Source: Candidatus Latescibacterota bacterium
Lineage (GTDB): Bacteria > Latescibacterota > UBA2968
Length of the DNA stretch: 47,490 nucleotides
NCBI GenBank assembly: GCA_038279365.1
Contig: JAYODI010000020.1
Span: 19,956-67,445, forward strand
Direction: 5' to 3'
In this document: in pieces, positions 1-47,490 of the stretch
Numbering within the stretch: position 1 is the stretch's first letter
Layout of the letters: each line of letters opens with the position of its first letter
Notes under the pieces: generated by a model
The model's database searches: none
What the model was told of the DNA's origin: nothing
The model's input: only the letters and a program-made list of their open reading frames with translations
Program-made: the position numbers and the translations under genes

Positions 1-132
1 AGCGAATTAGCGAATTAGCGAATCAACGAATCAGCGAATCAACGAATCAGCGAATCAACGCACAGGCGAAGCCTACAACGAGCGTAGCGAGTAATCTACG
101 AATCAAGGTTTTTCGTCTATTCGCCCATTCAT
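1..132. repeat. 8-bp tandem repeat (A[G/A]CGAAT[T/C]) running off the left edge, with a short inverted counterpart
   Basis: agcgaatt agcgaatt agcgaatc aacgaatc agcgaatc aacgaatc agcgaatc at 1-56; attcgcccattc at ~119-130 is the reverse-complement type; small hairpin aggcgaagcct in between. Confidence 0.8.
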
Positions 133-1394
133 TAACGGGTGCTTTCGATTGCATTTGTGAAGGTATCGAGTGCTTCATCAATGTGGTCTTTGGTGATGAT
201 GAGCGGCGGAATCCAACGAATGACGTTGCCATAGGTGCCACAAGTGAGCAATAACAAGCCTGCTTTTTCACAGGCACTGCCAATGGCTTTGGCACGTTCG
301 GCATTGGGGTGACCGGGTGCGCCCAATTCGGTGGCAATCATGAGGCCTTTGCCTCGGATGTCGCCGATTTCGTCAAATCGTTTTTGCAAATCGCGTAAGC
401 GGGTTTGTAAATAAGTGCCCATTTCTTGGGCATTGTCAATAAGGTGGTCATCTTGAATGGCTCCAATGGTGGCGATGGCGGCGGCCATAACAATGGCATT
501 GCCCCCGCCATAGGTGCCGCCGTGAGAACCAGGCACCCATTTGTTCATGTGGGCACGCGGGGCCACAATGGCCGATAAAGGCATGCCAGAAGCAATGCCT
601 TTGGCCAAGGTCATGATGTCGGGCGTGACGCCACTGGGTTGGTGTGCCCACCACGTGCCTGTACGGCCAAAGCCAGATTGGATTTCGTCGAAGATGAGCA
701 TGATGCCGTGTTGGTCACAGATGTCACGCAGACCTTTTAGGAAAGCGGTGGGGGCGGGTACATAACCGCCTTCGCCTAAGATGGGTTCAATGATGATGGC
801 GGCTGTTTCTTCGGGGGCTGTTTGGCTTTTGAGCATGGTTTGAAGCTCGCGCAAGCAAAATGCCACGGTGGTTTTTTCGTCCCAGCCGTAATAATAGGCA
901 TAGGGAAAGGGGGCAAAGAAGATGCCCGATGGGAGCGGTTGAAACCCTGCGCGATAGACCGTTTTGCTGCCGGTGAGGGCCATGGTGAGTGCGGTGCGCC
1001 CGTGGAAGCCACCCTGAAAGGCGATGATGTTGGTGCGACCTGTTACGGCTTTGGCCAGTTTGATGGCGCCTTCAACGGCTTCGGCACCGCTGTTGGAAAA
1101 GAAAAAACTGTCTAAATTTTGGGGTAAAATAGGACGCAATGCGTCGGTGAGTTTTAAAACCGGTTCGGAGATGACACAGTTCATTTGCCCAAAAATGAGG
1201 TTTTGGGCTTGTTGTTGAATGGCCTCTACAACCCGTGGATGACAATGCCCGGTGTTGGTCACACCGATGCCACAGGTAAAGTCGAGGAGGCGTTGCCCGG
1301 TGTTGGTGTAGAGGTAAGGGCCTTCACCACGTACGATGACCGCTTGGCTTAAATGGGTCCACACGGGTGAAAGGTTGTTGAGCGATGTGTTCAT
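132..1394 (-). CDS. Class III PLP-dependent aminotransferase (4-aminobutyrate aminotransferase-like)
   Basis: NSGAEAVEGAIKLA, FHGRT, EPILGEGG, DEIQSGFGRTG, TLAKGIASG (PLP Lys), HGGTYGG motifs. Confidence 0.9.
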   Translation of the reverse strand: MNTSLNNLSPVWTHLSQAVIVRGEGPYLYTNTGQRLLDFTCGIGVTNTGHCHPRVVEAIQQQAQNLIFGQMNCVISEPVLKLTDALRPILPQNLDSFFFSNSGAEAVEGAIKLAKAVTGRTNIIAFQGGFHGRTALTMALTGSKTVYRAGFQPLPSGIFFAPFPYAYYYGWDEKTTVAFCLRELQTMLKSQTAPEETAAIIIEPILGEGGYVPAPTAFLKGLRDICDQHGIMLIFDEIQSGFGRTGTWWAHQPSGVTPDIMTLAKGIASGMPLSAIVAPRAHMNKWVPGSHGGTYGGGNAIVMAAAIATIGAIQDDHLIDNAQEMGTYLQTRLRDLQKRFDEIGDIRGKGLMIATELGAPGHPNAERAKAIGSACEKAGLLLLTCGTYGNVIRWIPPLIITKDHIDEALDTFTNAIESTR

Positions 1395-1403
1395 AGGGTG
1401 TCC

Positions 1404-2048
1404 TTATACAGTTTTGTGAGCGGGCAATACAATGAGTATGCCACAGTTGCCACACTGCGGATCGGTGACATAGTTTTTGACGAGGGCGCGAATTTCGAAT
1501 CCTAAGCGCATTTGTGCAGTAACTGTTGGGTCTGTGATGTGGCCATCTCGCACATTTTCAAAGTAGGTTTCGGGTGTCATCTGATTTTGATAGGTTGCAT
1601 ACCCGTTCATCATGCCCACGGTGACTTGGCCTTGGAGATGTAAGGTGTGAACGGTGTGGTGCCGCGCGGCATATAATCCACGCGCAATGCCTTGGCGGCG
1701 AAAGTCTGGATGGGTGCCGATGTCGGCACCGTATAACCACTGACCATTGGGTTGGTGCGATGTGAGCCAACCGCCTTGAATCATGTCGGCAAAGGTATGG
1801 TGAATGTGATCAAAATCAAAGTTGTAGCGAATGGATGAAGTCATTCCGACCACTTTGTCTTGGTAGAGGGCGACAAATTGTCCTTCGGGAAAGAGACGGA
1901 TGTGTTTGTGATAATGGGCTTTGGTAAAGCGTTCTTCGGGTGCGAGTGTTGGAAAGACGATTTCTTGCAATTTTTCGAGTTGTTCTGCGTGTTCGGGCTG
2001 TGTGGAGACAATTTGGATGCCCGATTCTAAGATGATTTTGTAGTTCAT
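1404..2048 (-). CDS. GNAT-family N-acetyltransferase (YkwB-like)
   Basis: HIRLFPEGQFVA and the acetyl-CoA loop HPDFRRQGIARGLY; ATG at 2048 preferred over the longer ORF start; 9 bp from the aminotransferase. Confidence 0.8.
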   Translation of the reverse strand: MNYKIILESGIQIVSTQPEHAEQLEKLQEIVFPTLAPEERFTKAHYHKHIRLFPEGQFVALYQDKVVGMTSSIRYNFDFDHIHHTFADMIQGGWLTSHQPNGQWLYGADIGTHPDFRRQGIARGLYAARHHTVHTLHLQGQVTVGMMNGYATYQNQMTPETYFENVRDGHITDPTVTAQMRLGFEIRALVKNYVTDPQCGNCGILIVLPAHKTV

Positions 2049-2585
2049 TGCAAGATTTTCTTCGCTTAAATGGGTGAGTGCGGACTGTGGGGAATCAAAT
2101 CCCAACTACGATGCAAAATACTTGCCAGAGATCTTAATTGTTTTTGGGTATAGCGTGTCTTTTTTTGTTTTCTATGAAACAACCCCTTTATAACCCAGAT
2201 CTAAAAAAAATACCGGATTTTGTGGATTATAAGTATCGGGTAACAAACGATAATTTTAAGCAATAGTCACGAAAAACATAGTTTTTTATATCCGTAACCT
2301 ATTTGGTGGTGTTACACAGATGTGCTGCACTGCGCCAAGTCGATCATATCGATAGGTCAATTGTTGTCATTGCTTCAGATATTGGATTGTGATGATGAGG
2401 TGGTTGTGGCGGATAAGAGATGATTTAAAAAGCGAGATATTGGATGATGAAGTAAAAACCGTTCTTTTTGAGAGCGGTTTTTTTGTGGCATGTTGTGATC
2501 GTTTTTTTGTGGAGATTGAACAATTTGTTTCATTCTATCAAATATCGATACATAAAATAAAGCATATAAATAAGGGTATTTGCTT

Positions 2586-2601
2586 CGGCACGTTCCTTGC
2601 C
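2586..2601 (+). promoter_or_regulatory. Putative sigma54 (-24/-12) promoter upstream of comM
   Basis: CGGCACGTTCCTTGCC = GG-N10-GC, close to the TGGCACG-N4-TTGC consensus. Confidence 0.5.
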
Positions 2602-2611
2602 TATTAAAGTC

Positions 2612-2701
2612 GGTCTCAGGTCTGCCGGTCACAAGTCACAGGTCAAAAAGTTTTTTAGATCCTGACGTGTGACTTGTAGATGTGAGACTTGTGACTGGAC
2701 T
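2612..2701. repeat. Heptamer-built palindromic element, copy A
   Basis: Left arm GGTCTCA GGTCTGCC GGTCACA AGTCACA GGTCA; right arm TGTGACT TGTAGATG TGAGACT TGTGACT. Confidence 0.8.
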
Positions 2702-2727
2702 TTGATCATTTTGATAAGGAGCGTTTT

Positions 2728-4266
2728 ATGACATCGCGTGTTTTGGGTTGTACAACTTTGGGTATTGATGCGTATGTGGTGCATGTGGAAACCGATATTG
2801 CCAATCAACTTCCCGCCTTTTCTGTGGTGGGGTTGCCCGATAGTGCGGTGAAAGAAAGCCGTGATCGGGTAACGGCGGCCATTAAAAATTCGGGCAGATT
2901 GTTTCCCAACCATCGCATTACAGTGAATTTGGCACCGGCAGATATTCGCAAAGAAGGTTCGGCTTTTGATTTGCCGATTGCTGTGGGCATTATGGCGGCG
3001 GCAGGTGGGCATATTTCACAAGAGAAGTTGTCGCAATATGCCATCTGGGGTGAGTTGGCCTTAGATGGTGAGGTTCGTTCGGTGCGCGGTGCACTGTCAA
3101 TGGCAGTAGAAGCCAAGCGCGTGGGTTTGAAGGGGATTTTGTTGCCTGTTGACAATGCCCATGAAGCGGCCATTGTGGGCGGGATTGATGTGTTGCCTGT
3201 GCGCGATTTGAGTGAGGCGTTGGATTTTTTAGAGGGCTATTGTGACATCGCACCCTTTGTGGTCGATATGGATGCGGTGTTTCGACAAGCCATGACCTAT
3301 CGGGTGGATTTTAAAGATGTGCGTGGGCAAGAGCATGCCAAACGTGCCCTTGAGGTGGCCGCCAGTGGGGGGCATAATTTGATTTTGTTGGGGCCACCGG
3401 GTTCTGGCAAGACGATGTTGGCAAAACGGTTGCCCACGATTTTGCCAGAGATGACGTTGGATGAATCTTTGGAGACAACGAAGATCCATTCGGTGGCGGG
3501 GCTGTTGCCTCCGCATACGGCATTGGTGGCCATTCGGCCTTTTCGATCGCCACACCACACGATTTCAGATGCGGGTTTGATTGGTGGTGGGCCTTACCCG
3601 CGACCAGGAGAAGTGTCTTTGTCTCATCATGGGGTGTTGTTTTTGGATGAATTGCCCGAGTTTAAAAAGCAGGTGTTGGAAAGTTTACGTCAGCCGATTG
3701 AGGACAGTTTTGTCACGATTTCTCGGGCGGCGATGTCGCTGACTTATCCGGCGCGATTTATGATGGTGTGTGCGATGAACCCATGCCCTTGTGGGCATTT
3801 GGGTGACCCGAATCATGAATGTATTTGCTCGCCGCCGCTGATTCAGCGGTACGTGAGCCGTATCTCTGGGCCACTCATGGATCGCATAGATATTCATGTT
3901 GAAGTGCCTGCGGTGAAATATGATGATTTGTCGCGTGAGCCGACGGGTGAGTGTTCTGAGAAGATTCGACAACGGGTGCAAGTGGCTCGGGAGCGTCAGT
4001 TGCATCGGTTTCGAGATTATCCGCATTTGTTTAGCAATGCGCATATGGGGCCACAGGAGATTCGGGCGTTTTGCAAAATTGATGGCAAGAGCGAAGAATT
4101 GCTCAAAATGGCGATTACACGACTGGGTTTATCGGCTCGGGCGTATGATCGGATTTTGAAGGCGAGTAGAACGATTGCCGATTTGGAAGGTGAGGTGGAT
4201 ATCAAGTCGCAACACGTGGCGGAGGCGATTCAATATCGGAGTTTGGATAGGAAATTGTGGGAGTAA
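2728..4266 (+). CDS. comM: YifB/ComM Mg-chelatase-like AAA+ ATPase
   Basis: [34 protein letters not shown], Walker [44 protein letters not shown]. Confidence 0.95.
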
Positions 4267-4283
4267 ATTTACACTTGTTTAAC

Positions 4284-4298
4284 TAAGCCAATGGCGTA
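4284..4298 (+). promoter_or_regulatory. Palindromic operator of the TA operon, overlapping a TATACT -10-like box
   Basis: TAAGCCA-A-TGGCGTA near-perfect inverted repeat directly before the toxin ATG. Confidence 0.55.
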
Positions 4299-4303
4299 TA
4301 CTT

Positions 4304-4624
4304 ATGGTATTCATTGAAACATCGGCATTTAGCCATTATATTCAAAAATTACTTACAGATGATCAGTATTCTGAACTCCAGCGATATTTAATACGCTACC
4401 CTGATGCAGGTGCTATTATTCAAGCAAGTGGCGGATTACGCAAGATTCGTTGGGCTGTTTCGGGGCGTGGTAAGCGTGGCGGAGTACGTGTTATTTATTA
4501 TTGGGTTATACAACGTGAGCAAATGCTTATGCTTTTGATTTATCCTAAAAGTGAGCGGGATAATTTAACTGTGGCGCAATTAAATGCTTTGAGGCGTGTT
4601 GTTGAAGGGTATCCAAGCCAATGA
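4304..4624 (+). CDS. Type II toxin, RelE/HigB family
   Basis: GGLRKIRW...GKRGGVRVIYY...YPKSERDNL; toxin-first gene order. Confidence 0.9.
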   Translation: MVFIETSAFSHYIQKLLTDDQYSELQRYLIRYPDAGAIIQASGGLRKIRWAVSGRGKRGGVRVIYYWVIQREQMLMLLIYPKSERDNLTVAQLNALRRVVEGYPSQ

Positions 4625-4911
4625 GAAAAGAATTATTCGATGATTTGCTCGAAAGTGTGCGTGAAGCAGGTGCTATCCTGCGAGGAGAAAAGGCACCCAG
4701 CCGCGTGTTTGAATATACACCTTTGGACATTAAAGCTATTCGTGGGAAGCTGAACAAGTCACAACGTGAGTTTGCGCTCATGATTGGTGTGAGTACGTCA
4801 ACGCTACAAAACTGGGAGCAAGGGCGCCGGACACCTCGTGGACCTGCGCGTGCTCTATTAAAGGTTGCAGAAAAAAACCCACAAGCCGTTGCAGACGCTC
4901 TTGAAATTTGA
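4621..4911 (+). CDS. HigA/NadS-like HTH antitoxin
   Basis: SQREFALMIGVSTSTLQNWEQGRRTPRGPARALL; ATGA overlap with the toxin. Confidence 0.9.
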   Translation: MRKELFDDLLESVREAGAILRGEKAPSRVFEYTPLDIKAIRGKLNKSQREFALMIGVSTSTLQNWEQGRRTPRGPARALLKVAEKNPQAVADALEI

Positions 4912-4937
4912 ATGCTATAAATGGAGAGATGAGACTT

Positions 4938-5195
4938 ATGCCTCAATATTGTTTTTCTGTGATTGTGCCTATTATGCTCGTGTATCACGATAAAATTCTT
5001 GATGCGACAGATGCTTTAGGGCAAGCTGGGTGTACTGATGCCTCTATCCGAGGCCATGCTGATGGCATGGAGGTTATGTTTGAATGAGCGGCTGATACGT
5101 TACAAGATGCAATGTCCTCAGCAATTTCTGATGTTGAACGAGCGGGATTTCACGTTGCAAAAGTTGAGTTAGAACGAGAAGCGATTATGGTGTAG
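4938..5195 (+). pseudogene. Small TA-associated-type protein interrupted by a nonsense codon
   Basis: MPQYCFSVIV...DALGQAGCTDASIRGHADGMEVMFE*AADTLQDAMSSAISDVERAGFHVAKVE...; single in-frame TGA at 5085-5087; absent from the ORF track. Confidence 0.65.
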
Positions 5196-5213
5196 TGGCG
5201 TTAAGCTCAATCA

Positions 5214-5276
5214 TTGTTAAAAGTTGCCGAGAAAAACCCACAAGCTGTTGCCGAAGCACTTGAAATTAGAATTTAA
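5214..5276 (+). pseudogene. 3' remnant of a second HigA/NadS-like antitoxin
   Basis: Encodes LLKVAEKNPQAVAEALEI versus LLKVAEKNPQAVADALEI at the end of 4621-4911; differences are mostly synonymous. Confidence 0.75.
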
Positions 5277-5291
5277 AATTGGGAAATATCA

Positions 5292-7097
5292 GTGCCTTTA
5301 AATATTCTTCAAACCGTTTTTGGTTACGATCAGTTTCGATTGCAGCAAGAAGCCATTATTCAACGTCTTTTAGAGGGTAAAAATGCAGCGGTGATTATGC
5401 CCACGGGAGGTGGGAAATCGATTTGTTACCAAATTCCGGCTCTGATGCGTAAAGGCACGGCCATTGTGGTTTCACCGTTGATTTCTTTGATGCAAGATCA
5501 GGTGGATGCGCTGAAGCAGTTGGATATATGTGCGGAATATCTCAACTCCAATTTGGATGGTGGGCAACAATATCGGGTGATTCAAACATTTTTGAGTGGC
5601 AAACTGGATTTGCTCTATGTGGCACCCGAGCGGTTGATGATGCCCGATTTTTTGGATTTGTTGACGCGTGTTGAAATCGCCCTATTGGCCATTGATGAGG
5701 CGCATTGCATTTCGCAGTGGGGGCACGATTTTCGCCCTGAATATCGGAAGCTTACCGAAGTGCGCAATCGGTTTCCGCATGTGCCTTGTATTGCGGCAAC
5801 GGCCACCGCAGATGGGCCGACGCGCCGAGAAATTGTTCAGCAGTTGAATATTGAAGATGATGGGCTTTTTGTTGCGGGTTTTGACCGCCCGAATATTCGT
5901 TATACGGTGGTGCCCAAAAAGAGTGCCAAGCAACAACTGTTGGATTTTATTCGCACAGAACATCCAACAGATGCGGGCATTGTATATTGTTTGTCTCGGC
6001 GCAAAGTGGAAGATGTGGCCGATTGGTTGGTGGCACAAGGGCACACGGCAGTGCCTTATCATGCAGGTTTATCTGCCGAACAACGCCAAGCCAATCAAGA
6101 TCGTTTTTTGAAAGAAGAAGGGCTGATTGTGGTGGCGACCATTGCTTTTGGGATGGGCATTGACAAGCCCAATGTGCGTTTTGTGGCACATTTGGACATT
6201 CCCAAAAGCCCCGAGTCGTATTATCAGGAAACGGGGCGGGCTGGGCGAGATGGGTTGCCGGCCCATGCTTGGATGACTTATGGGTTGGCCGATGTGGTGT
6301 TGATGCAAAAGATTTTGGCCGACTCAGAAGCGGGTGAAGCGCACAAACGCGTGGAGGGGCACAAGTTTAATGCACTTGTGGGATATTGCGAATCTGTGCA
6401 GTGTCGTCGGCAAATATTATTGAATTATTTTGGCGATGTGTTGCCTGAGCCTTGTGGCAATTGTGATACGTGTTTGGTGCCTGTTGAAACATTTGATGGC
6501 ACAGTGGCGGCACAGAAAGTGCTATCTTGTGTGCATCGTACGGGGCAACGTTTTGGTGCTGGTCATATTGTGGATGTACTTTTGGGAAAATTGACGGATA
6601 AAGTTGAGAGCTTTGGGCATCACAAACTCAGTACGTTTGGCATTGGAGAAGAGTATAAGGTATCCCAATGGCGTGCCATTATCCGTCAGTTGGTAACGTC
6701 TAACCACTTGTGTATTGATATAGATGGATATGGTGGTTTGAGATTGACGCAGGAAAGTGTGGCGGTTTTGAAGGGTGAAAAGCAGGTTCGCTTTCGCAAA
6801 GATCCAAAACCTGAGTCGCGAAGTCGCAAAAAAGAAAAAACAAGCACAACAAAAAATGATTTGCTGGATGACCAAGCTCAGCCATTGTTTGATGCGCTAC
6901 GCGATTTGCGCCTTGAATTGGCGCGTGAGCAGGGCATTCCGCCTTATATCATTTTCCATGACAGCACGCTCATTGCTTTGGCTCAAAATCGCCCCAAAAC
7001 AGTGAAAGACTTGGGTTATATTCCTGGGATTGGTGCTGTGAAGTTAGAGCGTTATGGGGAAGCATTTTTGGACGTCATTTGTAATTACTCTGCATAA
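5292..7097 (+). CDS. recQ: ATP-dependent DNA helicase RecQ
   Basis: [36 protein letters not shown], Zn-binding Cys cluster, RQC and C-terminal HRDC ([11 protein letters not shown]). Confidence 0.97.
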
Positions 7098-7180
7098 CAT
7101 GGAATGGTAGATTGGAAACCTAAACACTTTGTCTTTTGTCATAAGAGGTAAATGGCATTCTATTATCTATGGAGGTGTGT

Positions 7181-7732
7181 ATGCCCAAAAGCAAAAGTGG
7201 AAGCAAGTCGGGAATGAATAAATTTCAGAAGAAGGCACACAAAAAGGGTGAATTTCGGGTGCGGCGTGAAGACGTGCCCCATTATTTGGCTTTGGCTGAA
7301 AGCGATAATCCCAAAGACCGATTTGAAGCGGCTGCCAATTTGTGTCCGTGCCACATTCGGCACCCTGTACCGGAAGTTCAAACGGCTTTGTTTCGATTGA
7401 TGGAAGATTCTGACCCTGAAGTGCGCGCGCGTGCCTGGCATACTTTAGATGATGGTGGTGTGCCCAATGACCCACGCATGGAAGCGATTTTTGAGCGGAC
7501 CCGTGCAAATGAAACCGATAAACGTGTGTTGAACTTTTTAAAAACCTTGCAAAAAGAGAATTTGGAGCACAAAGAACGCACCATGCTCAAAATTGCAGCG
7601 CGTTCGGAATACGATCTAAAAGGAAAATGTGACTTTTGTGGTACAAACGGGCCCGTAAAGACCGATTATGAAACCGAAATACCTGATGGGGGGCATATTC
7701 GTTTTGCACTTATTTGCAAGGCTTGTGTGTAG
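7181..7732 (+). CDS. HEAT-repeat protein with CPCH motif and C-terminal CxxC..CxxC Zn ribbon
   Basis: GGAGG RBS before ATG 7181; HEAT-like LMEDSDPEVRARAWHTL; CDFC...CKAC. Confidence 0.65.
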   Translation: MPKSKSGSKSGMNKFQKKAHKKGEFRVRREDVPHYLALAESDNPKDRFEAAANLCPCHIRHPVPEVQTALFRLMEDSDPEVRARAWHTLDDGGVPNDPRMEAIFERTRANETDKRVLNFLKTLQKENLEHKERTMLKIAARSEYDLKGKCDFCGTNGPVKTDYETEIPDGGHIRFALICKACV

Positions 7733-7763
7733 GGTGGACAAGGTTTCATAAATCAATTATTAT

Positions 7764-7790
7764 AAAGGGGCGAATTTTTCGTCCCTTTTT
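7764..7790 (+). terminator. Intrinsic terminator-like hairpin
   Basis: AAAGGGGCGAA-ttt-TTCGTCCCTTT followed by T-rich sequence. Confidence 0.5.
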
Positions 7791-7817
7791 CTTTTGTATT
7801 TTAAACAAGGAGTGGAT

Positions 7818-8078
7818 ATGCGCATGTTAGAAGGACGGCCAGACATTGAATATCCTTGCCCGTGGCGTTTTAAGGTGATAGGGCGTGACGAAGCCCAAAT
7901 GAGGGGGGCAATTGATGAGGTTGTTGGCAATCATGAATATACCATTACCCTATCAAATCACAGTGCTCAAGGTACATATTGCAGTCTTAATTTGGAGATG
8001 ACCGTTATTAATGAACCACACCGAATCTACGTTTATACGGCATTGATGGAACATGACAGTACCAAAATTGTATTGTAG
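7818..8078 (+). CDS. DUF493/YbeD-family protein
   Basis: IEYPCPWRFKVIG...SAQGTYCSL; AGGAG RBS before ATG 7818. Confidence 0.85.
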   Translation: MRMLEGRPDIEYPCPWRFKVIGRDEAQMRGAIDEVVGNHEYTITLSNHSAQGTYCSLNLEMTVINEPHRIYVYTALMEHDSTKIVL

Positions 8079-8110
8079 GTTGGTTGGGATATTTTTGACC
8101 GTGTTTTAAC

Positions 8111-8139
8111 TTGACAAGTTCTTCCTTTTAATGCACTAT
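8111..8139 (+). promoter_or_regulatory. Possible sigma70 promoter of the oad operon
   Basis: TTGACA-N17-CACTAT. Confidence 0.4.
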
Positions 8140-8272
8140 TCATGCCGATTTCACTGCCACAAGAACGGTTTCTAAAATCTTTGTAATTTACTGTAAAATA
8201 ATTTTATAGGTTATGTGGCACGAGGGTGATGGTGGGGTGTATGGTGTTGTTTATTTGGTGGGGTTTTATCTG

Positions 8273-8533
8273 ATGAATGCGTTTCAATTTGGTGTGCAAA
8301 ACATTATTGATGGTCAAGGTGTGCCTATTGCATTGATGGGCATGGGCATTGTGTTTTGTGTGTTGGCTTTGATCAGTTTGTTTATTGCTTTGTTGCCAAA
8401 ATTGACGGCCATATTGGGGCGGTATTTCCCTGAGGCAGAGGTGCATGTATCTTCCTCACCTAAAGCATCTTCCAATGACTCGGTATTGGCTGCCATTGCT
8501 TATGTGTATCATATGCGTCGGTTAAAGAAATAG
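8273..8533 (+). CDS. oadG: Na+-translocating decarboxylase gamma subunit (OadG family)
   Basis: One TM helix (MGMGIVFCVLALISLFI) and C-terminal VLAAIA; directly before oadB; start uncertain (8213 possible). Confidence 0.8.
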   Translation: MNAFQFGVQNIIDGQGVPIALMGMGIVFCVLALISLFIALLPKLTAILGRYFPEAEVHVSSSPKASSNDSVLAAIAYVYHMRRLKK

Positions 8534-8562
8534 TAGCGGATAGATGTGAGGACGGATGGGTT

Positions 8563-9690
8563 ATGGAAATACTGGTCGAGTTTTTAGGAACAACAGGTTT
8601 TGCCAATTTGACATTTGGCAATGTGCTGATGATTGTGATTGGAATTACGTTTATTAACTTGGCCATTACCAAGCATTATGAGCCGTTGCTGTTGTTGCCG
8701 ATTGGTTTTGGAATGGTGGTGGGCAATGTACCGTCTATTGCCAGTATGGCCTTGGGGGTTTATGACGAAGGCAGTGTGTTACGCTATATTTATTTTGGCG
8801 TGACGTCGGGGATTTTTCCGCCCCTTATCTTTTTGGGCATTGGGGCGATGACCGATTTTTCGACCATGTTGTCGAATCCCAAATTGATTTTGTTGGGGGC
8901 TGCTGCGCAGATCGGTATTTTTTTGACATTAATTGGCGCGCTGTATTTGGGTTTTACGCCCGGAGAAGCGGGGGCCATTGGTATTATTGGTGGGGCTGAT
9001 GGACCGACGGCAATCTTTTTGTCGGCCAAATTGGCCCCACATCTTTTGGGGGCCATTGCCATTGCGGCCTATTCCTATATGGCCTTGGTGCCCGTGATTC
9101 AGCCCCCAATTATGAAGTTGCTCACAACCAAAAAAGAGCGTTTGATTCGGATGCCAGAACCGCGTCAAGTGTCGGTGCGTGAGCGGATTATGTTTCCCAT
9201 TGCAGGATTTTTGATTGCGGCCTTGATTGCACCGGGGGCGATGACTTTGCTGGGCATGTTGTTTTTTGGCAATTTGCTCAAGGAAAGTATGGTGACAGAT
9301 CGGTTGGCCGAATCGGCGCGTCATGCGTTGATTGATATTGTTACAATTTTGCTCGGGTTTTCTGTGGGTGCCAGCACACAAGCCCAAACGTTTTTGACCC
9401 CTCAATCTTTGCTTATTTTTGGATTGGGGGCTTTGTCTTTTGCGGTGGCAACTGCAGGCGGTGTGTTGTTTGCCAAGTTTATGAATTTGTTTCTTAAAGA
9501 TAAGATTAACCCACTTGTGGGGGCTGCTGGCGTGTCGGCGGTTCCTGATTCGGCACGTGTGGTCCAAATGGTGGGACAAGAAGCAGATCCGAATAACTTT
9601 TTATTGATGCATGCGATGGCGCCCAATGTGGCAGGGGTGATTGGTTCGGCTGTGGCGGCGGGTATTTTGTGGTCGGTGATGGTAAAGTAA
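8563..9690 (+). CDS. oadB: Na+-translocating decarboxylase beta subunit
   Basis: YEPLLLLPIGFG, FPPLIFLGIGAMTDF, IGIIGGADGPTAI, AIAAYSYMALVPVIQPP, HAMAPNVAGVIGSA. Confidence 0.95.
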   Translation: MEILVEFLGTTGFANLTFGNVLMIVIGITFINLAITKHYEPLLLLPIGFGMVVGNVPSIASMALGVYDEGSVLRYIYFGVTSGIFPPLIFLGIGAMTDFSTMLSNPKLILLGAAAQIGIFLTLIGALYLGFTPGEAGAIGIIGGADGPTAIFLSAKLAPHLLGAIAIAAYSYMALVPVIQPPIMKLLTTKKERLIRMPEPRQVSVRERIMFPIAGFLIAALIAPGAMTLLGMLFFGNLLKESMVTDRLAESARHALIDIVTILLGFSVGASTQAQTFLTPQSLLIFGLGALSFAVATAGGVLFAKFMNLFLKDKINPLVGAAGVSAVPDSARVVQMVGQEADPNNFLLMHAMAPNVAGVIGSAVAAGILWSVMVK

Positions 9691-9768
9691 ACGCAGCGAG
9701 AAGAGAGAAAAGACGAGAGCAGTAAAAGCAATAAGAATAAGGCATATTAAAATAACGTTCTAAAAAAT

Positions 9769-9861
9769 CGTCGCAGGTCAGAAGTTGCAGGTCAAAGACA
9801 AAACCTGTTGAGTGGGTGTCTTGGTTTAGACTTGTGATTTTAGACCTGCGACCTGTTGACT
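9769..9861. repeat. Heptamer-built palindromic element, copy B
   Basis: CGTCGCA GGTCAGA AGTTGCA GGTCA ... TGTGATT TTAGACC TGCGACC TGTTGACT. Confidence 0.7.
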
Positions 9862-9883
9862 GTTTTTTGAAAAGAGTTTGGTT

Positions 9884-11677
9884 ATGGCGAAGAAAAAAGT
9901 GACGTTTATGTGTACCGCGTTTCGCGATGGGTTCCAATCTGTATATGGTGCACGTGTGTTTACGAAGGATTTTTTGCCGGCTGTGGAAGCTGCGCGCGAT
10001 GCGGGCATTGACTATTTTGAGGCGGGTGGTGGAGCACGTTTTCAGTCGCTTTATTTTTATTGTAATGAAGACGCATTTGACATGATGGACGCTTTTCGAG
10101 AAACTGCGGGTCCAAATGCCAATTTGCAAACCTTGGCACGGGGTGTCAATGTGGTGGGTTTAGAGTCTCAGTCGAGCGATATTGTGAAGCTCCATGCCGA
10201 TTTGTTTAAAAAACACGGCATGACGACCATTCGCAACTTTGATGCGCTCAATGATGTGAACAACTTGATTTATAGTGGGCAATGTATTGTTGATGCAGGG
10301 CTGAAACATCAGGTGTGTGTGACACTGATGGAGTTGCCACCCGGATGTGAAGGGGCACACGATGCTGATTTTTATGAAAAGACACTGCGTGAAATTTTAG
10401 ATGCTGGTATTCCCTATGATGCGGTGTGTTTTAAAGATGCATCGGGAACGGCTGTGCCATCTAAAGTGCATGAAACAATTAAACGGGCGCGCAAGATGTT
10501 GCCCGAAGGCACATTTATCCATTTTCATACGCACGAAACGGCGGGTATTAGTGTGCAGGCCAACATGGCGGCATTGGATGCAGGAGCCGATGCCATTGAT
10601 TTGTCGATGGCGCCGTGCTCTGGGGGTACCTGCCAACCCGATGTGCTGGTGATGTGGCATGCTTTGCGGGGGTCGCAATACGATTTGGATGTGGATATTG
10701 AAAAGGTGCGCGAAGCCGAAGAGGTGTTTAAGGAATGTATGGCCGATTACTTTTTGCCTCCTGAAGCAACGGCTGTGGAGCCCTTGATTCCATGGAGCCC
10801 GATGCCAGGGGGGGCGTTAACGGCCAATACTCAAATGTTGCGCGACAATGGCATTATGGATAAATACCCCGATATGATTAGGGCCATGGGCGAAGTGGTG
10901 GCGCGGGGTGGGTTTGGCACATCGGTGACACCTGTTTCGCAGTTTTATTTTCAACAGGCGTTTAACAATGTGATGTTTGGGCCGTGGGAAAGAATTGCTG
11001 AGCCTTATGGGCAGATGGTATTGGGGTATTTTGGTAAAACGCCTGTGCCGGCTGATGCAGAGATTGTCAAAATTGCTTCTGAGCAGTTAAAATTAGAACC
11101 CACAGATCAACCGCCTTTGGAACGCAATGATGCCGATCCCAAGAAAGGGATTGAGGCTGCGCGTAAAAAGTTGGAAGCTGAAGGCTTGGAAACCACAGAT
11201 GAGAATATTTTTATTGTGGCCGCTTGTGGTGCCAAGGGGATGGACTTTTTAAAGGGCAATGCTGAAGTTGGGGTGCGTAAAATTGATAAACAAGCAGAAG
11301 TGCCTGTTGCCGATGGCCCTGCAGAATATCGTTTAACCGTAAATGGACAGTCTGTGACGGTGGCTGTCAATGGCAACCAAGCAATGGTCAATGGAAAAAC
11401 ATATACCGTTAATTTACAAGAGCCAGGTGCATCCTCTGGGGGATCGGTGGTTGGTGCGACAGATGCGGTAGCCGTTCGGGCACAAATGCCAGGTAAGGTG
11501 ATTCGGGTGCTTAAAGCGGTGGGTGACTCTGTGGCACAAGGTGAGGCGGTTGTGGTGCTTGAAGCGATGAAGATGGAGGTTCAAATTACCGCTCCGCAGG
11601 CAGGAACCATAGCCGAATTGCCTGTTTCGGTGGGTGATCAGGTGGCCAATGGACAGACTTTGGCGATGATTGGATAA
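9884..11677 (+). CDS. oadA: Oxaloacetate decarboxylase alpha subunit (PycB-like carboxyltransferase + biotinyl domain)
   Basis: FRDGFQS, CFKDASG, HFHTH, PGGALT, VTPVSQ; EAMKME biotinylation site. Confidence 0.9.
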   Translation: MAKKKVTFMCTAFRDGFQSVYGARVFTKDFLPAVEAARDAGIDYFEAGGGARFQSLYFYCNEDAFDMMDAFRETAGPNANLQTLARGVNVVGLESQSSDIVKLHADLFKKHGMTTIRNFDALNDVNNLIYSGQCIVDAGLKHQVCVTLMELPPGCEGAHDADFYEKTLREILDAGIPYDAVCFKDASGTAVPSKVHETIKRARKMLPEGTFIHFHTHETAGISVQANMAALDAGADAIDLSMAPCSGGTCQPDVLVMWHALRGSQYDLDVDIEKVREAEEVFKECMADYFLPPEATAVEPLIPWSPMPGGALTANTQMLRDNGIMDKYPDMIRAMGEVVARGGFGTSVTPVSQFYFQQAFNNVMFGPWERIAEPYGQMVLGYFGKTPVPADAEIVKIASEQLKLEPTDQPPLERNDADPKKGIEAARKKLEAEGLETTDENIFIVAACGAKGMDFLKGNAEVGVRKIDKQAEVPVADGPAEYRLTVNGQSVTVAVNGNQAMVNGKTYTVNLQEPGASSGGSVVGATDAVAVRAQMPGKVIRVLKAVGDSVAQGEAVVVLEAMKMEVQITAPQAGTIAELPVSVGDQVANGQTLAMIG

Positions 11678-11706
11678 AAATAGGCAAAAGGCAAAAGTGA
11701 AACGGC

Positions 11707-11739
11707 AAAAGGCGATGGTGTGTAACCATCGCCTTTTTT
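11707..11739 (+). terminator. Intrinsic terminator of the oad operon
   Basis: AAAAGGCGATGGT-gtgta-ACCATCGCCTTTT plus extra Ts. Confidence 0.85.
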
Positions 11740-11857
11740 ATATTTATGTATAATATGTAGATTGGATTCAACGGCTCCTTGCTTTACAGAATGGCCACTT
11801 ATTGATATTTTGTGAAACGATATTATTCCATCGAATTTAAGCCAAAGAGATTTTGAG

Positions 11858-13975
11858 ATGAATTATTTTAGAAGCAATCGCTTTTTAGATACCTTGCCAG
11901 ATTGGGAAACGGGGCCGGCACCTTTGGGTGCGTTGGAAAATTATTTGCCACGTATGCGGGCATTGTTGGATCGGTTGGATAAGCCACAAGAGAGATTTAA
12001 AACCATTATTGTGGGGGGCACGAATGGCAAGGGTACAACCAGCAGTTTACTGGCTGCGTTGTTGCGCGCTTCGGGAAAACGTGTGGGGGTGTATACATCG
12101 CCACATTTGCACACGGTAAGAGAACGTATTCGGATAGATGGTGAGGTAGTACAACGCGATATATGGGCAAATGGTGTGACACGTTTGTATGACAAAAGCC
12201 GAGAATTTGAGCGTGAGGGATTGGGGGCTTTTAGTAAATTTGAGGCCTTGACGGGTTTGGCGGCGCTTTTGTTTGCAGAGGCAGATGTTGAATATGGCAT
12301 TTTTGAAGTGGGTTTGGGTGGGCGATATGATGCCACCAATGCGTGGGATTCGGATGTGGCTGTGTTGACGGCCATTCAATTGGATCATACGGCGATTTTG
12401 GGTGATACGGTTGAAGAGATTGCATTGGATAAGATATATATTGCGCGAGCTGAACGCCCCTTGTTTACATCGGCGGCGCAAGATGGTGCTGTTTTGAGTT
12501 TGCTAAAAGATGAGAGCAAACGCCGTGGTGCACTTTTACATGTGGTGGATGTGTTAGAAGGTATAGAAGGTCGCCCCAAAACATTTGCTCAAAATGCGGC
12601 GTTGAGTGTTGCTGTGGGACGTCATTTATTAGGTGCGTTAAATGCCACGGTGATAGATGAAGTGATGGCCTCTTTTGTGTGGCCTGGGCGATTTGAGGTG
12701 GTGCAAGATAAACCACCTGTAATTTTGGATGGGGCGCATAACCCCGATGCGGTACGCGATTTGATGGCTGATTTAAAATTGCGCTCTGATTCGTGGACAT
12801 TTGTTGTGGGCGTCAATGCGGGTCATGATGCCGCAGGTATTTTGGATATGATTGTGCCTTTTGCACACCGGATTGTGTTGACGCGTTCGATGCATCCCAA
12901 AGCATTGGATTTAACCGCTGTCAAATCTCATATTCCCAATCATATTCCTGTATCTGTGGAACAAGATGGTTTGGTTTGTTTAAAGACCTTGTTGGCTTCA
13001 CCCATTGTGCGGCCTTTGTGTGTGTTGGGTTCTTTGCATTTGGTGGCGCTTGCGCGAGAAGTGTTGGATTTGCCTCATGAAAAAGACGGTTTTAGTGAAG
13101 ATGTTTTTTTAGAAAGCTTGCAGTGTTTGGAAATTGCCTGCCGAAATTTGGGCGTGTCTTATACACCCGTGTCGGATAATGGCAATGTGGTGCGTATTGT
13201 TAAAGAGGGGCGTCCGATGTATTTTATGCGAAACAAACACCCTTTTAATGATTATGTGTCGGGTCGATTGGCCGAAGATAAGGGATACCAATATGAACTG
13301 TTCCAGCAAGCTGGGTTGTGTATTCCACAAACCCTGATGGTGTTTAACCCACTTGCAGATCGACGATTTGACCGATACAAAACACATGCATCTGTGGCCG
13401 CTATTGTTGAAGATGTGATGTGCAAGTTTACGTTGCCAGTGGTTTTGAAACGAAACCGTGGTTCTATGGCGCAGGGTGTTTATTTGGAAACGGATGTAGA
13501 TGGTTTGACACGGCGGTTGCAAGAGTTGTGCGAAGAGAGTGGACGAATGGACAATGTGCTTTTGGTTCAAGCATTTGTCGATGGCCCAGAATATCGCATT
13601 GTGGCCAGCCAAGATAATTTGTTGCTTGCCTATGAAAAACAAGGCGATGGTGGATTGGGAGGTGATCTCAACCCTTTACATCAGGCCGGTGGTGTGGCGG
13701 TGCCGGTGGTAGATGGTATTTTGCTTGAAGAAATGCGGTGTGTGGTTAAATTGTTGAATGGGGTTTTGGATTTGGGTTTTTGTGCGATTGATTTAATTGC
13801 AGGCCCCGATGGTTTGTCTGTTTTGGAAGTGAACCCAAATCCTGTGTGTCATTTTTATAATTTTCACAATGGACGCAGTGATTTTGTTCAGGTTTATGAT
13901 TATTTGTTAAAAAAATATGTGCTGGGTGAAACACCTGAGGTGCCGGTTAAGCAAACAACGGCTTTGTCGGGGTAA
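11858..13975 (+). CDS. folC: FolC (dihydrofolate/folylpolyglutamate synthase) fused to a C-terminal ATP-grasp domain
   Basis: GTNGKGTT, YTSPHL..VRERI, EVGLGGRYDATN, LDH, WPGRFE, LDGAHN; then AEDK, VVLKRNRGSMAQGV, VQAFVDGPEYRI, AIDLI, LEVNPNP. Confidence 0.85.
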   Translation: MNYFRSNRFLDTLPDWETGPAPLGALENYLPRMRALLDRLDKPQERFKTIIVGGTNGKGTTSSLLAALLRASGKRVGVYTSPHLHTVRERIRIDGEVVQRDIWANGVTRLYDKSREFEREGLGAFSKFEALTGLAALLFAEADVEYGIFEVGLGGRYDATNAWDSDVAVLTAIQLDHTAILGDTVEEIALDKIYIARAERPLFTSAAQDGAVLSLLKDESKRRGALLHVVDVLEGIEGRPKTFAQNAALSVAVGRHLLGALNATVIDEVMASFVWPGRFEVVQDKPPVILDGAHNPDAVRDLMADLKLRSDSWTFVVGVNAGHDAAGILDMIVPFAHRIVLTRSMHPKALDLTAVKSHIPNHIPVSVEQDGLVCLKTLLASPIVRPLCVLGSLHLVALAREVLDLPHEKDGFSEDVFLESLQCLEIACRNLGVSYTPVSDNGNVVRIVKEGRPMYFMRNKHPFNDYVSGRLAEDKGYQYELFQQAGLCIPQTLMVFNPLADRRFDRYKTHASVAAIVEDVMCKFTLPVVLKRNRGSMAQGVYLETDVDGLTRRLQELCEESGRMDNVLLVQAFVDGPEYRIVASQDNLLLAYEKQGDGGLGGDLNPLHQAGGVAVPVVDGILLEEMRCVVKLLNGVLDLGFCAIDLIAGPDGLSVLEVNPNPVCHFYNFHNGRSDFVQVYDYLLKKYVLGETPEVPVKQTTALSG

Positions 13976-13984
13976 AAAGGTGAT

Positions 13985-14011
13985 TGAGGTTTTTGGGTTT
14001 TAGGCCGATAA
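13985..14011 (+). promoter_or_regulatory. Putative sigma28 (FliA) promoter
   Basis: TGAGGTTT-N11-GCCGATAA versus consensus TAAAGTTT-N11-GCCGATAA. Confidence 0.6.
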
Positions 14012-14177
14012 GTAAAAGAGCAGCGATGCCATATGCTTGTTGGTATTGCGATCGGATTTGTTTGCTCGAATCGTGCCTTGTGCCGTGTGGTGTGTCACCA
14101 TATCTTTACGACACTGTGTGACAGGTTTTTAACAAGGGCGTTTTCGGGAACGCTGTAATTGTGAGGAGTATCGTATT

Positions 14178-14843
14178 ATGAAATATATTTTGGGATTGAT
14201 TTTGTGCTGTTTTGCATCTGGGTCATGTTTGGATGCGGCCACAATTTCTAAGGTGAGTGACAAAGATATTTATGTCAATATTGGTAAACAGACGGGCGTA
14301 CAAATTGGGACGATGATGAATGTTTATCGCAAAAAAGAGGTGGAATCTGAATATGGTACCATGAAGTTTACGACTCAAATTTTTATTGGTCGTATTTTGG
14401 CATACAAAGTGGGTGACACACAAACCGTGGCACGTGTGAAAGAGGTGACTTCTGTTATTGAAGAGGATACCAAAAAAGCTGTATTGAAAGGGGATTTGGC
14501 ACAGCCAGCTTTTTTGATTTCTGCAGATGAGTTGTTTAAGCGAGATGAAACGGACCTAATGGCAAGTGGTGTGCCGACTTTGAGGCGAATGGCTGGGTTT
14601 ATTAAGCGTTTTAAGGCGCTTAAAGTGCGTATTGAAGCACATACCGATTCGGATGCCACTGGATCGGTTAAATTATCCCGAGCGCAAGCCAAGAGTATTC
14701 GTGATTGGTTGGTCAAGGAAGCGGAGATAGACAACGATATGTTGATACCGGTTGGTTATGGTGACCAAAAGCCTATTGCTGATAATGACAGCAGTGAGGG
14801 GCAAAAATCCAACAGACGTGTGGAAATTGTGATTGAGGATTGA
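14178..14843 (+). CDS. Exported protein: FlgT_C-like domain + OmpA_C domain (paralog 1)
   Basis: Signal peptide; IYVNIGKQTGVQIGTMMNVYR...IGRI...GD; EAHTD, GYGDQKPIADN, NRRVEI. Confidence 0.8.
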   Translation: MKYILGLILCCFASGSCLDAATISKVSDKDIYVNIGKQTGVQIGTMMNVYRKKEVESEYGTMKFTTQIFIGRILAYKVGDTQTVARVKEVTSVIEEDTKKAVLKGDLAQPAFLISADELFKRDETDLMASGVPTLRRMAGFIKRFKALKVRIEAHTDSDATGSVKLSRAQAKSIRDWLVKEAEIDNDMLIPVGYGDQKPIADNDSSEGQKSNRRVEIVIED

Positions 14844-14955
14844 GTGGGCAAACGGCAAACGTGAAATGTAAAATCAAAACCGAAACCACCCATCTGCTTT
14901 CTGCGGTTTGCCGTTTTATTGCTTCTCTTGTTTCACTGATTTTAAAGGTTTTGTT

Positions 14956-15681
14956 ATGATGCGATTGTTTACATGGCTTGTTATGGTATGTGCTTTTTGG
15001 GCCAAAGATGTTTCGGCGCAGGAGTTTGTGGTTTTTAAGGTGCATACACCTTTTGATATGGGGCAAGTGATGCCTGATTCTGGGCGCGTAAATGATTTTT
15101 ATGTGCGTATTGGTATTGCTGAAGGGGCACAAATTGGCACGGTTTTAAATGTGTATCGCGACCGTGATATTGTTTCTGATGTGGGCAATTTTGTGGTGAA
15201 AGATCGTCATTATATTGGACGTATGCGCGTTATTCGTACAAGCCAAGAATATGCGGTGGCTCGGGTGCTCGACTTGGCAGATTATTCGGATCCTCATCGC
15301 GCACTCAATGCGGTGGTGATTGGTGATTATGTACAACCTGTGTTTGTGGTGGCATCTGAAAACTTGTTTGATCAGGGGAGCAGTCAATTGCGCCCTGAAG
15401 CACAAACAGAAATTGCGCGTGCGGCGCGTTTTATTGCGCGATTTGCGCCCATTAAGGTGCGCGTAGAAGGGCATACGGACAATACGGGGGATGATGATGT
15501 GAATATGACACTTTCGCAAGCCCGTGCAGAGGCTGTGATGCGTATGTTAATTAATAACTATAGTGTTGATGAAGATATTCTGGTACCCGTTGGTTATGGT
15601 GAAGGTAAACCGATTGCTTCAAATGATACCCCCGAAGGACAGCGTAAAAATAGGCGATTTGAAATTGTGATTGAAAAATAA
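14956..15681 (+). CDS. Exported protein: FlgT_C-like domain + OmpA_C domain (paralog 2)
   Basis: Signal peptide ending VSA-Q; YVRIGIAEGAQIGTVLNVYR; EGHTDNTG..LSQARA, GYGEGKPIASN, NRRFEI. Confidence 0.82.
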   Translation: MMRLFTWLVMVCAFWAKDVSAQEFVVFKVHTPFDMGQVMPDSGRVNDFYVRIGIAEGAQIGTVLNVYRDRDIVSDVGNFVVKDRHYIGRMRVIRTSQEYAVARVLDLADYSDPHRALNAVVIGDYVQPVFVVASENLFDQGSSQLRPEAQTEIARAARFIARFAPIKVRVEGHTDNTGDDDVNMTLSQARAEAVMRMLINNYSVDEDILVPVGYGEGKPIASNDTPEGQRKNRRFEIVIEK

Positions 15682-15796
15682 GTGCTAAAAGACGGATATC
15701 CTGATCTGTTATTAACAAAAACATATTGGGATGATGGGCGCAAGCCATCTTATCCTTATCGCTTTTATTTGGAACTATATAAATGCAATGTTTCGC

Positions 15797-15822
15797 AACC
15801 GCGTATCAACGCGGTTTTTTTT
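15797..15822 (+). terminator. Intrinsic terminator
   Basis: AACCGCGT-atca-ACGCGGTT plus T-run. Confidence 0.8.
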
Positions 15823-15835
15823 GTGTAAAAATGGG

Positions 15836-15862
15836 TCAAGACTGGCGTGAGAATGCCGATAT
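15836..15862 (+). promoter_or_regulatory. Putative sigma28 promoter
   Basis: TCAA-N15-GCCGATAT. Confidence 0.65.
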
Positions 15863-15892
15863 CATGAATAATAGGAGAAGTTTTCATTTTAT

Positions 15893-16879
15893 ATGGGATG
15901 GTTTGATATGTTGGATCTCTCACGTTTTTCAAATGTTTTGTCTCAATTTGGGGCTAATTTTCCCATTCAAAATACTTTGGGGCAACCCAAGCCTGCATCA
16001 TTGAGCATACCGCAAGCACCCAAAACGCCTGAAAAAGACAGTTTTTCTTTTTCTCCTGTTGGGTCGAATGTGGTTGGGTCTTCATTTGATAGACGCGAAC
16101 CCACTCCTCTTGTTGCTCCCTCTGAGCCACCGCCTATCGCTGTGAATTCGGACGGCACCTATCGCCCAACACAAATACAATTTAATTCCAGTTTAAATTT
16201 TGCATTTTCGGCATCGTTAAGCCGAGCCACAGTGGTTCAGCGGCCCAATTTGCAGGGTGGCTCTTTGGTCAGCGATCGTACGTCATCGCAGTTTTCCTAC
16301 CAAACTTCTGCATATTCTGAGCGAAGCAATATTGGTGGCAGTTTTGGCGAAGTAAGACGTTTTCAGACCGATATGTTTTTTAGCCGAACCCGCACGCTCT
16401 CACAAAATTTAAGCCCTGAAACGGGGCAACAATTGGAATCGACTGGGCGTAAAGTGGCTCGTCAGTTTGAGATTGAAATTTCTTTGGACGCTTCATTTTT
16501 ACGCCAATTTAATGTACAAACCGAAGGTTTGGCAGACGACGAAGATATGTTGGGGCAGTATTTGGATAATGCAGATGGGTTGGCGGGATTATCGGGTGAG
16601 GCATTGCAGGCATTTTTTAACGAAGTAGATCAAATTCTGGCCGATACAGAGTCTTTTGTTAAAGATTCTTTGGGTTCGTTTTTGACCGATGTGAAGGCGG
16701 CTTTTGGTTTAAATGATGCTGAAGCAGATGATTTAACCAATATGGTGATTTCTGAAGTGCAGGCCTTTTTTAAAGATGTAGATGCTTTTTTGAGTGATGC
16801 GCGCAATGCAGTGTTGGCACCAGAAGAAACATCAGGGGCTTTACCTGAGGATGTGGGTGCGGCTGCATTGGTGGCATAG
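15893..16879 (+). CDS. Hypothetical protein; Ser/Pro-rich N-half, acidic helical C-half
   Basis: 328-aa ORF with AGGAG upstream, its own promoter and a terminator; no family recognised with confidence. Confidence 0.7.
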   Translation: MGWFDMLDLSRFSNVLSQFGANFPIQNTLGQPKPASLSIPQAPKTPEKDSFSFSPVGSNVVGSSFDRREPTPLVAPSEPPPIAVNSDGTYRPTQIQFNSSLNFAFSASLSRATVVQRPNLQGGSLVSDRTSSQFSYQTSAYSERSNIGGSFGEVRRFQTDMFFSRTRTLSQNLSPETGQQLESTGRKVARQFEIEISLDASFLRQFNVQTEGLADDEDMLGQYLDNADGLAGLSGEALQAFFNEVDQILADTESFVKDSLGSFLTDVKAAFGLNDAEADDLTNMVISEVQAFFKDVDAFLSDARNAVLAPEETSGALPEDVGAAALVA

Positions 16880-16921
16880 GTTGATCAAATTAAAATTTTA
16901 GACTGTTTACGAACACATATC

Positions 16922-16958
16922 AAAAAAGGGTTGGCATTTATTATGCCAACCCTTTTTT
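16922..16958. terminator. Bidirectional intrinsic terminator
   Basis: AAAAAAGGGTTGGCAT-ttatt-ATGCCAACCCTTTTTT, perfect stem between convergent genes. Confidence 0.92.
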
Positions 16959-16976
16959 GTGTGCTATCAAGAGATG

Positions 16977-19900
16977 TTAGACTTTGATGGGAACCATTTT
17001 GTGGCCACGAGGTTGGAATTTTTGGCCTGTTAAGAGCCGTGCCAAAGTATAAGTGACGCGCAGTGTGACTTTGTTTTTTCCTCTTTTAAGCCATGATGTG
17101 TTGCCCGACCAAATATATGGTGCCCAGGCCCGAACACCCAATGTATGCCCATTGATCTGTATTTCAACAATATCATCTATGTCTTTGAGTGTTTTTTCCA
17201 AATCCAATTCAAATTCTTTTGTGCTTGGTATGGTTCTAAAATTGATTTCTTGTGTAAATGCGACAGTGCCTGCATAAAATGGCAAACCGAGGGCATCGAG
17301 GTCGTGAAAGACGCCTTTGTCTTTGGGGGCAACGATGCGCAAATAACGACTGCGCCAAGACTTGATCTGAAAACGGCCAAACAAATAGAGTGCATCCAAT
17401 AAACCTGCATCGGGTTGGTGGGCTTCAACGCGAATGGCGATGACGTTTTTGCCTTTGTTGATGCGACGGCCTACGGCACAGGTGATGTTTGAATGGTCGT
17501 ATCGAAAGGTGGGGCGAAATGCGTTGTTGGGCAGCTTGGACCCATTGATATAAATTTGATAGTCGCCTTCTATGGCAAGGCGATCCATAACCAAGGCCAA
17601 TTTGGTGGGCACAACATCGGCTGCAAATGTGGCACGATACCAGCAAACAATGGGATAGGAAAGTTGTGGCTTTTCTGATACCAATTTTAGGGGCAAATCA
17701 TATGAGGCTGGTAGGTCGCGCAATTGTTCGATGATGGGTTTTGGGGTGACTTCTGCCCAACGGTTGTCTACGTAATCGGGCTTGTGCCACCCTTGGCGCG
17801 CACCTCGATTTTGGGGGTCCAGTTGCATGCGAAAGGTGCTTAAACGTAAGGCATTGTCTTCTTCTGGGTCTACTTTCCAGTTGCCCTTTATTTCAAAACT
17901 TAAGGGTGAAATTTCGGGGGGGGGTGGAGGGTCTACCTGTTCATCAGACAAGACAATCAGATGAGATTGATGATTGGAAAACGTGAGATGGATGATCGCT
18001 TGGTTACCAATATATTCTGCTAAGATAGGTGTTCGCTTGCCTGTTTCAAGGTTCCAGAGCTCTATTTTGCCATTGCGTTTGAGGCTGGGCAATTGGATGC
18101 GCGCAGTGGTTGGTGTGCTGTCTGTGTTGATAAAAAAGTAAAGGTGCTGTTTGTCTGCCACGCGGTGTTGATATTGAATGGCACTGGGATTTTTACTTTG
18201 AGATTGAATGTGAACCCGTTTGGGCAGGACTTCATCGAGCTGGTTGGCCAGCATTTCTGAACCCCGGTTCTTTTCTACTGCTCCACCTGTGCGAATGAGG
18301 CTAAAACTACCCCGTTTGACCAAGTGTACACCCACTTCATGCCCAGTATAGTCACGAATCATACGGCTGGGTTCAACATCGGTTAAGCGGAAACATCCGT
18401 CCATGACGGATGCGCCTTCTTGAATGTCTTCGATGGGAATGAGCCCCAATGCAATAATTTGCCCGTCTGCATGAATGAAGTCTTTTAAAAAATCAAAAAC
18501 TTCACGTTCGAGGTTTGTCATGGGGGGCAAGACCAGCACTTTGTATTTGGCTTGTCCTATGTGTACTTCTTGACCCACAATTTTGGCTTGGCTCAACATG
18601 GCAGGGTCTAAGGTGTGAAACGGGCGTTGCATGCTTTCGAGTGCCTGAATAATATATGTCCAGTCGGAGATGAGGCGTTCTACAAGGGCTTTTTCATCTT
18701 TGTCTGGACCAAAATATTCCCAATTGTTTTCTGGGTGACTCAGGTGTGCCCACAAGCTGGTAATGGGTTCAAGCAAGGCAATTTCAACATCGGGTTGGCT
18801 GTTGGACATGACGTAGGACAAACGTCCGACATAGTCGGATAACAACCGAAAATGTTTCCAGTAGGGATTTTGGTGAAATTGCGAAGGAGGCGTGGTGTGT
18901 TTGCGAAGCCCATTAAGCGTATAAAAGAAACCATCGGGCGCAAATTGTGTGACACCTTGTCTTCCGGCGGCGTCAATTTGGGCCTTCATGTCTTGCAGGG
19001 TCAGTGCCCAACCTGCGTTTCTAAAACACGTGCTTAAGACTTCATTGGCATTTGTTTGGGTTGCCAAAGAGGTCGTGAATACGGCATTTTTTTGATATGT
19101 GGTGGGATTAGACGTATATCCGCGTACTTGTTCTATGCCAATTTTTTCACCTGTTTGCCCAGTGCCAAGTATGGTAATGTTGTTTCGGTGTGCGGAGCGT
19201 GATGGGGGAACGTTGTTGGCATAGTGCAGGTTGTGTTGTTTGCTGAGACTTTGCCATTGGGCAAAGTCGTGTTTTTGTTTGAGTTCGCCAATGGTTTGGA
19301 AATAGTCGTATCGAATGCGTGCTGTGTTGGGTCCAAAGTGTGTGATGAGTGCGGGCAAACAAGACACAATGGAATACCCATTGCGCTCTTGAAAATAGGT
19401 CGGTAATACAGGTGACCACTTCAGTGGCAAAGGTGAGGGATCGGTTTGGTGCGTGAGTACGCCCATCCAAGTTTTGCCTATTTGGTCTGCAAATTTGTCG
19501 AGATAAGGTTGTAGGGTGGTATTTTGAAGATGCTGAACAGCCTCTGGATTGAGGCGATCGATGTGGATGCCTTTTTGGGTTTCTGTGGCAACGGGTTCTT
19601 GCAGAAACACCAATACCCGCCAGCGGCCTGTTGGGGCTTTCCAATAAAGGCGACGTGTGGGATTGTGTGTGGTATATGTGTAGGGATGGTAATTGGGGAG
19701 GGTTTCATTTTGCTCAAAATGCATTTGTTGGTGATTGGCACCCAAATAGGTGCGAATATCTTGCGCATTTTCCCACAAACTGCGGTCTCGGCGCAAGGGT
19801 ACGGCTATGGCGAGTAAAACAGGTGCCCAAGGCAAGACCATATCTACTTGTTGCCCACCTTGTACCACTGTTTCTCGGTATGTGAGGTGTTGGGCAACAA

Positions 19901-20225
19901 ATTGTGGATGGCCGAGCAATGTTTGTTTGGTGCCCAAACCATTGAGAGATATGTGTTCGTCTTGGAGCCAAACTTGCAAACCACATTCTTCGGCGGTTTC
20001 TAAGGCCACACGCACCCGATCAAACCAAACCTGTGAAAGGTGTGGGATATTAAGCCCTGCACCTGTTGCCAAACAAAAGCCACCAATGCCTTTGTCTCTC
20101 ATGTCTTGAATCTGGCGCACAATTTCATTTTCTTCGATCACGCCGTTCCAATACCAAATGGGCAAGAGCCGGTTTGCGGCGGGCGGATTGACAAATGCGT
20201 TGGGATTCATAGGTTTGTTATTCAC
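16977..20225 (-). CDS. Large glycoside hydrolase-like protein (GH106/alpha-L-rhamnosidase-like architecture), possibly catalytically degenerate
   Basis: PIWYWNG...DMRDKGIGGF, VWLQDE, RIRYDYF, PPSQFHQNPYW..F..LSDY..RL, C-terminal beta-sandwich (GLPFYAG, NGHTLGVRAWAPY); ATG at 20210 is an alternative start. Confidence 0.75.
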   Translation of the reverse strand: MNNKPMNPNAFVNPPAANRLLPIWYWNGVIEENEIVRQIQDMRDKGIGGFCLATGAGLNIPHLSQVWFDRVRVALETAEECGLQVWLQDEHISLNGLGTKQTLLGHPQFVAQHLTYRETVVQGGQQVDMVLPWAPVLLAIAVPLRRDRSLWENAQDIRTYLGANHQQMHFEQNETLPNYHPYTYTTHNPTRRLYWKAPTGRWRVLVFLQEPVATETQKGIHIDRLNPEAVQHLQNTTLQPYLDKFADQIGKTWMGVLTHQTDPSPLPLKWSPVLPTYFQERNGYSIVSCLPALITHFGPNTARIRYDYFQTIGELKQKHDFAQWQSLSKQHNLHYANNVPPSRSAHRNNITILGTGQTGEKIGIEQVRGYTSNPTTYQKNAVFTTSLATQTNANEVLSTCFRNAGWALTLQDMKAQIDAAGRQGVTQFAPDGFFYTLNGLRKHTTPPSQFHQNPYWKHFRLLSDYVGRLSYVMSNSQPDVEIALLEPITSLWAHLSHPENNWEYFGPDKDEKALVERLISDWTYIIQALESMQRPFHTLDPAMLSQAKIVGQEVHIGQAKYKVLVLPPMTNLEREVFDFLKDFIHADGQIIALGLIPIEDIQEGASVMDGCFRLTDVEPSRMIRDYTGHEVGVHLVKRGSFSLIRTGGAVEKNRGSEMLANQLDEVLPKRVHIQSQSKNPSAIQYQHRVADKQHLYFFINTDSTPTTARIQLPSLKRNGKIELWNLETGKRTPILAEYIGNQAIIHLTFSNHQSHLIVLSDEQVDPPPPPEISPLSFEIKGNWKVDPEEDNALRLSTFRMQLDPQNRGARQGWHKPDYVDNRWAEVTPKPIIEQLRDLPASYDLPLKLVSEKPQLSYPIVCWYRATFAADVVPTKLALVMDRLAIEGDYQIYINGSKLPNNAFRPTFRYDHSNITCAVGRRINKGKNVIAIRVEAHQPDAGLLDALYLFGRFQIKSWRSRYLRIVAPKDKGVFHDLDALGLPFYAGTVAFTQEINFRTIPSTKEFELDLEKTLKDIDDIVEIQINGHTLGVRAWAPYIWSGNTSWLKRGKNKVTLRVTYTLARLLTGQKFQPRGHKMVPIKV

Positions 20226-20307
20226 CTTTATGAGTTGTGGCGATCGTTAGCCTTTCTAACGGGTTTCGCCAAATGGTTGAACGCCCCGCAAGACAGACGG
20301 GTAAGGT

Positions 20308-21111
20308 TTATTCAGCTTTGGTTTCGCCAATGGTTATACCCAAAAAATAATTGCTATCAAAGCCTTTTTGTGAAAGGAAAATACCGTACCCTAAGCCCAG
20401 AAAAATGAGAACGATGATCACCAAATTTCGGATTTTTCTAAGCCGCGTAATTTTTCTACCTCCTGTGCGTTTTTTCTTGCGTCTGCGTCGCACTTCTGTT
20501 TGCGCAGGTTTGGGTTGCATACTTACTAAGTTTTGTATGCCTGATCCGGGTGAGATGCCAGGTGGTAGTTGTGATCTTTGGTTTGTCGTTATTGGGGTAT
20601 ACGTTTTTTCCTCATCCTCATCTTCATCCTCATCTTCATCTGCAATATCGATTTGTTGTTCGTGGGCAACTTCATATGAGGGTGTTGTGTCTGGAATGGG
20701 CTCAGAATGGGTTTCTAGATCTAAGAGCACTTGTTCTAAAATGACGATTAAGTCTTCGGTATCGAAAGGCTTTCTGATAAATCCATTTGCCCCTAACTCA
20801 CCCAACCGCGACATTTCGGCTGGGGTTGCGCCTGAAGAAATGATGACAACGGGCAATGTGGCATAATTTTCTCGAATGAATTCTAAGAGTGCTTCCCCTT
20901 GAACTGTGGGCATGTGTAAGTCGAGCAAAACCGCATCGGGGGATACATCGGCCAATTGGGCAATTGCATCTGTCCATCTTTGCGCTGTAACCACTTTGTA
21001 TTCACGTGCATTGAGAAATTCTTTAACAGTATTGAGTATGAGAGGATCGTCGTCAATGGTTAATATGGTTCTGGTTTGTGTCACTTTTTCCCCGATAGGT
21101 TTTTTGTTCAT
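20308..21111 (-). CDS. Response regulator receiver protein with a disordered linker and C-terminal TM helix
   Basis: IDDD, LLDLHMP, FIRKPF; (DE)n tract, RRRRKKKR, then LVIIVLIFLGLGYGIFL. Confidence 0.8.
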   Translation of the reverse strand: MNKKPIGEKVTQTRTILTIDDDPLILNTVKEFLNAREYKVVTAQRWTDAIAQLADVSPDAVLLDLHMPTVQGEALLEFIRENYATLPVVIISSGATPAEMSRLGELGANGFIRKPFDTEDLIVILEQVLLDLETHSEPIPDTTPSYEVAHEQQIDIADEDEDEDEDEEKTYTPITTNQRSQLPPGISPGSGIQNLVSMQPKPAQTEVRRRRKKKRTGGRKITRLRKIRNLVIIVLIFLGLGYGIFLSQKGFDSNYFLGITIGETKAE

Positions 21112-21124
21112 TTTGCCAAACCTA

Positions 21125-21364
21125 TTATTTGCTTACACACATTTCACAAACGTATGTGACAACACGGCCTTTTGGGCGCAGTCGCACCAGTTTAATGTCA
21201 CCTTCGTGCTGTTTGCACTGGGCGCATGGGCGGTTTAATTTAGGGGGTGGTTGGTTTTTAAGCGTGAGACAGGCATCACAACGGTAATGGATACTTTTTT
21301 TGTCATTTTGTACCTGTGTGATTACTTGTGTTGCTGAAGCTTTTTTGCAAATTTCACAGGTCAC
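21125..21364 (-). CDS. Small protein with four CxxC motifs (tandem McsA-N-terminal-like Zn fingers)
   Basis: CEIC..AT....Q.QNDKK..HYRCDAC, then CAQC...YVCEMC; AGGA RBS; 13 bp from the receiver gene. Confidence 0.65.
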   Translation of the reverse strand: MTCEICKKASATQVITQVQNDKKSIHYRCDACLTLKNQPPPKLNRPCAQCKQHEGDIKLVRLRPKGRVVTYVCEMCVSK

Positions 21365-21719
21365 GGCACAATTCCTATGGTGAAGATATAGGATATGACA
21401 TCTCTTTAAATGGATAATGCTTATGCAGGTTGTTGTTTTTTATGACGATGGGATTTAGACAACCTTCACAATTTAATATCCAAAAAACAAAAGTCAAGTT
21501 TTTTAATAAAATGCTGTTTTTTATTATTTTATTTCTTTTTTGTGCAAAAAAATAAAAGAGATGATTTTAGAATGTTTAGACTTTAAAATATAATAAAAAA
21601 ATCAACCCGTGTTTATATAATTTATGCTAATAACTTTTAAATTATAATTTTACTGTTTTTATGATGTTACGGGATATATAGCGTATGAGAAACGTAAGAA
21701 AGGGTTTTGGTTTTCTAAC

Positions 21720-21748
21720 TTGTCAATCATAGGTCTTATCGGTATCAT
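21720..21748 (+). promoter_or_regulatory. Sigma70-type promoter giving a near-leaderless mRNA
   Basis: TTGTCA-N17-TATCAT, 8 nt before ATG 21757, with no SD. Confidence 0.5.
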
Positions 21749-21756
21749 ATCGGGCA

Positions 21757-22374
21757 ATGAAAAAAAATATATATGGATTGGTGTTGGCGGCAGGTTTGTC
21801 GCAACGAATGGGCACACCCAAGCAACTGTTGCCTTTTGGGCAAAAAACGATTTTGCAGACAGTGGTTGATGTTCTTTTGACCCTGCCTTTGGCAGGTGTT
21901 ATTGTTGTGTTGGGGCATGAAGCTGAGCGTGTGCGCGCCAGTTTGGCAGATCGTTCTGTGACGTATTGTGTGAATGATAACTATCGTGAGGGTATGTTTT
22001 CGAGTGTGTTGTGCGGCTTAAATCATATGCCTGAATCGGCCGATGCCTTTTTGATGGTTTTAGGCGATCAGCCTCATATTGAGGCACGGGTGGGGCGTGC
22101 CGTTATAGACGCGTATCAAGGTGGCGATGTGGGGATTGTGATTCCGACTTGGGGAGGAAAACGGGGGCATCCGGCATTGGTCGATTTAAAGCGGTATCGG
22201 TCTGAAATTATGTCTTTGTCGGGTGATGCGGGATTGAAGCCTGTGATGCGGGGGCATGAGCATGACACACGGATGTTAGATGTGGATGATTCAGGTATTT
22301 TGAGGGATTTGGATACACCGGAAGATTATCAGGCAGAGTTGGCGCGGCAAACGAGGCAGCAAATAGACCAATGA
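21757..22374 (+). CDS. MocA-like nucleotidyltransferase (molybdenum cofactor cytidylyltransferase family)
   Basis: LAAGLSQRMGTPKQLL, GMFSS, LGDQP, RGHP, DLDTPEDY. Confidence 0.85.
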   Translation: MKKNIYGLVLAAGLSQRMGTPKQLLPFGQKTILQTVVDVLLTLPLAGVIVVLGHEAERVRASLADRSVTYCVNDNYREGMFSSVLCGLNHMPESADAFLMVLGDQPHIEARVGRAVIDAYQGGDVGIVIPTWGGKRGHPALVDLKRYRSEIMSLSGDAGLKPVMRGHEHDTRMLDVDDSGILRDLDTPEDYQAELARQTRQQIDQ

Positions 22375-22452
22375 TATAATGCATGAAGATGTGCTTTTGA
22401 TAAGTGAGATATCCTATATTTGTGGTAACTGATTTTTAGATTGGAGTGTTTT

Positions 22453-23514
22453 ATGGCATATCGTTTACCTGAAAATGTTGCTCTATCATTAAAAATAGGG
22501 CAGGCAATTCCTGCTCATCCTTTGGCACTCACGGCACAGCGGAAGTTGGATGAGCGTCGTCAGCGTGCATTGGCACGGTATTATATGGCATCTGGCGCAG
22601 GTGGTTTGGCTGTGGGGGTGCATACCACGCAATTTGAAATTCGGGACCCAGAATGGAATTTGTATGGACCCGTTTTGGAATTGGCCGCAGAAGAAATGAA
22701 CACACACGCATCTGCTGATTTTATTCGTGTGGCTGGTGTGGTGGGCAACACCAAACAGGCCATTGCCGAAGCCGAGTTGGCCGTTGGGCATGGTTATCAT
22801 GCAGGGTTGTTGAGTTTGCGTGCGTTTGCCAATGGTTCTGTGGCCGATATGGTGGCCCATTGCAGAGCAGTTGCCGAAGTGATTCCTGTAATCGGTTTTT
22901 ATTTGCAACCTGCTGTGGGTGGGCGTGTGTTGCCATTCGATTTTTGGCGACAATTTGCAGAAATCGACAATGTGGTGGCCATTAAGATGGCGCCTTTTAA
23001 CCGATATCAAACGTTGGATGTGATTCGGGGGGTTGTTGAAGCGGGACGTGTTGATGATATTGCTTTGTATACGGGCAATGATGACAATATTGTGATGGAT
23101 TTGCTTACCGCACATCGTTTTGTATGCCAAGACCAACCCGTGTCGGCACGCATTGTGGGGGGGCTTTTGGGCCATTGGGCCGTGTGGACAAAGGGTGCGG
23201 TTGAGATTTTGCGCGAATGCCAGCGTATTTCACAGACCAATGAAGCCATTTCGCAGGAGATGTTGACGCGTGCGATTGAAGTGACCGATTGCAATGCGGC
23301 CTTTTTTGATGTGGCCAATGCTTTTCACGGGTGTATTGCAGGGGTTCACGAAGTGCTTCGGCGGCAGGGTTTGTTGGATGGTATTTGGTGTTTGAACCCC
23401 AATGAAGGCTTGTCACCTGGTCAATTTGAAGAAATTGACCGTGTTTATGCGGCTTATCCTCACTTAAATGATGATAATTTTGTGGCTGAAAATTTGGACA
23501 GTTGGTTAAAATAA
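22453..23514 (+). CDS. Dihydrodipicolinate synthase-family (class I aldolase) protein
   Basis: AIPAHPLAL, AVGVHTTQF, FYLQPAVGG, AIKMAPF (Schiff-base Lys), YTGNDD; GGAG RBS. Confidence 0.85.
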   Translation: MAYRLPENVALSLKIGQAIPAHPLALTAQRKLDERRQRALARYYMASGAGGLAVGVHTTQFEIRDPEWNLYGPVLELAAEEMNTHASADFIRVAGVVGNTKQAIAEAELAVGHGYHAGLLSLRAFANGSVADMVAHCRAVAEVIPVIGFYLQPAVGGRVLPFDFWRQFAEIDNVVAIKMAPFNRYQTLDVIRGVVEAGRVDDIALYTGNDDNIVMDLLTAHRFVCQDQPVSARIVGGLLGHWAVWTKGAVEILRECQRISQTNEAISQEMLTRAIEVTDCNAAFFDVANAFHGCIAGVHEVLRRQGLLDGIWCLNPNEGLSPGQFEEIDRVYAAYPHLNDDNFVAENLDSWLK

Positions 23515-23608
23515 TTAATTTTGTGCGTAAGATCACACCTTGGGTTTTTGATGCTTCAGATATTTGAAAAAGAAAATGTCTTATGACCCTTTCTAAAATG
23601 GGTGATAC

Positions 23609-24310
23609 ATGACTGCGCGCACGGTTCAACTTTTGTTTTTGGAAGACTATGTGGCTTATGCCCGAGTGCTTCGAAGTACGTTGGACGAAGTGGCCAAAGA
23701 TGCCTTTTCGTTGCATTGCGTGACGCATTTGTCACAGGCATTGCAGTGTTTGAATGCGGCTCACTATGATTTGATTCTGCTCGATTTGGGTGTGTCTGAT
23801 CGCAATGGTTTGTCTACTTTGTCGCAGGTTGTGGCTCAGTCTCAGGGTGTGCCTATTATTGTTTTGACTGGGGTGGATGATGAAGAAATTGGGGAGGCTG
23901 CCGTACGGGCAGGGGCCGAAGATTATTTGGTGAAGACACAAACGAGTGGACAACGGCTTTGGCGTGTGATTCGGTATGCAATTGAGCGACATCGTTTGCA
24001 AATGGAACACGATGAAGCGGCACGCTTGCGGGTGTTGTATGAAACGGCGGGTGCTGCCGCTCACGAAATTAATCAGCCGTTGACGACTGTGGTGGGGTAT
24101 GCCGATTTGATATTGGAAGGTTTGTCTGAGAATCATTTCTTTCGGCCTGAGTTGATGAAGATTCGAGAAGCGGGTCTGACGATTCAAGAGATCGTGAAGC
24201 AGATGCAAAATATCAAAAAATATGCGACCAAACCGTATTTGGCGGGCATTGAAATTGTTGATCTTAAAGCGGCGTCAAAAACGCGGTTGGATGAAGATGA
24301 AAAATCCTAA
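23609..24310 (+). CDS. Receiver + HisKA (DHp) protein lacking an ATPase domain
   Basis: LED, ILLDL, EDYLVK; AAHEINQPLT H-box; the protein ends with no N/G/F boxes. Confidence 0.8.
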   Translation: MTARTVQLLFLEDYVAYARVLRSTLDEVAKDAFSLHCVTHLSQALQCLNAAHYDLILLDLGVSDRNGLSTLSQVVAQSQGVPIIVLTGVDDEEIGEAAVRAGAEDYLVKTQTSGQRLWRVIRYAIERHRLQMEHDEAARLRVLYETAGAAAHEINQPLTTVVGYADLILEGLSENHFFRPELMKIREAGLTIQEIVKQMQNIKKYATKPYLAGIEIVDLKAASKTRLDEDEKS

Positions 24311-24347
24311 ATGACCCCATAAATGGGAAAAAAATACCTCTCTTAGC

Positions 24348-24379
24348 GCGTGAAGCTTGTTTATGCTTCACGCTTTTTT
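24348..24379 (+). terminator. Intrinsic terminator
   Basis: GCGTGAAGC-ttgtttat-GCTTCACGC-TTTTTT. Confidence 0.85.
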
Positions 24380-24457
24380 AATTTTGAGGTGATGTAAGTA
24401 CTTGTTTTTTTGTCATTTTTGGCAAGGTGGACTTGTTTTAAGCCATTTGAAGGCTTT

Positions 24458-24474
24458 TTGGCACATCCCTTGCG
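24458..24474 (+). promoter_or_regulatory. Putative sigma54 promoter
   Basis: TTGGCACATCCCTTGCG, near-consensus GG-N10-GC, intergenic and just after a terminator. Confidence 0.7.
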
Positions 24475-24484
24475 ATTATGATGG

Positions 24485-24567
24485 ATGACTCTGAGTGGTA
24501 CCGATTGGTCGAGCCCCTCTGGAAGTAGGAGCCTTTATGGTGACCGGAATCCAGGGGGGTATTTTTT
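24485..24567 (+). ncRNA. Candidate small RNA or leader RNA
   Basis: Starts at the expected sigma54 +1; 10-bp stem CCCCTCTGGA/TCCAGGGGGG followed by TATTTTTT. Confidence 0.35.
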
Positions 24568-24623
24568 GACCGCGATTGTTTTTGCTTTCTCCACACTCTG
24601 TTTTCCTATATCTTGTTGCTCTT

Positions 24624-25904
24624 ATGGATACTCTAAAAATACAACCTTTGACACGTGCGGTTGATGCGGTGGTGACGGTGCCAGGTTCGAAGAGCATTAC
24701 GAATCGGGCGCTTTTGATTGCTGCAATGGCCCAGGGTGAGTCGCATCTTTTGGGTGCGCTTTTTAGTGACGATACACGCTATATGGCACAAGCCTTGCGG
24801 CAGTTGGGCATTGAGGTGGTGGCCGATGAAGATGCGGCGTCTTTTGTGGTGCGTGGCACGGGTGGTCATATTCCTGCCAAACAAGCTGAGTTGTATGTGG
24901 GCAATTCGGGCACCACGGCGCGTTTTTTATCGGCGTTTTTGGGGCTGGGGCAAGGCACCTTTGTGGTTGATGGCAATGACCGAATGCGTGAGCGGCCCAT
25001 TCAAGATTTGGTGGATGGATTGCGCCCTTTGGGGGTGCATGCCCAATGTGAAGGCAAAGACAATGTGTGTCCGCCCGTGATGGTGGTGGGCGCTGGCATG
25101 CGCGGTGGGCGCACGATAATGGCGGGTGATAAAAGCAGCCAATATTTTACGGCTCTGTTGCAGGTGGCTTCTTATGCCCAAGAAGATGTTGAGATTGTGG
25201 TTGAGGGCGACTTGGTTTCTAAGCCTTATATAGATTTAACGGCGGGTGTAATGCGCGATTTTGGCGTAGAGATTGTGAATGAAGATTATAAGGTGTTGCG
25301 TGTAAAGGCTGGGCAACGCTACCAGGCACGCGAGTATGTGATTGAACCTGATGCTTCTAATGCGTCTTATTTTTTTGCGGCAGCCGCGGTTACGGGTGGG
25401 CGCGTGAAGGTGCGACACTTGACCAAAGCGTCTGTTCAGGGCGATATTGGTTTTGTGGATGTGTTGGCTCAAATGGGGTGTGAGGTGATCACCGAAGCCG
25501 ATGGCATTGTGGTAAAAGGGCCTGCACAGCTTTCGGGTGTCGATATTGATATGAATCACATTCCCGATGTGGTGCAAACATTGTGTGCGCTTGCGCCTTT
25601 TGCTACAGATCGGGTTACGGTTCGCAACGTGAGTAATATGCGTATTAAGGAAACCGATCGGATCGCAGCGATTGAAACTGAGCTCAAGAAGTTAGGTGTG
25701 CGCGTTGATACCTGGTCTGATGGTCTCACCGTTTACCCTGCAGAACACATTCAACCTGCCGCTTTAGATACGTATGACGATCATCGCATGGCAATGAGTT
25801 TGGCTTTGGTGGGGTTGAAGGTGCCAGGCATTATCATCAACGATCCTGCCTGTGTGAATAAAACTTTTCCTACTTATTTTGATGTGTTAGAGACGCTTCG
25901 ATAA
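24624..25904 (+). CDS. aroA: 3-phosphoshikimate 1-carboxyvinyltransferase (EPSP synthase)
   Basis: PGSKSITNRAL, GNSGTTARFL, RMRERPI, SSQY, DASNASYF, RIKETDRI, DDHRMAM, KTFP. Confidence 0.97.
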   Translation: MDTLKIQPLTRAVDAVVTVPGSKSITNRALLIAAMAQGESHLLGALFSDDTRYMAQALRQLGIEVVADEDAASFVVRGTGGHIPAKQAELYVGNSGTTARFLSAFLGLGQGTFVVDGNDRMRERPIQDLVDGLRPLGVHAQCEGKDNVCPPVMVVGAGMRGGRTIMAGDKSSQYFTALLQVASYAQEDVEIVVEGDLVSKPYIDLTAGVMRDFGVEIVNEDYKVLRVKAGQRYQAREYVIEPDASNASYFFAAAAVTGGRVKVRHLTKASVQGDIGFVDVLAQMGCEVITEADGIVVKGPAQLSGVDIDMNHIPDVVQTLCALAPFATDRVTVRNVSNMRIKETDRIAAIETELKKLGVRVDTWSDGLTVYPAEHIQPAALDTYDDHRMAMSLALVGLKVPGIIINDPACVNKTFPTYFDVLETLR

Positions 25905-25975
25905 ATGTGCCTAAATCCCCGAGATACGGGTGGTTGTTTTTATTGCTCATTGTTTTAATTTCCCAATCATAATTT

Positions 25976-27118
25976 ATGAATGTTCTTCTTGTAGATGATG
26001 AAATACAAATTCTCACCATTTTGGCTGAAATGCTTGAGGTGGCGGGAAATCAGGTACATATTTGCAACAGTGGTGATGATGCGCTTGCTTATTTGGAAAA
26101 CCATACCGTAGAAGTGATGGTGTCTGACTTGCGCATGCCCGGTATGAATGGATTGGAGTTGTTGCATAAAGCCCGTGCAAAAGACCCTGATTTGCAAATG
26201 GTGATTTTGACTGGCTTTGGTGATATGAAGAGTGCTGTTGAAGCACTGCGTGCAGGGGCGTACGATTATTTGAGTAAACCGATTGATGCCGAGCGATTGG
26301 TGCAAACGCTCAAAATTGGAGCAGAACAACGGCGGTTGAAAATTGAAAATCGTGTGCTGATTGAAAATTTGATGGAAGCCAGCCGACTCAAGACGGATTT
26401 TTTGCACGGTATGTCCCATGAAATTCGAACACCGTTGGGGCATATTACTGGGTTTGCCGAAATATTGGAACAAACGATTGATGGTTTAAATGACAAACAA
26501 CATCGCTATTTAAAGAATATTCAAGGGGCGGCTCAACGCTTGTTGAGCATGTTTGACGATATGTTGCAATATGCCGATATGAGCACGGAGGGTGAACTCC
26601 AATTGTCACCGGTGTTGGTTTCCGATTTGATTCGACAAGTGCGCAGTACATTGGCCGATCTCATTCAGAAAAAAGGTATTGAAATTGAGGTCGATTCGTC
26701 GCATGCAGAATCGGTGATCCGGGCCGACTTTTCGCTTTGTGAAAAGATGTTAGAGGTGGTGGTGAAAAATGCAGTCCAGTTTTCGCCACCAAACAGCACA
26801 GTCGAAATTCTGGCCGAAGTGCGCTCAGAACCCGATGTGACGGAAGAACAACGCCTTCAGTTGCCCGTTTCTTCGGAAAAGTGGTTGCATCTTTCGGTCA
26901 AAGATATGGGGCCAGGTGTTGCGCCAGAAGCGCAAGAGCGCATTTTTAATTTGTTTGAGCAAGGGGATGGATCTTTGTCGCGTGAGCACGAGGGTACAGG
27001 TTTGGGGTTGGCTTTGGGGCGAAGCCTTGCACGGCGACACAATGGTTTGATTAGCCTTCAAAGCACGTTGGGCGAAGGCAGTACATTTACGTTTGTGATT
27101 CCTGTTTCAGAACCTTAA
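25976..27118 (+). CDS. Hybrid receiver-histidine kinase (cytoplasmic)
   Basis: VDDE, SDLRMP, KP; SHEIRTPL, KNAVQF, DMGPG, FEQG, GTGLGL. Confidence 0.92.
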   Translation: MNVLLVDDEIQILTILAEMLEVAGNQVHICNSGDDALAYLENHTVEVMVSDLRMPGMNGLELLHKARAKDPDLQMVILTGFGDMKSAVEALRAGAYDYLSKPIDAERLVQTLKIGAEQRRLKIENRVLIENLMEASRLKTDFLHGMSHEIRTPLGHITGFAEILEQTIDGLNDKQHRYLKNIQGAAQRLLSMFDDMLQYADMSTEGELQLSPVLVSDLIRQVRSTLADLIQKKGIEIEVDSSHAESVIRADFSLCEKMLEVVVKNAVQFSPPNSTVEILAEVRSEPDVTEEQRLQLPVSSEKWLHLSVKDMGPGVAPEAQERIFNLFEQGDGSLSREHEGTGLGLALGRSLARRHNGLISLQSTLGEGSTFTFVIPVSEP

Positions 27119-27122
27119 AGAA

Positions 27123-27204
27123 GGTCGCAAGTCTACAGGTCGCAGGTCAAATAGCGGATTGCCTTTATTTTGACCTGCGATCTGTAGACCTGCGATTTGT
27201 GACC
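27123..27204. repeat. Heptamer-built palindromic element, copy C (best-paired copy)
   Basis: GGTCGCA AGTCTACA GGTCGCA GGTCAAA ... TTTGACC TGCGATC TGTAGACC TGCGATT TGTGACC. Confidence 0.88.
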
Positions 27205-27219
27205 AGATTTTATTATCTT

Positions 27220-28182
27220 ATGGCCGAACTTAAAAATGAATTTTCGTGGTCGCCGTCTCGGCATCGGATGTTTGAATCGTGTTCCCGCCAATATTATTAT
27301 AACTATTACGGCAGTTGGGGGGGGTGGTACGATTCGGCAGATGAGTTGACGCGTTTGGTATATCGGCTCAAGAAGATGAGCACGTTGCCCCAGTTGGTGG
27401 GCACGGTGGTTCACGATGCCATCAGCCGGGTATTAAAGGCGATTCAAAGTGGGCGCGATGTGCCGTTTAAAACGGCAGAGACGTACGCCACACAGTTGTT
27501 AGATCGGCACATCGAAGATTCATTGGAAAAGCGATGGTTGCGGTCGGCGTCTAAACACACCCATTTGTTTGAACACTATTATGGCCAAGATGTAGATATC
27601 GACGCAAGTCGTGCGCGTGTGGTCGAAAATATCAACGCGTTTTTTGAATCTGAAGCATTTACAGTTCTCCAAAACACACCCACCGATCAGTGGTTAAGCG
27701 TAGAGGCGTTGACGTCGTTTTTGTTTAATGCAACCAAGCTGTGGGTGGCCTTAGATGTGGCGGTTCGACAAAATGGCGGCGTGGCCATCTTTGATTGGAA
27801 GACCGGTCGTGAGCGAGAAGCAGATCGACTCCAATTGGCGGTTTATGCCCTATATGCCTCCACGGTGTGGGGCGTGTCCATTCCACATTTACAGTTGCAA
27901 GATGTGTATTTGCAAGCTGGCGTGGTCAGTTCTGTACGTGTGGACGCAGAGGTGTTGGACGAGACGCGCCAGATTATTTGTGAGAGCATTGCCCAAATGC
28001 GGGAACGGCTCGATGACCCTAATGCCAATACCGCGTCGATAGACGCTTTTCCAATGACCGATAATCGCTCAACGTGCGAATCCTGTTCCTTCAAAGCGGT
28101 CTGTTTCCCAGATAACCCCACAGTTTCACCTCCTCCCAAATTTTCTTCACAAGAAAAACCCACACAACTTTCTTTGTTTTAA
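27220..28182 (+). CDS. PD-(D/E)XK nuclease (RecB/AddB-type with a 1+3 Cys Fe-S staple)
   Basis: SWSPSR...SCSRQYYY, GTVVH, LD...IFDWKTG, QLAVYAL, CESCSFKAVC. Confidence 0.85.
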   Translation: MAELKNEFSWSPSRHRMFESCSRQYYYNYYGSWGGWYDSADELTRLVYRLKKMSTLPQLVGTVVHDAISRVLKAIQSGRDVPFKTAETYATQLLDRHIEDSLEKRWLRSASKHTHLFEHYYGQDVDIDASRARVVENINAFFESEAFTVLQNTPTDQWLSVEALTSFLFNATKLWVALDVAVRQNGGVAIFDWKTGREREADRLQLAVYALYASTVWGVSIPHLQLQDVYLQAGVVSSVRVDAEVLDETRQIICESIAQMRERLDDPNANTASIDAFPMTDNRSTCESCSFKAVCFPDNPTVSPPPKFSSQEKPTQLSLF

Positions 28183-28324
28183 TGGTTGGTTCTATATTTT
28201 GAATGGTTTGTGATGTTCAATAAAATAGTATTTTCGAAAACATTTTATAAAAAATTTAAAAAAATACTTTATTAAAGGATTTTTTTAAGTTCAAATACTA
28301 CTTAATAATATGTTTAAATTTTGT

Positions 28325-28358
28325 GGCCTTTCATCTTAAAGAGATCGAAGGCCTTTTT
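28325..28358 (+). terminator. Intrinsic terminator-like hairpin
   Basis: GGCCTTTCATCT-taaag-AGATCGAAGGCC-TTTTT. Confidence 0.6.
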
Positions 28359-28369
28359 GTATTTTGTAG

Positions 28370-28594
28370 CTATGAATCCTTTGGGGCGGCTTTGATATTT
28401 GCTATATCTACACGTTTACGGGCGTGCTCAATCAAAATGTTGATAAGGCGGTCTTGGTTATCATAAGAGAATATGATGTCTGGATCTTCACCGTTGACAC
28501 CCTCATTTTTACCACCACCTGTGGCAGGAGTTGGCGAGATGTTTAGGCATTGGGTGTCTGTGTCTAGAGAGTAGGTGAAGTGTGATTTGTCTAT
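28370..28594 (-). pseudogene. DUF2283-like small protein with ATA at the start position
   Basis: AGAAAGGA RBS, then ATA-DKSHFTYSLDTDTQCLNI...DIIFSYDNQDRLINILIEHARKRVDI...TAG; no in-frame ATG, so absent from the ORF track. Confidence 0.55.
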
Positions 28595-28791
28595 ATAATC
28601 CTTTCTACTTGATCGTGTGGATTTGGAAATAAACCTTCGGATATTTCTTATAGCATTTCATTTTTTGTTAATTATATTGTCTGGACAAAATATAAACCAT
28701 GTTCATTTTATTCAATTATTTAAACTGAAATATTCTTTTGTGTAGCAGAAGCTGCAACAACTCCGATTTATATTGTTTCATAGGAGATTTT

Positions 28792-29038
28792 ATGAACCGA
28801 GATGAAACCCGATCTGAACGGCTCAAAACACTCGAAAACCTATGAAGATTTGCCCAACGGGGGCTGTGTGATGACGCTCACGGTGAGCCATACACTGGAG
28901 ATGAAGCCGTGGATTCGTGGGTGGGGTGCCGATTGTGAGGTGTTGGAGCCGGAGGACTTGAGGCAGGTGATTGCAAAGGAGATGATTGCGGCAGGGAAGG
29001 TGTATGAGTGCATAGAGGCTCAAGATGATTCTATGTGA
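28792..29038 (+). pseudogene. WYL-domain transcriptional regulator with a large internal deletion
   Basis: AGGAG + MNRDETRSERLKTLENL* joined out of frame to a WCX-type C-terminus (EMKPWIRGWGADCEVLEPEDLR); HTH and WYL core absent. Confidence 0.75.
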
Positions 29039-29363
29039 TATTGAGCCAACTTTTTAAGGATGCTGTGAGTTGTGTTTGATCTACTTGTGTGAGCTGTCCC
29101 ACTTTCTTAAGAATCAAATTTTGGTGAATTGTATATAGCCCGCGTTTAATCGCAGATGAGACATTAAGGCCAGATTGTTGCCAACTTTCAAGTACAAATT
29201 CACCTGCTAACAAATTTGTGGTTTGACTTGTGAGGGGTACAATAAAGACATCTTGTGAAGTGTGTGGCGTACTGACAATAATGGCTGGCCGTATTTTAGA
29301 TGCGCTTAAATCAGAAAAAGGATATTGGACAAGTACCACGTCATTCATTGAGTAATTGGGCAT
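29031..29363 (-). CDS. PemK/MazF-family toxin
   Basis: DVVLVQYPFSDLSASKIRPAIIVS, VPLTS, SGLNVSSAIK. Confidence 0.88.
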   Translation of the reverse strand: MPNYSMNDVVLVQYPFSDLSASKIRPAIIVSTPHTSQDVFIVPLTSQTTNLLAGEFVLESWQQSGLNVSSAIKRGLYTIHQNLILKKVGQLTQVDQTQLTASLKSWLNIT

Positions 29364-29541
29364 ACACATCGTCCTCTCTGTTGTCCCAGATTTTCTTAAG
29401 CGATTCTTGGCTGGCTTCTTGCCAAAATGTGTCATCATCAGATAGCATTGTGACCAACAGTTTGGTACCCTCAGGAAACAAAACGCGTTCTACGGTTTCA
29501 ATTTTACCATCTTTAACAACTGCCAATATTGTGTTTGCCAT
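29341..29541 (-). CDS. Cognate antitoxin (DUF104/AF2212-like N-terminus)
   Basis: MANTILAVVKDGKIE...PEGTKLLVT...FWQEASQESLKKIWDNREDDVYAQLL; overlaps the toxin start; GGGAG RBS. Confidence 0.75.
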   Translation of the reverse strand: MANTILAVVKDGKIETVERVLFPEGTKLLVTMLSDDDTFWQEASQESLKKIWDNREDDVYAQLLNE

Positions 29542-29667
29542 CTTAGAAACTCCCATTATGGGATGTGGGGTGCAAATCAAGGTAATCAATGTGCGTATGA
29601 CAAATATAGTAAGATTTATGTAGTGATGCAAAAGTTGAATCAAATATGATAATTGTGAAAGGCTAAT

Positions 29668-30029
29668 ATGGGCGAACAGCAAGTTGATAATTACCTGCGT
29701 TATTGGGGCAAGGCCGGTTATGGCACCGAGGCCATGACAATCCATCTATTGCCTTACCACTGTTTGGACGTTGCCGCCGTAGGCCAGGTTTTTTTGAGCC
29801 GAAACGATCGCTTAAGAAGAACGCTTGCCGAGTTATGTGGTTTAGAAGAACAGCTATTTGTCCCGTGTATGGTTTTCTTTGCCTGACGTAGACAGAGCAA
29901 TGTTGAAAATGGTTTCTTGGTGGTTAGGTGGATTCGCTGTTTTGTGTGATTGGATAGGTTCAAATATGGATTTTTTTACGGCCTGTGATACATCCATGCC
30001 ATTGGAAACATATTGGAAATTGTCATTGG
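29668..30029 (+). pseudogene. cas3: Type I-E cas3 HD-nuclease remnant (two out-of-frame fragments)
   Basis: RYWGKA...HLLPYHCLDVAAV stops just before the expected HDLGK motif; second fragment SWWLGGFAVLCDWIGSN...MPLETYW; helicase absent. Confidence 0.85.
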
Positions 30030-30119
30030 GTGTTCCCCACGAGTGTGGGGATGAACCGCGTAAGGCTTTGAACAAAGCTTGTACAGTGAAGTGATCCCCA
30101 CTGGTGTAGGGATTACCAA
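30030..30119 (+). CRISPR. Minimal type I-E CRISPR remnant: 29-bp repeat, 32-bp spacer, degenerate terminal repeat
   Basis: GTGTTCCCCACGAGTGTGGGGATGAACCG (30030-30058); spacer CGTAAGGCTTTGAACAAAGCTTGTACAGTGAA (30059-30090); GTGATCCCCACTGGTGTAGGGATTACCAA (30091-30119). Confidence 0.88.
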
Positions 30120-30233
30120 AGTCATTCCACTACAACAAGGATTGAATATTTAGGGTGAAAAATTGTGTATATTTTCTGTATGTGTGTTGTTTATGATTAC
30201 TGATGTGGTTTTGTAATCTCTGGAGGTGTTGTA

Positions 30234-30491
30234 ATGAAGCTTTTGGCCAAAGTGAAATTTGTTGGGGCGATGACGTTGTTGGCGGGAGGGGTGGGGTATT
30301 TGGTGAGTCGGTTTGGGGGGCAGATGAAGCAAAAGTTGAAAGAATCACAGAAAAAACGAGAACTCCAAGCCGAGTTGGCGGCTGTTTTGGGTGAAAAAGC
30401 GCGTATTGAAGAAGAACTGCGTCAGTTGGAAGCACCTGATGAAGGGGTGGGTGAGGCGGAGAACGAAGACGAAGATGTTACACCCTCATAA
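30234..30491 (+). CDS. Small membrane-anchored coiled-coil protein, unknown function
   Basis: GGAGG RBS; hydrophobic N-terminus, heptad-like middle, acidic tail. Confidence 0.6.
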   Translation: MKLLAKVKFVGAMTLLAGGVGYLVSRFGGQMKQKLKESQKKRELQAELAAVLGEKARIEEELRQLEAPDEGVGEAENEDEDVTPS

Positions 30492-30577
30492 GATTTTAGG
30501 CTTGTCGTTGTGGTAGGCGCGTTATATTTTGAGGGTATTGGATTTGTTTGTGTTTTAAAATTTACCATTTGTGAAAG

Positions 30578-31576
30578 GTGGTTCCTGTGGCCCATCCGGT
30601 GGCAACTGATTCTTATCGTTCTTTGCGAAACGACATTACCCAACTTTTAGAAGCGGGTAAAAACAGAGCCGAGCGTGCGCTTGAAGATGAACTGGTCAAA
30701 ACATATCATGCGGTAGGGAAAGAAATTAGTGCGCATTTGGATGGTATGGGAGATGCCTCAACTTATGGTGCGCAGTTGGTAGAACGGTTGGCCGCCGATG
30801 TGGGGTTGGGCATTCGGTTGTTGTATGATTGCATCCGTTTTTTTCGTCAGTTTCCAACATTGCCTACATCAACAGATTTAGGTTGGAGCCATTTGCGGGT
30901 GTTATTTATGTTGCCCACACCGGCTTTGCGAAATCAGTTTTTAAAAACCGCTGCCGAAGAAGGTTGGACGGTAAGAGAATTGCGCGATCAGGTTCAAAAG
31001 CAGGTCACCGTCGATCCCAAGCCTGTGCGTACGCCACGTGATCATTTGCCTCCTTTGCGTGGGCGTTTATATACCTACAAACGCAAAGAGGTCAATGGCG
31101 AGGCGCGTTTAGACTTGGGTTTTCACATCTCACGTGCGTGGCCCAAGGGTGTGTCTGAAGCACCTGTGGTACAATCCGTTTTAACCGATTCGGGTTTTTC
31201 GCTTGAACCCACGCAAGGTCGGCGCGATACTTTTTATACGTATCGGGCCACTTTACAGCGTGTGATTGATGGCGATACGTTGTGGGTCAATTTTGATTGT
31301 GGGTTTGATACGTGGATTGATCAAAAGGTGCGTTTGCGTGGCATTGATGCGCCCGAAATGGACACACCCGAAGGACAACGTGCACGCCGTTTTGTAGAAA
31401 GCGCTTTGCGCAAGTGCCCCGTGTTGGCCATTACAACCACCAAGCCCGATAAATATGATCGCTATTTGGCAGATGTGTTTTATTTGGCCGATGAAAAAAA
31501 TGTGGATGTGGTGTTGGAGCAAGGGCTGTTTCTCAACCGCGAATTGATTGAGGTGGGCTTGGCAAAGCGCGTGTAG
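30578..31576 (+). CDS. DUF1016 (YhcG) N-terminal domain fused to a thermonuclease (SNase) domain
   Basis: YHAVGKEI, YGAQLVERLA.D, LGWSH, EGWTVRELRDQV; then RVIDGDT, VRLRGIDAPE, DKYDRYLA, LNRELIEVGLA. Confidence 0.85.
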   Translation: MVPVAHPVATDSYRSLRNDITQLLEAGKNRAERALEDELVKTYHAVGKEISAHLDGMGDASTYGAQLVERLAADVGLGIRLLYDCIRFFRQFPTLPTSTDLGWSHLRVLFMLPTPALRNQFLKTAAEEGWTVRELRDQVQKQVTVDPKPVRTPRDHLPPLRGRLYTYKRKEVNGEARLDLGFHISRAWPKGVSEAPVVQSVLTDSGFSLEPTQGRRDTFYTYRATLQRVIDGDTLWVNFDCGFDTWIDQKVRLRGIDAPEMDTPEGQRARRFVESALRKCPVLAITTTKPDKYDRYLADVFYLADEKNVDVVLEQGLFLNRELIEVGLAKRV

Positions 31577-31578
31577 AG

Positions 31579-31956
31579 ATGGGAATCATACAAGAGGAAC
31601 ACTGTGAGATGCCAGAGAATAATTTAGCACTAACGTCAGATGAGAAAGTATGGTTAGATGCTTATAAATGTGCCATTCGGGAGCAGTTTCCCGAATTGAT
31701 TGAGGATCTTATTGTATTTGGCTCAAAAGCGCGTGGTACTGCAACCGAAGATTCTGACTTGGATATGGTTGTGATTATTCGAGAAGGTGATTGGAGGGTA
31801 AAACAAGCCGTTTCTGATGCGGGTTACGCGTTGGCCATTGGGACACAGGTGGTTCCTTCGCTTGTTGTATTTACAAAAGATGAATGGGATTTGCGCATGA
31901 AAGAAGAAGCACCATTTTGGCAGACGATTTATCGCGATGGAGTGACGGTAGCGTGA
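31579..31956 (+). CDS. Minimal nucleotidyltransferase (MNT) antitoxin
   Basis: VFGSKARGTATEDSDLD; ATG 31609 is an alternative start. Confidence 0.88.
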   Translation: MGIIQEEHCEMPENNLALTSDEKVWLDAYKCAIREQFPELIEDLIVFGSKARGTATEDSDLDMVVIIREGDWRVKQAVSDAGYALAIGTQVVPSLVVFTKDEWDLRMKEEAPFWQTIYRDGVTVA

Positions 31957-32354
31957 AGCCCAAACATATTACGCAGGAATTTAGCCGTGCGCTAAAATCA
32001 CTACAGGCTGCCAAAATCCTGATCGCAGAAGATTTGATAGAAGATGCGATTTCAAGAAGTTATTACGCGGTTATGCATGCTGCTCGGGCCGCATTGCTCT
32101 TTCACGATGTGATAGCTGAGTCACACACAGCATTACGCCGACTGTTTGGTTTAGAGTTGATTAAACCAGAGCGATTAGAAAAAGAGTGGGCCGCGATATT
32201 ATCACGCGAGCAGACACAGCGGTCGATTGCAGATTATGATGTAGAAGTGGTTTGGAATCGTGAAATCGCCAGTGATTTGATTGACGATGCACACTTATTT
32301 GTTGAACGTATTCGTGTTTATTTGACGGTAGAAGGTGTTTCACTTGATGCGTGA
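31953..32354 (+). CDS. HEPN-domain protein (UPF0332-like)
   Basis: DAISRSYYAVMHAARA, SH, R..ADYD, A..FVERI; GTGA overlap with the MNT stop. Confidence 0.88.
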   Translation: MKPKHITQEFSRALKSLQAAKILIAEDLIEDAISRSYYAVMHAARAALLFHDVIAESHTALRRLFGLELIKPERLEKEWAAILSREQTQRSIADYDVEVVWNREIASDLIDDAHLFVERIRVYLTVEGVSLDA

Positions 32355-32372
32355 TGGGGCTATATGTCTAAT

Positions 32373-34301
32373 TTATCGAATGCCTGCGGTGATGTTTGGG
32401 GCTTGCGCAGAGCCGCCAATGTTGATGCGCACGGGAATGGCGTGTTGGCCTAAGAGTGCACCCAAGTTGAACCCACCAAATTGAATGCGCGACGAGGGCA
32501 CGTCGATGTCTAAGGTGTAGTTGAGCAGCCCATCTAATTCACCAGTGCCAGTGATACGGCAGGGCATCTGGGCGGCGGTGAGTTGGGTGCCGTTGAGGGC
32601 GAGGGTATTGCCCGTGAGGGTGAAGGCCACGGTGGCATTTTGCAGGGGTACTTCATCGGCGGTTAAAAGACCCAATTGCTCAACGCTTTTGAGGTTGTTT
32701 TGCAACACCCCCCATTTGATGAGTTTGCCCGCTTGCATACTGACTCTGCCATTGGCTTTTGTTGTGCTGGGCAATAAGGCAAATGTGCTGTCAAATGCGG
32801 TGGTCACTTGCGTGGTGAGTGTGAGGTTGCCGTAGAGCGGAATTTTCCATCCAAGGGTTTGATTGAGCAATGGGTGGGCATGGGCATTGAAAAGTGAGAG
32901 GTTGCTTTCAAGATAGGCGCCCTGTTCATTTGTGGTGAGTTGTAAATTGCTGTTGAGTGCGCCGTTGTGTGTTTGACCCATAATGGGTTTGATGTTTAAG
33001 GTGCCGTTTTTGGTTTGTATGGTGGCTTTTAAGTTTTTTATCCAAGTGTTGTGAATTCGCAGAGAATCTGCACGAATTGATCCGTCCATATCCAGGTGAT
33101 TGAAAAAGGATATAAGGGCGGATTTTTTTTTGTTTGTTGTCGCATGTACTGGTGAAACGATGCCCCATTGGGCCTGCGCGACTTTTGATGGGGCTAAAAA
33201 GCCATCGAGGTCTATGGTGTGTGAATGCAACGCAAATGAAAGGTGTGGGTTTTGGTAAAGGTTCGATAAAACCCCTGCCAAGGTGATATCGGTGAGGCCC
33301 GATTGAAATTTGAGGGCGTGCAGGCGCACGCTTTTGGCATCTGTGGAGAGCGAGAGTTCTCCGTTGATGATGGGGGTTTTGAGTGTGTTGGGTGCCGATA
33401 GGGCGAGGTCTGTGGCTTTGAGCTGGCCTTTAATGTTGGGAGGCCAAGAGCCTGTGATGTGTAGGTCGAGTTGGCCGTTGCCCGAGAGTGTGGCTTGTGA
33501 GGTGAGAAGGGCTTGATTGATGAGATAATTTTTGAGATGATCAAAGTCAAGAGATTCGTTTTGTGTGTGTAAGTCTGTTTCGAGTGTTTGCCAATTGATA
33601 TGCCCCGATAGGTTGATGATTGTTGGACCAATATCAATGGCGAATTGATCCACAGCCATATTGGGTGTTTTAGGTGTGTAGGTGAGTTGAAGGGCCACAT
33701 TGAATGAGGGGATGTAGATACTGTCTGTTTTTGTGTGGGTTGTGATGTTTTGGATTTTTGTATCACCTGTGAGGGTGATGCCTTTTGTGTTTGGGGCTGC
33801 TAAAATGTTGGCGTTTTGGATGTGTAGGGTGGTTTTTTGTGCGATCTGTTGGTTGTGATGTGTGATGGTGGTGTGTGTGAGTTGGAGTTGGTTGATGGGC
33901 AAGCGTATTTTGGCCTGCATCAGGTCTTGGATGTTGTACGTGCCTTGGCGATTGCGCGTGAGCATGAGGTGGCTGCTTTGGAGGTGGAGTGCGCCAATTC
34001 TGTTTTTGCCCATGAGAAAGGCGATGGGCGAGATGACCATGTCGGCTTTTTGAGCTTGTATGAAGGGTTGTTTGGAAAATGTTTGATGGTCTTGGATGAT
34101 GAGGTCGTCTAAGGTGATGCGGGGTTCTAAGCCGTAGCGGAGTTGGGCATTTTGAAAAGAAACTTGGCGCTGAAGGGTGTTTTGAAGATAGGGTTGGATC
34201 AGTGCATGTAAACGTGTGGGTGAAAAATAAAAGTGTAGGCCTATCAGGCCGATGCCTATGAGCAGTACAATGGCGACGAGTATGCGATAAACATATTTCA
34301 T
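32373..34301 (-). CDS. AsmA-family protein
   Basis: N-terminal TM anchor, LQRQVSF, LTRNRQGTYNIQDL, IDLDGFL, C-terminal IPVRINIGGSAQAPNI. Confidence 0.75.
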   Translation of the reverse strand: MKYVYRILVAIVLLIGIGLIGLHFYFSPTRLHALIQPYLQNTLQRQVSFQNAQLRYGLEPRITLDDLIIQDHQTFSKQPFIQAQKADMVISPIAFLMGKNRIGALHLQSSHLMLTRNRQGTYNIQDLMQAKIRLPINQLQLTHTTITHHNQQIAQKTTLHIQNANILAAPNTKGITLTGDTKIQNITTHTKTDSIYIPSFNVALQLTYTPKTPNMAVDQFAIDIGPTIINLSGHINWQTLETDLHTQNESLDFDHLKNYLINQALLTSQATLSGNGQLDLHITGSWPPNIKGQLKATDLALSAPNTLKTPIINGELSLSTDAKSVRLHALKFQSGLTDITLAGVLSNLYQNPHLSFALHSHTIDLDGFLAPSKVAQAQWGIVSPVHATTNKKKSALISFFNHLDMDGSIRADSLRIHNTWIKNLKATIQTKNGTLNIKPIMGQTHNGALNSNLQLTTNEQGAYLESNLSLFNAHAHPLLNQTLGWKIPLYGNLTLTTQVTTAFDSTFALLPSTTKANGRVSMQAGKLIKWGVLQNNLKSVEQLGLLTADEVPLQNATVAFTLTGNTLALNGTQLTAAQMPCRITGTGELDGLLNYTLDIDVPSSRIQFGGFNLGALLGQHAIPVRINIGGSAQAPNITAGIR

Positions 34302-34349
34302 GGGTTCTTTGGTTGAATGAATACGTCAAGCTCAGGCACGTGGACAATC

Positions 34350-34436
34350 GGGAGAGGGAAGAAGATAAAAGGAAGAAGACAAAAGAGAACAGACGGTCGT
34401 TTCTTTTTCCATCTCTCTTCTTCCTTCTTTCTCCTG
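34350..34436. repeat. Purine-arm/pyrimidine-arm imperfect palindrome
   Basis: ggagagggaagaagataaaaggaagaagac ... gtttctttttccatctctcttcttccttctttctcc. Confidence 0.5.
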
Positions 34437-34456
34437 ATCAGGTTATCTAAGTGGTC

Positions 34457-35308
34457 CTACGGGTTTGTTTTTGGCTTTTTGCCTGCAAGCGTGCGTGCTT
34501 TTATTTCATTGAAGCGATCAGAGGTAATGCGTAGACCTTTTGTGTTGGGCAGTTTGTTGATTTCTTGGCGCACAAAGTTGATGCGCTCTTGTGTGGGCGG
34601 GTGCGTGGTAAACCACACGGCAATGCCTTCGGGTTGGTTTTCGTGCAAGGCGAGTAGCTTTTCAAAAAACTTGGCCACACCTTCGGGGTGTATACCGGCC
34701 TTGGATGTAAACTGCACGGCGTATGCATCGGATTCTTGTTCGGCAAGGCGACCGTATTTGAGCAAGGTGAGGCCCGCGCCAAAGGAGGCAAACTGACTGG
34801 CAATATCTCGGGCCAAAGATGAATTTTCATCACTGCCTGCAACCAGTTCGACCAACACGGCCAAACCATATTGCTTGGAAATTTGGCGCGCTCCGTGGTG
34901 GCCTACCACGTGGCCAATTTCGTGGCCAATTACGCCGGCCAGTTCCGATTCGGTTTCGGCAGTTTCAATGAGACCTCGGTTGACATACAAATAGCCTCCC
35001 GGCAAAGCAAAGGCATTGACATCATCTGTGTCGACAACATTGAAATGATAGTCAAACATGGTAAGGTTTGAAGCTTTGACCATGGCCTGCCCCAAACTGT
35101 CGATGTAGGACACCACTGTGGCATCTTGCAACATCGGCATCTCTTTTTCAACTTCCTTAGCCGCCTGCATCCCAATACCCACCTCATCTTGTGGCGTTAG
35201 CAAGTTGAGTTGATTCACCGCCGCACATGAAAATGTGAACATCATTGCGATAACAACCAACCCGATTTTTGCTGTTCTTAAACTGAGTTTTTCACCTGTT
35301 TTCATCAT
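34457..35308 (-). CDS. M48-family zinc metalloprotease, probable lipoprotein
   Basis: FTFSC lipobox-like motif, VNAFALPGG, HEIGH, EQESD, THPP..ERI. Confidence 0.9.
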   Translation of the reverse strand: MMKTGEKLSLRTAKIGLVVIAMMFTFSCAAVNQLNLLTPQDEVGIGMQAAKEVEKEMPMLQDATVVSYIDSLGQAMVKASNLTMFDYHFNVVDTDDVNAFALPGGYLYVNRGLIETAETESELAGVIGHEIGHVVGHHGARQISKQYGLAVLVELVAGSDENSSLARDIASQFASFGAGLTLLKYGRLAEQESDAYAVQFTSKAGIHPEGVAKFFEKLLALHENQPEGIAVWFTTHPPTQERINFVRQEINKLPNTKGLRITSDRFNEIKARTLAGKKPKTNP

Positions 35309-35545
35309 TCCCTCATCCATTCACCAAAAGCCCTCGCGCACAGCGCACGGTTCCCATTGGTAGAAACGTTTTTTAAAACACGGTGCCTCGTAGGCCACAT
35401 TTATTTATAAAAACACAAACGGTATTTGCGCTGTGCCAACCACCACGGTTAGTGGCGACTTTTGCTTACTTTGGGTCGTTCAAAAGTAAGGCGCCGCAGG
35501 CATAAGCAAAAACAATAAAAGTATCTCCCAAACGTATTTCTACGC

Positions 35546-36496
35546 TTACCCTACCCTGTTAAGATTGTTATTGAAAACCGCACTGTTCTTGGGAGGCTCT
35601 AACCGAACCGTCAGCACCCCCGCCACGAGTTCTCCATATCCCCCTATGGGGATGACCCGCCTTTTTTTTTGATGCCCATAGGGCAAATTTGTATATACCG
35701 GACAGGTAACACGCTGAGCAAAATCCGCCAACACATCTTGCAGAGTGCCTTCTTCTGGTTTGTCGGGGGTACAATTTTCAAATTGCCCAAACAGAACACC
35801 TGCGGCGTGGTCAAAGACACCTGCCATAATCAGTTGGTTGAGCATTCTGTCGATGCGATAAGGCGGTTCGCTGATGTCTTCGAGAAAAATAATCGCATTT
35901 GTCATATCGGGCAAATACGTTGTGCCCACCAATGAGGTGACCAAAGACAAACACCCGCCCATGAGTGGGCCCGACATGTTGCCTGCGCGAATGGGTGTGA
36001 GGCTTTCAATGGGTTCAAACGCATGATCACACAATGCGTTCCAAACTGATTTTTCTGTGAGGGGGTCGATGCCATTGGGTGTGATGTCGGAACACAAAGC
36101 CAAGCCTGAAAAAGAGACCAAACCTGTTTTGGCCAATATGCCCAATTGTAAGGCGGTGGTGTCACTAAGGCCAATAAGCGGTTTGGGGTTTTGGGCAATG
36201 GTTTCCCAATTGAGCAGGTGGAGCAAACGGGCAGAACCGTATCCGCCGCGCGACACAAAGATGGCGTGAATAGTGGGGTCGGCAAACATGGTGTTGATGT
36301 CGTGTGCACGTTGTTCATCGGTGCCAGCCAAATAGCGATTTTGGGCATAAAGCGATTGGCCTTCGCCAATTTGGAACCCTTGGCTTTGCAGATAGGCCAG
36401 TGCAGGTTGTAAACGCGTGGCAGGAAAAGACCCCGAGGGCGAAACGATGCCCAGTTTGTTATGCGGTTTTAATTTGGGTGGAATTAGGAGAGGCAC
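35546..36496 (-). CDS. ldcA: LD-carboxypeptidase (peptidase S66)
   Basis: VSPSG, YLAGTDEQRA, RGGYG, GLSDTT (Ser), FLED (Glu), PYGH (His). Confidence 0.9.
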   Translation of the reverse strand: MPLLIPPKLKPHNKLGIVSPSGSFPATRLQPALAYLQSQGFQIGEGQSLYAQNRYLAGTDEQRAHDINTMFADPTIHAIFVSRGGYGSARLLHLLNWETIAQNPKPLIGLSDTTALQLGILAKTGLVSFSGLALCSDITPNGIDPLTEKSVWNALCDHAFEPIESLTPIRAGNMSGPLMGGCLSLVTSLVGTTYLPDMTNAIIFLEDISEPPYRIDRMLNQLIMAGVFDHAAGVLFGQFENCTPDKPEEGTLQDVLADFAQRVTCPVYTNLPYGHQKKRRVIPIGGYGELVAGVLTVRLEPPKNSAVFNNNLNRVG

Positions 36497-37851
36497 GCCA
36501 AAATACCTCGAGCAAAATCGGTGAGGGTATCATCACGCGCACCCATAATCACAATGCGATCTCCTGTTTTTGCTTCACGCACCAAGTGGGCCTGAATGGC
36601 GTCTCGGGTGGCCAAGAATGTGGCATTGCGGTTTTGTTGGGCAATGGCGTCTATGAGGTGGGCTGAGGAGATGTCTTTTTGGGCGGTGCCACCGGCATAA
36701 AAAATTTCGGGCATGATCAAATGGTCTTGTTCGTCTAATCCTTGGGAAAAAGCCGCAATGAGGCCGTCTTTGAGCAAGCGTGTGGGGGCAAATCCGTGAG
36801 GTTGAAAAACGACCCAGAGGCGGCCTGGTTGGGCTTTGAGCGCGGCCAATGAGGCCGCAATTTTGTCGGGGTTGTGGGCAAAATCGTCAATGATCACGAT
36901 GCCATTTTTTTGACCGATCATTTGAAGGCGGCGACCAATGCCTTTAAATGATAACAGCGCTTCGGTTGCTTCTTGAATGGAAACACCAATGGCTTCACAA
37001 GCGGCAATGGCGGCTAAGGCATTGGCAATGTTGTGGTGGCCGGGCACATAGAGCCGACAGGGTATGCCATTGGCTTGGAAGGTTGCGCCATCGGGTAAGA
37101 GCTGGATGTGTGTGGCATTTATGTTGGCCTGTGGGTTTTCAAGGCCAAAGGTGATGCGGGTATGTAAGCGTTGGGTGAGGTTGGCAGAATGTTGGCAATC
37201 TAAGTTGACAATGGCGGCGTTTTTGGCGCGCTGACAAAAATCTCCAAAGAGTTTTTCCAACTCTTCAATGGGTTTGTGGTCGAGTGAGATGTTGGTCAAC
37301 ACCGCCACGGTGGGGTCATAAAGGGCAATGGTGCCGTCGCTTTCATCTGCTTCTACCACGGGTAGGTTGGGGGCACCGCAAATGGCATTGCCCAAGTGGG
37401 GTGGGTCAACGGCATTGAGCATGATGCCGCCATTGATCACGGTGGGGTTGCGTTTGGTTTGGTGAAGCACGTGGCCAATCATACCCGTAACGGTGGTTTT
37501 GCCACTGGTGCCGCCTATTGCAATGCCTTCTCCTTGGTTGAATAACCACGCGAGAATTTCGGCGCGCTTTTGAATGGGCAAGTCGAGGTCGAGTGCGGCT
37601 TTGACATCGGGAATGGTCGGTTCTACCGCACTGGAAACCACAAGCGTGTCTACACTTTTGTCCACGCCCGATCCATCTTGTGGGTAAAGGTGCATGCCCA
37701 ATTGGGTTAAATTTTGATACAATTGGGCATTTTTACCTTGGTCATAGCTTCGGTCAGAACCTCGAACGGTATGACCGTTGTGCAAGAGCACCTGGGCAAT
37801 GGCACTCATGCCCGAACCGCCAATACCGCAAAAGAAGAATGTTTTTGACAT
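36484..37851 (-). CDS. murC: MurC/Mpl-family UDP-MurNAc ligase
   Basis: CGIGGSGMSAIA, GTSGKTT, EADESDG, TNISLDH, FKGIGRR, DDFAHNP, FQPH; overlaps ldcA and is not in a dcw cluster, so could be a recycling paralog. Confidence 0.8.
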   Translation of the reverse strand: MSKTFFFCGIGGSGMSAIAQVLLHNGHTVRGSDRSYDQGKNAQLYQNLTQLGMHLYPQDGSGVDKSVDTLVVSSAVEPTIPDVKAALDLDLPIQKRAEILAWLFNQGEGIAIGGTSGKTTVTGMIGHVLHQTKRNPTVINGGIMLNAVDPPHLGNAICGAPNLPVVEADESDGTIALYDPTVAVLTNISLDHKPIEELEKLFGDFCQRAKNAAIVNLDCQHSANLTQRLHTRITFGLENPQANINATHIQLLPDGATFQANGIPCRLYVPGHHNIANALAAIAACEAIGVSIQEATEALLSFKGIGRRLQMIGQKNGIVIIDDFAHNPDKIAASLAALKAQPGRLWVVFQPHGFAPTRLLKDGLIAAFSQGLDEQDHLIMPEIFYAGGTAQKDISSAHLIDAIAQQNRNATFLATRDAIQAHLVREAKTGDRIVIMGARDDTLTDFARGILACLS

Positions 37852-37925
37852 AAAATTCCCTGTCGCACGGTCTCCGTGCCTTTGTGTTTTTATTGTGTGA
37901 TATGTTGAACCTGCGACTATTAAAT

Positions 37926-38948
37926 TTAATCCTTTGTCAAAGGATCACGCCCTTTTACAATTTCTTCACCATCCGACATGCCGTCGCCATCGGTGTCTTT
38001 TTTGAGCGGGTCGGTGCGGTAGGTGATGACTTCTTGGCCGTCGCTTAGGCCATCGCCATCGGTGTCTGATTGGTGAGGGTTGGTTTTATAGGCACGTACT
38101 TCTTCACTGTCAATCAGGCCATCGGCATCGCTGTCTAACTGGTTGGGGTTGGTAAAGTACTGACGTACTTCTTCATAGTCTGTGAGGCCATCTTTGTCGG
38201 TGTCACTTTGATCGGGGTTGGTGTGATAGATGTTGAGTTCGTCTTGGTCTGAGAGGCCATCTTGGTCGTCATCTAAAGATTCTAAGACGGGTATTTTTTT
38301 AGATTTTGGTATGGACTTAGGCGGTCTGGGTTTGATGTAGGTGCCAAATGTGAAGCCTGCTGTCCAATGAAAAAAACCGTCATTTCCTTTAACGAGAATG
38401 GCACTGTTTAGATCATCTCGGTAGGTATAAGTGTATCCACTGAGCACTTCAAAACGGATGTGTTTGGTCAGGGGAAATTGAAAACCAAATCCACCAGGAA
38501 TGATGGGGGTCCAGCCTGTTTTTTTTGCGTCAGGTGTGCTTTGAGGTGAAAACAGTTGAATGTTGTGCCAGGTGAGGCCTGTGCCAATATAAACCAAAGG
38601 GTGTATGCGCCGACCTCGCCACGGTTTGAAAACGAGTTTCAGTTCTCCTAACCAAACATCTGTGCTGTAACCAATGCCTTCATATTGACCATATCCTCCC
38701 CCAATTTCAAGGAGAATATATCGTTTCAGATTACCTCGAAAAAACACATACGCATTGATGCCGTAATGGTCTTGTAATTCTGTATCGGCAAAAAGTTGTC
38801 CCACACGAATACCACCATTCCAAACTTCTGGGGTTTGAGCCTGCGTGGGGGATGATATGGTGAAGCAGAGTGTTAGACAGATAACAATTACACGAAATCC
38901 CAATATGGTTCTCCTGCCAAGTGTTTGTTTGAGACAAGTATTGTCCAT
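37926..38948 (-). CDS. Outer-membrane beta-barrel protein with C-terminal Ca-binding (TSP3-like) repeats
   Basis: Signal peptide ending TQA-Q; amphipathic beta strands (PLVYIGTG, GGFGFQF, WTAGFTF); five ~23-aa DxDxDGLxDxxE...TNP repeats (37929-38273). Confidence 0.8.
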   Translation of the reverse strand: MDNTCLKQTLGRRTILGFRVIVICLTLCFTISSPTQAQTPEVWNGGIRVGQLFADTELQDHYGINAYVFFRGNLKRYILLEIGGGYGQYEGIGYSTDVWLGELKLVFKPWRGRRIHPLVYIGTGLTWHNIQLFSPQSTPDAKKTGWTPIIPGGFGFQFPLTKHIRFEVLSGYTYTYRDDLNSAILVKGNDGFFHWTAGFTFGTYIKPRPPKSIPKSKKIPVLESLDDDQDGLSDQDELNIYHTNPDQSDTDKDGLTDYEEVRQYFTNPNQLDSDADGLIDSEEVRAYKTNPHQSDTDGDGLSDGQEVITYRTDPLKKDTDGDGMSDGEEIVKGRDPLTKD

Positions 38949-38975
38949 AAAATAGTATTAAATTTCGTTTTAGAC

Positions 38976-39013
38976 AAAAAAATAGACGTTCTCGTAATAA
39001 GAGAACGTCTGTT
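38976..39013 (-). terminator. Intrinsic terminator of the DUF5610 operon
   Basis: AATAGACGTTCTC-gtaataa-GAGAACGTCTGTT; the A-run on the left is the U-tail on the minus strand. Confidence 0.8.
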
Positions 39014-39046
39014 CTGTTTTTGAATGGCTCGTTTAAAAGAACTTTG

Positions 39047-39235
39047 TTATCCCACCATGTCAACAACACTGCCTTGTCCACTGACCGAAGCGGTGTTGGT
39101 GGGCGATTGCAGATTCTGTGAGAGCGAAATCTTTGCCATTTTCAAGGCCAAATCGGTTTGGGCGTTTTGTGCTTGTCCAACCACCGACTGGATGAGATTG
39201 CTTGCCATTTGGGTTTGTACTTGGTCCATTTTCAT
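39047..39235 (-). CDS. YjfB-like small putative motility protein
   Basis: 62 aa, Q/S-rich, ends GQGSVVDMVG, resembling the G..lD C-terminus of YjfB; 3 bp after DUF5610. Confidence 0.55.
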   Translation of the reverse strand: MKMDQVQTQMASNLIQSVVGQAQNAQTDLALKMAKISLSQNLQSPTNTASVSGQGSVVDMVG

Positions 39236-39238
39236 AAA

Positions 39239-39829
39239 CTATGCCTCCACGGTGGTTGCTGGGGGAGTATCGTTATTCGGTGTTGAAAGTTGTAAGTTCT
39301 GAAATTCATCCAAATATTTGTTTGTGAGTTCAAAGGTTTGGTCTATGTCTTTTTCAATGGCATCGCTCAATTTGGTAATGCCTTTTAAAAAGTCACGGGC
39401 TTGCAAAAAGCCTTCTTCAATGGCATTGCGTGTGAGAGACATGAAACCTTGTATTTGTACGCCGTGGTCTTCGCCCAAGTGGTTTTGGCGATATTTGTCA
39501 AGAAACCCTGTCGCAAAATCGACAATGCGCCGCGCGGTGCCTTCTGGCGATGTGTCTACTTTGCCCGATTGGCCGTCTTCTACTTTTAGATCAATACCGG
39601 CTTCTTGGAGCGCTTTGTTGATTTGCTCAACGACCGAGTCAAACATGATGCCATTGGCGGTTTCTACCGTTAAATTGGCAGAAATCGAGATTTCCACGCG
39701 ATCTTTGGTTTGCTGTGTCGCTTGTGTTTTGGGGGTGTCCGGTGCGCCTTGAGATTCACGCGTTTTGGTGCGTTGGGCGCGATATTGGGCCAATAAGGCT
39801 TCGGTATGTAGGTCGGTATGAATGGGCAT
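39239..39829 (-). CDS. DUF5610-domain protein
   Basis: DTSPEGTARRIVDFATGF..KY, AIEEGFLQARDFL, IDQTFEL; N-terminal DRVEIS. Confidence 0.7.
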   Translation of the reverse strand: MPIHTDLHTEALLAQYRAQRTKTRESQGAPDTPKTQATQQTKDRVEISISANLTVETANGIMFDSVVEQINKALQEAGIDLKVEDGQSGKVDTSPEGTARRIVDFATGFLDKYRQNHLGEDHGVQIQGFMSLTRNAIEEGFLQARDFLKGITKLSDAIEKDIDQTFELTNKYLDEFQNLQLSTPNNDTPPATTVEA

Positions 39830-39874
39830 GGCCTTTGTCTTTCAAAGACGGATTTTTTTTCTCCCTATTCTTCA

Positions 39875-39901
39875 TGATCGGCAAGATGTTTAAAATCTTT
39901 A
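39875..39901 (-). promoter_or_regulatory. Putative sigma28 promoter
   Basis: Minus strand TAAAGATT-N11-GCCGATCA. Confidence 0.7.
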
Positions 39902-40037
39902 ATTTTTATTTTTTAATACCAAGTATTTATTTTGCTGACGTTTAGGTGTTTTGGGTTTATTTTATAGCTGTGGCTTTGATAAGTTGGGGTGTTCGATGTT
40001 GATTTTGACGCTTTGTATCTTCTTAAATGGAGTGTAT

Positions 40038-40781
40038 ATGTCTTTTATGAATATTGCCCATCGTGGGCTTTCGTCGCAATTTCCTGAAAATACGCTACTT
40101 GCTTTTCAAAAAGCATTGGATATTGGCATTGATTGGATGGAATTTGATCTGCAAATTACATCCGATGGTCACTTGGTGGTGATGCACGATAAAACCGTTG
40201 ATCGCACCACAAATGGCAGCGGGTTGGTTTCGGATTTGACCTTGTCACAGGTTTTAACTTTGGATGCTGGAGCGCATTTGGGTGCCCAATTTGCGGGGGA
40301 AGGCGTGCCCACATTTGAAGCGGTCTTGGATTTGTTGGCGGGCAAGGCCAAGATGGCTGTGGAGTTGAAGTTTGAAGGGCTTGAGCCGATTGCTCAGGTG
40401 CTGGATATTTTGGAGAATCGAAATTTGATGGATCAGGTGTCTATTTCGTCTTTTGATTTGAACAAATTGCCTGAGGTCAAACGGCTCTGTTCGGCTTGTT
40501 CAACAACGGCCTTGGTTAAACCTGGAAAAGATCTGTCTATCCACTGGGTAAAAGAAGTTCAAAAGTATGGGGCAGACGTTTTTGGGCCATTGCACGCTGA
40601 TACCACACAAGAGATGGTGGATATGGCCCATGACGAAGGTTTGGTTGTGCGGTGCTGGGGCTTGGGTAAAGATCAAGGGCCCGCGTTGGAGCGGATGATC
40701 GATTTGGGTGTGGATGGGATGACGACCGATTGTCCTGATGTGTTGCAGGGCATATTAAAACGGCGACAGATGGTATCTTAA
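40038..40781 (+). CDS. Glycerophosphodiester phosphodiesterase
   Basis: IAHRG, PENTL.AF, EFDLQITSDG.LVVMHD.TVDRTTNG, VELK, SSFD, GVDGMTTD.P; GGAG RBS. Confidence 0.92.
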   Translation: MSFMNIAHRGLSSQFPENTLLAFQKALDIGIDWMEFDLQITSDGHLVVMHDKTVDRTTNGSGLVSDLTLSQVLTLDAGAHLGAQFAGEGVPTFEAVLDLLAGKAKMAVELKFEGLEPIAQVLDILENRNLMDQVSISSFDLNKLPEVKRLCSACSTTALVKPGKDLSIHWVKEVQKYGADVFGPLHADTTQEMVDMAHDEGLVVRCWGLGKDQGPALERMIDLGVDGMTTDCPDVLQGILKRRQMVS

Positions 40782-40797
40782 TGTTGTTTTAGGATAT

Positions 40798-40826
40798 TTG
40801 ACTCGTATTACATCTTCCTGTATATT
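40798..40826 (+). promoter_or_regulatory. Putative sigma70 promoter
   Basis: TTGACT-N17-TATATT. Confidence 0.55.
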
Positions 40827-40845
40827 CTGGCGGTTAAAGAAAACC

Positions 40846-40943
40846 AGTCACTGGTCTCAGGTCTTCAGGTCATAGGTCAAAACCCTGATGAATTAAAGTT
40901 TGTGACTTGTAGACTTGCGACTTGTGACTTGTGACCATTGACC
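40846..40943. repeat. Heptamer-built palindromic element, copy D
   Basis: AGTCACT GGTCTCA GGTCTTCA GGTCATA GGTCAAA ... TGTGACT TGTAGACT TGCGACT TGTGACT TGTGACC. Confidence 0.85.
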
Positions 40944-40961
40944 TTTTAAGAGGATCTCCAA

Positions 40962-42164
40962 ATGGAAGGCATGTATCGTTTTGTATTAACCGACGTTGAA
41001 CAAGCGCAGTGGATTGACGCTTGGGATGTAGATGAAAAAACGTTGCCTTTGGGCACGGGGCATACGTGGCGGGTACAAAAGACCACGCTTAAAGGCGGTT
41101 TGCAAGATGGTGTCGATTTGATCGAAGTGGATAATGGTGCATTGTCCTTTTTCATTGTGCCTTCTCGTGGAATGGGCATTTGGAAGGGGATTTATCGCGG
41201 GATTCCGTTGGGGTGGGAGTCGCCCGTGCGCGATTTGGTACATCCATCTTTTGTTGAGTTGAATGACCGCGGTGGGTTGGGGTGGCTCAAGGGGTTTAAT
41301 GAGTGGATCGTGCGGTGTGGTTTAGACAGCAATGGGGCACCCGGAAAAGATGTGGTGATTGATAACAATGGCAATGAAGCTGAGGTGTTTGTGCCTTTGC
41401 ATGGCAAAATTGCCAACACACCGGCGCGCCATGTGGAAGTGCGCATCGATTTGGCGTCACCGCATCGCATTACGGTGGTGGGCATTGTGGATGAGACAAT
41501 GATGTTTGGCCCCGCGTTGCGATTGACCACAGAGATTTCAACCGAGCTGGGTTCCAATACATTAACGATACGTGATCAAGTAACCAATTTGAATGCGTCA
41601 CCAGCAGAAGTTCAGTTGTTGTATCACTGCAATTATGGTGCGCCTTTGTTGGAAGCGGGTTCGTCTTTGGTGGCGCCCTTTAAAACGGTGTCGCCACGCG
41701 ACCCTCGCGCACAAGAAGATATGAAAACGTATGATGCGTTTAAAGGCCCCGAATCGGGTTATGTGGAGCAAGTGTATTTTTATGAGTTGGCAGGCAAACG
41801 GGGCAGTCGCGAGACAACGGTGTTGCTTAAAAATGCCGATGGCAGTTTGGGGTCTTCACTTCAGTTTTCGCTCAAGCAAATGCCTTGTTTTTCGTTGTGG
41901 AAAAATACTGCGGCTGTTGAAAATGGGTATGTGACAGGTTTGGAACCGGCCACCAATTACCCCAATGTGAAACGTTTTGAGCGGGAGGCCGGGCGCGTTG
42001 TCCAACTCAAGGGTGGCGAAACACAATCTTATGACTTAACGGTGGCCGTGCACGATTCACGACGTGAGGTGCAAGCTGTCGAACGCGAGATTAAACAAAT
42101 TCAAAAGACGGTGAAACCAAAGGTGAGCCCAGATATCATTTCTCGGCTTTCATCTGCTGGCTAA
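40962..42164 (+). CDS. Aldose 1-epimerase-family protein (DUF4432)
   Basis: LKGGLQDGVD, VPSRGMGI, LGWESPV, RCGL, PLHGKIAN, LYHCNYG, YVTGLEP.T. Confidence 0.85.
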   Translation: MEGMYRFVLTDVEQAQWIDAWDVDEKTLPLGTGHTWRVQKTTLKGGLQDGVDLIEVDNGALSFFIVPSRGMGIWKGIYRGIPLGWESPVRDLVHPSFVELNDRGGLGWLKGFNEWIVRCGLDSNGAPGKDVVIDNNGNEAEVFVPLHGKIANTPARHVEVRIDLASPHRITVVGIVDETMMFGPALRLTTEISTELGSNTLTIRDQVTNLNASPAEVQLLYHCNYGAPLLEAGSSLVAPFKTVSPRDPRAQEDMKTYDAFKGPESGYVEQVYFYELAGKRGSRETTVLLKNADGSLGSSLQFSLKQMPCFSLWKNTAAVENGYVTGLEPATNYPNVKRFEREAGRVVQLKGGETQSYDLTVAVHDSRREVQAVEREIKQIQKTVKPKVSPDIISRLSSAG

Positions 42165-42176
42165 AAGAGGATTTTT

Positions 42177-45158
42177 GTGGATAAGAAACTTAATTTTCAA
42201 GATATCATTATGCGCTTAGAGCGCTTTTGGGCTGATCAGGGCTGTATTGTTTGGCAACCTTATTCCGAAAAAGTGGGTGCCGGTACCATGAATGCCGCAA
42301 CGGTGTTGCGCGTGTTGGGCCCCGAAACGTGGAATGTGGCTTATGTTGAGCCGAGCTACCGGCCCGATGATGGTCGTTTTGGTGAAAACCCAAATCGCAT
42401 GCAGATGCACACGCAATATCAGGTGATTTTAAAACCCGATCCAGGCAATCCACAAGAGTTGTATTTAAAAAGCTTGGAAGCCTTGGGTTTAGATCGCAAG
42501 CAACACGATATTCGGTTTGTGGAAGACAACTGGGAGTCGCCTGCTTTGGGTGCGTGGGGGTTGGGGTGGGAGGTGTGGTTGGATGGCATGGAGATTACGC
42601 AGTTTACCTATTTCCAACAAGCTGGTGGGATGCCACTTGACCCTGTGGCCGTGGAAATTACGTATGGACTTGAGCGCATTGCCATGTATTTGCAAGAAGT
42701 GAACGAAGTGTGGCAGTTGCAGTGGAATGATACGGTGACGTATGGCGATATTTTGAAAAAGCAAGAAATTGAATATTGCAATTATGAGTTTTATTGGGCC
42801 AATGTAGATCGGCTTAAAACGATGTACGACATTTTTGTGGCCGAGGCCAAAAGTGCCTTGGATCGCGAATTGGTGATTCCGGCACATGATTATGTGCTTC
42901 GGTGTTCACACACGTTTAATTTGCTCGATACACGCGGTGCCATTGGCGTTACGGAGCGGGCGCGGTTTTTTGCCGAGATGCGCGATTTGTCGCGGCAAGT
43001 TGCCGAAACATTTGCCAAACAACGCGAAGACGAAGGTCACCCGATGGCGTTTGTGGCAACACCTGTTCAGGTATCAGATGTTCAGGTGGCTGATTTGCCC
43101 GATGTGGATGCGGCCGATTTGTTGCTTGAAATAGGTACGGAAGAGTTGCCTCCTGCCGATGTGGTGCGGGCCATTGAACAGCTAAAGACGTTGATGCCCG
43201 AACGTTTGAAAGAGGCTGGTTTGACATTTGATGGTGTTGAGGCCAGTGGCACACCTCGTCGACAATATGTGTGTGTGAAAAATTTATTGGGTCGTCAGCC
43301 CGACGAAACCAAACAGGCGCGTGGGCCAGCTATTCGTGTGTCGTTTGATGAAAATGGCAATCCCACCAAGGCCCTTCAAGGGTTTTGCCGTGGGCAAGGC
43401 ATAGATCCTGCCGATGTGGAACAGCGCGATGAACATGTGTGGGCCACGGTTAAAACGGTGGGGCAAAAGACACAGGTTATTTTGGCCAGCTTGTTGCCTG
43501 AGGTGATTGGCAAACTGAGTTTTGGAAAAACGATGCGTTGGCATTCCGATGGGGTTGCATATCCTCGGCCATTGCGTTGGATTGTGGCCTTGTTTGGCGA
43601 TCAGATCATTCCATTTGTTTATGCACGTGCTGTCTCAGGGCGAATCAGTCGAGGATTGCGACCCGATCAATCACCCGACATTGAGATCGCATCGGCATCT
43701 GATTATCATGCCCAAATGGAAAAAGCAGGTGTTTTGGTTGACCGTGAAAAACGCCGTGCGGCCATTTGGAAGATGGTTACTGAGCGTGCCAATGATGCTG
43801 GAGGTGTGGTCAAAGAAGATCCCGATTTGCTCGATGAAGTGACCGATTTGGTCGAAGCCCCTCATGCATTGGGTGGTGCTTTTGACAAAAAACACTTGGC
43901 TCTGCCCAGTGAGGTATTGATTTCGGTCATGAAAAAGCACCAACGTTATTTTCCTGTGTTTGATGCCCAGGGCCAATTGATGCCGTGTTTTATTACGGTT
44001 TCCAATGGCCAACCCAGCAATCCTGCACTTGTCATTCGTGGCAATGAAGGTGTGGTGCGTGCCCGTTATGCCGATGCCGAATTTTTCTTTAAGGACGATA
44101 CCCAAAAGAAATTGGCCGACTTTTTACCTCGTTTGGACACGATGACGTTTCAAGAGAAATTGGGCTCCATGCGCGACAAGTCGCAACGCGTGGAAAAATT
44201 GGTGGCCGATTTGGCCAACGACCTGGGTTTGGCAGGTGAAGATTTGAAATCTGCTGTGCGTGCGGCCACTTTGTGCAAGGCCGATTTGGCAACCAGTATG
44301 GTGGTTGAGATGACGTCTTTACAAGGGGTTATAGGGCGATACTATGCACTTGCTTCTGGCGAATCTGAAGCGGTTGCCCAGGCTATTGAAGGCCACTATC
44401 ACCCGCGTTTTCCAGGTGATACATTGCCCGATACATTGCCGGGTTTGGCGGTTTCTGTGGCGGATCGATTGGACAGTTTGGCAGGGCTTTTTGGTGTGGG
44501 CATCAAACCCCGCTCGATGTCTGATCCATATGGATTGCGCCGTGATGCATTGGGTTTGTTGGCCAATTTGGTTGGACAAGAGGTGCATTTTTCACTGCGC
44601 CGTGGTTTAAAAGCCGCTGCATTGCATTTGCCGGTAAAGGCCGATGACGAGGCGTTGGATAGCGCGGTTGAGTTTGTGATTCGTCGTTTTGAAGTGCAAT
44701 TGCGCGATGAGGGTTTGCGTCACGATGCCATTTCGGCTGTTGTTGCTACGGGTTTGGACGATCCTTATGAAATGAGACGCATTGCACAGGCATTTACTGT
44801 GCTTATTGGAACGGATGCTTGGCGCGATATTTTACATGCCCATTCGCGTTGTAAACGCATTGTGCGTGACTTGGATGAAACGTTTGCGCTTAATCCTGGT
44901 GTGGATCCTGATCCATCATCCCTGGCATTGCACGAAGCCACAGAAGCGGCGTGGCAGAAAATGGATGCTTCGGAAGATAAGTTGACCACACTGCTTGATG
45001 TGATGGCCGAGTTGCGCGAACCCATCAATGCGTTTTTTGAAGCGGTGTTGGTGATGGCCAAAGAGCCCGAGTTAAAAACGGCCCGTTTGGCATTGGTTCA
45101 GCGCATTGCCGCCTTGCCCAATGGCATTGTCGATTTGAGCCAGTTTGAAGGGTTTTAG
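42177..45158 (+). CDS. glyQS: Glycine--tRNA ligase, fused alpha+beta subunits
   Basis: Alpha motifs ([41 protein letters not shown]) in frame with beta motifs ([22 protein letters not shown]...MV.E, DPYGLRR, R.ALV). Confidence 0.96.
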
Positions 45159-45242
45159 GCAGATGTTTTTTTTAAGATAGAAACAATTTTTTTAGGTGAG
45201 CCTGTCGTATGAGACAGGATCACTTTTGTTATGGGTGTGTTT

Positions 45243-47490
45243 ATGTTGCAGCTGATTCGAGAAAAAATATTGGGCACCGATGCAAATGCTTCGGTTTTTT
45301 GGACGCATGCATTTGGGGTTTTGTTGGGGGGCTACTTTCTGGCGATTGTGGTCACGTTTTTTGATTATGGCATTACCAGTGATGAACCTGGGCATGTTGC
45401 TTATGGCGAGGCCATTGTCAATTGGTATGCGAGTGGGTTTCAAGATCAGACCATTTTTGAAAGCAAAAACACGTGGTTATATGGTGGGTTGTTTGATTTT
45501 GGCGTGGCAGTGGTATCGCATGTGTTGCCATTAGACACATATGCGGTGCGGCATCTTTGCAATGCGCTGGTGGGTTTATTGGGTGTGGTTGCCGCATATT
45601 TATTGGGTGCGTTGTTGGGTGGACCTCGGGCAGGTTTTTGGGCCGCACTTTTTTTGGTGCTCATGCCACGATATTATGGCCATGCATTTAACAATCCTAA
45701 GGATATACCTGTGGCAGTAACGTATCTGTGGGGAATTTATTATGTGATTCGCTGTGTGAGGGTTTATCCCATTTTGTCGCGTGGTTTGATTGTGAAGACG
45801 GGGTTGGCCATTGGGGCGGCGTTGGCCATTCGTGTGGGTGGGCTGTTGCTTATTTTTTATTTGGGTGTGTTTTTGTTGTTCGCTTGGTGGCAATTGCGTG
45901 TACATACATGGTCTTCTTTTCTTTTGCTTATGAAAGGGCTATGTGCCATTGGCGTCATTGCTTATGGGGTGGCATTCCTTTTTTGGCCTTATTTACAAGT
46001 GCATCCGATAACGGGGTTTTGGGATGCGATTCAGATGTTTGGCGCATTTCCCGAGATCCATTTTACATTTTTTGAAGGGATTTATATTGGAAGCAATGAA
46101 ATCCCTTGGTACTATGCGCCCAAATGGTTGTTGTTGACTTTGCCTGAATATGTTTTGGTGGGTGTGGTGTTGACCGTTGGTATGGCTTTGGCCAAACGCC
46201 GTTTTAAAATGCCTTATCTCATTTTGTTGGTGGGTGCCTTTTTCCCTGTTATGTATGCTGTTGTCAAACAGATGCCTTTGTATGATGGCATTCGCCATTT
46301 GCTTTTTGTGATGCCGCCTATGGCTGTCATTGCGGCTTTGGGTGTGAATGATTTGCTCCAGACCCAAAAGAAAATTGCTTGGATAACCTTTGGTTGCGTG
46401 TGTGTATGCATTTTATTTGCTTTGCGAAACCTGGTGGTGTTGCATCCCAATCAATATGTTTATTTCAATCATCTATTGGCAGGGGGTGTGGCTGAAGCGT
46501 CTTTGCGATATGATACCGATTATTGGGAAAACAGTTATCAACAAGGTGTGGCCTGGGTTGGGGCACAACCTTCTGTGGGCAAGCGTCGTATTCGTACGCA
46601 TTATGAACATGCTCGGTTAATGTTGGATCCAAGTTTGTTTGAATGGGTGCATGTATCTGAAGATGCCGATTATTATTTGGCCATTACGCGTTATGATCGT
46701 CACAAATTGATTCCGGGTGAGATATTGCATACCATTGAAGCTGATGGTGCACCTTTGCTTTGTGTGATTCGTCCAGACACCCATTATGCCAACGACCCAT
46801 TTTTTTATGATGCACCTTATAAGTATGCTTACTTCGGCGAATTTTACGAAGGACTGGGAGATGTTAAGCGGGCCAAGAAGGCCTATGAGATGGCCATAGA
46901 AATGCGCGTCGATACATTGGTAACACCCCATCGTATGTGGGGCTATTATCGTGCGTTGGGTTTGTTGCACCTCCATACAGGTGAGATGGATGCTGCCAAG
47001 CAGGTGATGCGGCAGGCGTTGCAGTTTGACCCAAAACAGTCTGAAGCGTGGTACTTGTTGGCACAAATTTTAACAGCAAGCGGTGATTATGGTCCTGCAC
47101 AAGAAGCCATTCAAGAAGCACTTGTCTTAGACCCTCAGCGAGATACCTACATAACAGCGTATATCAATATTGGTGTTGGATTCCAATTGCAAGGTGAACA
47201 TAAAAAAGCACTTTCAATTTATGAGTGGGCACTTTCTAAAAGCCCCAATCGGGCAGATGTTTTGATCAATGCTGGGATTGCTTGTTTTGCGCTCTCAAAC
47301 TATCAAGATGCCATTATTTTTTTTGAAAGAGCGGCTGTTATTTCTCCCAAGAATATAGAAGTTTATTTGGGCTTGATACAAGCTTATGCAAATGTAGGTG
47401 ATGTTAAAAAGGCGTTGGAGATCTGCCAAAAGGCTTTTATATTGCCCCCCAAAACGAATGGACAAAATTTCAAGGGAGAGTTAAAGTATG
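45243..47490 (+). CDS. GT-C fold membrane glycosyltransferase (GT39/ArnT-like) with C-terminal TPR repeats; runs off the right edge
   Basis: Frame from ATG 45243 (or 45231): DYGITSDE after TM1, YGGLFD, GHAFNNPKDIP, LYDGIRH, HPNQYVYFN, DYW, then TPR-like repeats (ALQFDPKQSEAWY); the parts I translated are in one frame; missing from the ORF track, consistent with no stop inside the window. Confidence 0.8.
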   Translation, partial: MLQLIREKILGTDANASVFWTHAFGVLLGGYFLAIVVTFFDYGITSDEPGHVAYGEAIVNWYASGFQDQTIFESKNTWLYGGLFDFGVAVVSHVLPLDTYAVRHLCNALVGLLGVVAAYLLGALLGGPRAGFWAALFLVLMPRYYGHAFNNPKDIPVAVTYLWGIYYVIRCVRVYPILSRGLIVKTGLAIGAALAIRVGGLLLIFYLGVFLLFAWWQLRVHTWSSFLLLMKGLCAIGVIAYGVAFLFWPYLQVHPITGFWDAIQMFGAFPEIHFTFFEGIYIGSNEIPWYYAPKWLLLTLPEYVLVGVVLTVGMALAKRRFKMPYLILLVGAFFPVMYAVVKQMPLYDGIRHLLFVMPPMAVIAALGVNDLLQTQKKIAWITFGCVCVCILFALRNLVVLHPNQYVYFNHLLAGGVAEASLRYDTDYWENSYQQGVAWVGAQPSVGKRRIRTHYEHARLMLDPSLFEWVHVSEDADYYLAITRYDRHKLIPGEILHTIEADGAPLLCVIRPDTHYANDPFFYDAPYKYAYFGEFYEGLGDVKRAKKAYEMAIEMRVDTLVTPHRMWGYYRALGLLHLHTGEMDAAKQVMRQALQFDPKQSEAWYLLAQILTASGDYGPAQEAIQEALVLDPQRDTYITAYINIGVGFQLQGEHKKALSIYEWALSKSPNRADVLINAGIACFALSNYQDAIIFFERAAVISPKNIEVYLGLIQAYANVGDVKKALEICQKAFILPPKTNGQNFKGELKY

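Follow-up and report, generated by a model that had tools for sequence, protein, structure and literature searches.

CRISPR-Cas systems are lost frequently, and why and how this happens is still open; the usual account is selection on random mutations, and passages of PMC6990116 review cas loss as an escape from self-targeting. The locus described here raises the question in a concrete form: by what event does a type I-E system come to consist of the front part of cas3 joined to the very first base of a CRISPR repeat? It lies in a stretch of 47,490 nucleotides (the window; G000:C141:19956-67445) of a Latescibacterota MAG, G000, of 6.03 Mb in 199 contigs, with a completeness of 98.5% and a contamination of 7.4%. 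Metagenomes from estuary, marine and marsh sites hold near-identical DNA.

A Dead Type I-E Locus

Positions 28792-30119 of the window are a dead, eroded type I-E CRISPR-Cas locus that carries several deletions (Table 1). The initial annotation had read here a WYL gene kept as its first 17 codons and its C-terminus, a cas3 gene without the segment that holds the HD motif, and a second cas3 fragment abutting base 1 of a repeat that is followed by one spacer and a degenerate terminal repeat. Each of these readings was borne out, and alignment to the closest intact loci mapped the three breakpoints.

Table 1. Features of the eroded locus and its immediate surroundings (positions in the window).
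Feature	Position	Strand	Evidence or remark
PD-(D/E)XK nuclease gene	27199..28182	+	PF12705, E 7.9e-21; conserved left neighbour of the CRISPR slot in relatives
HTH-WYL-WCX regulator gene, 5′ remnant	28792..28845	+	ATG at 28792, 17 codons; 76% nt identity to 5′ end of G019 WYL
WYL gene, C-terminal WCX domain	28844..29038	+	PF25583, E 1.1e-13; 80% aa identity to G019 WYL 265-320
PemK/MazF-family toxin gene, intact	29031..29348	-	PF02452, E 2.4e-8; 76% aa identity to G019 copy, full length
Putative antitoxin gene, 66 aa, intact	29341..29541	-	Overlaps toxin start; homologous to G019 gene at the same place
cas3 fragment 1	29668..29886	+	PF18019 1-60, E 4.5e-9; PRK09694, E 8.4e-14; 67% aa identity to G049 Cas3 2-70
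cas3 fragment 2	29879..30029	+	PF18019 181-207; 66% aa identity to G049 Cas3 196-245
Type I-E repeat, 29 nt	30030..30058	+	Base 1 joined to cas3; junction alignment; spanned by X6, X7 and L053
Single spacer, 32 nt	30059..30090	+	No target found
Degenerate terminal type I-E repeat	30091..30119	+	21/29 identical to repeat 1
Type I-B repeat relic, 37 nt	30112..30148	+	30/37 to G016 array repeat; 23/23 at 30124-30146

Measured against the full 323-aa HTH-WYL-WCX gene of genome G019, about 740 bp are lost within WYL, and the 5′ remnant ends at a stop made by a frameshift (28843-28845). A second loss, of 377 bp against G049, falls at 29879-29881 and removes approximately residues 72-195 of G049 Cas3, HD motif H74-D75 included, which splits the PF18019 match in two. 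The first cas3 fragment extends from the start to about residue 71, with homology stopping at 29880, and the second is in a different reading frame. The join lies in a T run where, as read from the alignment, a microhomology of 2-3 nt suffices. Both the WYL and the HD deletions look like ordinary short-microhomology deletions, for which no CRISPR mechanism is needed.

The third loss is the largest. Homology to cas3 reaches within 0-1 nt of repeat base 1 (74% nucleotide identity to the homologue; TTG-G before the repeat in the window against CTG-A in the homologue), leaving at most 1 nt of the junction alignment unassigned. The remnant stops at about residue 245 of 929 on the scale of G049 Cas3, and the homologous position in G049 lies 7,993 bp from its first repeat; approximately 8.0 kb of cas genes and leader are missing, and cas3 adjoins the first repeat with no leader at the array. 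The type I-E origin is apparent from a cas3 gene of the kind with an N-terminal HD domain, the closest intact counterpart of which belongs to a cse1/cse2 operon, and from an array that is also I-E-like, with a palindromic 29-nt repeat ending in CCG and a 32-nt spacer. Up to 7 mismatches, neither a second match to the spacer nor another copy of the repeat occurs in the 199 contigs of the genome. The spacer has no match in the G049 operon, and its first 20 nt gave no exact 20-mer match in viral_contigs.

Although deletions flank it on both sides, the PemK-type toxin-antitoxin pair at 29031-29541 is untouched, and its survival between two deletions would fit addiction. The pair stands between WYL and cas3 in the window and in G019 and is absent from G049; a family (profile) search with the putative antitoxin gave no match. 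Its position varies around the slot, after WYL in G019, before WYL in G016 and between two WYL copies in G039.

The surroundings hold two further elements. Upstream of the PD-(D/E)XK gene, at 27125-27195, is a 27-nt inverted repeat (93%) with similar elements on several other contigs; it and its copies draw loose contig ends, and it is probably a REP-like dispersed repeat. Directly behind the CRISPR wreck, at 30578-32354, a DUF1016_N-SNase fusion gene is followed by an MNT-HEPN-like nucleotidyltransferase-HEPN pair, together a small defence or toxin-antitoxin cluster.

Junctions in Independent Assemblies

A join this neat could be produced by the assembler, and it had been pointed out at the outset that a collapsed assembly, with the cas genes on another contig, would undo the interpretation. 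Ten runs contained at least half of the sampled words, and four of them, from four studies not flagged as source, were compared as assembled contigs; runs with shares near 0.2 were left out. In X7 (study P4), one contig piece covering 29777-30343 with 9 differences crosses both cas3 junctions. X6 (study P3) crosses both as well, reading 29844-30058, an extra spacer and then 30029-30237, i.e., its strain has one repeat-spacer unit more than the window. The WYL junction is crossed in X8 (study P5) by a contig covering 28253-29320, and the cas3-repeat junction also by a JGI contig (L053) with the same collapsed structure and the same spacer. Among the pieces listed for X5, none crosses any of the three junctions. 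The P3 and P4 junction contigs carry SNPs of their own.

Each of the three junctions is thus crossed by contigs of independent studies, and we reject an assembly collapse. The broader suspicion that the junction is an artefact and the cas genes sit elsewhere could draw on a MAG of 199 contigs with 7.4% contamination and on support that comes from assembled contigs; we give it hardly any credence, because single contigs of P3, P4 and JGI cross the junction, one of them with an extra spacer, and searches of the genome found no cas1, cas7e, cas6e or cse1 and no further cas gene of type I-E or I-B. Family searches and tblastn with 16 reference Cas proteins found no cas1, cas2, cas5, cas6, cas7, cas8 or cas11 in G000, and an array scan found no further CRISPR array. 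The Cascade genes cas8e, cas11, cas7, cas5 and cas6 had no match in a genome that is 98.5% complete. What did appear was a weak match of the Cas3 C-terminus on contig C65 (31%, E 3e-5) and two weak PF22590 matches elsewhere, both without a Cas3_HD match.

The same contigs bear on the order of events. In X8, a 13-letter loose end behind 29880 continues into L-A-L-H-D codons; it enters the HD codons, hence an allele without the HD deletion exists. Depth in X8 is zero at the listed places within 29893-30015, and the HD-containing allele is not linked to the repeat junction. Because this contig end reads into the HD codons and another run has an extra spacer-repeat unit, the losses were separate events. 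The stepwise inactivation that the initial annotation had proposed is thereby upheld, with losses that occur separately among strains and an intact operon of the parental type in G049. Strain variation also touches the array itself: X5, X6 and X7 differ from the window at two repeat loop bases (30041-30042) with the stem kept, and all four compared runs differ from it at 30114 and 30120 in the terminal region.

Succession of Systems in the Slot

The intact operon in G049 (L059) has the order WYL-cas3-cse1-cse2-cas7-cas5-cas6-cas1-cas2-leader-array; NCBIfam typed cse1, cse2, cas7e, cas5e, cas6e and cas1e, and cas2 was read from the sequence. Its repeats gave 17 and 22 matches on two contigs, and 15/16 spacers are 32 nt long. 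The intact parent allele itself was absent from 53 genomes of the order and from the metagenome loci listed (at least 6), and the same-genus genomes G001 and G002 have no WYL or cas remnant within the stretches examined, although a rearranged or unassembled locus may exist in them.

The slot has housed other systems. A PD-(D/E)XK gene stands upstream of WYL in G016, G019, G023, G024 and G049, and behind the two genes lie I-B-like systems in G016, G024 and G032 and I-E systems in G023 and G049; G039 has an I-C system behind WYL. In the window, a 37-nt relic (30112-30148) overlaps or abuts the terminal I-E repeat in the orientation of the relatives' I-B arrays. Its match to Rfam CRISPR-DR7 is weak and below threshold (E 0.74); the cas7 gene beside the 37-nt repeat array of G016 was typed Cst2/DevR I-B. 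The same relic lies behind the I-E array of G052, where it is followed by DNA similar to that behind the terminal I-B repeat of G010. We also considered the relic as a last spacer: there is no repeat at 30152, and the relatives' terminal I-B repeats share both its orientation and its frayed 3′ end, so a leftover terminal repeat is preferred. As such it likely ended an I-B array that occupied the slot before, and the I-E cassette likely replaced that I-B cassette and left one repeat behind. No I-B cas genes or I-B array were found in G000. In this little-studied phylum, the locus would record the occupants of one slot in order: type I-B, type I-E and decay.

Two side observations concern the same succession. 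In the I-E arrays of G019 (L024:6594-6625) and G052 (L087:3330-3363), one 32-nt spacer close to the trailer corresponds to the reverse complement of a type I-B repeat. The incoming I-E system may have acquired spacers that target the I-B array already present, which would offer a route to displacement; since the G019 and G052 trailers share other old spacers, the anti-I-B spacer may be one ancestral event. Lone degenerate I-B repeats (L030:13787 and 7331, L032:14984, L025:3624 and L031:16010) either precede cas6, cas8 or cas1 or lie well away from the array. Some may be CRISPR-like regulatory RNAs, a class that one preprint (10.1101/2023.03.03.530964) reportedly lists, and others may be swap scars.

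Recurrence of the Base-1 Join

The initial annotation had suspected that a break at a repeat boundary is not random, and other genomes support this. We surveyed the phylum with the PF18019 profile (168 genomes; best 150 of 167 matches) and took 15 matches with short or split frames plus 5 long-frame controls; weaker matches with 400-550-aa frames, probably other HD proteins, were left out. Five of the 15 short or split cas3 loci run into an I-E repeat (G089, G136, G134, G129 and G117), and the other 10 meet a contig end, other DNA or an array kept apart from cas3. Broken cas3 genes are common in the phylum (L068-L082), and the two parts of the G103 copy are separated by an insert of other DNA, about 1.7 kb long.

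The join is exact in two genomes. In G019, which belongs to another genus, cas3 is intact to residue 435 and is followed by repeat base 1, with 0 nt between them when compared with a 93%-identical intact gene; G136 has an exact base-1 join with 1-nt microhomology at 93% identity to its intact homologue. The others are inexact: G134 is joined through a 10-nt cas3/repeat microhomology, G089 has 6 extra nt, and the joins of G117, at the last 8 nt of the repeat, and of G129, 26-39 nt upstream of the repeat, were both read without a close intact homologue. With 4/6 of these phylum deletions inexact, ordinary routes also reach arrays. In G134 (L074:9640-9605), the 10-nt cas3 stretch mimics the start of the genome's own repeat, and recombination left a single hybrid repeat.

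The pattern extends to Escherichia coli. Among 60 evenly spaced rows from 2,778 records, 8 had a partial cas3, with 5 breakpoints, of which 3 end in cas genes according to the annotation and 2 at the array; two further strains with the second E. coli breakpoint were left out of the count. Both array breakpoints, STEC379 and JML285, are exact base-1 joins with zero microhomology. STEC379 keeps 14 spacers, and two intact relatives carry the first of these at position two or three of their arrays, an order compatible with a leader-proximal join; there are also intact arrays in which the spacers that come first in the two E. coli cases occupy internal positions (s3 and s11).

Exact base-1 joins were therefore found at five different cas3 positions (window, G019, G136, STEC379 and JML285). 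With the window excluded, 4/8 independent cas3-to-array deletions stop at base 1 (2/6 in the phylum and 2/2 in E. coli). If endpoints were uniform over a 61-bp unit, with 1-3 positions allowed, about 3% would be expected per case; under this simple null, and for a small sample, P = 5e-6 to 3.5e-4, and the phylum alone gives P = 0.004-0.032 in the same uniform model.

The cas3 bases that precede the joins were compared as well. The triplets at -35..-33 are CAT (the window), GGT, AAA, CGT and TCT; AAG, which is the PAM of E. coli and may not be that of this clade, occurs in 0/5. A flipped-PAM reading, in which C is joined and the intact gene continues with TT, holds for G019 alone (1/5). A looser rule, AAG or CTT near the junction in the three Latescibacterota cases, was dropped: 15% of random positions qualify, the E. 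coli cases are negative, and one of the three cases depends on a 74%-identical proxy.

Origin of the Join

The main deletion was likely the work of the locus's own Cas1-Cas2 integrase. We hypothesize, with a probability of roughly 50%, that it arose in a one-ended reaction, in which the enzyme attached a broken end of the chromosome to the repeat. Direct observation extends to the three junctions, to the disappearance of every other cas gene and to the reappearance of the base-1 join in further lineages; the mechanism is inferred. According to passages of PMC10011333, the bond that Cas1-Cas2 makes first links a sense-strand 3′ end to base 1 of the repeat, and the window has a join of this kind, with a 3′ end set precisely on the 5′ edge of a repeat (0-1 nt unassigned). 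A break near the array would have been resected back into cas3, and Cas1-Cas2 would have treated the 3′ end of the cas3 sense strand like the non-PAM end of an incoming prespacer, attaching it to the 5′ edge of a repeat as in the usual opening step of integration. Lacking a PAM 33 nt upstream, this DNA would never have been cut down to spacer length, and replication would have fixed a chromosome without the rest of cas3, the Cascade genes, cas1, cas2 and the leader. The remainder would have decayed through the short-microhomology deletions in WYL and the HD segment and through repeat-to-repeat spacer loss, with the toxin-antitoxin pair spared. The lack of AAG at all five exact joins is expected if a missing PAM prevents trimming, an interpretation made after the fact.

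Several observations weigh against one-ended integration. The nearest intact cas3 is about 74% identical, and a short microhomology with the end of a lost spacer is possible at the window junction; four of the six other phylum deletions are inexact, and the 60 rows of E. coli include three more types of breakpoint, all of them ending within cas genes. Moreover, the joined repeat may or may not have been the leader-proximal one: arrays lose units, as X6 against the window indicates, and some intact E. coli arrays carry in internal positions the spacers that come first in the two collapsed cases. Finally, capture of a self-spacer followed by recombination yields an identical product. In this alternative, which also depends on Cas1-Cas2 and which we regard as unlikely though serious, the array would have taken up an ordinary self-spacer from cas3, in direct orientation; the spacer and its protospacer, identical over 32-33 bp, would then have recombined and thereby deleted everything between them. 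It predicts the exact junction seen, the last 32 nt of cas3 being the fused spacer and protospacer. Passages of PMC2886076 report anti-cas spacers that accompany cas loss in E. coli. The anti-I-B-repeat spacers of G019 and G052 suggest local self-acquisition in the family, and self-acquisition hotspots near arrays are known. On the other hand, AAG at -35..-33 and G at -33 are each found in 0/5 exact joins, and the ATG of the window lies a single base out of register, so that the spacer would have had to slip. Up to half of naive spacers have AAG, and only PAM-bearing ones would select for cas loss. Two rare events would also be required. Since this route predicts AAG in a good share of cases and 0/5 were seen, we weight one-ended integration higher, as a matter of judgement.

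An edge preference independent of Cas1 is improbable in our estimation. It would arise from breakage or template switching at a repeat hairpin, a stalled fork or an R-loop, followed by end joining. The repeats are palindromic, and the inexact joins of G134, G117 and possibly G129 use, or may use, repeat-like microhomologies, with host repair targeting arrays. However, the predicted stem, as read from the sequence, begins at repeat base 3-5 and not at base 1, slippage at a hairpin should remove the hairpin and not preserve it whole, and the two E. coli joins lack any microhomology. Pure chance, a random illegitimate deletion that happened to end at base 1 and drew attention by its neatness, is very hard to sustain when half of the eight cases outside the window are exact against about 3% expected for each, even though the window was chosen for this very feature, its two other deletions are ordinary and the parent sequence was not recovered.

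A scar fixed where the integrase attacks would make the adaptation machinery the source of the system's own loss, and such base-1 scars could be counted in public genomes. More tentatively, at slightly less than even odds, Cas1-Cas2 may act as a self-destruct recombinase and be a main route of CRISPR-Cas loss across phyla, producing about half of the cas3-to-array deletions and leaving the base-1 scar.

Comparison with Known Systems

A search of titles and abstract openings, with most subscription journals outside its scope, found no paper on cas-repeat fusion breakpoints at repeat base 1. A dead locus with a cas3 pseudogene is a known end state; the breakpoint rule is apparently undescribed so far. 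The interest of the window lies in this rule, to which it adds a second phylum. In the degraded I-E loci of Salmonella and Shigella, the operon is deleted and a cas3 pseudogene is left (Touchon and Rocha 2010, PMC2886076). They resemble the window in this respect, and the passages concerned neither map breakpoints nor mention a join at the repeat edge. The orphan CRISPR3/4 arrays of E. coli with anti-cas spacers (passages of PMC2886076) are likewise short cas-less arrays after cas loss; unlike them, the window has no leader, and its spacer has no match in its own genome or in the G049 operon.

Among intact loci, that of G049 shares with the window the order of WYL then cas3 in the slot, 66-67% amino acid identity in both cas3 fragments, a 29-nt repeat of the same family and 32-nt spacers, whereas the window has lost cse1, cse2, cas7, cas5, cas6, cas1 and cas2 together with the leader and the greater part of cas3. 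G019, G136, STEC379 and JML285 all have, like the window, the 5′ part of cas3 set on base 1 of an I-E repeat with a short or leaderless array; they differ from it in their cas3 breakpoints and in having no extra HD deletion, and WYL is whole in G019. A mechanistic parallel is the half-site intermediate of Cas1-Cas2, described in passages of PMC10011333, in which the 5′ edge of the repeat likewise carries, on the transcribed-sense strand, a newly joined 3′ end. There, the substrate is normally a 33-bp prespacer, and a second attack and duplication of the repeat follow; in the window, it would be the chromosome itself that was joined, and the product would be a deletion.
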